A stretch of DNA of 63,573 bases, counting the filler, from Reticulomyxa filosa (Eukaryota > Protista > Foraminifera), in the NCBI GenBank assembly GCA_000512085.1. It is 15 parts of 15 records of this genome, joined end to end, with 100 filler letters (N's around TTAATTAATTAA, not from the genome) between each part and the next. Parts side by side here need not be neighbours in the genome. Positions count along the whole stretch, not along the records: positions 1 to 9,591 come from ASPP01024271.1; 14 more parts are not named here. One strand, 5' to 3'. The position numbers and the translations under genes were made by a program. The notes beneath the pieces were generated by a model. That model was not told the DNA's origin and ran no database searches. It worked only from the letters and a program-made list of their open reading frames with translations. Shown here in pieces: positions 1-63,573 of this stretch; within the stretch, counting starts at the first letter, position 1; every line of letters starts with the position of its first letter.

Positions 1-3000
1 TCAATTTGCACTCTGTCGCCAATATCATATCTTATTTCGTCTCTTTCATCTTCGCTGTCTTCTGATTTTGTTTCAACTTCTGGAACAGGCTCTACTGAAA
101 CCACAGACGATCTTCGTGCAAAGATGCCTCTTCCAATCGGACACTGTTTATGTTTTGTGCTATCATTTGCAGAAATGGTGTTGACATAAACACAATAATA
201 CCTGGAAATAGCGATAGTTATTATAAACACCATCGTGCGCGCCAGGGGTCCATGCGTCTGACGGAAAAAAAAAGAATGTTTGTGCTTAACATTTATAAAT
301 TGAACAAATACAAAAGCAAACCTAATTCGACTCCAATAATTTCTTGATCAGACAAATGATCTGCACCAATATATTTGACCACTCCTGTGCGGTTATTGGT
401 AAGTTTAATCTTATCGCCAAGTTTTAATTGAACTTTGGCTTCTTCCAATTTCTTTTGCTCGGGATCATACTTTTCAATGTCGTCTCGTCTTGTAAATACG
501 CCACGTCCGGGGAATGTCTCGAAAATGACCTCGTTGTTGACAATGCCGTCGTGTGCATCCATGGACCATTCATCCAACTCAATTCCGATCACTTCGCCGC
601 CGGTAAATGCCGGGAATCCGACGTACTTAACAATACCAGTCCTTCCATTTTCTTTGATTTGCACACGATCTCCAGATTTAAAGGGTCGCAACTGGAAGGT
701 CGCATTTACGGTTTTTAAGTCAATCGGTTTAACCAAAGGAATCACAACTTGCGATATCAGTTCTCGTTTCGTGAAATAGCCACGTCCTTCGTTGGCTTCA
801 AAATATTTTCTGTCGCGGATTGTTCCGTTGTGTCCATAAGAGTCCCATGTATCCAACTCCAACCCAATGATTTCGCCTTGCGTGAACGCAGTTTCTCCTA
901 TGTACTTTACCACACCTGTTTTTCCACGGGCCAATTTCACATAATCGCCAATTTTGAATTGAATTTTGGGCAAAGGAGCTTGTGGAGGCGGGGTTCCTTC
1001 TTCCTCGTCGTTCGTCGTTTCTTTTTGCATGCCCTGATTCAAAGTCATACAAACAAATATCAAAATAATAAGCAATAATAATAATAATAAAACAAAAGTA
1101 CAAAAATATTTGTAGCATCACATACCGCATGTCCAAGGTTCTCAAGGATGAGGCTTTCTTTGGCAAAGAATCCACGACCACGGTCACACTAAGATCACCC
1201 ACAGAGCAATTCACGTAAAGTTTGATAAAGAAAAAATATGTAATGTTTACATTGAAAAGTAAAAATAGAGACCAAACCTTGAAATAAGTTTTGCCTCGAA
1301 CAGTTCCATTGGTTGCATTGGGATGCCAACTGTCCAACTCAATGCCGACCAACTTTTCATTGGAAAAGTCGACATTGCCAAAGTATCTGACCACTCCAGT
1401 TTTGTTGCCCAATATTCGAACGCGATCTCCAACATTGACTTGGATCAGATTTTCGACAATGCTCTTTCGATGAGAAGTGCCTTGTATTTGTTCGTTGTTA
1501 TTCTCCACGTCTCCTCCTTGTTCTTCATCATTTTCGTCATTTTCGTCATCGTTTTCATCATTTTCATCATCAACGTCTTCGTCTTCTTCGCTTTCCCTTG
1601 CTTGAGTCTCCTTCAAGTCTTGTATCGATACTTCGTCTTTCGTAAGTTGGGTTTGGGTGTCGTCTTCGTATTGTCTCTCCAACATTATTTCTTGCAAGTT
1701 GGGTGGCGGGGCTTTCTGCAATTGTTCCAATTCCTCTTTATACTTGTCTTTGCGTTGAATTTTTTCGATTTGGCCTTTATGCAATCGATCGCCACCGGCC
1801 AATCGTTGTTCGTATCTTTGGATGTCTCTCAAATGCTTGCGAAGACGCTCGATTCGATTGGCTCGACGATTGGTCTCTTGAATCACTGGATCGACTTTGG
1901 ATAATTCGTCAGTCTTTATTTCTGCAATCGAACGTCGATGAGCAAAGTATCCGTGCCCTTCAGCACATTGGAAGTACTTCTTTCCATCTTTACTTCCGTC
2001 ATGTCCATTAATCCACCATTCGTCCAATTCGATGCCCAGCATTTCCTCTTTGCTGAAATCGGTTTTGCCGACCCATTTGACCACACCTGTGCGCCCACGG
2101 TCCAACTCCACATGATCTCCCACTTTAACTGCTTTGCCTTTTTCATTGGTCCAATCTTTGTCGCCACTTTCATTTGCTTTGTTTTCTTCTTCGCGCGATG
2201 ATCGAATTGTCGAGCCCATATTTTCGACTATCTGATACTTATAGCAAAAGAACCCTCGCATGCTCGGACAGTCAAAGTACTTTGTTCCATTTACGCTGCC
2301 GTTGTTTCCATTGGGTGACCATTGGTCCAACTCAATGCCGACCATTTCTTCTTTCTTGTCAAATGCCACTAGACCCACGAATCTGACAACCTGTCATATA
2401 TGTACACATATATACATATATATAAATATATATGTAAACATAAATGTATATGTATACATATAAATACAAGGTTTTTATGATCTCTTAACTCCGGTACAAC
2501 CATTGTCGATTTTGACACGATCTCCAAGAGCAAATTCAACGCCATTCGGTTGGTCTTGGTCAAAGTCATTTGACAACGGCAACTGCAATGACTCTCTGCG
2601 CGTGAAAATAGCATGTCCAGGTCTACTTTCAAAGTATTTGGTTCCTTGAATAGAGCCATCGTTTGCGTTGGGATCAAAGGCTTCCAATTCCACTCCCAAC
2701 ATCTCCTCCACGTTTTTTCCGTCTTCTCCAACCACTTCGCCTTTCCAAACCACTTTGCCAAGTCCTTGCATAGTCTTGACATTGTCACCAACGTTTACAT
2801 TGCTTTGAGATGTTCCTTTTGACGTATCATTGCGTGTTGGTCGAGTGCGCTTAGTGGTTCCCATGTTCTTTTGTACTTCTTCCTGCAACGCAAAGTATCC
2901 TCGGCCGTTTGGCGTTTTGAAGTACTCTTTCCCATCCAACTCTCCATTGTGGTAGTTGGGATTGCTCTCATCCATCAACAAACCAAGCACGTCATCCGTG

Positions 3001-6000
3001 AGAAACGGCACTTTGCCAATCCATTTCACCACACCAGTGGCTCCACTTTCCAATTGCACTGCGTCGCCAATGCTCACCGGCACCGTCCACTTTTTGGTTC
3101 CCAGATCCATGGTGGCCTTTCTTTCCAACAGCTGGTTGCGCTTTTTAAGATTCATTTCTTTTCTTTCCCTATCTTGAGCTTCAAAGTCAAAATTTCCATT
3201 CTCCAATTCATTCAACTTCTTCAACAGCACCTCTTTGCTGACAATTCTTTGGAGTTGCTTGGGTGTCAAAGTTTCGCCCTTTTCACGACGTGTTTCCAAT
3301 ACTGCAATTTGGTGCAGTTTTCGTTTTGTCTTTTTGATTTCACGACGAGCTCGCAAGCGACTGCTTTGGCTATTTGAGGTTTCGTCTGGCAGCACCAAAT
3401 TCACAATGGATCCCTTGTGAGTAAAATACCCGCGACCAGGCTTTGCCTTGAATAACGCTTGCCTCGTATTTTCCCATCGTGTGCTCCCTCTGTCCATTGG
3501 GACAACTCCAAGCCAACAATTTCTTCTCCTTTGCTAAATTCAGTAACTCCAATAAACTTGACCACTCCAGTCTTGCCTCGGGCCAGTTTCACTTTGTCTC
3601 CAACTGCAAACTTGGGTTTTGGTGGCAACGGTGCCACTTGCTCACTTTCATCAAATTGTCCCAAATTCGCAACTAATCGCTCCAACGTGGTGAAATAGCC
3701 ATGTCCCTCTTTACACTTAAAATATTCCTTGCCGTCGACAGTGCCGCTATAGGCAGAAGGATGCCATTGATCCAACTCCAAGCCAATGCTCAACTGGTCT
3801 CGCGCAAAGTCCGTTTCGCCAACAAAACGCACAATGCCTGTCTTGCCCGTTTTGGTACGTACACGATCGCCGATCAGAGGTGCTCGAGTGAGATGGCCCG
3901 TTTTGGAGTCCATTTCCGGAGGCACTTCCCAGTCGAATATTGGCGCCAAGTTCTCTTCTTTTACTCCCAACAGTTTGTTGTCCTTCTTCTCCTCATGCAA
4001 TCGGACTTTCCATCGCTGCTTTTCGGGCGCGTATCCGAGTATCTTTACAATTTGGCCATTGTATTGAGGGGTCGCCACCAGATTTTTCAACTTCGCATAC
4101 GCGCCATCCTTAATATGCGTCCTGACAACGTTTGCAATTGATTTCCTGCGAGTGAAATAGCCTCTTCCTTTGTTTGCATCAAAGAGTTTCTTCAAGCCAA
4201 GAGTGCCATCTCGTGCATTGGCATCCCATGACTCCAATCTATCACACATTTCCCCACCCCCCCCCCGCCCAAAAAAAAATGGATAATGAAATCATTTTTT
4301 TTAAAAAAACAAAAAAAAAAAAACACAAATAAATAATAAATAAATAAAAACAAAACTCAATTCCAACAATTTCCTCATTTCCAGTTTCTTCTGTGGTACC
4401 AATATAACGGACAACACCGACCTTTCCTTGTGCCAGTTTGACTTTGTCTCCAGGCTTAATATTCGGCGGAGGGTTCTTTTGTTCGTCTTGGGCATTACTA
4501 TCGGAATTTGATTGCAACGAGGCTGGCAGCGTCGAGCCCAGGTTCTCGACCAAATGTGACAACGTGGTGAAGTAGCCTCGTCCATGAGAACACGTAAAAT
4601 ATTGGACACCATTGACAGTCCCATCTCCGGCATTGGGATTCCAACGATCCAATTCCACTCCGATCAAAGTGCCTCTGTTAAAATCGACTTCTCCAATGAA
4701 CTTGACCACTCCCGTTTTGCCGCGAATACTTCGAACGCGGTCTCCCAATTCGGGCATTACTCGTAGTGATTGTGCTCTCTTTTCTTCTTCTTTTCGTAGG
4801 ACAATGGAAATCTCTTCAGGCTTCACGAAAAAGCCTCGTCCTTTGCTTGTGGCAAAGTACGTTTTGCCATTCACGGTCCCGTCGTGGGCATTGTAATACC
4901 AGTCGTCTAATTCCAATCCCACCCATTTCTCGCTGCCTGGGAAATCAGTTCGATCATAGAAGCGAATCAAGCCGCGCATTCCATTTCGAAGCTGCACACG
5001 TTGTCCGATATCTACCTTCATATAGTATTTTTGTTTTTTTTTTTTTTTTCTGCTTCCACTTTTCTTTTCCATTCTTGCTCGTTATCAATCACTTGGGTTA
5101 TGCAATCTGCACGCGCAAACCATCCCATTCCTGCAGATGCCTCAAAGTACGAGTCATCTCGGACTGTTCCATTGTGGCCATTGGGGTCCCATTCATCCAA
5201 ATTCAATCCAACCATTTCGTGCGGTGCAAATTTCACTTTGCCGATGAATGCCACCTTTCCGCTGTATCCATCGTTCGTTATAACGTGATCGTCCTTCTCG
5301 TAAAACACGCCCAGAGACTGGGGATCAAAGTTTTCCAGAGCCAGTGAATCTTGTCGCAAGATCTTCTGAGCGTCATCGTCCTTGATCATGTCCTTCAATG
5401 TTGCAAATGATTGTCTTCGAACAAAGTATCCTGTGCCCGGTTCCGCCTCAAAGTACTTCTTTCCAAATAATGTGCCATCTGTTGCATTGGCACTCCACGA
5501 ATTCAATTGAATGCCTATCATTGGCTCGTCTTTACTAAAATCAGTTTTTCCCACGTACTTCACCACTCCGGATTTGCCTAACATAAGTTGAATTTTGCAT
5601 TGACAATAGTATTACAAAGGAAATATTCAACAAATGAAATCTGCATCACATAATATATATACATATATATATACATATATACATATATATATGTATACCT
5701 CCAACGTTAATTGTTTCACCGACTTTTGGTAGATCAGGAAAAGTTGGCTTCTCTTCCTCTTGCAACTCAATCAATTCAGGTAACTCTTTGAAATCGTCGG
5801 CATCATCTTTGTTCAGGTCATCATCATTTTCTTCGCGAACTGGCTCCAGTTCCATCGACCTTCTTCTTTGGTCATTCTTCACAGGTGTTTTATTGCTATC
5901 CTCTTTTTCCTCGTCAAACAGTCCCACGATGGAGTCGAAAGGCACAAGTAAGCCCCTTCCTTCCGGCGCCACAAAGTATTGGGTTCCATCGACCGTTCCT

Positions 6001-9000
6001 ATGCCATTGGGAGACCAGTTGTCCAACAAAATGCCAAGCATTTCGCGATCATCAAAGCTGACGGAGCCAATAAACATGATTTTGCCAACTTCGCCGCTGT
6101 CCAAAATGACTTTGTCGCCGGTTTTAACTTGTGGAGCCCCGTGATTGACAGGCAAATTAGGTCCATTTAATCCAATGGCAGACTCGCGTTTGACAACATC
6201 GTCAATTTCGATCAAAGGATAGCTTGCATTGAACGCTTCGGTAAGCTCTTTTAATTGCCTTTGAATGGACATTTTCCGTTGCATGAAATGGCCTTGGTTG
6301 CGATTCAACTCCGTTCCTAGATGGTTGTTTTTTTCGAGCTGCTCAATTTTGTATAATCTTTTTTGCAATCCACGCATTTGTCGATATCTTTGCGTTTGGA
6401 TTTTGGCTTGCTCCGTGTCATTTGGTCGTTCGATTAGTTCAATCACGTCGGATCGCTTGGCGAAATAGCCTCTTCCGTTGGTCGTTACAAAGTAGCCCTT
6501 GCCATTGTGTCCGCTTGGATTGGACGAATCCAATTCGACACCAATCATTTCCACCTCTCCGCCAACGGGACCGACATATTTGATCTTGCCAGTTTTGCCA
6601 CGCAGCAATCGCACATGGTCGCCTACTTTCAATTCCAAAGGCTCGTTTTGCAGACTGGAATAGCGCTCGTCGTAATACTTTCCAAGGTTTTCACTCAAAT
6701 CGGAGAGTCTGACAATTCGTTTGCTGCCATCAACACCAATGGAAGAGTCCAACAAGACAATTTGGATCTCTTGTTGACTGATCGGAGTTGTCGCCGTCAA
6801 AGGTTTTTCAATACGTTGAACAATGCCTTCTTCGCCCGATCTCAATCGCACTCGATCTCCCTTGTCGGGAAGCACTTTCAAATTGGACAAATATTCCAAC
6901 TTGGGTGGGAGCACTTGCATAATCGATTGTCGTCGTGTGAACAAGCCTCTGCCCATCTTTGTTTTGAACAACGACTTGCCTTTGAACTTCCCATCGTTGG
7001 CATTGGGATCCCAAGTATCCAACTCGACTCCGATAACTGGTTCGGTTTCTTCCTCGCCTGCGTCACTACCGACATATTTCACCACTCCAGTTCCACCTTC
7101 CGCCATTTGAATGCGATCGCCCACTTTGAACTTGACTCCCTCATTTCTCGTGGTGTCCATGAGCACTACACGATCCAAAGGCGTATTCACAATGGAGCCC
7201 AGATTTTCCGTCAAATACTTTTGCTTGGTAAAAAACCCACGCTGAGGCTTTGTTCGAAAGTATTGCTTGTTTTTCACTGTCCCGTCGGTCGCATTGGGAG
7301 AAAAATCGTCCAACACGAGGCCGATCCACGTCCCTTCTGCAAAGTCGACTGACCCAATGAATTGAATCACTCCGGTTTGGCCATCAAATACTCGGACGCG
7401 GTCTTTGATCACTGGCATTTGTTTCAGGTTGGTCTTTGGCTCGGTCCAGTCTTCCACGAGTTTATTTATGTCATTATTCTTTGTTGTTTCCGATTCTTTC
7501 AGGGCTTTGATTTCGGCCTCTGTCAATACCTTTTCAATATCTTTGCGAGAGCAAAAGTACGAACGTCCTTGTGGACATTTGAAATATTCCTTATTGCTTA
7601 CTGTCCCATCACTTCCATTGGGCCACCATTGTTTCAATTCCAATCCAATCACTTCGCCATCGCTAAAGTGCTCGAACCCCATAAACATGATTGTGCCAAT
7701 GCCATAGTATTTCGTCTTTACCACCTGTCCTCGACCCAAGTCGCCGTCGTAAGGCTTTGGTGGTGTTTGGTTTTTCTCGATCACGTTTGTGCTTCCAAGA
7801 TTTTCCACCACTTGAGAGACGTCAATGAAGGCACCCTTGTTGGCATTGACGCGGAAGTATTCCTTTCCTTTAAACGTGCCCGAAGTGGCTTTGGGGTCCC
7901 ATTCATCCAACTCCAATCCAATGTATTGTTTCTTCGCGTCTTCCATTCCAGCCAATGGGCCCACGTAACGCACCATACCTGTTCGACCGCCTTGGATGCG
8001 GACGCGATCGTCGACATGGACAACAATGTTCTCTCCATTAACCAAAAAGTCTGTTGCATTGCCGGCATTCGTTCCATATTCCATCAGCTGGCGCACAAAC
8101 ACTTTTTTGATCTCTTTGGCGCGTACAAAAATACCAAAGCCATCTTTCGTGGCAAATTTACCTTTGCCGTCGTGTCCCTGTGAAGAAATCTTGTCCAATT
8201 CGATACCAATGGCTTCGCCTCCACTTGCAGCTTCCACTGGTGCGATATATCGAACAGTCCCTTTATTATTATTATTATTATTTATTAAATGAATAATCTC
8301 TTTCTTTCATATTACACTCAAACAAAATAAAATAAAATAAATACCAGTTCTAGATCGGTCTAATTCAACACGATCGCCGACTTGTAACTTTTCAATCATC
8401 TTTTGCAACTCTTGCTCTCGTTGTGTCTCTTTTTCCTTTTCTTCCAACATTTTGATGCGCTCTTCCAATCCTAACTTTTTTCCCGTTCTTACGTCACGCT
8501 CATCACTACTCATCAAATCCTTCAATTCCAAATGTTTCAACGTGTCCGGGATCTTCAACACTCGTATCACACTATCTTGCTTCACAAATATGCCACGCCC
8601 ATTCTTGCAAGTGAAATATTTCTTGCCATTTCTGGACCCGTCGTTTCCATTCACATCCCATTGATCCAGCTCGACGCCGAGAACTTCTTCGCCTTTGCTA
8701 AAGTCCGTTACTCCAATGTATCGAACAAACTATTCATTTGCATTGATTCAAGGGTTATGTGATATGTACAAATGTGATTGGTGACAGTTTCAATCCAAGT
8801 TGTCCATACATATATAAATATGTGTATGTACGTATACATATATATGTATATATGCACATGAAATATATATGTTTATAACAAACAATAAAAAAACGTAACT
8901 CCAGTTTGTCCACTTGTTAGTGTGACATAACTATCGACATCAATTTTGATATCTTCTTCCTCCTCTTCTTCAATAGTTTCCATTTGTCCGTCATTGCCAT

Positions 9001-9501
9001 TGTCGTTGTAGATATCTTCTTCAATCAGTTTGTCTATTTCGATGACAGTTTTTTGGCGATACAAATCAGCGTCTTCACGGATATCGTTTTTGTTTTCAAA
9101 GATTTGTTCGGTGATTGGCAATGAATCCACAGCAATGATAGCTGATCTTCGTACAAAGATACCTCTCCCGTGATCGGTACTGAAATAACGCACGTTTCCA
9201 AAGGACCCATCGTTGCCTGTCGGTAATTTGGCATCGAGTTCGATCCCATACATTTCGCCCACCGCAAAGTCTGTGCTTCCTACATACCGAACAACACCGG
9301 TGCGATTGTTGACCAATGTCACTCGATCCCCGCATTGTACTGCTTGTTGGTCCTGCGCTGGTGGCTCCATTTCCAAGTCCTCTGGAATCATCTCGGGTTG
9401 TTTTCCGTTTTCTTTTTCCATTTCCGCGCGTGTCTTCACCATCATATCCACGTCGTTCACACGAGCAAAATACGAGTGTCCGGGTTTGCATTCAAAATAT
9501 C
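1..9501 (-). CDS. Giant multi-CAP-Gly-domain protein, internal fragment of about 10 exons, open at both ends
   Basis: Successive minus-strand ORFs (8873-9460, 8307-8654, 5646-8237, 5018-5584, 4242-5072, 3401-4249, 2475-3497, 798-2378, 293-1075) join through in-phase GT-AG introns (approx. 8730-8899, 8261-8344, 4239-4356, 2391-2489, 1189-1277, 258-321, 145-201). They repeat the pattern GDRV..x..G.TGVVKYIG..DF..G..IG.ELD.W..N.HDG...G..YF....GRG.F. I count 24 clear domains, 1 degenerate and 2 partial. There are two apparent 1-nt homopolymer frameshifts (~3452, ~5040). Confidence 0.9.
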
Positions 9502-9591
9502 TTTGAGTATATCACACAATTGGTTTTTTTTTTTTTTGACATAGTTTTAGTTGATCGCAAAATTGGAGGGACGAGAAAATAGATAAAAAAA

Positions 9592-9691
9592 NNNNNNNNN
9601 NNNNNNNNNNNNNNNNNNNNNNNNNNNNNNNNNNNTTAATTAATTAANNNNNNNNNNNNNNNNNNNNNNNNNNNNNNNNNNNNNNNNNNNN
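9592..9691. other. Artificial contig linker N44-TTAATTAATTAA-N44 (first of 14)
   Basis: Identical 100-bp spacer with stops in all six frames. It also starts at 14905, 16131, 17766, 23965, 25312, 29978, 39376, 43591, 49409, 57738, 59192, 61262 and 62474. Confidence 0.98.
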
Positions 9692-9726
9692 AAAAAAAAA
9701 AAAAAACAGCACGAAAAAGAAAGCTA

Positions 9727-10392
9727 TTGTATCACAACACGAGTGATGTTCGGCCGCCGAAGCGACAGAACAACGACTCGATGATATCGGTGGAGCTGTT
9801 CCAACAGCTGGTCGAGAAGCGGCGACAGCAGTACCACCGGATCCTGTTTTCGGACTTTGCGACGCAGAGTCACACGAGCGAGTCGTCGTACCCCTCCGCG
9901 TTCGCAGAGGAGTCGCTGTCTTGGACGAATGGGAGAGGCAGCTGGCAGAACGGGACAAAGGGCAGCGTTGGCAGGGACGCCACGAAGCGTAGGCGATTGA
10001 ATGCAAGAGGTGGAGATGGCGATATGAGTAACGGTTCGACGACAATGACAGCAACGACAGCAACGACAGCAACGACGACGACGACAAGAATGATGATCGA
10101 CAACCACCCTTTGGTGCTTCAGACTCAACGAGCGTTGGATCGCTACTTGTCGCAGCATGAGATGCTGGAGGAGGTGTTCAACGCAGACACCAAAGAGGGG
10201 TCGTTTGTGCACAAGTTCAACACCATATATGCGAATCGAGAGCGGAATGAACAACTCATTGTCCAGAACATCTCCACGGAGTTGAAAGAATATACTGCAC
10301 CGGATTCTGCGATCATTACGGATGGATCGGCCTCTGCGAGTGTTGGTGCTACTAGTTCTGCGACGGTTAATAATATGACTGCTACGAATACC

Positions 10393-10423
<31 letters not shown>

Positions 10424-10895
10424 CTTCTTCTTCTTCTATTGCAACGATGACAATAACTACTTCTACTCCTGATTTGACGACCACTGTGAAGACCAATGTC
10501 GAGGATGAACGCATCCTCGTCGGTGCGGAAACAGACTCGGACAAACACAAAGAACCCAAAAAGAGTTTTGGCTGAAGTTGGCGGAAAATAAAGAAACTTG
10601 GCTCAATGTTTGGAAAGATATGAAAAATATACCTTTGGAGTACCAACTTGACGAACTCTTGATGAGGACTGACTTGTGCCAATACTATGCCAATGACTGG
10701 GTCAAACTCAAAGACCAAACGGACTCAGCCTCCCCCAACAAAGATAGTCCGCCCAGTGAAAAAGACTTTCACAAAAAAGGTGATAAAGATGTCTTAGGAG
10801 TGCTAGGGCTTGCAAACACTGACGTTTTGAGAACTGTACCTTATTCCAAAGAAATCTTTCGCGGATTGCAACACAAAAAATTTTTACGGCTGTAA
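9727..10895 (+). CDS. Hypothetical protein, 3' part, with Thr/Ser low-complexity tracts
   Basis: ORFs 9727-10575 and 10578-10895 join if one A is added to the run at ~10558-10562 (EPKKEFWLKLAENK). Coding-like composition; no family recognised. Confidence 0.55.
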
Positions 10896-11832
10896 TTTCT
10901 CTCTGTTTCTTCTAACTCCCCCTTTTTTTTTTTTTATAATAGACGCTTTTGCCATCTTCTAATAAACTTTATTTACCAATCTCTCATAATGTTGATCTCT
11001 TCTCTTCTTTTTTTTTTTTATCGTGCAAACATTGTATTTCGCTCTTCTTTGCATTCCATCAATTTTGAAGCCTTCTTTCAATCGAAATGCAAAACAAAAA
11101 ATGTATAATTCATAAAGAAATCACAAAATGATTCAATATTTATCAACACAGACCAAAAGCAAAAGTAATACTTAAACAACTTAACCAATAACACGAATGA
11201 ACTGACAATCAGTTCATTCGAAAAATTAAAATCGAAGAAAAAATTCTAAAGCGATTTGCCGCAATTTTAGTTTTCTTACAAATAAAAATAAACAATTTAC
11301 TTGCATTTAATTCTTTTGCTTCAGCAAATAGTCGGCACTATAACGCTACATATAGAAAGTGATATCTTTGTTAAATAAATAAGCGGCTTTTCTAATATGA
11401 AAATCATTTGATTGCTGTTTTTTCATAACAAAATTTTTATATGTTGTAGCTACGGATGTATACAACACTTTTGCGAAAGTAAAAAAATTTTGAAACGTTT
11501 TTATAAAAAGAAAAAATAATGTTTGGGCGACGATTATACCAAAATCATTGTTGTATTCTTATAGTATTTCATATTAAATTGTCATCATTAAAAGCAAATT
11601 TATAAAATATTTTTTATAATAAGCGCTGTTATTATTTACATCAAAAACGAAAAAACTGTAGTGTATAAAGTAGCATAAAGACGAATACATTTAGATCAAT
11701 TATTAATTCATATTATTGTTAGTTTTGTGTTTGAGACTGAGGAAAATTTTACCCTATTTTGTTTTCTTTTTGCAAGTCTAGCTTTTCAGAAAAAATTTAT
11801 TGTAAAAAAATCTGTTTTAAAAAAACCGAGCA

Positions 11833-12708
11833 ATGAGACAGCTTGCATTTAATCGCGCTTTTCGATTTTGCCACCATAGCTTAGGTGATTCTAGGTATTC
11901 TTTGGCGTTGCCCTTGGCCAGTGTTCGTCCGCTGCACGTGGTTGCAGACATTTGTGTGACTCCTCTTGGAAAGAAAGAGTCTCCAAGCGTATCAAAAGAA
12001 ATAGCCTCTTTGGTAGAGATTATCCGTGACTCCGGACTGAAAAGCCACTTGCACGCTTGTGGAACAAACGTCGAAGGTGACTGGGCAGATGTGTTCGACA
12101 TCGTAAAAAAGTGTCATGAGTGTTTACATGACAAGGGATTCCCAGCAGTATCCACGAGTATTCGGTGCGGAACAAGAACGGACAAAAAACAGTCGCTGCA
12201 TGATAAGGTCGACCATGTAGAGGACATTTTAAATTCGAAAGAAGGAAATGAAGAAGGAGGGGGGAAAGAAAAGGGCTATCAATCCCATTCTAAAGCTTCG
12301 CAATGGGAAGGAGATACGTCTCGATCCGAAGAGCCTCGAGAACGAGGAAAGGATTTTGCATCCAGAAATGAAGGAGCAGGAGCAGGTGTAAAAGGAGAGA
12401 GACGTGGAGTGCAACCGGAACATCAATCCACTGATTCGCAACGGAAACAGTTTCATGCAGACGATCCGCAGATCCAAGATGCTCGCATGACTAAATCTCA
12501 ATCCCAAGAGATCCCAGCTGCTGAGTCTCAATGGGGAGGACAGAATTTCAGAGACACACAGGCGCAAGAGTCTCGATCGAAACATGAAGGAGAGCGAAAA
12601 AACGGATCCATTGGAGGACCGCTCGCCGGAAGCGATTCGCAATGGATGGATTCGCAAAGTAGAGGAAAGAAATCAAGAGATCCCCATTCCAAAACTTATT
12701 CCCAATAA
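11833..12708 (+). CDS. Thiamine-binding protein family (MTH1187/UPF0045/ECM15-like) with N-terminal presequence and disordered C-tail
   Basis: VADICVTPLG..SPSVSKEIA..VEIIRDSGLKSHLHACGTNVEGDW..VF..VKKCHE.LH..G...VSTSIR.GTRTDKKQS..DKV matches the family pattern. Intronless 291-aa ORF. Confidence 0.85.
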   Translation: MRQLAFNRAFRFCHHSLGDSRYSLALPLASVRPLHVVADICVTPLGKKESPSVSKEIASLVEIIRDSGLKSHLHACGTNVEGDWADVFDIVKKCHECLHDKGFPAVSTSIRCGTRTDKKQSLHDKVDHVEDILNSKEGNEEGGGKEKGYQSHSKASQWEGDTSRSEEPRERGKDFASRNEGAGAGVKGERRGVQPEHQSTDSQRKQFHADDPQIQDARMTKSQSQEIPAAESQWGGQNFRDTQAQESRSKHEGERKNGSIGGPLAGSDSQWMDSQSRGKKSRDPHSKTYSQ

Positions 12709-15069
12709 AAAATGTAAATGCTCACTACATATGTTTCCAAAAACGTATTCTTTTTGGTAACTTTTTTTCCCCCCCTTTTCTTGAGGGGGGGGAGGAGGAG
12801 GATCATAACAACAAACAAAAAAAAAGAGTGTTCAAAATTGTAGCTCAGTGTGAACCGCATGGCTAAAAAATAATTGTTGCGTAGTACATGAAATCTATGA
12901 TAGCATTTTTTAAATTTTTTCTTAGTAAAAATTTTTCATTCTTCACTTGCTAGTGCGTTTTTGCACAAAGTACAATTATAAAAAAAGTGATTGCAGGGTA
13001 TTGCAAACTCACTTTCGTTTCAACAAGACTAGTAACTAATTTACTGTAACTATTTTTTTTTTTGTTCTTACATTTCAAAAAACGGTCCATGTTTTTTTTT
13101 GCCCAACGTGATGACCCAAACGTTGAAAAAAGTAAAATTTTTGTGTCACAAAAGACTTCATGCATGTAGGACAAAATTGACAAAGAACAAAGTTTTGTTT
13201 AGAAATACTAGTGTAATTGTAGCTTCTGTAGTACAAGTTGCTCTGGCAAGAGCGAAGCTCAAAGGGAATTAGCCTTTTTTTTCTAATACTACTTCTTTCA
13301 ACTTGTTTTCTTATTTTATTTCATTTCTTTGAATTAGATATTTGTTCTTACTTTATGAATTACTCAAAAGTACTATTTTCGTATTACACTCTACACAAAT
13401 CTTCAATAAGGGCAGTCTGTTGGCTTTTTTTTTCTCAAGCCTCGGCAAAGTATGTACATACACTATCTTTTTTAATGGCGCATTTGAATGAGCGTTGGCA
13501 GTGTCTAATTGAATTTTAAAAAGTTCCAAAAAAAGAAAACTACAGATTTCATCGAAAAAAATGTTGAAAAAACCAGACAGGCCAAAACGTGCTCAAAAGG
13601 GTGTGGTTCCATTTATTTTTTTTTTTATCTTTCATCTTTCTCAGTTTTCCTCTTTACTTTTAAAAAACAACTGTCAAACACATTCTCCAAACTTGTTGGA
13701 AGTAAGATAAACTTGAGATGTTGAAATGCTTGAAAAATAAGTTAGTTAGTTGACTTAATTTCAAAAACAATGACAATTGATATAATAGTCTGATTGCTGT
13801 TTTGTTTTATTCTCTTTCGGATGTCTTGAATATATGATTGCTTGTTTGTTAACATGCTTACAAATATAACAATTTCTATACACGAAATAAAAGTTTTTGT
13901 GACCACAACGCAAAAAAGGCAACTAGAAGCATTTCTAGACCTTTAGAATAATGGAATTGATAAAAATCAGCATTCGAAAATAATTATACTTTGACACGTT
14001 CTGAGAATTGCTTTTGATATATTTCGAACATCACATTCAATAATAGTCAACACTCTGTAATAGAGACTATTTCTCTAGTGCTTAAATCACACCTTGCAAG
14101 CGACAAAATATTTTCCTTTGCAAAGTTTGACATTGCATTTTCAGAAAGATTTACATTGGTTTCCAAAAAAATAATGACAAATATAATAAGAATTTACAAA
14201 TTTCATAATTGAAAAACGAATATTTTTCGTCAATATAACTTTGCCGTGATATCTTTGTTATTCCTTTTTCTTTTATCCCCTATAGGTATCCAAAAGCCAA
14301 AGATTAATGTGCTCTCACATTTGCAGTAAGCGATTTACTGGATGGACTTGCGAACTCGAGGTAATTTGATATACCTGCCAAGCTTCACAAATTGCCAGCA
14401 TAACAATATCACAAAAAATACGGCATTAAGTTGGGATATCACGGAACGCATGTTTGTATTTTCTTCCGTTTGAGAAATAATTTCAAGAAAGAAAAGTGAC
14501 TTTGATTTCGTGTGGATTATTTTATGCATATGTTTCATTTTTTTGAAAACATCAACAAGTAGCTATTTATCACTTTTTTTATAAGAATGATCAATGTTCA
14601 ATACGCAATCTTTTCACAGCTTGATTCATTACATAATTACTCCGTTGGAATGCAATTGTGAAAGAAAAATGAATATTCTTTTTAAAAAAATTGTGTCATT
14701 TTTTTTTTAATCTGTTTTAAAAAGACATACTTTTAATCAAGAAAGTAAAAAACTATTTTTTTTCAATTAAATATTGATCAAAAAGCTAGTTATTGATTTG
14801 TTTTGTCAAATAAAAATCACAATAAAAAAATATTAAATGAACAAGCTGCAAGGGGGAACGTAGTCCCATTTTTTTTTTTTTTTATCTGTCATGTGGTTGC
14901 ACAANNNNNNNNNNNNNNNNNNNNNNNNNNNNNNNNNNNNNNNNNNNNTTAATTAATTAANNNNNNNNNNNNNNNNNNNNNNNNNNNNNNNNNNNNNNNN
15001 NNNNAGTACTAAATACACACTGCAATACAAAAAGTAAACAACAAAAAACATTACAAAAAACAAAAATAA

Positions 15070-15420
15070 GTGTCTTTAATGTTCTTGATCGTTCATATCC
15101 TAATATCGCTTGAATGAAGCAGTCTTCGAATATCTTGAATACTGCAGCTCCAATTGCATCATTGAAGGTAATCTTGTCAATAATTTCCACATTGGTGCAA
15201 TGCATGTTCAATCCTGTAAGTCTTTCTTTCTCCAATTCTGATTGAATATCAGCAATATCTTCTTCCGGACCAATTCCTTTCACAACCACTTCTTTCGTCT
15301 TGAATTGCTATCTGACGCATGACAAATGATGTATTTGCCTGATACTGCATTAATATCATTCACAATGTCTTGCTAATATTTTTTCGAAGATCTCGTGACA
15401 ATTTGATTGTCTTTTGAATA
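15070..15420 (-). pseudogene. Degenerate coding remnant, possibly non-LTR retrotransposon ORF1 (PRE_C2HC-like)
   Basis: EVVVKGIGPEEDIADIQSELEKE resembles the VVIKGL...EEIKEEL motif of LINE ORF1 proteins. The upstream frame is broken by a frameshift and stops. Confidence 0.3.
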
Positions 15421-16370
15421 CATATATATCACCCTTAATCATCATTGGCTAGCTAAAAGCCGACAGGGAGTAACAGCCGAGCGAAAGGGAGTGGCAAGAA
15501 TGCCAAAATACGTCTCCTCATTGCGACAACAATTTTTATGTTTGTTTTGTTCTTTATAATAGTTTTATTCAATTTTGTAAGTGGGGAGTGTTGAATTTTA
15601 TCTATTTTAAGATGTCACTACTTGCTGAAGTCTAGTAGAGTCTGAGCGTGGTCCCAAAGGTACCCTTGGATTCCCTCTGAGCTGCACAGAGGTGAGGCAA
15701 GGCAGTCAAATGTGTGATAATCACAAAAGTTTTGAAGGTTAAATTGAAATCTTTTTGAAACAATATAAAATAATGTATTTTTTAAAAAAATTTTAAAATA
15801 AAATTATTGCTTAAATGTTGAGGCTTGAATGTTATTTGTTGGTTACTTTTGTAACATATTGTATTATTTAGTACTGTATTCATGTTTGAGTGAGATGCTT
15901 GTTTTTACAATATTTTCCTTTTATCAATTCAATAAATTACATTCTTCCATAAAGGATTTTTTTTTCTTGTGTTTTTCCTTCTATTAGTCCTCTTCTTTGG
16001 TTTTCGAGGTTCATTCTTATTTCATTTTCACACAAAAAATAATTAAAAGAAAAAACAATAAAGTTATTCAAGTTAAATTGAGATTTGTCTTGAAAAAAAT
16101 TGAAAAATGTTCGAATCTTTCTCTTGGTATNNNNNNNNNNNNNNNNNNNNNNNNNNNNNNNNNNNNNNNNNNNNTTAATTAATTAANNNNNNNNNNNNNN
16201 NNNNNNNNNNNNNNNNNNNNNNNNNNNNNNCTCTCTCTCTCTCTCTTTCTCTGCAAAACAGGGCACTGAAGAAGGAGTATGTATATCACTCCTTTTTTTT
16301 TTTTTTTTTTTTAAAAAAAAATATCCATGTATACGTAATAATCAAAAAACACGAATAACAATAAAAACAG

Positions 16371-17721
16371 CTGAAAGACGTTTTGGAAAGTAATATTTTG
16401 CAATTCCGTGAAGATGTGGAAGAGATTTGTGACGGTGCCGATAAACAGCTACGTATTGAAAAAGAATTGGAAAAAATTCGTGAGATTTGGGACAATGAGT
16501 TGTTTGAATTCGCATCTTTTAAGAATCGGGGCGAAGTAATATTGAAAGGGCAAGTAGTAAACGAAGTGACAGAAAAGTTGGAAGATTCGATGGCGAATTT
16601 GAATCAAATGCTCACGATGAAGCACGTGAAACCTTTTCGTGCCAACGCAGAAGAATTGCTAACCACGTTGAGTGACGTGAGCGACATCTTGGAACACTGG
16701 ATCAAACTCCAACAATTATGGATGAGTTTGGAGTCCGTCTTTTCCGCAGGTGACATAGCCAGACAAATGCCACAGGATACGAGGACATTTTTGAAAGTGG
16801 ACAAAGAATGGTGTTCGCGTTTCATGGCCAAGGCAAAGGAGACAAAGACAGTGGTCGGCTGTTGTTGCAACGAATACGTAAAGTCCGTTTTGTCGTCGAT
16901 GATGTCAGATTTGGAGAAATGCCAAAAAGCGTTGGATGGATATCTGGAGGCGAAACGCAATCAATTCCCTCGCTTTTATTTTGTATCAAATCCGGCCTTG
17001 CTGTTAATCTTATCTCAAGGAACAGATAGAGTCGCCGTCCAATCATGTTTCGCCAAAGTGTTTGATAGCATCAGTCGTGTGGAATTTGAGAAAGATAATA
17101 TTATCGCTTTTCAAAACATTGAAGCCGGCTATGAAGGAGCAAACGACGTGGAAGAACTGAAACTGTCCAAGCCTGTCAGCGTCAATGGCAATATTGAAGA
17201 TTGGCTTGGGACTCTCGAAAAACAAATGGCAAGGACCATGTATCGAGAAGTTGAACGTGTAGCCAAAGATAGCTTGGACATGGAGTTGCCTGAAATATTA
17301 AAAAGCACTGTGCACAAGTTATAACTAAAAAAAAAAATAAAATAAAATAAAATAAAATAAAATAAAATTTTTTTTTTTTTTTTTTAACATTTCGTGCACG
17401 AAGTACTTTACTTTGCACGGTGATCAATCATACCACATACGTATACGTTATATCAATCTATAGTGCGCGTTGCTGGCAGTACAGTTTATATGGACCACGC
17501 AAGCAGAAGAGGCATTGAAACTATGTCGCCACGACAAAGAGGCGATGAAACGTGCCCAACAACAACAAAATGACGTATTGACAACTTTGTCCAACATGAC
17601 AACTGAAAATATTGCCCGAAAAATGGATCGCAGAAATATTGAGACACTCGTCACCATTCAAGTGCACCAAAAAGATGTACTCGATTATTTAGTGGAAAAG
17701 TACAAAAAAAATCAAATTAAA
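16371..17721 (+). CDS. Axonemal dynein heavy chain fragment (DHC_N2 region), outer-arm gamma/DNAH5-8-like
   Basis: QQLWMSLESVFSAGDIARQMP, LEKCQKALDGYLEAKRNQFPRFYFVSNPALLLILSQG, GNIEDWL, ETLVTIQVHQKDV. Intron at ~17319-17463. Confidence 0.93.
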
Positions 17722-17955
17722 GTACGTCTTTTTCTTTTCTCTCCCCTCCCCCCCCCTTTATCTCTNNNNNNNNNNNNNNNNNNNNNNNNNNNNNNNNNNN
17801 NNNNNNNNNTTAATTAATTAANNNNNNNNNNNNNNNNNNNNNNNNNNNNNNNNNNNNNNNNNNNNTATTATTATTATTATTATTATTCATTATTATTATT
17901 ATTCATTGTTATTGTTATCATTTATTATTATTACCGTAATGTCTTTTTTTTATTA

Positions 17956-18753
17956 ATGGACACATTATCCATAAACATTTTGCAGCCACAATATATATCA
18001 CTTGGTGCACCGATGGTTGGTGGAGGGCCGTTGCCGTTGTCAATGGATGGCAATAACAATGACTTGTATCACTCCTTTGGTCATGGTAATATTCCTCCGA
18101 ACATGTTTTTATCTCAATCGAATATAATCCAAATGGGAAAGCGGATAGAGGGAGGGGAGGACGAAGACGAAGAGGACGATGACAACGACAACGAGAATGA
18201 TGACAATGATAATGATAATGATAATGACAATGACAACGACAATGAGAAAAGGGAAGGCAATGGGATGGCCGAGTCACGACATGGAATGAAAAATCTAATG
18301 TTGCATGGCAAGGACCATGACATGAATAAAAACTATGGCGGCAATGGACCTAAAATCGTCTACGAAACTCCAGAACAAATTGCTGCGATATTGACGATGA
18401 TTGATTTTCGAGCTACCAATCGCAAAGATGGCCATCATGTTATGATATTTGATCGCAATGAGTACTACATGAACAACAAACGATCTTTGACGAAAAGCAA
18501 TCACTCTTCTTCTCTTGGAGAAAAATTCAAAGAAAGCAATGATATCCATTCGTCACAAAATGAAGAACAAATGTACAGTCACTATTATGCCTGCAAAAAA
18601 ATGAATGATTGTGACATCAAATGCAAAGCCAAAATCATTGTCAGGGCTGGCAACAACTATGAAACAAGTGTTTTGTCCTCCAATCCGCCCTTTAACAAAG
18701 GCATTTCCAGAGTTATGCTTAAAGGATCGCATAACCATGATCCCATTTTTTGA
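17956..18753 (+). CDS. Low-complexity protein with C-terminal FLYWCH/WRKY-like C2H2 zinc finger (probably a 3' exon)
   Basis: HVMIFDRNEYY...HYYACKKMNDCDIKCKAKIIV...VMLKGSHNHDP, preceded by an acidic D/N tract. Confidence 0.55.
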   Translation: MDTLSINILQPQYISLGAPMVGGGPLPLSMDGNNNDLYHSFGHGNIPPNMFLSQSNIIQMGKRIEGGEDEDEEDDDNDNENDDNDNDNDNDNDNDNEKREGNGMAESRHGMKNLMLHGKDHDMNKNYGGNGPKIVYETPEQIAAILTMIDFRATNRKDGHHVMIFDRNEYYMNNKRSLTKSNHSSSLGEKFKESNDIHSSQNEEQMYSHYYACKKMNDCDIKCKAKIIVRAGNNYETSVLSSNPPFNKGISRVMLKGSHNHDPIF

Positions 18754-19264
18754 TTTTGCGATTATATTTTTATTATTATTCAAAAACAAATAAAATAAAA
18801 TAAATAAACAAACAAAGAAAAAAAAAAATAATTTTTTTTTTTTTTTACACTTTTTTGTTGCTGTTGCTTTTTTAAAAAATTGTAAACGTCTGTTCTTGCT
18901 TTTGAGTTTGAGTCATGCTTTTGTAAACACACCTTTGTCGTTCAATGTGGACAATTGCGAAAAACTTGAAGGTGTTTTCTTGCGCAGAAAGTAGAATGTA
19001 CCAATTGTTTCTTTTTGCAAAAAAAAAAAGTAACTTTTCTTCATTACCACTTTATAAGTTTCTTTATTGTTGCAAATGAAATACTTCATCACAGCTTTTT
19101 AAAAAAGATTATGAAATCAGAATAACAGACATTGAAAAATTCGTTTACATTTGCGAAAGAAATTATCTCCACCTGATAAACGAAATTCGAAGTTTTTTTA
19201 TCAAACTAACTTTTTTTAAGTTTTGTGTGGTTTTTCTTCTTACAGAAAAAATCAACCAAAAAGA

Positions 19265-22200
19265 ATGACATCAATTACAACTGGAGAAGGTCAACCAGGA
19301 TATCAAAATGATGCTCCAGCAGAAGTACTGCAACACAAGAAAGAAATATCACGGCTGCGTGTAGGCCTTGGTGTTGCCTTGTTTTTTGTATTATTTTTGT
19401 TCATTTTTTTGGTGGCCTATGCAACTACCCATAAATCCACAAGTTCTGGAGGCTCAACAGAGACAGTTTCATCATCGGTTTGTCAAACTGAGGTACGCAC
19501 GTTATATGATTCTTTGCAATAAAAAAACAAATCAGCCTTGCTAACATGAACATGTCTTCTAAAAAAAATCAAAAGGCGTGTGTTTCTCTCGCCAATGAAA
19601 TTCTTACTTCCATGGACACGTTGAGTTTTTTTATTGACAGAAAGTAAGATGCAAAGGGGTAGAGGGGTATTATCAAAAGGATTCTTTTTTTTGTGTGTAC
19701 GTACTGTACATTAGGACGGCAGACCCTTGTGTTGACTTTTTCCAATACGCATGTGGTGGTTTTAAAGAGGAACACGAATATGCCTTATCCAGTGCATATG
19801 GAGTGGATGCATTTAGTTTATTGGATTCCTATGAAGCAGATGTATTTTTTTCCCTTTTACCTACTAATTATTTGAGCCACAATTGATATAGGGAGGAAAA
19901 TAAAAATAGTTTTTATTACCGAGAACATAAAAAAAAAAAAAAAAAGGTGTTTTTGGATGGATTATTTTATCCGGAAAATAACAATTTGAAAACGAACCCA
20001 GCAGTGCTGAAAACACGCTTGTTTTTCAATTCGTGTATGATATCAACAAGCAGCCAAGAGGAATTCGAAGCGTCCACATTGTTGCAAGAACTGGTGACAA
20101 TGGTAAACTTTACCGACGCGAAGAACAAGTCGAAGCCTTGGGATGCAGCCTCATCTTTGGGATTCCAAAAGGCTTTGGGATGGCTGGGCGGTCGCTCATG
20201 GAACTACTTGTTCGTAATGAGTGCCTTTGCGGAAGAGGAAATTGCATTTGTCCAAAACTTTAACTATTGGATGTACTTCTCATCTGAAAACTGGTCTGCC
20301 ACTTTGAACTCTACCGTTGTACCTCTTTATCAGTCTTTGTTCGGGCTGTCCGCCAGCCAAAGTATCAATTTGGCCGCTGATGTTTCCGATTTTGCTGATG
20401 CTGTCAACAGCATTTCTTCTCATGACGATAGTTATACGGATCCAAGTCAACTCTCCTCCTATCAACGATTTACTCAGAATCAAAGCATATTTGGAACGTC
20501 GTCTGTGTTAAATTACACAAGTTAAAACTAATAACCTACCTGTTTTTTAAAGATAGTATACGTGTTGTTTAAACAACCTTTTTTTATTTTCATTTAATTA
20601 TAATTTTTTTTTTTTAGACGTAATAAAATTCCAGTTTGCAACCTCAAACTTGAAACCTTGGATATTGTATTTGGAACCGGATGTTTATACGTATCACTAT
20701 TTCTCTAATTTAATTTCTCTCATTGAATCCACCAGTCCACAGACTGTGCAATTTTATTTGTTTGCAGAAGTCATTTTATTCGGATTGAACTTTGAAAATG
20801 TTTTGTAATTCTACTCTTTATTGTGTGTGGTCATACGTATGTGTTGTATGTAAGTTTTTTTTTTTCTTCCATGCAAACGCATACAATGTAAGATGTTTTT
20901 TTTTTGTGCACTGTGTATACAGTATTTGTTGAGAATTGCCAACCAACCTCGTTTTTATAGTCGCTCAGACTACTGCGTTGCTGCTGCAAAATGGGCATTC
21001 CCGTATGTATATGGATACACCATTTATGAGGCCTTATACGGGTAAGTTGATAGTTTTTTTTAAAAAAAAAGAGGAGAGAAAGAATTCAATGATCACTGTT
21101 TTATATTCTTTGTGATTATTTAATCCAATCCCTTTTTGGTGAACTATGTTTTTAGTAAGGACAAATACGAGCAAGTGTTAGATATGGTCGACACGGTTGT
21201 GAACTCGGGCGTAAAAGTCTTGTTAAATAGTAATACCTTTATGGATGCGACATCAAGAACTGCAACAAATAAAAAAATTGCCAAGTTGCGTACTTTTATT
21301 GGTTTCCCACCACCAATAATTGACTATGAAACTTTGGCGAGCTATTACTCTACCGTAGTCATTATATATAACTACATGGAAAATTTGGAACAAGTTGCAG
21401 GTGGACGTGCTATTTCGCAACAATTGCTGTATAATGGCGAAACTGTAAATATGACAGGGTCATGGCCAAGCGGATTCAGTGATCCCAACTCGTTTGGATA
21501 TTGGTTTGTTTATTTGTTTGTTTGTTCGTTTTTAAACAAAAGATCGAAGTAATTTGTGTGTATTGTGTTATTTTGTGGTGGAAAAACAAAATAGGTTGAC
21601 TGGCATTAACGCCTTTTAGTATGTATCTCGACTAAATATATGTTCATGTTTTAGTTTACAATTTGTATGATATAACAAAGAGTAATAATACTTTTAAATA
21701 GTGTTCCGACTGGCAATTACTTTACCATTCCAGTTCTGATCACTCAAAAACCATTCTTTGATGTTTCTTATCCATCTTCAATCAATTTCGGTGGCATTGG
21801 TGCAGTTGAGCTTTTTTTTTGCTTCTTTGTTTTAATCTCTTTTTCTAGTGATTGTCGATCATACATTTTTTTGTCATTGTTTTTGAATAGGTGATTGGAC
21901 ACGAGATGTCTCATGGATACGATCCAAATGTAAGGAGAGCAAAACCAAGTCTTTGTGTTTTTATTTCAAATTACTTTGGCGGCTTGAAATCAATTTTTTG
22001 TTTGTTTTACAAAGGGCATCATGTTAATGGAGATGGCAAGTATGTAAACACTAGCATTTGGACCGCTTCAACCAAAGCTGAATACGATGACCGAGTTCAA
22101 TGCTTGATTGATCAATACGATACTCTGGAAATAGCTAATGGCGTGTATGTGGATGGAAACCGTACTAAAACAGAAAATGTTGCAGACAACAGTGGCAGCG

Positions 22201-22553
22201 CTGCAAGTTGGCTAGCTTGGCAAGCATGGAAACAAAACGTCGTTGATCCAGTCTTACCAGGGGTTAACTTAACTTCAGAGCAATTGTTCTTCCTGGGCTG
22301 GGCCCGTTCCTGGTAATGTGACTTGTTTTTTCTTTGTTTGATTTGCTAAAAATTCATGTGATTGATATTGTAAAATAACTATAGGTGTGAGGTGACAGTT
22401 AGCAGCTATTATGTTGGTTGGAGAGATGTCCATGCTCCAAACGAGGCTCGAGTATGGGGTGTTGTTCAAAACAGTCAACACTTTGCTGATGCTTACAAAT
22501 GTGCCGCTAATACCTTCATGAACCCAACTTCGAAGTGTCAATTATGGAGTTAA
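19265..22553 (+). CDS. Neprilysin/ECE-like M13 zinc metallopeptidase, type II membrane protein, multi-exon
   Basis: N-terminal TM helix; CQTE/ACVSLANEILTSMD/ADPCVDFFQYACGG; INAFY (24-nt microexon ~21595-21618); NFGGIGAVIGHEMSHGYD (HExxH); TENVADNSG; EQLFF; DVHAPNEARV; MNPTSKCQLWS*. Confidence 0.95.
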
Positions 22554-24756
22554 AATGTTGGCTCCTTTTTGTATAATAATCAATTAAGAGTCGTGTTTTT
22601 TGTTTGGTTACATCTTTGTGATCCTTTGACTTTGTCTCATATCTTGAAATCCAACTCTTCAGCTACTTTCAAACCATCAGTCGATACCTTTGAATGAAAA
22701 ATGGTAAAATCTTTTTTGTTATTGCAAAAGAACTTAACCTTAATTTTTCAAATGTAAACGAATCAACAAAATTAAAATATGAAATTAAGCTACTGTTAAT
22801 TTGGCTGTGTATATCTTATGCAAGTATTTACTTTAAATGTAACGAACAAATAATTGTAGGCTACTTCATTTATTCATTCTTTTTTGTACTTTTCAACACA
22901 ATAACTTTTGATTACACAAAGAAAATCTAATATGCTGAGTAATGCGGATAACCTACACTATACTATGAACGGTGTAGCTGAACACCTATTGAAAATGTCT
23001 CGTCAGTTGAGCGTTACTTGGCCGCTGCTACTTTTGGCTAACAAAATTCAACGATTGGAAAATTATCCATATACGCATAGCATGTCTTTCAATTAATAAA
23101 GAAAAAAATAAGTGAATAACTTCATTATAGTAATAACAGCAAAGATAGAACAAAAAACTTAAAAAAAGCAAAAACGAAGTGTGTATCTAAACGTCAAGGG
23201 AACGAAGGAATCCCCAGTAGGTTAAACTTCCTCAACAACCTACTTCTTACTTTCTTACTTTTCTTTATCTTGTTTTATTATTTAAATTACTTTCGTTTTA
23301 CGAAACTCCGATTCTCTTCTAAGTAAACACCTCTCGTATTACAGTTAGTGCACCAATACTATCAGCAAACGTCCCACAAGTGGATGCACATATAAAAATT
23401 ATTTCTTTGAAATGTATTCATAAGCATTATTTATTATTTTGATCAAACTATTTTCTCATTCTTGTGAAATTTTAATTCATCACAAACTAACAAAAATAAT
23501 ATTATATAAATACAGTGGCGATGATGTCATCTATCTCTTTCCAAAATATTTATGTACATATAAAATATATTTACTTGTGCGCATTGTTGTCATTTTGCTA
23601 TTTGTTTTTTGTTTTGCCAGCTTGTTAAATTTGCTTAGATTTAGTGTCTTGTTTTATTTATCAAAAAATATCAAATGCCATAAAAAATATCGATTAACAA
23701 AACATAATTAGTAATGTATAAGTATACTTTTCATTTCATTTTCCAAAAGTTTAAAAAGCTTTTATTAGCTTCGACAGTAATTGAAAAGACAGAAAACTTT
23801 TTGTCAAAAGCAAAAAATTCTATAATCTTTTTTTAAATTTTATTTTGTACAAGTGGTCCTTATTTGTAAAAAGTGCTTTAGATTGAAAACACAGCACAAA
23901 ATCTTCTTAATCTACAGTAGGTTGCAAATAAAACTGAACGCCTAAAACGATATCTTATGATGATNNNNNNNNNNNNNNNNNNNNNNNNNNNNNNNNNNNN
24001 NNNNNNNNTTAATTAATTAANNNNNNNNNNNNNNNNNNNNNNNNNNNNNNNNNNNNNNNNNNNNAAAAAATTAAGTCTGAATGTTGTTTTTTCATGAAGA
24101 AAATCAATCATTTCTATAAGGTGCCGTTTTAGGTGTCAACTTTACTTTGCATTCTACTGTATTATAAGTTAAACATAAACTACGTATACTTTTTTTATTA
24201 CTACGCAACACCAAACAAATATATATTTGCGCTGAACTAACAAATGTCAAATCCAATATATAAGTGTTTAATCAAAAACGATATTTTGTCTATTGTAATA
24301 TCTAGTGATATAATGAGTCATTATTTAACAAATTATTTGTTCAATAGTGTAGAAAACCAATCAATATGTGAATGCATAAACACAAATACAAACTTAGTCT
24401 TCTTGCAACGTAAAAGTCACTCCACTGGACGTATCATTCACTTATATCAAGTCTGGAAAGCAAAACTCATAATGTTCATAGTTTAAGCAAGTTTCCTTTT
24501 TTTTTGTCACAAAAACATCCGAAAATCTAACTAGAAATAAGTGAAATTTTCCATTAACAATTACTTTCAAATCCATTCTTTTTCATAATTCGTCCAAAGG
24601 TCAAATTTTAATATTAAGATTTAATCAAAGAATTGTTTAAAACAAAATGTCAGCTATTTGAAGAGATATAATGAAACGAAAGTGATCAAAGGAATTACAA
24701 AAGTTAAAACAAATAATGAAGGGTTACGTCTCCTCCCCATTACAAACTAAAAAAGT

Positions 24757-25250
24757 TTAATCCGAGTCGGGGGTTTGTTGTTTGACTAGCTCTTTTAAGA
24801 GATACTCTAGCTTCTCTTCATTGGTTAAAAAGCGAAAGGGAACAGAGTCTGAAGATGACGAAGAATCTGAAGAAAGCTTTGGTTTCAAATGGAAGCCAAT
24901 GACATAAAGCATATAATCAATAAATTCAGCAAAATCGCTGTCTCTCTGAAGCACCTGTTGCAACAAATTTTGCGGTTTGTGATGACATTTATCAATTGCG
25001 ACAATAATCTTTCGTAGCACTGGATTCGTCAACGCCTGTCTAATCCTTCGATCATTGGCTAGTCGTTCGTACTGTTTTAGACTCACTGTATACCCCGTGA
25101 CTGACACAGGTTCGTCCTTTTTCATCGTCAATTCCATTTCTTTTGTTTCTTTTTGTATCACTTTCCCCTTTCTTTCATCGCTTTTCTTTTCTGTCTCCAT
25201 AGCATTTTTTGTTGCGTTATTATTACTTTGCGTTTTTACACAGCTTTCTA
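24757..25250 (-). CDS. ZNHIT3/Hit1-like protein, C-terminal exon
   Basis: YERLANDRRIRQALTNPVLRKIIVAID...QRDSDFAEFIDYMLYVIG resembles the ZNHIT3 C-terminal helical domain. The zinc finger itself is off the contig. Confidence 0.6.
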
Positions 25251-25861
25251 TTTTATTTTTTTAAAAATCCTTGTCTTATTGCTTCATATACATATACACG
25301 TGTATGTATATNNNNNNNNNNNNNNNNNNNNNNNNNNNNNNNNNNNNNNNNNNNNTTAATTAATTAANNNNNNNNNNNNNNNNNNNNNNNNNNNNNNNNN
25401 NNNNNNNNNNNCACAGCATATTATAACATGAATGAGTTAATTATGACGCAGTTCATTGCAAATTTTGAAAGTATCTATTTGTTTTCAAAATCATTTTATA
25501 TCTTTTATGTTTCTTCTTACTTATATCAAGAGTTGATTGCTTAGCCGCTTTTGTTACGCACTTTTAATACTTTTTTAATAGACAGTGGATGTGATGATTC
25601 TCGTATTTATTTGTGCATGTAAGACAAATCAAAAAAATACTTTGGATAAGATTTTCTGTGAATTAATTTTTTTAGTTCAAAAGAAATTCATCTTTTTATT
25701 AATCTTTGCATGTGGATGCCAAATTAACAAGACATTTATAGTTTGCGTTGAAAATGTTTGTATTGACAAAAAAAGCACTTTCTTTTGCGTTTTTGAATCA
25801 TTTCTAGTCATACAACAATTTATTCACTATCTACTAAATTTTCAGACTAAGAACAATACGA

Positions 25862-26504
25862 TTATGTTCCAACTGAAACATCACAAACCCAAGAAGAAAT
25901 CGGATTGATGATTGGGTCACTGGTCGTGCAATTAATGAAGTTGCACTGACATGCGTAACAACACCCGTTTTCTTCTATTATCAATTGTGTGCTAAGTTTT
26001 GTTTTGTCCGGAAAATTTAATCTAAAAAACAAAAAATCACTAGTATCACGCCATAAATGCCCGACAACTTGTATTACCATGTGATCACAAGCTGTGCATC
26101 GAATTCTTTGACAACACTTTTTGTCGTTGATGCCCAAGTATACTTTTGGTCCATTATTACATTGACTTTGAGTATTTTTAAAATAAGAAAAATTGTTTGT
26201 TGTTTTTTCTGTTGGGCAGTCTTCGAGAATGGCCTTGACAATCTGAGTTTATATATATTTTCTCGGTTAAATATCACAATTGTTGAAAAAAAGTTAGACA
26301 TACCTTTTCCTCTGTGATTTGAGCTGTGTCCTGTGATTTGGTAAGCGTATTATCTTTATTAGGTTTACCAACATCCAATTTTTGATTCAGTGCCCAATTT
26401 AGTGTTTTAAGTGGCTGTTGTTGTTGGAGTCGTGGGGTAAGTTTCTGTAGCATAATATCGAGATCATTAATAAGTTTATTCGTGTTAAATTCAAAATTTG
26501 ACAT
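25862..26504 (-). CDS. CFAP418/C8orf37-like cilia-associated protein (RMP domain), 2 exons
   Basis: An in-phase intron at 26243-26302 joins the exons. CQRIRCTACDHMV...WRDTSDFLFFRLNFPDKTKLSTQL....GCCYACQC matches the C8orf37 pattern. Confidence 0.85.
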
Positions 26505-27333
26505 TCCTAAATAAACAATTCGAAATCATGACAAAATAGATTTTAATCAATTCTTGACGCCACTTTTTACTCAGTCATATTTTGACTTTGTTTTTTATTC
26601 ATATTTTTGCTTGTTAAAAAAATGATAATACAAAAAAATTTATCTTCAAAATTATGTCAATGAATACATCACCAAATATTTTAAAATAGAAAACAGTATA
26701 TATCAAAGTATTATACATTTTCATCGAATTAAGTGTAATAACATTCCAGAGAATAAATATACTTCAGCCAAAATAACACTAGAAATGGCAAGTTTCAGTA
26801 ATTAAAAATTTTTCAGCGGCAAGCATTATAACCAATATACGTGATACGAATCAAATGTTGGTGAACAAAAGAATAACAACAAATTATTTTGTACGGTATA
26901 AGCATAACTATGAGAAAGTGCGAGTTACCAAGAGGTAGAGAAGAAATTTAGATAGTCTTCTAAGCACCTAAGAGTTTTCATAAATACTCCAAAAAAAAGG
27001 CAGTTCACATTTGGTCTTAAAGTAGGCTGTATTGCTAATTAGTGTAAACATGTGGCTTAATTTAGTAGTTAATATAATATAATGGGCCATTGTGGACAAA
27101 GAACGAACTGCAGATACGTAACACGCAAACAAGAACAAAAAGCATGCTTCGCCAGAAAAACAATAGGTACAATGCGACCAACGCAAGCATGAGATTAGGA
27201 CAAGTTTATCAAAAGAAAAAACACACAGTGCATGGTTTACCAATTTGTTTGTTTCTCTTTTTCAATTGTCACACTGAGCGAAGAAGCATCATTGGATCAA
27301 AAAAAAGAAAAAGCAATGAATAGAAAATAGAAA

Positions 27334-28812
27334 TTATTTTCTGTCATTGACAACAACTTCTCCAAGGGTATTGCCTTGATTGTTTGAGTTCAATTCTTTT
27401 GTATTTTTAAAGAGAGATTCAGATTCGCTTGAAGACAAATTTTCTTTTTCTTTGCGATCTCTCTCTTTTTGACTGATTATTTCTTGTTGATAAGAGTACC
27501 ATGCTGCACCAAATACGGTGATAAAACTGCCAAATAGTTTCGTCATTGTCCAGGAATTTTCAGTCACAAACATTGCTAAAAATACGGTCAATGCTTGTTT
27601 GTACCTTTTTTTTTTTTTTTTGGTTAAAAAAATTAATCAAACAAACAAAAAAGAACCACTTCTAATTTGTTTTCTAACTCCCCCCTTTTTTTTTAAATTT
27701 GATCGCATGTTAGGGGAGAAAAAAAAGGTATCGTACATTCGTATAGTGTAGAAAATAAAAATAAACCGTACATTGGCCATGACACCCATCGCACTGGCCG
27801 ATGTTCTTTTGACCGTGCCAATACTTGCGATATTGGTCAAAAAGGCCAACACCCCTCCAAGGACTAAATAGTACCATAATGAAGAGTGGCCCGAATTGGT
27901 TTCAAGAGCTTGTGAATCGATAGACTCATTTGTCATGGCATTCAAGCTATTGGACGATTGCAAAGACGCTTCCGAAGCAGTGACGGCATCAGTGGTGTAA
28001 AATAGATTAGTACCGGCATTGACCACGAATTCCATGATAAATATCCATACCGTAGACATTGGAGTAACTATCAATAAAAACGAATATTCTTGCACTTTCA
28101 TTTTCAAATCTTTTTGCAATATTTTCATGGACAACACCCCTTTCAATGCACTTACAAATACAGAGGACGCGCTCACAATTAGTCCAAACAATGTCAGCTC
28201 CATTTCCGCAAATGAGGTTATTATGATTCCCAAACATACCGGAAGCAATGGTATTATGTTCTCTTGCCAATGCGGTCTTGCCAACAGCATATATTCCAAT
28301 GTCAACTAATACAATGGCGTCACTGCTCGCATCACTTGGTTGAGACTTAATGTCGTCAGTTTCACTCCTGTTATTTATTTATTTATTTTTATCAAATAAA
28401 TAATAATGCAACTCACATTACGGTATTTCGCGATTTACTTTTCCCCTTTTTTCCCCTCCCCTCCCCTTCTCACTTACCAAGTTGACTGTAAACAACGTTG
28501 AATGCAAATATAAATGAATATACAAACATCTGCTGCCACTCATTAATTGTTAGCTTCGGAAATTCTCCTTTGCATGCAATGAAACATCCAATAAATGTAA
28601 ATATCATGTGTGATAGCGTGTTTACCGATGGAGAGATATCCAAGCTGCTCAAGATATATTTGTTATAAAAGGTAATACTGAAATTGGACACAAACCAAAA
28701 CACGCACCATAGTACTACCTTTATTCATTTGTTTTTTGTGATTTTAGTTTTACAAACGTATTCTTTGCATTTTTGCTTCTCAAACAAACACACTTACTGT
28801 TCTGTTTGTCAT
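27334..28812 (-). CDS. Triose-phosphate/nucleotide-sugar transporter family (SLC35E-like), with one in-frame TAG
   Basis: WFVSNFSITFYNKYIL, LSLNQVMRAVTP, VSALKGVLS, GVLAFLTNIAS....KRTSASAMGVMAN.KQAL, G..ITVFGAAWY. Probable 15-nt first exon MTNRT. TAG at 28306-28308. Confidence 0.85.
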
Positions 28813-29415
28813 TGTTCAATCTATTTTTTTATATTATCTTATCGAATATTTGTTTAAAAACAAACAGGGAATATTTTTGACGTTTTGTCGTCATTTATTT
28901 AAGAAACATTTCAAAAGTATAATATTTGCAGTGTGGCGATCATGTTGTTTCAAATTAAAAAATATATTCACAGTTAACTTTTAAAAAAATAAATTCATAC
29001 TATACAATAATTTTTTAAAAAGATGCAGTTAAAAAATTGTTTACCCTCTTTTTAGTACATGAATTATTCGTTTGATTCTATATATTTGGAAATTAATTCA
29101 TCTCAAATAAGTCAAAAAAGCAATGCTTCATTTCAAAAATACCAAAGCATTTAATTTACCACCTAATAATCATTGGTTCATGTCGTTTTGTCAAGAAAGT
29201 TTAAAGATTGGCCATTTTTGAAGTTGAAACGATCAACTTTAATATTAAAATGAAAACCCATTACGAATTTCAGATCTGTTTCAACGATCTTTAAATTAAA
29301 AAATTGCGCTTATCCTTTTTTCCAAAATTTGCAGTGCATTACTACAAAAAATAAGTCTTTCGTACAGCTTTTTTTTGAGGATTTCCCCTATAGGATAATA
29401 AATAATACGCAATAA

Positions 29416-29977
<562 letters not shown>

Positions 29978-30159
29978 NNNNNNNNNNNNNNNNNNNNNNN
30001 NNNNNNNNNNNNNNNNNNNNNTTAATTAATTAANNNNNNNNNNNNNNNNNNNNNNNNNNNNNNNNNNNNNNNNNNNNATTACACACACACACGCCACATA
30101 CATATCATATATACAATGGTTGACACATTGAACCCCAAAGTACATATATGTATATATAT

Positions 30160-31237
30160 AAACTCCAATATTATGCAAAAAAATGATCGTCGTGGAATCA
30201 CATTTGACACAGTACTCCTCCAGCACGTTGCTCATGCCTATGAGACCGGCTCCTGTCAACATCATCAAATCTCCCCACACAGGCTTCTTCCCATGGCCTT
30301 CACTGGAATTGGCTTCGTTGTCAGACTCGACTAGCAGCAGCAGTCCTACAATGGCAAACACGATCGACCCGATCTGCTTCAAACACGTCCTGCGACCAAA
30401 GATGAAAAAACCCAAACACATGACCATCGGGATGTTGAAAAAGTCCAGCAGTGTCGTGCTCGTTATGCTCGTGTATTGATACGCCAACAGCACCAACGAG
30501 CTTCCTTCCACGTCTGCCTGTTTCCAGTCCATTTCATTGTTTTGTTGGTTATTTTTATTTATATATATATATATATATTGTCCATATATTTATATGTTTA
30601 TGTGTTTATTGAACATAATTACATGTACGTATGTGTGTCGTGAATGTGCAAAAAAAAAAAAAAGGGGATTTTTTTTGTAAAACTATGGCAGCAAGAAGGT
30701 ACGCTTTTCCGAAGTAAGGAGTGCACTTTTTCATGTAGGCCAGGGTACTTAAATATAAGATCAAATATACCGAGGAATTCATCAACGTCGGAGCGTTCCA
30801 TTGGCTATTTTAATTGATTATATTGGTGCAACACGATATTTTTTAAATGATTCTCTTCTTTGTTTTTGTTTTGTTTTTTTTATTTGTTTGGGATAAAAAC
30901 TTAGCTGCTTCGTTAATTCCACACGCAAAATATTTTGTGATGCCTGAATCAATGAAATCAACTGTGCAAACAAAACTACTGCGATCCTAACTTTCCATGC
31001 GTCCCAAAAAGAGAGCTTGTCTCTCTCTGTTTGCAACAACTCGATCAAAGAGGTGGATGGAGACAGTGAGGATGGAGATTGAATATCTATTTTCTCCAAA
31101 GAGAGATCTTTTTCTAATTGCGGTTCTGTACCAGCTGAGTGTTGCGCTTTACCGAGCAGATTTTTTGTAGATGATTCAAATTTATTCAATTCTTCACTTT
31201 CCTCACTCTCAGTATCGTGTGTTGATAACGGCTGCAT
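30160..31237 (-). CDS. SLC35F1/F2-like (DUF914) transporter, 5' part, multi-exon
   Basis: VLFAQLISL; ADVEG..LVLLAYQYTSITSTTLLDFFNIP; KPVWGDLMMLTGAGLIGMSNVLEEY. Confidence 0.9.
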
Positions 31238-31442
31238 GGTTACCCCTCAAATAAGTAAAATTGGGGGTAAAAAAAAAATTTTTTGCTGTTTAATATTTGA
31301 TTGTGCATAAAACAAATTTACAAGGCAAACAAAGAACAGAAACGAGTAGAATATCTTGTTTTGTCTTTTCCTCAAGATTTTTAAAAAAGCTAACAAGACA
31401 ACGGGTACTTAACAACATTTTTTTTGAAAAATTATAATTTCA

Positions 31443-33088
31443 ATGCAAACAAAAGCAGTTGATCGGACCGCTTCTCGACGTGATAAAGAAGGAGAAAAGA
31501 TAACAAATGAACCTAATGATCCTCTTCAAACGAACGAGTCGACAGAGGGCACAAGCACACGACGTGAAAACAAGCAAATGGGAGACTTGTTTCAAGGTTT
31601 GCGTGTGTTGATGTTAACATTCACCTTGCTACGTCACATAAACATCTTGTATCCCGATATTATGGGATTAGTATATGGCAATTATACTAACCACCAAAGC
31701 TCTCATTCACGGCAGTTGTTACGAGCTTTTTCACAACGGTTGACATTATATGGATGGTGGGACACTGCCATTGACTTTACAAATCTGTCTTTAATTATAT
31801 GGGTGGGCATGTCCGGAATTGTAATGAGCACCAAGTATTTCACTCATTACGAAAATGCCCTTTCTCGTGGTCAAGGTAGGCATTTTTTTTTCTCTGCCTT
31901 TTGCACTAAAAACAAAGATTATTGCGAATGCGCGCAACATGTCAAACTTTTTTTTTTAGGAAAAGCGTTGGTAAATCATTATTGTGGATTACTGATTCGA
32001 CGCAATCTTCGAATATTGTTGAATGTATTTTTAGTGCAGTGGATATGGCACATATTTGTATGGTATGGTTTCCTTGGCTCGAGTAGGGCAGGCACAGCTG
32101 GGGAAATTTTGGCACGGCATTTTCCATTCAGTTCTCGACGAAGGAATTTGGAATCATATTTCAATATAAATTTTGATCTGCTGGGTTTCGTAATGGAAGG
32201 ACATATGAATGGACCATTATGGATGATTGGTCCCTTGGTTCGATCTTCATTTGTGGTCTTCTTGTTATTAATGTTCATTGAGGGAACAACCATGTTAAAT
32301 ACATTTGGGAGACGCTTTTGGTTTTATATTGCCACGATGTTGTTATTTCTTAGCAGTGCAGACTATCACGATTTGGCTGCAGCCATTGGAGGGGTGGCTA
32401 TTGCAGATGGTTATTTGAAACGAAAAGAATATACACATTCTCATTCACATGATAACCCCAAAACAACTGTACCATTCAATTATTGGTATTTGTTTTCCAG
32501 CAAGTTGGCCAGTAAATGTCCCATCTTTTTGGGATTGCAATTCTTCATGTTGTGGATTTATCCACCATTGACGAGTCTTTTTTTTGTTCGAGGTGTTATA
32601 CTCATTTGTATACTATTCTACCTGGACCATGTGCGTCAAAGAAAATATAGATGTGGATTAGACAAAATTTTTGGAAATATTTTCACTAATCGATACACAG
32701 GTTAGCCAACTCAAAAACGCTTTACTTTGCTTCTCTTTCCTTCTTTGTGAAACAAATTTGTAAATTTGACCTATTTTTATTGCTCGACATATTTACAGTA
32801 AGGTTTGCCGATTTTACATTCTCTATTTATTTGTGGCACTTACCAGTTTACGAGGTGTTAGGATATAATTATAATAGTATATTTTATTGGATACATCCGC
32901 TATTATTCATTATATTTGGTATAATAACGGCTTGTCTATTTGGTATGCTTGTTTATTGGATAATTGAAGTCCCCATTAATAAATATATTGTGTTGGGACT
33001 GTTCGGATGGTATGATGCAAATAAAGGACAATATTCTGGTAATAATGCCCTTCGAAGTAGTGCAAGTTCACTTAATGCAGGCTTGTAA
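31443..33088 (+). CDS. Acyltransferase-3 family (Acyl_transf_3) polytopic membrane O-acyltransferase, 2 exons
   Basis: FQGLR.....LLRH, MSGIVM, RRNLRI, NGPLWMI, DFTFSIYLWHLP and YWIIEVP occur in family order, with many hydrophobic segments. Intron at ~32701-32800. Confidence 0.75.
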
Positions 33089-33608
33089 TAACGTGTCCTG
33101 TATTGACTTGCCTTCACTAAACAATCTGTTCAAAAGCATGCTTTCACTACCGATCCAACAAAAGTATTTAAATTCATTTAAATGAAAATTTCCTAGTCGC
33201 GGAATCAATAAATTATATCTTCTGTTATTTGTACTGTTAGAGTTGGTTACTAAATCGACAACTTAAAAGCATCAATTTAAGACAAGTGTTACAAAATTTT
33301 AACGTAATGTTCAGAAAAAAACCTCTGGACACAACTTAATTTAAAAAACAGTCTGTAAAAGACAAATGTCCCATTTTTAATAAAGCTAATTTGATTCCAA
33401 TGTAAAAAAAGAAAAAAAGAAGATAAACTTTCTTGAGAGAAATAACGAGACCGTCCTACAACAAATTTAGTAAAAAAAAAAAAAAGAATTGCAATAAAAT
33501 GCCATTTTACATTTGATTTAACAAGAAACGTATCAAAATAGTTTCATTGGAAATATGAACAAATACACAATAGTTCACACCCCGTTCTTTTTTTTTTTTT
33601 TCACTTGA

Positions 33609-36600
33609 TTATTGTTTCCCATTGCGCATAAAGTGCTCATTTAGCAAGTCGATCAATCGCTCAACATTCAGTGTAACCATTTCTAACTGATAACGGGTGC
33701 TATGATCGTCTTTCATTTCCAACAACTTGCTAAATGAAAGTTGAAACGGCTCTGGAAAGGGGCTAATCTTGGCACCAAAACCAACTTTGTATTTCACTTC
33801 TACCTGGAATTCGTCAGGATTTTCTCCTCTAGAAAAGTAGTAAACAAGATTGTTAAAGTTTGCCCGTGTCCGTTTGAGAACTTCTTCATCAACATCAACA
33901 ATAACGCCACAAGTCAGCAATTTTTGGTGCGTAAATTTCACAGGTTTTTGTTTTTTCTTGCTATTTTTATCTTTTTGAGAGCCCCCTGGGCCACGCTTGT
34001 CATTTTCCATAATATTGTTTAAGTATTGTTGATATGCCTCCAGTTTACTGCCTAAATAATTTGCGTGATCTGTAATCGTATCTCGAGCTTTCTCTACAGC
34101 CTCGATTTTTTGATGAAATCGGTCTACCCTTCGCTTCATTTCTCGCACTTCGTTAACATATACCAACAAAAAGCTATTAAAAGCACTGCTATCACTAGAA
34201 TTCCCATTTTGTGATTGGATGAATGTACCAATGCCTTGAATGGCTTTGTCGCAATCTTGCAACACGGCGTTTTTGCCATGATTTTTTGCCCAGTCTCTAA
34301 CATGTTGCAAATAAGCTTTTAAAGAGCTTCGAAATTGGTCCATAAACACTTCCGGAACGGCAGAGTTTAAGAGTATACTTTTAACCTTTTCACGGACTTG
34401 TTTGACAGTGAGGTCTTTAGTGCCGAAATTGGCGAAGAAATCTCTGACCAAATTGGCTTGGTCTTGTTCCTTGAAATCGGCGTCATCCACGCCAGACAAG
34501 CGAATGTTAATGACGTGATTGTCTGCATGTTTCACCGGATCTGGAGCACTTCCAAGAGGTATCAATATTTTGAGCACAGGATCGTCGAGGTTGTTTGTAG
34601 CATTCCATTCTTTTCGAAGCTTTAACAATAGGCGATGGACTAAAAATATTTGATTGAAACTGATTTGGATTGCTTCATCGTCTTTTTTGGTGTGTTCCAA
34701 CAAGTTGTCCACATCCATTCGATCCGACAATTGATCCACATCGATCAATCGCGCAAAGTAAGTTTGAATGTCTTCGCGATGTTTTTCCACCCAAGGAGAT
34801 AGTGATTGCATGTATTGATCACGGAACTCCACGCCATTGGACAAATTTTGCAATATTTTGGCAACCTAAAAAAAGCAAAGCAAAATGACTCTTACCATAT
34901 CAAAGGCCAACTCAAGCGGAAAAAAAAATAAAATAATTTTGCAAAGCACTAAACAAGAATAAGGTTTCTTCGCATTACTTTGGACAACTTTTTTTCAACA
35001 AAGTGAACCGATTCCGGGGTGACAATGACAGGATTAAAAAATCGCAGATAAATGTACCCACCGACTAATCCACCGATTTGGTACCGATCAGCGTCCGGAA
35101 ACCTTTTTTGTGCCATTTCGGCCAGCTGTTTACAAATCCAGCGAATGCCAAATGGAATTTGGTCTACCGTTTCAATTATGCGTGACAAAAAGTGTTCTGC
35201 TATGTACTCCAGTTGTTTCACGCGAGGCGGGATAAGCCGTTTCACGTATTTGTCTTCCGCCGCCTCTTCAGCTGTAGGGTTACGTTTTCCGTCCCATGGT
35301 TTGCTCATTTTAGCCTCATAGCTGGCTATTATTTGTTGATGGACCTATATGCATATACATATGTTATACACTGTTATGTATATAATATATATATATATTT
35401 TTTTTTGCATAATATACGTTTTGAACAAACTCTGAAACTTTAAAAAAAAAAAAGAGGGGGGAGTTGAAATAAGTTGAGTAGTGTTAATAAGGAGGGATTT
35501 TTTTGTTATTGTGAATGAGATTGTTTTTAGGACATAAAAAAAAAAAAGAGGGAGAGGAGGAAAAAAAAGTTGGAAGAACGTTGTATCCCAATTAACTTCA
35601 ACAGGATTAATTTCAAGATTTAGCGAGGTCTGTTGTACCATTTCCCGAATGGGTTTCTCTAAAATCTCTCTTAAGACCCCCAGTCCTTGCCCTCTGCGTG
35701 CATAAGCGGATAACATTTGCGTAATGGCGGTATTGGCACGCATAAAAGACCCAATGTCATCGGCTTGATCAAACGATTTTTGTAACACAGTTTGAAACAA
35801 GGTCAACAACAGCCGTTCTTCCCGATTGTCGTACTGATCACCATACATGTCAAATACTACCGTTTTCACAAAGTCACTCACGTCTTTCGTTTCGACGTGA
35901 TGAGCCAAGCACGCCAAGTATTTGGGTTCTTTCTGTAACACATGTAGCAATTTTTCATATTGGGCTTTCTTCCCTTCCAAAGGACCGGAGCTTTGCAATT
36001 GCTTCCTTTGTTGAATTATTCCTCCAGCCATTTCATCCAACTATTGCAAGCAAACTAAGGTTTATACGTTTCAAGTTTTTTTAAAAAAAACAGAAAAAGT
36101 CTCCCAAATTTAAAAAAAACTTTTTTTTTTTGAAATTTCATAAAAGGGGGGCGCTATGAGTTAAAAAAACAAAAAAAAATCTCGGTTGTATAGGGGGTTA
36201 ACGTGACCCCCTTTTTTTTTCCCCCTCCCCTCCCTTTCTTGCTACTGATACGATCACACCTGACTAATTGAAATCATGTTCTGAATAAATCGCTGGATTT
36301 GTTTATCTAAAATAGCAAGGTTTTTTTCCAATTCAAAATTACGTTTTGATGCTGGGACAATCTCTTCACGCAATGTCTGCATTTTTTTCTGATCTGTTTT
36401 ACATTAACCAATATCGACCCCATAGCAACCATAAAAATAAAGCAAAACAATGAGTTCACAAAGGTATACGTATTTCGAAATTGCAAAAAGAATAAAAAAA
36501 TAAAACATATTCTTTCGATAGTTAAAAGAAGATCCAACCTTTTTCTAATCTTTTTTCTAATTCTTTTTGGTCATATGTCAATTCTTCTTTGCATTCCACC

Positions 36601-36796
36601 AAATCTACCCGCTGCTCTGCCAATATTTGTGCTGTGTTTTGCTCTGTTGTCTTCTCTTGTGTCTCTTTCTGGGATATATATGCCTTATTATCTAATATCA
36701 ATTTTGATGTCACACGTCTCATGGGTGTTGTTGATGGGCGTAACAGTCCTGGTGACTTCGGACTGCTTGGTTCCTCCTCAGGTCTTCGTCAGACAT
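33609..36796 (-). CDS. RasGAP + RasGAP_C protein (IQGAP-related, Sar1/Gap1/GapA type), multi-exon
   Basis: YGDQYDNREERLLL, MRANTAITQMLSAYARRGQG, LEINP, IPFGIRWICKQ, GGYIYLRFFNPVIVTP, RRNLIL/AKILQNLSN, and a C-terminal KFTHQKL..GVI domain. Confidence 0.93.
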
Positions 36797-37558
36797 GGAT
36801 ATTTTTGCCTGTTCGAGAAGTCAATTGCAATTTAGACGTTTAAAATTTCTAAAGAATTACACACCGGTTTAAAAGTGTGTGCCTATATATCCGAAACAAC
36901 GAAGAATAATTACAAAGGCTCCCAATTTTTTTAGTTTTTTTTGCAGTCACTCCAATTGTACCAACTTATTTATCAGATTTCAAAGAAATAGTGATAACGG
37001 TAGAAAAATTTGAAATGCAAGAAGGTGTTCTATAAAGATAATCTTTTTTAAAGAAATAATGAGCGAACAAGAGATAACGCATAAAAACAAGATACATTTT
37101 CTTTGCCGAACTGTATCTGCGAACGATTTAACATAGAAACAAATTATCAAAAAAAAGGGTTACGTTTTTTAACTTTGGCTTTCGTTTTGTGTAAGGACTA
37201 CAACTCTGTCCCTTTTAATAGAATTTACACTTTAATTGATGAATATTTGAACTTATTCTTTATCTTTAACGAAGAGGTTCTGGTTTTATGATGATTGGAT
37301 GAATAGAAGAGAAATAATGGACTACTTCTTTTCGAATAAGCTAGAAAGTAAGTTAAAATTATCGCGAAGTATTCAAAAAAATTTGAAATACAAAAAGATA
37401 ACAATTTGGTTTTTATATTTCGATGTTACTACAAAAAATAGGAAACTAAGAATATATTTGCAGCTTGTCAGATTGGAACTTTATTCTTTCTTGACCTTCA
37501 AACGCAACATCTAGGAGTATTTGTATAAAAGAAGAACGCCATTCAAACCGATTGGAGT

Positions 37559-38602
37559 TCATAAAAAATAGTGTACAAATAGTTTTTTAAGAAACAGTAA
37601 ATAAGTAACTCTTAAAATTTTGGCGATTTGTGAAACTTTAATAAACCAAGTGAATTTAGAGTTTTCTCCAAAATAGGAAACACCTCGACACAATCGGGTT
37701 TCAAACCAGCTCAGTAAATCATCCCAAAGTTCCCGCCATGTCAAATCACCATTACAAAGGCTTTCAAATATTTGTTTCAAGTATTTAATCATCTTTTTTG
37801 GTTTTGAAATACCCCAGTGATAAGACTACAAAATTCATGTTTCATCCACAAACTCACTTTTTCTTTTGATGAGAGTCAATCTTACAAACAGACAAAACTG
37901 AGTGCAAGCAGGAATTAAGAGTCGAAATAGAAATGCTATTGCCAGCGTCAAAACACATGCAATATATATGTGAGCACACATCACGAGTGGCTCTGTCAAT
38001 TTATCATAAAAAAGAAAATACACAGTAGTTTTTTGCCAAAATACTTTTTATAATTGTTGTTGTTATCATTTTTTTAATACCTAAAAATGGCTACAGTTAT
38101 TGTGCAAGGGAGCATCGCAATTGTTAACATTAAATTGAAAATACTGGTTCAATGATTACCATTTTGTTACCAAAAATATTTGTTGTGTGTCTTGAGTCTG
38201 CTTATGTATCCCCCCACCACGCCCGACCTCCAAAAAAAAAAAAGTGAAAAAAGGGAAAGTACAAAACTCAGACACAAATTTGAAACATTTGCTCGAAGAA
38301 TATTTGTCCATTTCACTGTGAACGTGATTGGTATAGGGCTGGTATTATGTATCAATCCAGTTTTGACAAATTTGTCCTTAGATACTCGACAAAAAATGCA
38401 ACTTGAAAGAAAAATTCCACAAAAAGTACAAAACTGATAAAAAGTTGGCGTACACTTTCTTTGGAAGTGAGCGCATTGCCTCCGTGTAAGGTGACAAAAA
38501 CATCACTAATTGTTGCCATTGATCAAATGCAGCAGCAAACAGATCCATTACAAAGTGACCAACATTTGAACTAAGTGAGGTCGAGCGTGTGGTACCTTCC
38601 AT
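37559..38602 (-). CDS. Possible small multi-exon hypothetical membrane protein
   Basis: Several short same-strand ORFs with hydrophobic stretches. The exon chain is not fully resolved. Confidence 0.3.
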
Positions 38603-38863
38603 GATAGGTTCGTGTTACGAACAGTAGGGTTCCTTAAACGTTGAATGAACTTTGAGTTTCAGTCCTTAAGTTCGGTTTTTTTTACAGAAACTCAAAAAGA
38701 TGTGTGACGATCAAACGAAACGTTTGTAATTTTCAGTGCAGAGGTATTTTTTGCCTGCAAAAAAAGAACTGGCTACCCTTTTTGGAATCTTTTAACTTGA
38801 GGGATAATATATTGATTAGAGCTCTTTTTTTTCCGGTATTTGGTCTCTTGCTATCAAAACATC

Positions 38864-39305
38864 ATGGCAGGACTATTTCGAAGAAAGCCAAGTAAGGCAA
38901 GGAGCGAATCCAGGTAGGTTTAGCTGTACGTCTTTGGGTTTTAAGTGGTCTTGTTCTGGAGTCAAAAGAAAAATGTGGATGGTTTGGTCTGGTTTGAATT
39001 GGCATAAGTGCGGATGTGGATATCGAAAACCTGTTAAGTGGAAGGGAAGGGATAGTGACAAAAAAAGGGGATTAAAGGAAAGAAGAACGTAATAAGTAAC
39101 TTTTTTTAAATGATGAGACTATTAAAATTTTATGGATATGAAAAAAATGAATTGAACAGAGACACTAAATTTGAAGAAATGATGACGTCCCGCAATCTGC
39201 CAGAAGAGCAGAAAAAGCAACTTCGAAAGTTGGACAAGACGAAAAAGATAATAATGGTTCACTCGTATCGCCAGCAATTGACGGACAATTCCACCACAGT
39301 ATCTG
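38864..39305 (+). CDS. Formin N-terminus (Drf GTPase-binding domain), 5' fragment
   Basis: KFEEMMTSRNLPEEQKKQLRKLDKTKKIIMVHSY resembles Drf_GBD. Probable first exon MAGLFRRKP followed by a GTAAGG donor. Confidence 0.6.
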
Positions 39306-39337
39306 TAAGAGCTAAACATGCATTAAAAAAAAGTGAT

Positions 39338-39375
<38 letters not shown>

Positions 39376-39475
39376 NNNNNNNNNNNNNNNNNNNNNNNNN
39401 NNNNNNNNNNNNNNNNNNNTTAATTAATTAANNNNNNNNNNNNNNNNNNNNNNNNNNNNNNNNNNNNNNNNNNNN

Positions 39476-39723
39476 TTCACAGCCTCTCCAGCTTTCTTTT
39501 TAATCTCTTGGACGATACGGTTAACAGTTATATATTTTTTAAATACTAATTTGAATCGCTTGATCATCAGCTCTTGAATTTGTATGGGCACTAGATCAAC
39601 CTTCAATTCAAATGAAGAGCTAAGAGAGGATGGAAATTCCAAATAAAAAAAGGCACGTCGTATCAGTTTTTCCATCTGATTCAAGCATTTTATATAAAAA
39701 AAAAAGAGTAGCTTCGACGACAT

Positions 39724-39761
<38 letters not shown>

Positions 39762-42700
39762 GAAAAGATAAATAAAACAAACGTGCTCAAACGAGGAATA
39801 CTGGTCAAGCACAGTTATTGAATCACTTGCGATCAAGTTTTTCAGATGCAATGGTGATTGGCTGGTCAGAGAATCAACAAAAGCAAATTTCCATTTTCTA
39901 TTCGAAAGATTTCCACAACAAAATGTTGGTAATGTCTTCTATTGTTTTTGCAAAAATAAATAAAACATGTAAACTGTGAAAAAATGATAGGAAATGGATT
40001 CTTTTGTCCCATAACATTATGAACAATAAGAACAACAAATTTTTGGTTGGTAGGTTTCTCGTTATCGGGTTTGCTGCAATACAAAGAGAATAGGCACTTT
40101 CGAGAATACATTTGATTTGAAAAAACTGTGTTAAGTCATTGCCCTTGTGTTGATATTGCAAGATGAGTCTATTCTTCCTGGAACTCTCAAAGAAATCTGT
40201 TACATCTTTTTCAAAGTGACTCACTTTCATGTAATCATTGGTACGCTTACTATTCCATTTACGTTGAAAAGAGCTATGTTCCAAATCACAGGTCAAAATT
40301 AACAACATTTCTTTATCGGAATTGTGTTTTGTGGTGTTCAAGACTTGTTCCTATTCGTTTTATTTTATTGTATTTTTGTGAATTGTCTAAAGAGTACAAC
40401 AATGATCACCTTTCTTCCATTAAATAAAAGACACTTAACAAATGTGTCGAAAGATTGATTTGTGTTGTCAAACTTTTGATCCATCGCTAAACTCACAATT
40501 TTGGCTGGATAGCGAAGTGGATAGAACAATTCCAACAATTGCTCCGATTCATCTTGTTTTACGTCACTTTGCAACTGCGGCTTGCGTTGCAAAAGAATAT
40601 AAACGATGGCCGAAGAAATTGTGTCATTAACGAATCCGCAAAACAATTCAGGAAGCTCCTTTTCGCTGGAAAGACCATAGCAGCGACACAATTTATGTTT
40701 GAGGATATTTTTTTTTTTCAGATTCGGATAACGGCAATGATCCAGCATATGAAATGTATTGTCTTTCAAAGCGTCCAAAAAATGCTTTTTCCGCCTTTGA
40801 AAAAAAAAACGACAGTAAGGTTTTATTTTTGAAAATAAAAGGAGAAGAAACAAACAAACTTTACAAACAAAATTAGCCATAGTTGTTGTAACTGAATTAT
40901 CTGTATCTTCTTTGAAGACAATAACAATACATTTAAATTCTTTTGCGACAATACAATCTCTGGTCTGATCCTCCACAGCTACACGGCAAAAGCGATTTTC
41001 TGAGAGAAAGAGAAAGAGAAAGGAAAAGAAGAATTACACACACACATATTCACAAAACATATGTATATACATACCTGGAGAGTTGCCATGATATCTTTGA
41101 TTGAGCATGTCATAAAGACATTCATGAGCAGAGTTTAACTTGTATAAAACAATCTTCTTTCCAACTTGCATACAATTGATGACTTTATGCAAATGATCAT
41201 AATTGGTCATGATTGCCGTGTCTGCTGCGAATTTACTCTCAAATAAAAATACCACGTCTTCACATGCCAATAACTTGTAGTCCAACAGCAATTGCCAGGA
41301 ATAAGGGTTCTCACATACCAACATGCAATGCCTACAATTTTATCTTGGAGATTCATTTCAACACATTTCAAAGGCCCCCAATTATTCATTAATGCCGATA
41401 TCTCTGTGGTACTTTTTCGTAGTCCTTTTTTTTAACGCCTCAACCAGGGACGCTTGAAACAGTGGCTCTTTGCAGCCTCCTAAATTTCTCATTACGCCTT
41501 GAAGGGATTTACTGAGTACTTGGTTGTACATGTAATGGCGAATCAGGGCATTAAAATCTCGTCTTCCCAGCCAGATTTCTTTATTCGGCCAATTTTGTTG
41601 TGATAACTTTTTAAATACGTCAACCAATATATCTACATCACCGTTGGCGTAAGTTTGTATGGTTGGTGTTGCAAATCGATTCTCCAATGGCTTTTAGGTC
41701 ATCATCGAGATTATTTGGAATTTGGTGCACAATGACACGATTCATTTTCGCAGCGTCCAAAGGCCAGTTTGGATAGTCCAACAAATGAAATTTTTGGATT
41801 TTCTAACAGGTGATGCAACACTTTCAAAGGGGAAATGCTTGGAATATTCTGCCAAGCCAATTTCATCCAATAACAAGAGTTTGATGAGTTCATCATCCGA
41901 GTGACTCATCGCTTGGTTCCACCTCTCTTGGATTCCAAGAGCTTTACTGTTTTTGCGTGCACTGAAAAGACACAACATGGAGTGCCTTTAAACCAATATC
42001 TTGCTTTCTTAATCTTTTTTTCGAAAATTTTCAATTTCAGATTGACACATGTTGTCTTTGAGAATTTGAAAAGATAATGTTTTCGATGTCCCCAGGATCT
42101 CCAACTAGCACAACTGTAAATCCATTGACACATACAATATGTATTTATATATGTGTATATTATTTTGAGAGGAAAAAAAAAAAAAAGACAAAACTGGGAG
42201 TCGTTGTGATAACACAGATAAATAACATAAACAATATCTCCTTCAAAGCAGCTGTTTTTGCAACATCTAATTATCGTATTTTTTATTTTATTAAAAATGT
42301 CACAAGTGTATTTGTAAATAAAAAATAAAACATTTTTATGGATTACCTGGGGGATACATTAGAGCATCGCAAAACTTGTCCCTTTCTTTTTCTAAAAATC
42401 TTCAAGAAATGTATGTCTTTTGTAGTTATCTCCTTTACGTATTCTCTCCTTTTTTTTTTTTTGGATTCAAGCGATAGTAATAACAAATTCCCATGGAAAT
42501 CACCAGACATTGTCTGATATTTAAGGTGTTTGCAAAGTATGTATTGACAAGCCAAACAAAGATCTTTAAGCATCTGTCCACATCTCGTAAGGACACTATC
42601 GCCACATCTTGCAATTTGACACGCACAAACTCTTGTGATTTGCAAATTTGTTCAACAATAAAGGGCGCCTCATCATCAAACTCGGTTTGTAGAGATCTCT

Positions 42701-43590
42701 TCAGTTCTTTTTTTTTCGATTTTTAATCATTTCCAAGATGTATTGACGTTCGTCTAAATCCGGCAACGATCCAAACTGCCAAAGGTATGTTTTTTCACGG
42801 TTTCACATAAAGGAAGCACTCGATATACGTACTTGGCCAAGCTATCTTTTTCAGACCATACTTTGTCCTGTGCGCTGAGTTTGCGCTCGCGATAAGGATT
42901 GCATGCAGCAAGGATTTTGATCTCCTCTGGTATTTTGATCTCATCAAGGGAGCGATTGCAAATCAGTTCATTGAACCAGCCGATATCAGGTGAAGTGTTG
43001 AATTCATCCAAAGAAAAGCCAAATTTCTTTCGAATTACATTGGTATTTACATCCTTTGGATTTAATTATGTGTGCCATTGATTTTAATCTTTTCTGTGCA
43101 CTTTTTTTACAATTTCATAGATATGCGTTATTGTCAATGCCTCCGTGGATATCAACTGACTCCAACTCAGTGTCCGTTGCGCATGCAAGGTATTTTATTA
43201 ATGCTGTTTTTCCACATCCTGTTTCTCCCATCAACACAGTCGGAAGATTGGACCGAATACTAAAGAGGATAGCCGTCATTTTCAAAATATTGTCATAAGT
43301 TAACACATAGTGTTTGAATTCTTCGTTACACAATTTATTGATTATTGTGCTCTTCTTTGCTTTTGGTACTCCCACTGCTCGACACAGTACTTCAATTCGC
43401 TTCTTTTTTTCTTCGAGAATCACTTCATTGGATGGGATCTTGACTGTTTCCCCCTTTTTGCATTTGTGATTTACATATCTTTTGTTTTTTTTTTTTTTAA
43501 TATGAAGTCTACATAAATCTGTTAACCATTAGCCATGCCCATAATTGTTGCAATTTGTTCATCTCTTCTTTCCAACAAAGTAGAACAAAA
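39476..43590 (-). CDS. RNF213/mysterin-like multi-AAA+ ATPase, internal fragment with several frameshifts
   Basis: YVLTYDNILKM...PTVLMGETGCGKT, DEFNT, AACNPYR, YRVLPL, WQFGSL, VSLRDVDRC, VGDPGTSKTLS, LLLDEIGLAE.S...PLKVLH.LLE, SNWPLDAAKMNR, GRRDF, RNLGG, LYDMLNQRY. Confidence 0.88.
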
Positions 43591-43690
43591 NNNNNNNNNN
43601 NNNNNNNNNNNNNNNNNNNNNNNNNNNNNNNNNNTTAATTAATTAANNNNNNNNNNNNNNNNNNNNNNNNNNNNNNNNNNNNNNNNNNNN

Positions 43691-44640
43691 AATGCAAATG
43701 CAAATGCAAATGCAAATGCAAATACAAATATAAACACGAACACGAATACAAATATAAATGCATTACATGCAAACGCAAATGTAAATACAACCACAACTCC
43801 AAATGCAAGCAACCAACTTTTGTGTTCAAAAAAAAGTGTACTGCCATCCACCTTCCCGTTGTGTGCCTCTTCATCAGTCAGTGGCAGTCACAGCCGGATG
43901 AGCCTTAATCAAAAAGGCCAAGCATTAAAACCATCGCTGCCGTCCATTTGGACCCCACAACAACGTCCAAGAGGGAATGCCAATGTCAGCAACGCCATGG
44001 CTAGGACTAATACAAATATGGACCCTAATGTCAATATCAATGTCAATGCTAATGTGAGTGTCAATGCTTACAATAATAATAATAATAATAATAATAACTC
44101 TCAGTTTAGTGATGTTCCCTATTTGCGCGAAAGTAGGTTACTGTCATCTTCGCCTTCCAACTACGTGGTCAATGGCAGTGGCCTGCAGCGTGCGTGTTCG
44201 ACCTTCCTCTCAGCAAGGACCCCCGGTAGCACCTCTGGCAGGCCGGAGAGCGAACGGCAGAGACAGCAATTGGCGTCTCATAGCAAACGGCAACGAGGCA
44301 TCTATCCGCCGCCACCACATTTGTATCGGGCCAGTAGCGTCAAAAGCGAAGCCACTTGTGCAATGTCAAATGCGAATGCGTCCATCATCTCCACACATGG
44401 TACGAGTGTCACTGCCACGATGGCGGCACCTGTTGGAACCAACACGTCCACGTCGACGAGGCTATTACCAAGATCGCCCTTTTGGAAATCCGACTATGAA
44501 CAGTTTCATTTTCCTGCGGTCATTCCCATGGAAAGGCCATTGTCAACGACATCAGCATCGTCGTCATCGTCATCATTATTATCATCGGCAACAGCAACAG
44601 CAGCAGCAACAGCAACAACAACAGCAACAACAACAGCAAT

Positions 44641-44684
<44 letters not shown>

Positions 44685-46705
44685 GGTTTCATTCAATCAC
44701 AAAACCAACGGCGATCATGCTACCTACAAATCATATGAATCGATCGAAATTTTGTCCCCGTCGAGCGAGTATGAATGTGCGCCAGACAGGACATTGCCTT
44801 GATGGTGGACAGGCGTCAGAGCGAACCAAGGGCCGACGAATGAGTACTGGCGCGTGCCAACATCTCGATTCTTCGTTTGGACAATTGCAACAGGCAAGAC
44901 TGCGGTCTGCCGACCCGGCCTTGTCAAGTCTGCGCATACCGCTGTCGAATAGTGTGTCTTCTCCGTCGCCCGCATTTCCATTTGTGTCCGGTTCCTCTGC
45001 TGCTATTACCACCGCCGTCACCACCCCTTTATCGCCGCCAGGCCTATCGAGACAAGACAGGGTTTGTTTCACAATTTGTTCAACATTATGCAGTCTCTCC
45101 TTCTCTGCTCTCCACTATAGCCATATGCTTTGTGCATGTACACATACATATATACACATATATGGTGTTAACAATGTACCAACTTTGTTACAAAGTTGGG
45201 CCAAAAAAAAAAAAAAAAAAAAAACTGACTCTGATTGATCCACATTCAAATTATCAGAACAATAGTGATAGCAATAATAGTAGTAATATTAATAATAATA
45301 ATAATGGTAATAATAATAATAATAATAATAACAATAATAATAATAATAATAATATGATTTGTAATGAGTCGATAACATCGCAATATCGTTCATCTTCTTT
45401 CATTGCCACGCCGGGCATACAGAACGATCTGTCCCCCATTGCGATTGACGTTTTGACACTTGTACCAAGTCGATCGAGCCCCTCCGACGTCCGGTCGCCA
45501 CGGGAGCAACAAAGGAAGTTGGCGGTGCGACGGCAAGAAATAGAGCCGGAGACACTCAATTCCATGGGTTTGTGTCCGACATCAACGACGCAAGCCAGAG
45601 CGGGGGTTAATGTACCCGTTGACGAAATTCAATCCACGCAACAACAACAACAACAACAACAGCAACTCCGGCATCACCAACATCGCTATGCTCACTACCA
45701 TGAACTTGCCCGTCCGAGTGCGCTCTCCCCTCTGGAGGAGTCAAACACGGGACATAGCAATTTCGAACAGTTGGCAGAAGAGCACAGAAAAAGGGAAAGG
45801 ATCAAAGCAGGGTTGCTCTATTGGATGACGAATCGAGATATGTCGGCCGTCTCCTCTGTGAACGGATCGACAAGTCGTCATATACATACTCGAACTCGTA
45901 ATCGAGACCGAGACCGAGACCGAGATCGAGATCGAATAAGAGAGCGAGAACGAGAAAGGGAAAGGGAAAGGGAAAGAGAAAGAGAACGGGAACGGGAACG
46001 AGAAAGGGCAAGAAGAATATCCATGCAAGAAACAACATATCGCAGACTTTCATCTCCACCTATGGTCTCCGTTTCCACTTCTACTGCCGTGGTTCTTAAT
46101 CCGCCTCTTCGTAGAAGTTCTGCTATGCGAAATCTTTTTCATTTACATATAATCACTACGCCCAATGATCACAGGTACAGCTAATCTTTTGTTTTTGTTT
46201 ATTTGCTTTTTTTTTTTTTTATCTTCCCCTTCCTCCCGTTTTTTTTTTTTTTTTGGTTAACATATCTGGTCGTTAGTAGAATTATATTTTATGTGTGTGC
46301 TTTTTTTAAAAAAAAAAGACCTTTGAATGCTTCTGATCCAGACAATTCCATTTTTTCTAGCGGCGTTTACTCTGGGTCACTGAACCGAAGTACTCTCTCG
46401 AAATCTCGCAACCAGGTTGCAATTGAGTCCTTGCCTACACGTTTGATCAGCGATAACGACCTGAAAGCAAATGAAAATAATCAATGCAGCATTTGCTTTG
46501 AAACTTTTAAGACAGGTATGTTCCATCTTTTTTTTTTTTTTTGGAGGAAAACAAAAGATATCAATGATCATATGAAATAGGTGACGAGGTAAGAACCCTT
46601 CCATGCTTTCATTACTTCCATAAAAAAGAAATTGATAAATGGTTGACAGAAAAACGCCTTTGTCCTACTTGTAGACACAATATTGATCAAGTCAATTTTG
46701 AGTGA
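43691..46705 (+). CDS. Low-complexity protein with C-terminal RING-H2-like E3 ligase domain (5' partial)
   Basis: Long N/T/Q/RE-repeat ORFs, then spliced IESLP...QCSICFETFKTG/DEVRTLPCFHYFHKKEIDKWLTEKRLCPTCR (intron 46516-46580). Confidence 0.85.
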
Positions 46706-47113
46706 TCAAAATACAAATAAACATAATTCAAAGGAAATTAGATAAACATTGTTCATTTTTTTTGTTTGGGTGAGTTTTTTTTGGAACAGAAATCCAACTT
46801 TATATTTTTTCATTTTGATTGTCAACATTCAGTAATTTCTTCCTATATCACTATTTTAGAGTTTTCCTTTTTTTTTGGTCAAATACAATCTATTGCTCCG
46901 TTGGGATGCATAGACCTTGTCTTCTTCAAAATCTAAAATATTGCTCTTTGTTAATGATTTCAGATATCTATCACTTTACCTTGTGTCTTGTTTTGCGTTG
47001 CAATGATATTGCATTAATGAAATTTTCATGTCGGAATTTTTAAATAAACTTTAGCAAGGAATTTTTGTGCCCCAATTTGAGAGATTATTTTTCTGAATCT
47101 ATTTATTTAAAAG

Positions 47114-48586
47114 ATGACAAGTTGGCACCAAATCAAACGGTTAGAAGTGTCTCGATTACAAATATTGTTGTTGATACTATTGAAAGGAGTAAAATGTGAC
47201 AGTGAGCTCTGTCGTTACGCCTACCACCCAACAGAGGGCTACATATTTTCATTAGGACCATGCAATCACATCAAAGGTTTTTACCCTCTCCTGATGGAAG
47301 TGTGAATGTTATACGTGATGATTGGTTTAGAGCCACTTGTAACAATGGAATTGCACAATTTAACTACTATTCTGGTGAGGCAGCGTTTGGAGGGGTTAAA
47401 AATGAGAATGTTAAAAATATTTTTTGTTTGTTTGTGGTATAAAAACAATACGAAAGATGCCAATTGCAACGTAGCAAAAAGTCGAGTAGTGCCCACAAGC
47501 ATATACAATTGTGCGGGATACTATAACTGTTATTATCAAGTGAATACAAGTTTATCAAGTAACAACGGCAGCTGCGATGACAACGGAGGATTGACATTTT
47601 CTTTTCACTTGCCAAAGTGGAGAACAAGTGCATTGGGGAACATTTATTTACTTACACACAACAGGCCTTTACACGGATTCGCTACATAAATCAACAATGT
47701 AAAGGGACGACTCTTTCGGAAGAAAGTTTGGTTCAGGGATGCTATTACTCCACTCTCACGAAAGCTTTTGCAGAGACCACAATCAATGACCAAAGCGGTA
47801 TATATTTATTATTTTGTTAAGATAAAAATAAAAACTTGTATATACATATTGCATGTTTAGAGGTCCTAACCAATGTTCCAACAAAACAGCCAACTGCAAG
47901 TTCAACACAGAAGCGTACAACTACATCAACATCAACAACAACATCAACAACGACATCAACAACAACATCAAAGATAGCAACTACCAACTTCCCTACCAGT
48001 TATCTATTTGTACTTGCATACATTGCACTCTTTTTTTTCCAAATAAATGAATGAATAATCTAGAATCTCCAGTGCGACTGACAGATAAACCTACACACCC
48101 TCCTAGTATCGCAGAAACGGTATGTAGCTGTTGTGTCTGGTTTTGTCGTTTTTGATTGAAAGACACACGGATCAAAATTTTTATTATAGAGCCTCATTAA
48201 TACCTCAGTAGCAAACAAGAGCATATATAGCAAAAAAAGTGTTGATGGTAAACTTGTTGCTGTCATTGTTGTTCTATCCACACTGTTGTTATGTGCATTT
48301 GGAATCTGTTATCTTTATAAACGAAAGAATCGTTACCCTTCTTTTGAAGACAATGATGTCAGAAGATCCAGAACTAATAAGAAAAAGGCTATTCAAATTA
48401 AAAATGACGAAACAGAGGTATTTATGCATACTTTTTTTTTCTGCTCGTCTTTTCACATTGTCTTTTGCAAAAGAAACAAAACGTATTTCAATGTTACTGT
48501 TTGGGATTTAGGATCATGACCAAGAGTCACCACGCGATATTGAGATGTTGTTGAAACAATCAACAGACACTCAACAAAAAAATTGA
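47114..48586 (+). CDS. Type I cell-surface protein: signal peptide, Cys-rich ectodomain, Thr/Pro mucin stalk, TM helix, short tail
   Basis: QILLLILLKGVKC signal; Cys-rich exons; VPTKQPT...TTTSTSTT; LVAVIVVLSTLLLCAFGICYLY followed by KRKNR. Confidence 0.7.
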
Positions 48587-48958
48587 ATGAAAATTATGTT
48601 AATATATGAAAGTACAGTATCATATAAACCAGACTTTCATAAGATAACAGCTTTAAATGGATTGCAAAAACTTAAATCAATCAATATTTCACACTTTTTG
48701 AACGTGTCTACATAGCTTCAAGTTTATAAAAAAAGATTAAGCTGTGACTTTCAATAAAAAATGATGTTTTTTCGCTTATTGACTCGATATTCTTTTGTTT
48801 GATTCAATTTTTAATCTTTTCACTCGAACGATCAAGGATTGTTTTGATTGATAAAAGTATTGAAAATTTAAAAAATGCTGTTATATTTTTTATTCCATGA
48901 AAACATAATTTATTTAGTCGTTATGGTTTAGTTACAACCAGCCGCAAAAAAAGACTAT

Positions 48959-49395
48959 CAAAATGCACCACTATAAATATTTGCAATTTTTTTGATGAAA
49001 AATTAACGTTTTTCCAAAATGATATTTCTACGTGGAGAATCTCATCACTAAAATTGCAAATGTTTATATGGTTGCATTTTAGTACTGTGTACATATTTTC
49101 AATAGAAAGATGATGCTATACTCACTATCTGCGAAATATAGAAAGCTAAATTTTTTTTAAAACATATCTGCGTCACTTGGAAATTGCGAAAGACACAAAA
49201 GAAAACATGTAATATTTTTTATTTTTAATAATAGCACGGATCTTTAACTGTCCTAAGAATTTTCAAGACACTTTTATTAAAAATCTAATGCATTTTTAGA
49301 TTCTCCACGACGTAGAAATATCATTTTAAAAAATATTTGAAAAAACGTTAATTTTTTATCAAAAAAATTGCAAACATTTATAGTGGTGCATTTTG
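48959..49395. mobile_element. MITE/foldback-like element with ~85-95-bp terminal inverted repeats
   Basis: 48959-49042 (CAAAATGCACCACTATAAATATTTGCAATTTTTTTGAT...CTACGTGGAGAATCT) is the near-exact reverse complement of 49298-49395, apart from small indels. Non-coding interior. Confidence 0.7.
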
Positions 49396-49508
49396 GTGTT
49401 TTTTTTTTNNNNNNNNNNNNNNNNNNNNNNNNNNNNNNNNNNNNNNNNNNNNTTAATTAATTAANNNNNNNNNNNNNNNNNNNNNNNNNNNNNNNNNNNN
49501 NNNNNNNN

Positions 49509-51068
49509 ATCAGTAAAACTGTTAGTAGGCATCGAGTGTTGTTGAGGCAAACTGTCATCAGGAGAAGAGGGACTGGATGTCAAATTGGGTAAAGAACGGG
49601 TCATTTTATCGTTATTCATCTGGCCGTATTTGTTTTTTTTTTTGCGTTTACTAGACAATAGTAACAACATTTCAGGAGTTTTGCCTCTCAAAGTTTCTCG
49701 TGCATCTCCAACGAGATCCCCCATGTTTGCCACGTCAAACATGACACGGTGAGGTGCCAACAAAGGTGCATATTCACACTGTTGAAAGTCCGTTATTGCA
49801 AATGCAACTACATGTGCAATTGCAGCAAAGCACATTTCAATACAAATTATAAAATCTTGCAATCCAACTGCAATAGTGTCTTCTGTCCATTCATCCGTCG
49901 ACCGAATCCAGCCTTTTTTTTTTTTTTTTTTTTTTTTTTTGGAAAAAAAAATTATATACAAAATACAATGGAAAAGAGAAATGAACAAAAAAAAAACATC
50001 ATGCATGTACATACCTAGCCACACAACACCAGCAATCAAAACAGACTGCCAATAGGTAAAGAAAACCACTCCTTTCACACATAAGAATTTTTGGACTGGC
50101 TTCAGTTGCATGAATTGTTGGTACCCCTCACTGTCATGAGGCTGTCTCTTCAGTGCCATGTAAAACAGCGCCAAGCAGTAAATCGCCCATGTCTGTGACA
50201 CTGAGCGAATGATAGCTATGTATGGATATCCAACATCATATTGAAATGTACCCTCGTCGTACACATCGCATATTTGCATCACAAAGGTTGCCAACGCACA
50301 GATTGGTTGAATAAAACAATATTGCAGAATTCCTATGCGTACATATATATGTATACGTGTACGTATAAATCAATCGATCATTATATATGTATATGTATAT
50401 ATGCATATATGCATAGTAGGACATTATATTTTGTTGATAATCAAACTTTGGCAAAAAAAAATATATATATATACATATATGTAGATATTACCAAAGCTGC
50501 AATTATTGAGGAAATTTCCGCGGTCAGAAGCGAACGTGTTCTCACTACCAAATGTCCATGGCTTGCAACAGTAGTTCATTGGCCATACATGTGACTGCAC
50601 GTGGATGCTTATATTTTCCAAGTATAATTGCACTTGTTCATATCCCCCTAATGCGTGTATTAACAACTGGTAGAAACTATAGATCACCAAGGCTTCGTAT
50701 GTATCTCGGATTGCATCCAAATATAATCCAAATTGTGGTGTGTACAAGCCGAACCATGACTCCACGCTGTACACGATTACCATTAATAGGATTCGTATTA
50801 TGTACCTTGTCGCATACACAACACAAATTATTTTTTGTTTGTTGTGTTCTTGAACCTTTGATCTGTTCTTTTAGGCTTCCTTTTTTTTTTTTTTTTTTGC
50901 TAACATAATTGCATTTTACTTTTAGCCACACCTTCGTGTCTCCGGTTGGTGATTGTGGTAGATGTGGTGATTAATTTGCATGCTACACAGCACTATCGCT
51001 GCAAACGCGAATGCAAATGCCACCCCATCTGCCCAAACGTGGAATTCAATGCCTAAGAAAGAAGGCAT
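49509..51068 (-). CDS. TMEM184/OST-alpha (Solute_trans_a) family protein, multi-exon, 3' end truncated
   Basis: YIIRILLMVIVYSVESW, IRDTYEALVIYSFYQLL..LGG, SQTWAIYCLALFY, KFLCVKGVVFFTYWQ, GLQDFIICIEMCFAAIAH. Confidence 0.95.
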
Positions 51069-51408
51069 TTATTGAGGTCCGTATGATTGGAAGATAAAAA
51101 TATCTGGGAGAAGGAGAAAAAAAAATAATAACGCAGTCGACTGTTTTCTGAAATTCTCAAATTTTTTTTTATTCACAAACTGTGATGGTCATAGAAAAAC
51201 TTGGCTGGAAAAGCTTAAATGATTTTGCGGTTTTCTTTATTGCAACGGAAACGATATAACAAAACAGATAAGTTTAGATTTTTTCATATTCTTCGGTTGA
51301 AACGAAGTCAGTCAAAAAAGTTGTAAGACGTAGGAACTGTTTTTTCCCTTTTGGCATAATCACAATAGTTCATGTAATCAAACGTTTTAAATCGCCCAAT
51401 ATTGGTCA

Positions 51409-52076
51409 ATGGACAGTATTAAAATTGCTTCGTGGTTAGTGATTGGCTATTGTTACCTTGTTTGTCTCCCTGTTATCCTTTACAACTCATACCGTTTATA
51501 TCACCACAGAAATTCTGAGTCTTTCAGTTTCAAAAAAAAATCTTTACATACAACCTTTTTTGTACGCTAATCTTTAAAAAAAAAAATGCAGTAAATAATT
51601 GCATACATATATGAAACGAAGAAAAGCGGCACTCTTTCCATGTGATCGTATACTTTGCGTTGGTAATCTTCCACACGGCAGTGGAGGCACCAGCGGAGTT
51701 GGACGCATATCAGAAGACAACGAAGCGGAATAAAATATGGGGAAGTGTGGAAGATTTTGAAGTTGTAGCATTTGCGCTGGTATTTTTATCTCGATTTTGG
51801 TTATTATATTATGACTATAGATACGCAGACACAATTGCAAACGTGTCATGGCGTATAGAAATCCACCCATCATATACAAATCAAAATTGGTGGATATTAA
51901 AAAAATCAACATTTGGCAATGCAAATGTGATTGCCTTATTTTTCTTTTTGGTTTGGGTTATTTGCTGTGTTGTCGATTATGTGGTGTTTGATTACTTTGC
52001 GCGAAATGTTGCTTCATTTTTGGTTTTCAGTTCCATTTTTAAATATAAATAAATAAACATAAACATATATGTATAC

Positions 52077-52107
<31 letters not shown>

Positions 52108-52900
52108 AATATATATATATCCATTTACATATATAAAATATATATCTATTTACTTATTTGTTTATTTATGTGTGCAACGAGACGTACACACAAGAATGAG
52201 AGGAGCAAAAGAGGGACAGTTTGCTTGTGTTGATTGACGAAATTGACCAAGTTACTTTGAGAGTTTTTTGATTGGTTGTACTTTTCGTTTTACACATGAA
52301 AAGATCTCTTATCAGCCAATCAAAAAGACAAACATCACCAATAACAACACTAACACACATACAAAAAAAAAAAAAAAAAAAAGGTGTATTTGTTATTCCG
52401 ATGGCATGTGCATTTGCGACAATTTTAATAAAAGTAAAATCTTTGTCGGATGGTTTCAACATTCGAAGAGAATTAAATTCTTGCTTTGTGGTGTTCTTTG
52501 TCTCGTTTTTGTTGTATTTATTGATAATGGTTTATGGGTACTTCCGACCCGACGACATCAAAGTCCGCATGATCGCATCAACGTTTCTCATCACCACTAC
52601 AATCAACGTGGTAGCGTACATCAAAGCCTACTTCATCGTGGTGGCGGCGTACCGCAAAGACCCCGTCGACCAAGCGCTACTGGCCGAAATCGACGAGTTG
52701 CCTTTGGAGGTCTTGCTTTCCAAGCGAGATTGGTTCCAAGCCTTTATGCAGCATTTGGTGTCCGAGTTTAGCATTGAAAACCTTTTATTCACGTGCGAAG
52801 TCCAGCAATTTCGAAGTACTTTGCACTATCAAAAGTTACGTTTCTATGTGGTCAGTGTATATGTGGTTATCATAATTGATTAGAAATTGTTTTGTGGTTA

Positions 52901-52931
<31 letters not shown>

Positions 52932-53544
52932 GTATGCGTATTGAACAAACATACGCATCTTTTTTCTTTCTTTGGATTGTGATACTTGCAAAACAGGGAT
53001 GAATCGGAAACATTACCGGTGCCAGAACTGAAGCTGGGATGGCTCCCATTAGCGCCTTGCCTACAGCACGAAGACCCATGGTATCGGATGTCGTACGTCT
53101 ACTACAAGTATATACACAAGAATGCGCCTTACCAGGTGAACATCTCCGGCAAAGCGTACCGAGCATTGCAAAGATACTTCCCCGAACTCTATACCCACGT
53201 GGACTTTGACTGCGTGTTTCCAGAAGGAAGGAACCTGTCTGTGCCAAACACAAAGACCTCTTTGTCCGTCTCTCAGAACCAAGAGAAGCATCGAGACGAC
53301 GTGCTTTCCGCAATCAGGGCGCACCAAATGAAATTGAAGTTGCACATGTCTTCACCTTCCTATGGTAAGGTTCGAATGTTTGTTTTTTTTTAACAAAAAA
53401 AAAAAGGATGGCATGTTAAAGTAAATCATGCATTAAATGTTTCAAACAAAAAACAAAACAAAACAAAACAAGAAATAAGTACAATGTTATCGGCAACCAA
53501 CACATTGCAACCGAAAATGGATGATATCAATAGCGACCACCCTC

Positions 53545-53588
<44 letters not shown>

Positions 53589-54476
53589 CCGAGACCGAAC
53601 GAAGGCGGAAATGTCGCGCCTCAAGCATTGGGCGTGATCGAGAGCCAACAAAGACAGACACTGGACGAAAGTGCCGCTCCCACTCACGATCCTCGCAAGA
53701 GCTTATCCTCGGTCGAGTATAGCCACACGGCCACTGGTAGACGCGGTAAGGACGGCAATGGCAGCATTGGGATTGCAACAACCGCCGCTGTCACTGCAGG
53801 TGGTGTCACTACAAAAAAGGATCATTTTTCGGAGAAACCGTTTGCAAATGAATATGAAACATCTGTCGTTGTAGAAGATGTGCAAAACCAAATGGTCGGA
53901 AAAGAAATGGAACTTAACGCAAAGAAGGACGAGGTAGAAGAAAAAGACATTGATACCACAAGGACAAGCATGGCCGACATGGAGCTCGAAATGGTGACGA
54001 AGCAACATGTCCCGAAACAACGCTCTTCTGTAAACATGTCCTTGCAAAAGAGTCTGTTGCTGACTAACATGAACAATAACAATAGCATTGACTTTGATCA
54101 CCTTTCAAAGGGTCTGACGATCATGGACAAAAATGCAGAAGTTTCTGTGGCCGGAACAATGGTGGAAATTTCCGACGAAGTGACGCGCGAAAAGAAAATT
54201 CTGTTCCATGTGTTCAATCGTGCCGAAGATGAAATTTGGAGATTGATGAATGATTCGGTCATTCGCTTTCAACAAACCATCATGTACGAATGGCTTGTCA
54301 TTGAAAACTATGAGGGCCAACACAAAGATGGACTTATCCAAACTGGAAAAGATAAGCTATCCTCCTGGTATCGACAACTCAAACAAAGCATGTCTTTTTC
54401 CTCCACCAAATCGGGCAACATCAAAATTACTCAAGGAAATGACATCAAAGAGCCCTTATTGTCTGGAAAGCAGTAA
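51409..54476 (+). CDS. 7TM-RGS protein (multi-pass membrane N-terminus plus RGS domain)
   Basis: About 7 hydrophobic segments with RFWLLYYD and DGFNIRREL. RGS motifs: FQAFMQHLVSEFSIENLLFTCEVQQF, YYKYIHKNAPYQVNIS, VFNRAEDEIWRLMNDSVIRF. Confidence 0.88.
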
Positions 54477-55051
54477 ACTTTTTTTTTCCCTTGTTTTTGT
54501 TTGTGCTTTTTTATGTTGTTCAAACTTTGAACAACAGAAATTTTTTTTACATCCCCTCATTAAAAAAAAGAAAAACAAAAAAACTTGTTCAATAAGTTAC
54601 ATAAGATATTTTTTTTTTTTTTTTGCTATGACAACCTTTTTCTTTGATTCATATAAGATGTTTAAAACATTAAAATGGTTAAACAAAGAGCTGGGAACAA
54701 ATAATCCCACACAAAAAATGAACGAAAAGTAAACATTACAAAAAGTCTTTGATCATTTAACTCTCCCACCGTCCGAATATAAATTATTTCAAAACAAATA
54801 AATGAAAGTTTACCAATGACAAACTGGTAACAAGACGGTTTTGCAGAGAACATAATAAAAGATTCTAATATTTAACCCTTTTATTTACAATGAAAAATAT
54901 ATTTTGTCGTTTCATCTTATTAAAATGAACTTATGACAAGAAAGACAACAATTGAGTAAATTAGTAGCACGTTTTCATTGCAATTCTTTTTTTGACAGTG
55001 TAACTGCTCCCGAACGAGAGAGAAAAAAAGCTCTTTCTCGGTTAAAAAGCT

Positions 55052-57197
55052 ATGTCGTTTTCAGTACAACAAGAAGTTTCTGTGGGGCCATTAATTCAAC
55101 TCGAGTATTTACCAAGTGAAGCCACATTAGAAAAAGTGGAAAAAATGAAGCAAAAAGTGGCAAGCACAGTGCAAAACCGGATACGGTTCCAAGAAGAAAG
55201 GGAGAAGCGGCTGATGCAAGTGAACAAGAAATTGCAACAAAGCACCTTAGATGTCGACAAGAAAACGCAATATTTGGAGACATTTTTGAAAAACGAAAGA
55301 AACGTATTGCGAAAAGAACGGCACAAAGTGGCATTGAAAGACTTTACTTTAATTCGAGTGATAGGAAAAGGAGGCTTTGGAGAAGTGCGAGTGGTTCGAA
55401 ACAAGCATAGCCAACAAGTGTTTGCAATGAAAACGATGCGCAAACGAGACATGGTTGACCGTCACCAAGTCGTTTGTGCCAAATGTTTTGTTCTTTTTTG
55501 TTTTTTTTAATAAATAAATAAGGATATACATATATATATATAATCTTTCTACGTATACGTCGTATAAATACGTAACAATCAAAATGAAAAAATAGCGGAA
55601 AAAGCGTTAATGGAAAAAGCGATTGAAAACCGATACTTAGTAAAATTGCATTATTCATTTCAAGACGATACATACTTATACTTGGTGATGGAATATTGTG
55701 GAGGAGGCGATTTTATGGGTCTTCTAGTGAAACTAGATCTTTTGACAGAAGCACAGACGGCATTTTATATTGCGGAAATAACCTTGGCCATTCACGCAGT
55801 GCACGAACTCGGATTTGTACACAGAGACTTAAAACCAGATAATATTTTGATTGCAAGTAATGGCCACGTCAAACTCACTGACTTTGGTTTGGCAAAGGAA
55901 TTCAACACTTTGACAGATACATTTGTCGATACGTATACCGAAAACGCGGAAACGTCTTGCGCATATTACGATCACTGTTGTTGCAAGGAATACAAAGCAA
56001 AGGCCGCTCTTCGTAGGAGAGACCGAAAACTAATGTATTCCACAGTCGGTTAAATTATCTTTTTGTACATATTTATATATGTATACATATATATGTGTAT
56101 ATATGTTGCACATTTTCTTAGTTCTGTATACGAAGCAAATCTATTATATACATATATATAATAGGTGCAAAAATTTTTTAAAAAGTTAAACAAAACACAA
56201 TATAAAAAATAAATACGCACACAAAAAAAAAAGGGACTCCGGATTATATTGCACCGGAGGTGTTCCGTCGCACAGGGTATGATAAGATGGTGGATTGGTG
56301 GTCCATGGGTGTCATATTGTTTGAGGCATTAATGGGGTATCCTCCTTTCTACGACGATGACTTGTTACGCACTTGCGACAAGATTGTGCATTATCGCCAA
56401 TACTTTAATATCCCGAACGAAGTCGACATTTCTCCTTCCTGTACAGATTTGATCCGAAACCTGCTCTGCAGTCGAAAAAAGAGATTCGGATTTTCTCAAA
56501 TCCACACTCATCCGTGGTTTCGAGAACGCAAGTTTAGAGCCCTTTTTTTTTTTTTTTGCTCCGTCTTTGTCAATCCTCTGCAAGATTGATCGAAAGGAAA
56601 AAAAAAAGGGGAAGAGAGGACAACTCCGATGTTGGAAAGCAAATAGTTGTATTATGCACATATATATGTATATTAATGTTTAAAAATATATAAAAAAGGA
56701 TAAATTTCAATAAAATGAATAATACTCGACCGCCTTTTATTCCTTGCTTGCGACATGACACCGACGGGCACTTTACTGCATTCGAAACCGAGCAAAAGGA
56801 TATTACAGAAGAAAAAGAGTTTGGAGCCAGCAAGCCAACGAGTAACTCCCACTTTTGGGGCTACACTTTCAAGGCTCCGGTGGATTTGCACGGCCCACAG
56901 TTGGAAGAGTTGTTCAAACAAATTGAAAAAGAAGACGATGAACTCAAGCAGCAGTTGTCTGTAGAGGATAACAATATCAATAATGATCATAATATTGAGG
57001 AAAAAGAAAATGAGTGTGAATATCACTCCGAAAGACAAGAACACTACGATAAACCTAGGCATAATCGCAACTTGAGCTCGGAACATGCTCATATTCATTT
57101 TCGAGCTTCCCCTTCACCTATCTTTCTCGATTATTGTAACGACTCCAAATCACCTTCACCTGTTATACTTTGGACTGCAGGGTCCTTGCAGACATAA
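55052..57197 (+). CDS. NDR/LATS-family AGC kinase (STK38/Cbk1-like), 4 exons
   Basis: N-terminal MOB-binding region; [39 protein letters not shown]; hydrophobic motif FWGYTF. Confidence 0.95.
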
Positions 57198-59543
57198 CAG
57201 ATAATAACGTTTCTCTCGATTTCGCTGTTTTCCTGTATTATTTAAATTGATTAATAAAAAAATTGAAATTTAAATTAAACTAAAAGTGTAATGTATTATT
57301 ACATCACATTCTTTTTTTTTTTCCTTGTTTCCATTCGTAAATGTTTTTCAGTTTTTTTTTAGTTGAGTGTTTTGTAAATTTGGTTCACAATCTGGTTTTT
57401 CTCTTATGTTTTACTTTCAAAAATGACATATCACTTTTGTGCTCCTAGCACATTTGAATAAAGCATTTCTTAAACAAAATGAAAGAAAAAAAGGGATTAC
57501 TTTATTATTAAAAAATAATAATTGGTCAAATCGTTGAGAGCAACAAGAATATATATATTTATTTTTTTGACAAACAATGTTGTCACGAGTGACTTTGTCT
57601 CTGTTGCAAGTATTATCAACACAACAAACATACATATATATATATATATATATATAACGCGACTAATTAAGGGGGTACAGTAAATATATGTTGACAAATG
57701 TGCACAAACAAACAAACAAATAAATAAATAAATAAATNNNNNNNNNNNNNNNNNNNNNNNNNNNNNNNNNNNNNNNNNNNNTTAATTAATTAANNNNNNN
57801 NNNNNNNNNNNNNNNNNNNNNNNNNNNNNNNNNNNNNCTCCCTTCAAAGTCATTTGAAACAATGAAACGTAGAATGAAATAATTCAGTCATTTTTCAACG
57901 AACACCAATATCCAGATATTTTCACATAATTAATTTTGGAAGCGAAAGAGGCGTGTGTGGCTGCAAACAATAGTTTGTATTTCACTTCCATACATGTCAT
58001 TGATATAGATTTATCATGCTAGTCCTCTTCATCCACTTTGTCTCTGTGTGGAAGTGGACCACACGCATTGCTTCTCACAATCGATTCACGTTTCTTTGTA
58101 TTGATACTTTGCCATTGTCATCTCTTGTTCATACGATGCATTGCTGCTTGTTATATTGCTGGAAATAGCCCATATATCCCCTACTACCATTGATCTACAC
58201 TTTTTCCTCTACTCTTTCATTTCTTTTAACCTAATGTAAGTCACTTCACAATGAAAGGGGTTTGTTTTTGATGGAGATATATCACAATAACTAAAAACAT
58301 GACACAAACAACATACATCCACACTGACTTTCAAAGAGAGCTTCTATTCTTCACTTCTGATTTATTTTCTTTATTTTCTTGTCATTTTATATGTTTTTTT
58401 TTCCCCCTCATTGTTGTGATTTTATGTTCGGATACGATGTGTTCACTCTTGTATTGAATTTGAATGATGGATGACAATGAAAGTTTTTCCGTCGAATATG
58501 CATTCACTTGAATATCTCCGTCATTCCCTATTGCCATCGTCCAAAGATACAGTCACATTTACATCATTACAACTCGGATAAATTGTATTCTCGTTTTTGT
58601 TTTAGATTTTGTGTATGATATGATGGATTAATTTGTAAACTCACCACAAAGCGATCCACTATTGAGATATAACTATGATATGTACCAAAAGAAAGCCGAG
58701 TTGGATAACTACACGATTGCGCTGCGTTCTGTCGATAGACATAGCTTCACATTGTCTCCCTTCGTCCTCGATGTGATCAGTAATGTAATTGTGTGACTTG
58801 CTCCTGACATACCAATTAGCCAATTTGTTGAAAATTGCTTAGCCTGATTTCTGTTCATTTGTTTGCCGAAGCTACCCATGCAATTGTATCTAGCAATGCC
58901 TTTATCTAATGTACACATATTCGACGACAATTGAAAGCTTTGTTACAATATGTTGATTGACTGCATTCAACATTTGATTGCTTGTGGCAATACGAATTTG
59001 GAGAGAATGCAATTTGAACGGCGCTATTGTTGGAAGCACTCAATTGTTTGCAAACAGTACCATACCACATATTGGCGAGGATAACGTGCTCAATGAGTCC
59101 ACTACGTGATTTAAATCTTACTGAATTCAATGTCTGCACAATCAAAGATATGTCACTCATATACGTGTTATATGCCGATGATGCTTTGGACNNNNNNNNN
59201 NNNNNNNNNNNNNNNNNNNNNNNNNNNNNNNNNNNTTAATTAATTAANNNNNNNNNNNNNNNNNNNNNNNNNNNNNNNNNNNNNNNNNNNNGTGCTTACG
59301 GTACTGTCAAATACTGATTTGAAATTTATTGATTTCATTTGTTTTTTGACTATCACTTGACTTATTATTACTTTGAACATCTCGAGATAAACGTAGAAAT
59401 GGATATCAACGAATTTTTACATATTTCTGTTGGACCCCTATTTTGCAGTACCAAGACCCAATTGCGGCAGATCATTGACTTTACAACAAAGGGAAAGTTC
59501 GCACTTGAAAAAAAAAGTAGGAAAGCTTGTTTTGGGAAGACTA

Positions 59544-61261
59544 TTAATTCCTTGCAAGTAATAAATTCATTGTTAACTCAAACAACCTTTTTTTTTTCCC
59601 CACGTGATGTTTTTTTTTATTATTAATAATATTATTATTGTTATTATTATTATGATTGCTGTTATTGTTAATATTGTTATGGTGGTGACTGTTGTTAATG
59701 TTGTGATTGATAGTGTTATTATTCGCATTATTTGTATGGACACTAGTGATGGTCGGCGCCCTCATGGTAACAAAGTTGTTCCCAACGGTCATGGGATTCG
59801 CAGTCACTCCGTTGTTCGCCAGCATGGTGGCAAAAGCTCTGGTACCGGTATTGGTATTGCCATTGGTCATAAGGAATGGAGCGAACACGCTCAAGCCGCC
59901 ATCTGCTTGACCCGTGTTAATAGGGTTGGGATTGTTGTAGAGTGTGTCATTACCGCCATGTCCGGAACGTGAGTGTGCGGACGTATTGCTAATATTGGAG
60001 TTTAAAGAGCCTTGTCTGGATAGTACTTGTGGAACCAACGTCGGTGGCGTCGTCGTCGTCGCCGCTGCTGTTGTTGTTGTTGTTGCTGCTGTCGCTGTTG
60101 TCGTGTTTGCAGTCATTTTAGAGACATCAAAAGCAAGCGATCCCATCATATGTGCGCCCAACTGTGTGGTCGAATGCAACGACGTCTGAGGATTGGCCAA
60201 AAATGCATTGCCACTATTGATCATAGCGTTATTGTGCAAATGTGTTGGAGTGGCGTTGCCATCGTGATGGTGTCTTTGTATGGGCATGGTCAAGGGAGCG
60301 ACACTAGTGACAGGGGTGGTCGTCTTATCCATATGGAAGTGATTTTCATGTGGTATCGTGTACGCCTGTGGACTGGCCGTCAGCAGTTGCGGATTGAGTC
60401 CACCGCCTTTGGTCATCGAAAATGTCGGAGTCATTGCTGACATCATCGTCGCCGTCCCAGTACCCGACAAGGTGATATGGCCCAGTTTCACATGTCCACT
60501 GTTGTCCGCAGTGGTCATCATGGTCGTCGTTGTCATCGCTGTTGATGGAAGCGTACCGCTCTGATGGTGGTGGGAATGGTGGACTGTTGTCGCTTTGCTC
60601 GTCGCACTCTCTTTCGTGCTCGTTGTCGACGGAGTAAACGCTTCCGCGTCAGGGTTCATACCTTGGCTGCTAGCACTGCCTATTCAAGACATTTCGATAC
60701 AACAACAATAATAATAATAATAATAATAATAACATGTGAACAAATGAAGAATATACTTCAAATGGATCGATTGATTTCAATTAGCAACCAATTCAAAAAA
60801 AAAAAAAATTGCAAAACTGTGTGGCAATTGGCGATGATGATGATGTTGATGATGATGTGTGTCTCCGGAATGGGCTGTGTTTTGCTGAGCAAGCGTTTTT
60901 CCCGTGCGGAGTTGTTCCAGGGAGGAACTGGCCGACACAGAAGGGGCGGCCATGGTTCGGTCGTCCACCAAAGACGAGGAGCCGTTGGAACCAAAGAAGC
61001 GGTCAGACAGCTTGTTGTTCTCGGGCATTTTCACAGGCGGACGCGACGGCTTCGGAGCTGCTTCGGTCGACACCACGCCAAAGTATGTGTTTGTTGTGCC
61101 TAGCTTGGCGTCATGGACTGCTGACATATGCATAGATAAGTCCGTCACGTCGTTGCCACTGGTTTTGACGACAACCACCGAAGAAGGGATGGAGGATGAG
61201 GACGACGAAGCTGAAGCCGAAGAAGAAGAAGAAGAAGAAGAAGAAGAAGAAGAAGAAGGGG
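59544..61261 (-). CDS. Low-complexity T/N/H-rich protein fragment with PAM2-like motif
   Basis: Two exons (~60815-61261 and ~59600-60679). SQGMNPDAEAFTPS resembles the PAM2 consensus LNxxAxEFxP. Confidence 0.55.
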
Positions 61262-61361
61262 NNNNNNNNNNNNNNNNNNNNNNNNNNNNNNNNNNNNNNN
61301 NNNNNTTAATTAATTAANNNNNNNNNNNNNNNNNNNNNNNNNNNNNNNNNNNNNNNNNNNN

Positions 61362-62186
61362 GCAGCCCAGGCAGCGTTCAGCGCTTCGGAGCGGGCACCT
61401 TTCTGGCGGATGCGGAAGGCGTTGGCGATGGCTTCGCCGGAGATGTCACGGATCTGGGCGATCAGCGCTTCGTTCTTGGCCGGCGCTTCCCAGTCCCACA
61501 TTACCGGGTTCACTTCGTCAGCAAACTCGTTGATGGCTGTAATGGCAGCCTGCATCTGGTCGTGACCGAATACCACGGCGCCCAGCATCACGGCTTCGGA
61601 CAGCTCTTTGGCTTCCGATTCCACCATCAGCACGGCACGTTCGGTACCGGCAACCACCAGGTCCATTTCCGAGGTCAGCAGTTCGGTCTTGGTCGGGTTC
61701 AGGATGTATTCGCCGTTGGCGTAGCCCAGCGAGCCGCACCGATCGGGCCGTTGAACGGCAGGCCGGAGATGGCCAGCGCAGCGGAGGCACCGATCATGGC
61801 CGGAATGTCGGAATCTACTTCCGGGTTCAGCGACATCACGGTGGCCACGATTTGTACGTCGTGGTAGAAGCCTTCCGGGAACAGCGGACGGATCGGGCGA
61901 TCGATCAGGCGGCTGGTCAGGATTTCTTTTTCGGACTGTTTGCCTTCACGCTTGAGAAACCGCCCGGGATTTTGCCGGCAGCGTAGGTACGCTCCAGGTA
62001 GTCCACGGTCAGCGGGAAGAAATCCTGGCCCGGCTTGACGTTTTTGGAGCCGACAACCGACACCAGAACCACGGTGTCTTCCACCGATACCAGCACGGCG
62101 CCAGAGGCCTGGCGTGCTACTTCGCCGGTTTCCAGGGTGACGGTATGTTTGCCGTACTGGAACGACTTGCTTACTTTGTTAAACAC
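61362..62186 (-). CDS. pnp: Polyribonucleotide nucleotidyltransferase (PNPase), 5' part, bacterial; two 1-nt frameshifts
   Basis: [37 protein letters not shown](F)[37 protein letters not shown]-rich and intronless, with a GTG start and upstream AAAGGG. Confidence 0.97.
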
Positions 62187-62214
62187 TTGAGGTGCCCTTT
62201 ATAGGTACTTTATG

Positions 62215-62276
62215 CAACGGGAACCCCTATCAATCAGCACCGGCTCGATGCGGATTTATAGAGGCTCCCCCCGTTG
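62215..62276 (-). promoter_or_regulatory. Imperfect stem-loop in the pnp leader, candidate RNase III autoregulatory stem
   Basis: CAACGGG..CCCCTAT pairs with ATAGAGG..CCCGTTG. Its position matches the RNase III-cleaved pnp leader known in E. coli. Confidence 0.5.
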
Positions 62277-62311
62277 ACTCAATAGATGCGTAAAACAGGT
62301 ACTGCAGAAAC

Positions 62312-62341
62312 GAAAAAGTCGCAGACGGGCTGCGACTTTTC
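62312..62341 (-). terminator. Rho-independent terminator after rpsO
   Basis: AAAAGTCGCAG-CCCGT-CTGCGACTTTTT on the minus strand, ~15 nt after the rpsO stop. Confidence 0.88.
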
Positions 62342-62355
62342 CGAATTCAAACCGA

Positions 62356-62473
62356 TTACTTGCGCAGACCCAGACGAGCGATCAGAGCGCGGTAGCCTTC
62401 AGCATCGGTGCGCTTGAGGTAGTCAAGCAGACGACGACGACGGCTCACCAGTTTCAGCAGGCCGCGACGGCTG
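62356..62473 (-). CDS. rpsO: 30S ribosomal protein S15, 3' part, bacterial
   Basis: Manual translation [38 protein letters not shown]. Canonical rpsO-pnp order. Confidence 0.97.
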
Positions 62474-63573
62474 NNNNNNNNNNNNNNNNNNNNNNNNNNN
62501 NNNNNNNNNNNNNNNNNTTAATTAATTAANNNNNNNNNNNNNNNNNNNNNNNNNNNNNNNNNNNNNNNNNNNNATAGGATTGCTATCTCAAGTGTTACAA
62601 ATATCCAAATAATCTTAACTAGTGAAAGCGACCAAGCATGATCTGAATAAACATTTCTACAGAAGATATAGTATTTAGCAATGTTTACAAAGGAAGTCTT
62701 TTGTGCAACTGCAACGATTCAAAATTATTTCAAATGTCAATAAAAGTTAATTCAAAGCTTTGATATAAATGAATTAGCTTGAATAATTTAAATTTTTATA
62801 ATATCTAAAAAATACTAACATTTACATTATGAAAGAAAGTTTTGAAGTAAATAATTGTGGTACGTGTAGTACCAACATTGTCAGAAATCCAAGTGAACCT
62901 CAGAACACCCTTTATTCTGGTTCACACTCACTTCACTCATCAGCCTTTCGCTCTTAGTTTTGCTTGTTTGTTTTTGATCATTATTTTCTCGTTATTTAAC
63001 AAATTTCTTTTTGTTGAAAGAAGAGCTAGTCAACCTTTTGTATTACACAAAAGAATAATATATTTGAATAACGTGTTTTTCATCAATAGATTATATACTA
63101 CGTACACCAGCAATAAAATAATACTTTGTTTAATTTAATTTTTTATTGTGATGTCAGAATTTTTAATTTATTTAAGTGTAGAATTCATATAATATCAATG
63201 TAATACGAACTAACATTATTATTTAATATGATATTCATAATATATATAAACAACAATTATCACTTGGATTTTAATATTATACATATTATGTCGTACATTT
63301 ACCAAAATTTACTTTGTAAAATGTATTATTCTTTCAGTATATTTTTACATGTTTTTTATCAATATTACATCATTAATCTAATTGTTGCATTAGTTTTCTT
63401 TTGTTTTAAATTAATCTTTTTTTATAATTGCTGTTTATAAGTTTCATTGTTAGTAAATTTCTTTCATATTATCTTACAAAATATCTTATTATAAGTATAT
63501 TAAATTAATTTTTCATTTATTTCACAATATTATATTTTTAGTATAAACTAATTAAACTTATGTTTTATTCTAT

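What the first reader, a model, noticed from the sequence alone, without database searches (positions are those of the whole stretch)
1..9501. Giant protein with ~25 or more tandem CAP-Gly domains: candidate new microtubule scaffold or ruler
Seen: after splicing, the minus strand reads as one protein of roughly 2,800+ aa with 24 clear, 1 degenerate and 2 partial CAP-Gly-like domains. It starts mid-domain (YFECKPGHSYF, ~9500) and runs off base 1 into another domain (YDIGDRVQI), so the true count is higher. Known: CAP-Gly domains bind tubulin/EB C-terminal tails, and characterised proteins (p150Glued, TBCB, TBCE, KIF13B, CLIP-170, CYLD, CLIP3/4) carry only about 1-3. Inference: this could be a titin/nebulin-style multivalent protein that lies along or cross-links microtubules. 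If the host is a foraminiferan, it is a candidate organiser of reticulopodial microtubule bundles or helical tubulin filaments.
Basis: partly seen in the sequence, partly recalled or inferred. Interest (0 to 1): 0.92.

Follow-up and report, generated by a model that had tools for sequence, protein, structure and literature searches.

The report
Giant foraminiferan protein with 27+ CAP-Gly domains
This contig of the amoeboid foraminiferan Reticulomyxa filosa is the middle of one huge gene that strings about 27 or more tubulin-tail-binding (CAP-Gly) domains on one chain, about ten times more than any studied protein, so it is a strong but untested candidate organiser of this organism's unusually dynamic microtubules.

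Summary
Observation confirmed. The minus strand of the whole contig (1-9591) reads as 10 exons joined by nine short GT..AG introns: about 2,868 codons with no in-frame stop, broken only by two 1-nt deletions at short base runs. Pfam E-values reach 4e-76. An AlphaFold model matches CLIP-170 and p150Glued CAP-Gly at TM 0.91.

The host is Reticulomyxa filosa. A collinear paralogue (87% nt, dN/dS 0.12) is in GenBank as two wrongly split hypothetical proteins. With 23 repeats it tops 1.84 billion representative proteins; the next have 14 and 13.

Two further contigs overlap exactly and carry the gene on. They add three more CAP-Gly domains, a Cys-rich finger, EF-hand-like modules, RPEL-like motifs and a coiled-coil end. 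A single Nonionella stella transcript is collinear with this tail. The N-terminus is still missing.

The array domains are a foraminiferan subtype: GKNDG is replaced by PN[GA]xDG and the pocket tryptophan is moved. Binding to tubulin tails is therefore inferred, not shown. No RNA data were available and I found no literature on this. New variant of a known kind; interest 0.72.

The parts
9501..9591 (-). 3' end of an upstream intron (T/A-rich, ends in AG); the gene continues 5' off the contig
8900..9500 (-). exon 1 of the window (starts inside a CAP-Gly domain)
8345..8729 (-). exon 2
5699..8260 (-). exon 3 (2,562 nt, six complete CAP-Gly domains plus the degenerate one)
4357..5577 (-). exon 4 (contains the 1-nt deletion in an A-run near 5038)
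2490..4238 (-). exon 5 (contains the 1-nt deletion near 3453)
1278..2390 (-). exon 6
1126..1188 (-). exon 7 (63-nt mini-exon that completes CAP-Gly D21; missed in the GenBank model of the paralogue)
322..1033 (-). exon 8 (57% identical over 232 aa to Nonionella stella transcript protein P0053)
202..257 (-). exon 9
1..143 (-). exon 10, cut by the contig end; continued on contig C7479 by an exact 24-nt overlap
9461..9500 (-). C-terminal piece of a CAP-Gly domain whose start lies off the contig
9140..9337 (-). CAP-Gly D1
   Evidence: 88.6 bits
8580..8941 (-). CAP-Gly D2, split by intron 8730-8899
   Evidence: 83.1 bits after splicing
8121..8385 (-). CAP-Gly D3, split by intron 8261-8344; divergent
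   Evidence: 47.9 bits
7815..8018 (-). CAP-Gly D4
7539..7736 (-). CAP-Gly D5
7215..7412 (-). CAP-Gly D6 (keeps the canonical pocket Trp)
6924..7127 (-). CAP-Gly D7
6681..6863 (-). degenerate CAP-Gly-like unit (only the first ~18 profile positions match; coordinates approximate)
   Evidence: 6 bits
6447..6629 (-). CAP-Gly D8
5931..6125 (-). CAP-Gly D9
5417..5727 (-). CAP-Gly D10, split by intron 5578-5698
   Evidence: 72.5 bits
5102..5299 (-). CAP-Gly D11 (the paralogue C27642 has its own 1-nt deletion at the place matching 5150)
4812..5012 (-). CAP-Gly D12 (keeps the canonical pocket Trp)
4554..4751 (-). CAP-Gly D13; modelled, pLDDT 91.4, TM 0.91 to CLIP-170 and p150Glued CAP-Gly
4148..4457 (-). 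CAP-Gly D14, split by intron 4239-4356; HSPs of Bolivina argentea protein P0057 break at this intron
3677..3877 (-). CAP-Gly D15
3417..3607 (-). CAP-Gly D16, crossed by a 1-nt deletion near 3453 (TT here, TTT in the paralogue)
2877..3074 (-). CAP-Gly D17
2589..2795 (-). CAP-Gly D18
2244..2531 (-). CAP-Gly D19, split by intron 2391-2489
   Evidence: 89.2 bits
1929..2126 (-). CAP-Gly D20
   Evidence: 106.6 bits
1159..1436 (-). CAP-Gly D21, split by intron 1189-1277
   Evidence: 93.8 bits
758..955 (-). CAP-Gly D22
479..679 (-). CAP-Gly D23
114..424 (-). CAP-Gly D24, split by introns 258-321 and 144-201
   Evidence: 81.1 bits
1..30 (-). first residues of the next CAP-Gly domain, completed on contig C7479
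5034..5050 (-). A-run in the D11/D12 linker where the window lacks 1 nt relative to the paralogue (frame 2 to frame 1); the alignment places the gap at 5038, the run's edges are approximate
3451..3455 (-). site of the second 1-nt deletion relative to the paralogue
6126..6446 (-). long linker D8/D9 with a ~45-aa basic helical motif
   Evidence: spacing 168 aa
3075..3416 (-). long linker D16/D17 with a second copy of the basic helical motif
   Evidence: spacing 177 aa
1437..1928 (-). longest linker D20/D21: third copy of the helical motif plus an acidic D/E/N run (1521-1572)
   Evidence: spacing 230 aa
3869..4147 (-). 93-aa linker D14/D15 holding a small unnamed module (no Pfam hit; Atlas neighbours are unnamed protist clusters)

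Best explanation
The window is the central 8.6 kb of coding sequence of one very large Reticulomyxa filosa gene on the minus strand. It has 10 exons and encodes a bead-on-a-string chain of 24 complete CAP-Gly domains, plus one degenerate and two cut ones, spaced about 100 residues apart.

The gene continues 3' on contigs C7479 and C19725. These add three more CAP-Gly units (one split by two introns, one half-degenerate, one canonical GKHDG type), a Cys-rich finger, EF-hand-like modules, RPEL-like motifs and a coiled-coil C-terminus of roughly 450 residues by my reading of the ORFs. The total is roughly 4,000 aa, and the N-terminus is still missing. The gene belongs to a foraminiferan family of CAP-Gly array proteins, with several paralogues in R. 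filosa and relatives in Nonionella, Bolivina and marine plankton.

Inferred mechanism: the coiled coil dimerises the chain, as in CLIP-170 and p150Glued. Each CAP-Gly bead weakly binds an acidic C-terminal tail that ends in an aromatic residue, on alpha-tubulin or alpha-like tubulin. Tens of beads on flexible linkers give very high avidity. The protein could then coat, bundle or cross-link microtubules, or hold many tubulin subunits close together for fast assembly. The EF-hand-like and RPEL-like parts could provide calcium and G-actin inputs.

Shown: gene structure, domain identity and fold, selection, family, collinearity with a foraminiferan transcript. Inferred: every binding step and the cellular role.
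For: - Gene and domains.
- Fold: pLDDT 91.4; Foldseek TM 0.91, rmsd 1.0 to 2qk0, 2hqh and 3e2u.
- Four-domain model: folded beads (pLDDT about 80-90) separated by linkers below pLDDT 50, pTM 0.53.
- Purifying selection against paralogue C27642: dN/dS 0.12 over 2,758 codons, no stops in either copy; exons 85-95% identical, introns 33-86%.
- Each domain has a positional orthologue at 52-86% in other R. filosa paralogues, against 39% mean identity within the window, so the array is old and position-specific.
- 3' continuation: exact 24-nt overlap carrying two window-specific SNPs, then a 447-nt 100% overlap.
- Nonionella stella protein P0053 (one transcript; CAP-Gly + EF-hand + RPEL at 34.6 bits) is collinear from window 1021-326 (57% identity) through both contigs to a shared C-terminus.
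- Possible ligands: at least 7 of the roughly two dozen tubulin C-termini read, all among the divergent alpha-like paralogues, have acidic tails ending in Y, F or W.
- CAP-Gly domains are established binders of tyrosinated alpha-tubulin tails, and a dimeric 4xCAP-Gly construct decorates such tails (bioRxiv 10.1101/2025.09.23.678010).
Against: - No RNA evidence from R. filosa itself (none was listed).
- Two 1-nt frameshifts in the window.
- The array domains lack GKNDG. The position of p150 Lys68 is Asn in 38/69 domains, Asn69 is Gly or Ala in 64/69, and there is one extra loop residue. The pocket Trp57 is aliphatic in most, and Trp appears instead at the p150 Ala65 position in 56/69.
- The ordinary alpha-tubulin reads to ...MEV and the single EB1 homologue to a non-aromatic end.
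- The complex prediction gave no answer.
- EF-hand and RPEL hits on the R. filosa contigs themselves fall below Pfam cut-offs.
Confidence: 0.6

Rival explanations
1. Same gene and architecture, but the array-type CAP-Gly beads have changed ligand. They would bind something other than tubulin or EB tails, for example other C-terminal motifs, proline-rich or ubiquitin-like partners as CYLD CAP-Gly domains do. The protein would then be a multivalent scaffold not primarily on microtubules.
For: GKNDG is replaced and the pocket Trp is relocated in most array domains. Canonical GKNDG-type CAP-Gly proteins also exist in the same genome, so the canonical job may be done by them. Ordinary alpha-tubulin and EB1 lack EEY/F as read here. 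CYLD CAP-Gly3 bound to ubiquitin is among the structural neighbours (7owc).
Against: The other pocket residues are kept: p150 F52 in 45/69, Y78 in 55/69, F79 in 67/69, F88 in 63/69. The fold is within 1 A of tail-binding CAP-Gly domains. Many alpha-like tubulins with acidic tails ending in an aromatic residue exist. The last domain of the chain is canonical.
Confidence: 0.22
2. The window copy is a recently inactivated duplicate (pseudogene) of the C27642 gene. The two frameshifts would be real and only the paralogue would be functional.
For: There are two 1-nt deletions relative to the paralogue. The genome is rich in duplicated copies.
Against: There is no stop codon in 2,868 codons and dN/dS is 0.12 at dS 0.48. 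Both lesions sit in short base runs, an A-run and TT/TTT, where sequencing errors are typical. The paralogue itself shows a 1-nt deletion elsewhere, which points to assembly-level indel noise in this fragmented assembly of 50,809 contigs.
Confidence: 0.13
3. Several shorter CAP-Gly genes lie head to tail, or the contig is a mis-assembly of repeated domains.
For: GenBank models the paralogous contig as two proteins. No RNA evidence is available.
Against: There is no in-frame stop, start context or non-coding gap anywhere. Seven introns lie inside domains and splicing completes each one. The GenBank split falls inside a CAP-Gly domain at a missed 63-nt exon. Domains are only 25-59% identical, there is no DNA-level repeat, and an independent contig is collinear. 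Foraminiferan transcripts bridge the predicted junctions.
Confidence: 0.04

Closest known systems
CLIP-170 / CLIP-115 (CAP-Gly linker proteins)
   Same: N-terminal CAP-Gly domains on flexible linkers followed by a long C-terminal coiled coil. The best structural match of a window domain is CLIP-170 CAP-Gly1 (2qk0, TM 0.91).
   Different: CLIPs have 2 CAP-Gly domains; this protein has 27 or more. The array domains lack GKNDG and the canonical Trp. No CCHC zinc knuckles or aromatic C-terminus are present; the chain ends in a non-aromatic residue. It has extra Cys-rich finger, EF-hand-like and RPEL-like parts.
p150Glued (dynactin subunit 1)
   Same: Best sequence match of the domain profile among solved structures (E 5e-18). 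It also combines CAP-Gly with a coiled coil and acts as a dimer.
   Different: It has a single CAP-Gly domain with GKNDG. No dynactin-specific regions were detected here.
GenBank ETO05945.1 + ETO05946-like RFI_31450/RFI_31451 (R. filosa hypothetical proteins on contig C27642)
   Same: Collinear paralogue of the window gene: 86.6% nt over 8.8 kb and about 90% aa.
   Different: It is a separate locus (dS 0.48). It is deposited as two partial hypothetical proteins split inside a domain, and is unnamed and undescribed.
TOG-domain arrays of XMAP215/Stu2 and repeat MAPs (tau/MAP2, nebulin-like rulers), as functional analogies only
   Same: Several weak tubulin- or filament-binding modules on one flexible chain, giving avidity or templating.
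   Different: Unrelated folds. No evidence here for polymerase or ruler activity.
Unnamed 14-repeat CAP-Gly protein P0184/P0061 (ENA metagenome contigs of 170-254 kb)
   Same: A long tandem CAP-Gly array in an uncharacterised eukaryote.
   Different: Its 14 units are almost identical 82-aa repeats of a more canonical type with the Trp kept, so it is a recent amplification. It is not an old array of individually conserved domains.

Membership tests
CAP-Gly domain (Pfam PF01302) | Profile match above the curated cut-off (26.5 bits) | tested here: met
   All nine ORFs score 31.8-251.4 bits. 24 domains score 47.9-106.6 bits on an own profile.
CAP-Gly domain (Pfam PF01302) | Small beta-sheet CAP-Gly fold | tested here: met
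   AF2 pLDDT 91.4. The first 45 Foldseek matches are all CAP-Gly structures, the best with TM 0.91 and rmsd 1.0 A.
CAP-Gly domain (Pfam PF01302) | GKNDG signature loop | tested here: not met
   The array domains have PN[GA]xDG with one extra residue. The Lys position is Asn in 38/69 and Lys in 11/69; the Asn position is Gly or Ala in 64/69. Only the last domain, on C7479, has GKHDG.
CAP-Gly domain (Pfam PF01302) | Aromatic pocket for the terminal Tyr/Phe (p150 F52, W57, Y78/F79, F88) | tested here: inconclusive
   F52 is kept in 45/69, Y78 in 55/69, F79 in 67/69 and F88 in 63/69. W57 is kept in only 5/69, while a new Trp appears at the p150 A65 position in 56/69.
CAP-Gly domain (Pfam PF01302) | Binds EEY/F-type C-terminal tails of alpha-tubulin, EB or CLIP | not testable with these tools
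   The complex prediction of one domain with an alpha-like tubulin tail returned no answer. Biochemistry is needed.
CLIP-170 family | Two N-terminal CAP-Gly domains, a long coiled coil, C-terminal CCHC zinc knuckles and an ETF/EEY end | tested here: not met
   There are 27 or more CAP-Gly domains. A coiled-coil-like tail is present, but there is no zinc-knuckle hit and the C-terminus is not aromatic.
RPEL-repeat proteins (PF02755; MRTF/Phactr type G-actin binders) | RPEL motif above the 23-bit cut-off | tested here: inconclusive
   The R. filosa continuation scores 21.0-21.8 bits. The collinear Nonionella protein scores 34.6 bits.
EF-hand (PF13405/PF13499) | EF-hand loop match above the cut-off | tested here: inconclusive
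   Continuation contig: 18.6-21.9 bits, below the cut-offs. Paralogue P0032: 30.6 bits against a cut-off of 25. Nonionella: 25.8 bits.

The most novel reading that the evidence does not exclude
The array-type CAP-Gly bead (relocated Trp, PN[GA]xDG loop) co-evolved with the expanded family of divergent alpha-like tubulins of foraminifera, whose acidic tails end in Y, F or W. On this reading the giant dimeric chain is the clamp or template that gathers tubulin into, and releases it from, the foraminiferan-specific polymer states (bundles, helical filaments). It would do so under calcium control and coupled to actin through its RPEL part, which would explain the exceptionally fast microtubule assembly and disassembly of reticulopodia.
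Probability: 0.15. Interest if true: 0.9.

Novelty: new variant of a known kind. Interest (0 to 1): 0.72.

Why it matters
CAP-Gly is a well-understood module, but studied proteins use one to three copies. Here a conserved, selected chain of about 27 or more individually distinct copies sits in Reticulomyxa, known from classical work for extremely fast microtubule growth, shrinkage and sliding. The genome also shows large expansions: at least 150 CAP-Gly matches scored, all over the cut-off, out of 564 candidates, and 126 tubulin C-domain matches.

The protein gives a concrete, testable candidate for how foraminifera organise and remodel their microtubule networks. It is also a natural experiment in extreme multivalency of a weak tail-binding module. 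The altered binding loop defines a new CAP-Gly subtype whose specificity is unknown.

Practically, the GenBank models of this family are fragmented and split inside domains, and need re-annotation.

Tried and rejected
- RNA evidence: the look-up of sequencing runs listed no run. Transcription and the two frameshifts could not be checked in R. filosa.
- Complex prediction (one array CAP-Gly domain with the last 45 residues of an alpha-like tubulin ending in an aromatic residue): 'no answer', score 0.00. This is neither support nor evidence against.
- Literature: no paper in the held library mentions CAP-Gly together with Reticulomyxa or foraminifera, CAP-Gly arrays, or CAP-Gly with RPEL in this sense. 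The R. filosa genome paper (Curr Biol 2014) is not held, so I cannot say whether it lists the CAP-Gly expansion.
- 5' extension: a DNA search with the 5' exon found only paralogues. The 6.9 kb upstream on paralogous contig C2292 gave no Pfam hit. The N-terminus remains unknown.
- The GenBank protein model of the window's own contig was not recovered. Only paralogues appeared, because of length limits and clustering.
- The Cys-rich region on C7479 looks ZZ-like by eye, but Pfam gave only a weak DnaJ-finger hit, so I do not name it.
Linker motif coordinates are therefore given only as linker ranges.
- The joined (spliced) protein was never handed to any search or folding tool. Those tools received single exons or ORFs by reference. 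The joined reading was checked only locally, for stops and domain completeness.
- Rejected: a DNA-level tandem repeat or mis-assembly, and multiple genes.
Full report
**What is in the window**

Positions 1-9591 are a complete contig (G000:C24271) of a 101.9-Mb assembly in 50,809 contigs. The closest database proteins are 'hypothetical protein RFI_... [Reticulomyxa filosa]', so the host is the naked freshwater foraminiferan R. filosa.

All nine large ORFs on the minus strand hit Pfam CAP_GLY (PF01302) with E-values from 1.4e-7 to 3.8e-76. A profile built from the window's own repeats finds significant matches only on the minus strand, from 9500 to base 1.

**Gene model**

Reading the junctions gives ten exons and nine internal introns.
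- Exons: 9500-8900, 8729-8345, 8260-5699, 5577-4357, 4238-2490, 2390-1278, 1188-1126, 1033-322, 257-202, 143-1.
- Introns: 58-170 nt, all GT..AG, GC 13-31% against 45% in exons, several with AT-rich microsatellites.
- Positions 9591-9501 are the end of a further intron.
- The exons sum to 8,605 nt, about 2,868 codons. They read as three stop-free stretches of 1,362, 489 and 1,015 residues, while the other frames carry 16-69 stops each.

The two breaks between the stretches are single-base deletions relative to the paralogue. One lies in an A-run near 5038 and one at TT versus TTT near 3453.

Seven introns lie inside CAP-Gly domains, and after splicing each split domain becomes a full-length match of 47.9-93.8 bits. 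Introns recur at the same three places in the domain.

The count is 24 complete domains, one degenerate unit (about 6863-6681) and two domains cut by the contig ends. The median start-to-start spacing is 100 residues, with a range of 85-230.

The joined protein was checked only locally. Every database and folding tool received single exons or ORFs by reference.

**Domain identity**

A profile of 16 uninterrupted domains finds p150Glued, CLIP-170, CLIP-115, CLIPR-59, KIF13B, CEP350, TBCB and CYLD CAP-Gly structures, best E 5e-18.
- An AlphaFold2 model of domain D13 has pLDDT 91.4. Its first 45 Foldseek matches are all CAP-Gly structures, the best with TM 0.91 and rmsd 1.0 A.
- A model of four consecutive domains (D4-D7) shows four confident beta-domains separated by linkers with pLDDT below 50, with pTM 0.53. 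This is beads on a flexible string.

**A distinct subtype**

Against p150Glued, the array domains replace the GKNDG loop with PN[GA]xDG plus one extra residue. Across 69 domains:
- Changed: the canonical pocket Trp (p150 W57) is aliphatic in most domains, and Trp is kept in only 5/69.
- New: a conserved Trp sits at the p150 A65 position in 56/69.
- Kept: p150 F52, Y78, F79 and F88.

The same loop type is found in multi-CAP-Gly proteins of the foraminifera Nonionella stella and Bolivina argentea and in Tara Oceans metagenome and JGI metatranscriptome contigs. R. filosa also has ordinary GKNDG-type one- or two-domain loci.

**Family and selection**

Contig C27642 (12,090 bp) is collinear with the window at 86.6% nt over 8.8 kb.
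- Exons are 85-95% identical and introns 33-86%.
- Over 2,758 codons, dN is 0.058, dS 0.479 and dN/dS 0.12, with no stop in either copy.
- Exonic indels are multiples of three, except the window's two 1-nt deletions and one 1-nt deletion in the paralogue inside D11. I read these as probable assembly errors, but cannot prove it.

GenBank models C27642 as RFI_31450 (2,604 aa, 23 repeats) plus RFI_31451. The split falls inside a CAP-Gly domain where a 63-nt exon was missed.

Other whole-contig arrays exist: C5602 with about 22 domains, C5087 and C3111. C5602 has at least two more domains upstream of the piece that matches window 9500, so the array probably continues 5'.

Domains within the window are 25-59% identical, mean 39%. 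Each has a positional counterpart in other paralogues at 52-86%, in the same order. The array is therefore old, its beads are individually conserved, and the family grew by duplication of whole arrays.

Genome-wide, 564 CAP-Gly candidates were seen. All 150 that were scored exceed the Pfam cut-off, and the weakest scores 52.7 bits.

**How extreme it is**

A profile search of 1.84 billion representative proteins ranks the paralogue RFI_31450 first with 23 matched repeats. The next have 14, 13, 10 and 8. The 14-repeat Tara protein is of the same subtype. Another 14-repeat protein (P0184) is a recent amplification of near-identical, more canonical units. A cluster representative can be shorter than its members, so this is a survey rather than a census.

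**The rest of the gene**

- Contig C7479 starts with an exact 24-nt overlap of window bases 24-1, sharing two bases that differ in the paralogue.
- Its last 447 nt are 100% identical to the end of contig C19725.
- Together they add a domain split by two introns, a half-degenerate one, and a canonical CAP-Gly (GKHDG, Trp kept, 76.9 bits). After these come a Cys-rich finger, an acidic linker, EF-hand-like modules, RPEL-like motifs and a long K/E-rich helical tail ending at a stop.
- On the R. filosa DNA, the EF-hand and RPEL hits are below the Pfam cut-offs.
- The paralogue's EF-hand scores 30.6 bits.
- Nonionella protein P0053 (2,194 aa, from a transcriptome) carries CAP-Gly x6, EF-hand and RPEL (34.6 bits). 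It is collinear with window 1021-326 (57% identity over 232 aa) and then with both contigs, up to a shared C-terminus.
- HSPs of Bolivina P0057 break exactly at window intron 4356-4239.

These relatives are the only transcript-level support, because no R. filosa RNA run was listed. My estimate of the full protein is roughly 4,000 aa. This is approximate, and the N-terminus is unknown.

**Possible ligands**

As read to the first stop, the ordinary alpha-tubulin ends in ...MEV. The single EB1 homologue, after one predicted splice, ends in a non-aromatic residue. Neither gene model is verified.

The genome has 126 tubulin C-domain matches. At least 7 of the roughly two dozen tubulin C-termini I read, all among the divergent alpha-like paralogues, carry acidic tails ending in Y, F or W. 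This is the chemical type of the CAP-Gly ligand. Binding of CAP-Gly to tyrosinated alpha-tubulin tails, and the use of a dimeric 4xCAP-Gly construct as a tail sensor, are established (bioRxiv 10.1101/2025.09.23.678010). A complex prediction gave no answer.

**Interpretation**

- Firmly supported (about 0.9): one large, selected, intron-containing gene encodes a record-length array of CAP-Gly-fold domains and belongs to a foraminiferan family.
- Inferred (about 0.5-0.6): a coiled-coil dimer whose many weak tail-binding beads give high-avidity binding to microtubules or tubulin, used for bundling, cross-linking or subunit gathering, with possible calcium and actin inputs.
- Rivals: a changed ligand (0.22), a recently dead copy (0.13), and several genes or mis-assembly (0.04).
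- The 'ruler' idea is possible but has no specific support.

**Novelty**

The fold and module are known. A near-copy is in GenBank and UniProt under automatic names. No description was found in the held literature, and the genome paper is not held. I rate it a new variant of a known kind, with interest 0.72.

Noticed in passing
window ~5038 and ~3453; paralogue C27642 at the place matching window 5150: Three independent 1-nt exonic deletions, two in the window and one in the paralogue, in otherwise stop-free, strongly constrained coding sequence. They are probably indel errors of the draft assembly, but could be real.
   Followed up: partly
L010/L014 (G000:C27642), GenBank RFI_31450 / RFI_31451: The deposited annotation splits one gene into two partial proteins inside a CAP-Gly domain. 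A 63-nt exon was missed, and intron sequence is translated at the start of the second model and of RFI_31450.
   Followed up: yes
window introns 8730-8899, 8261-8344, 2391-2489 (after the conserved TG); 4239-4356 and 258-321 (in the ELD strand); 1189-1277 and 144-201 (before the Cys/Gly-Arg-Gly turn): Introns recur at the same three positions of different CAP-Gly repeats, although the repeats are only about 40% identical. Either the introns are older than the domain duplications or they were gained in parallel.
   Followed up: no
window linkers 6446-6126, 3416-3075, 1928-1437: The three longest linkers each carry a ~45-residue basic, helical motif of the same pattern (basic run, L..I..LE, G..L...Q, ...EL..L). 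No Pfam hit. It may mark super-repeat boundaries or a second binding site.
   Followed up: no
window 4147-3869 (minus strand): A small unnamed module lies between D14 and D15. It has no Pfam match, and its nearest ESM-Atlas clusters are unnamed protist (diatom) hypothetical proteins at 0.92-0.94, with recognition below the usual mark.
   Followed up: partly
G000 genome-wide; L028, L035, L040-L059: Tubulin is strongly expanded, with 126 Tubulin_C matches. Many are divergent alpha-like copies with long acidic tails, and at least seven of the roughly two dozen C-termini read end in Y, F or W. The ordinary alpha-tubulin reads to ...MEV. Several copies carry stops and are probably pseudogenes.
   Followed up: partly
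L027 (G000:C18771): Only one EB1-homology match was found in the genome. After one predicted splice its C-terminus has no EEY/F-type end. The gene model is unverified.
   Followed up: partly
L062 (G000:C19725) 960-1808 and 484-999, minus strand: RPEL-like motifs and a long K/E-rich helical region lie downstream of the EF-hand-like modules, with a frame change in an A-rich stretch near rc 2966-3005. They are collinear with the C-terminus of Nonionella P0053, so they probably belong to the same gene.
   Followed up: partly
P0184 / P0061 (ENA contigs of 170-254 kb): An unknown eukaryote encodes 7-14 almost identical 82-residue CAP-Gly units in tandem. This is a recent amplification, unlike the old foraminiferan arrays.
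   Followed up: partly
P0068 (JGI) and P0059 (ENA): Other unusual CAP-Gly architectures turned up in environmental data: CAP-Gly x5 with a PARP catalytic domain, and CAP-Gly x5 with ankyrin repeats (CLIP3/4-like).
   Followed up: no
window 1521-1572: A 9/21-nt periodic repeat encodes an acidic Asp/Glu/Asn run in the longest linker. Its length differs by two 3-nt indels from the paralogue.
   Followed up: no
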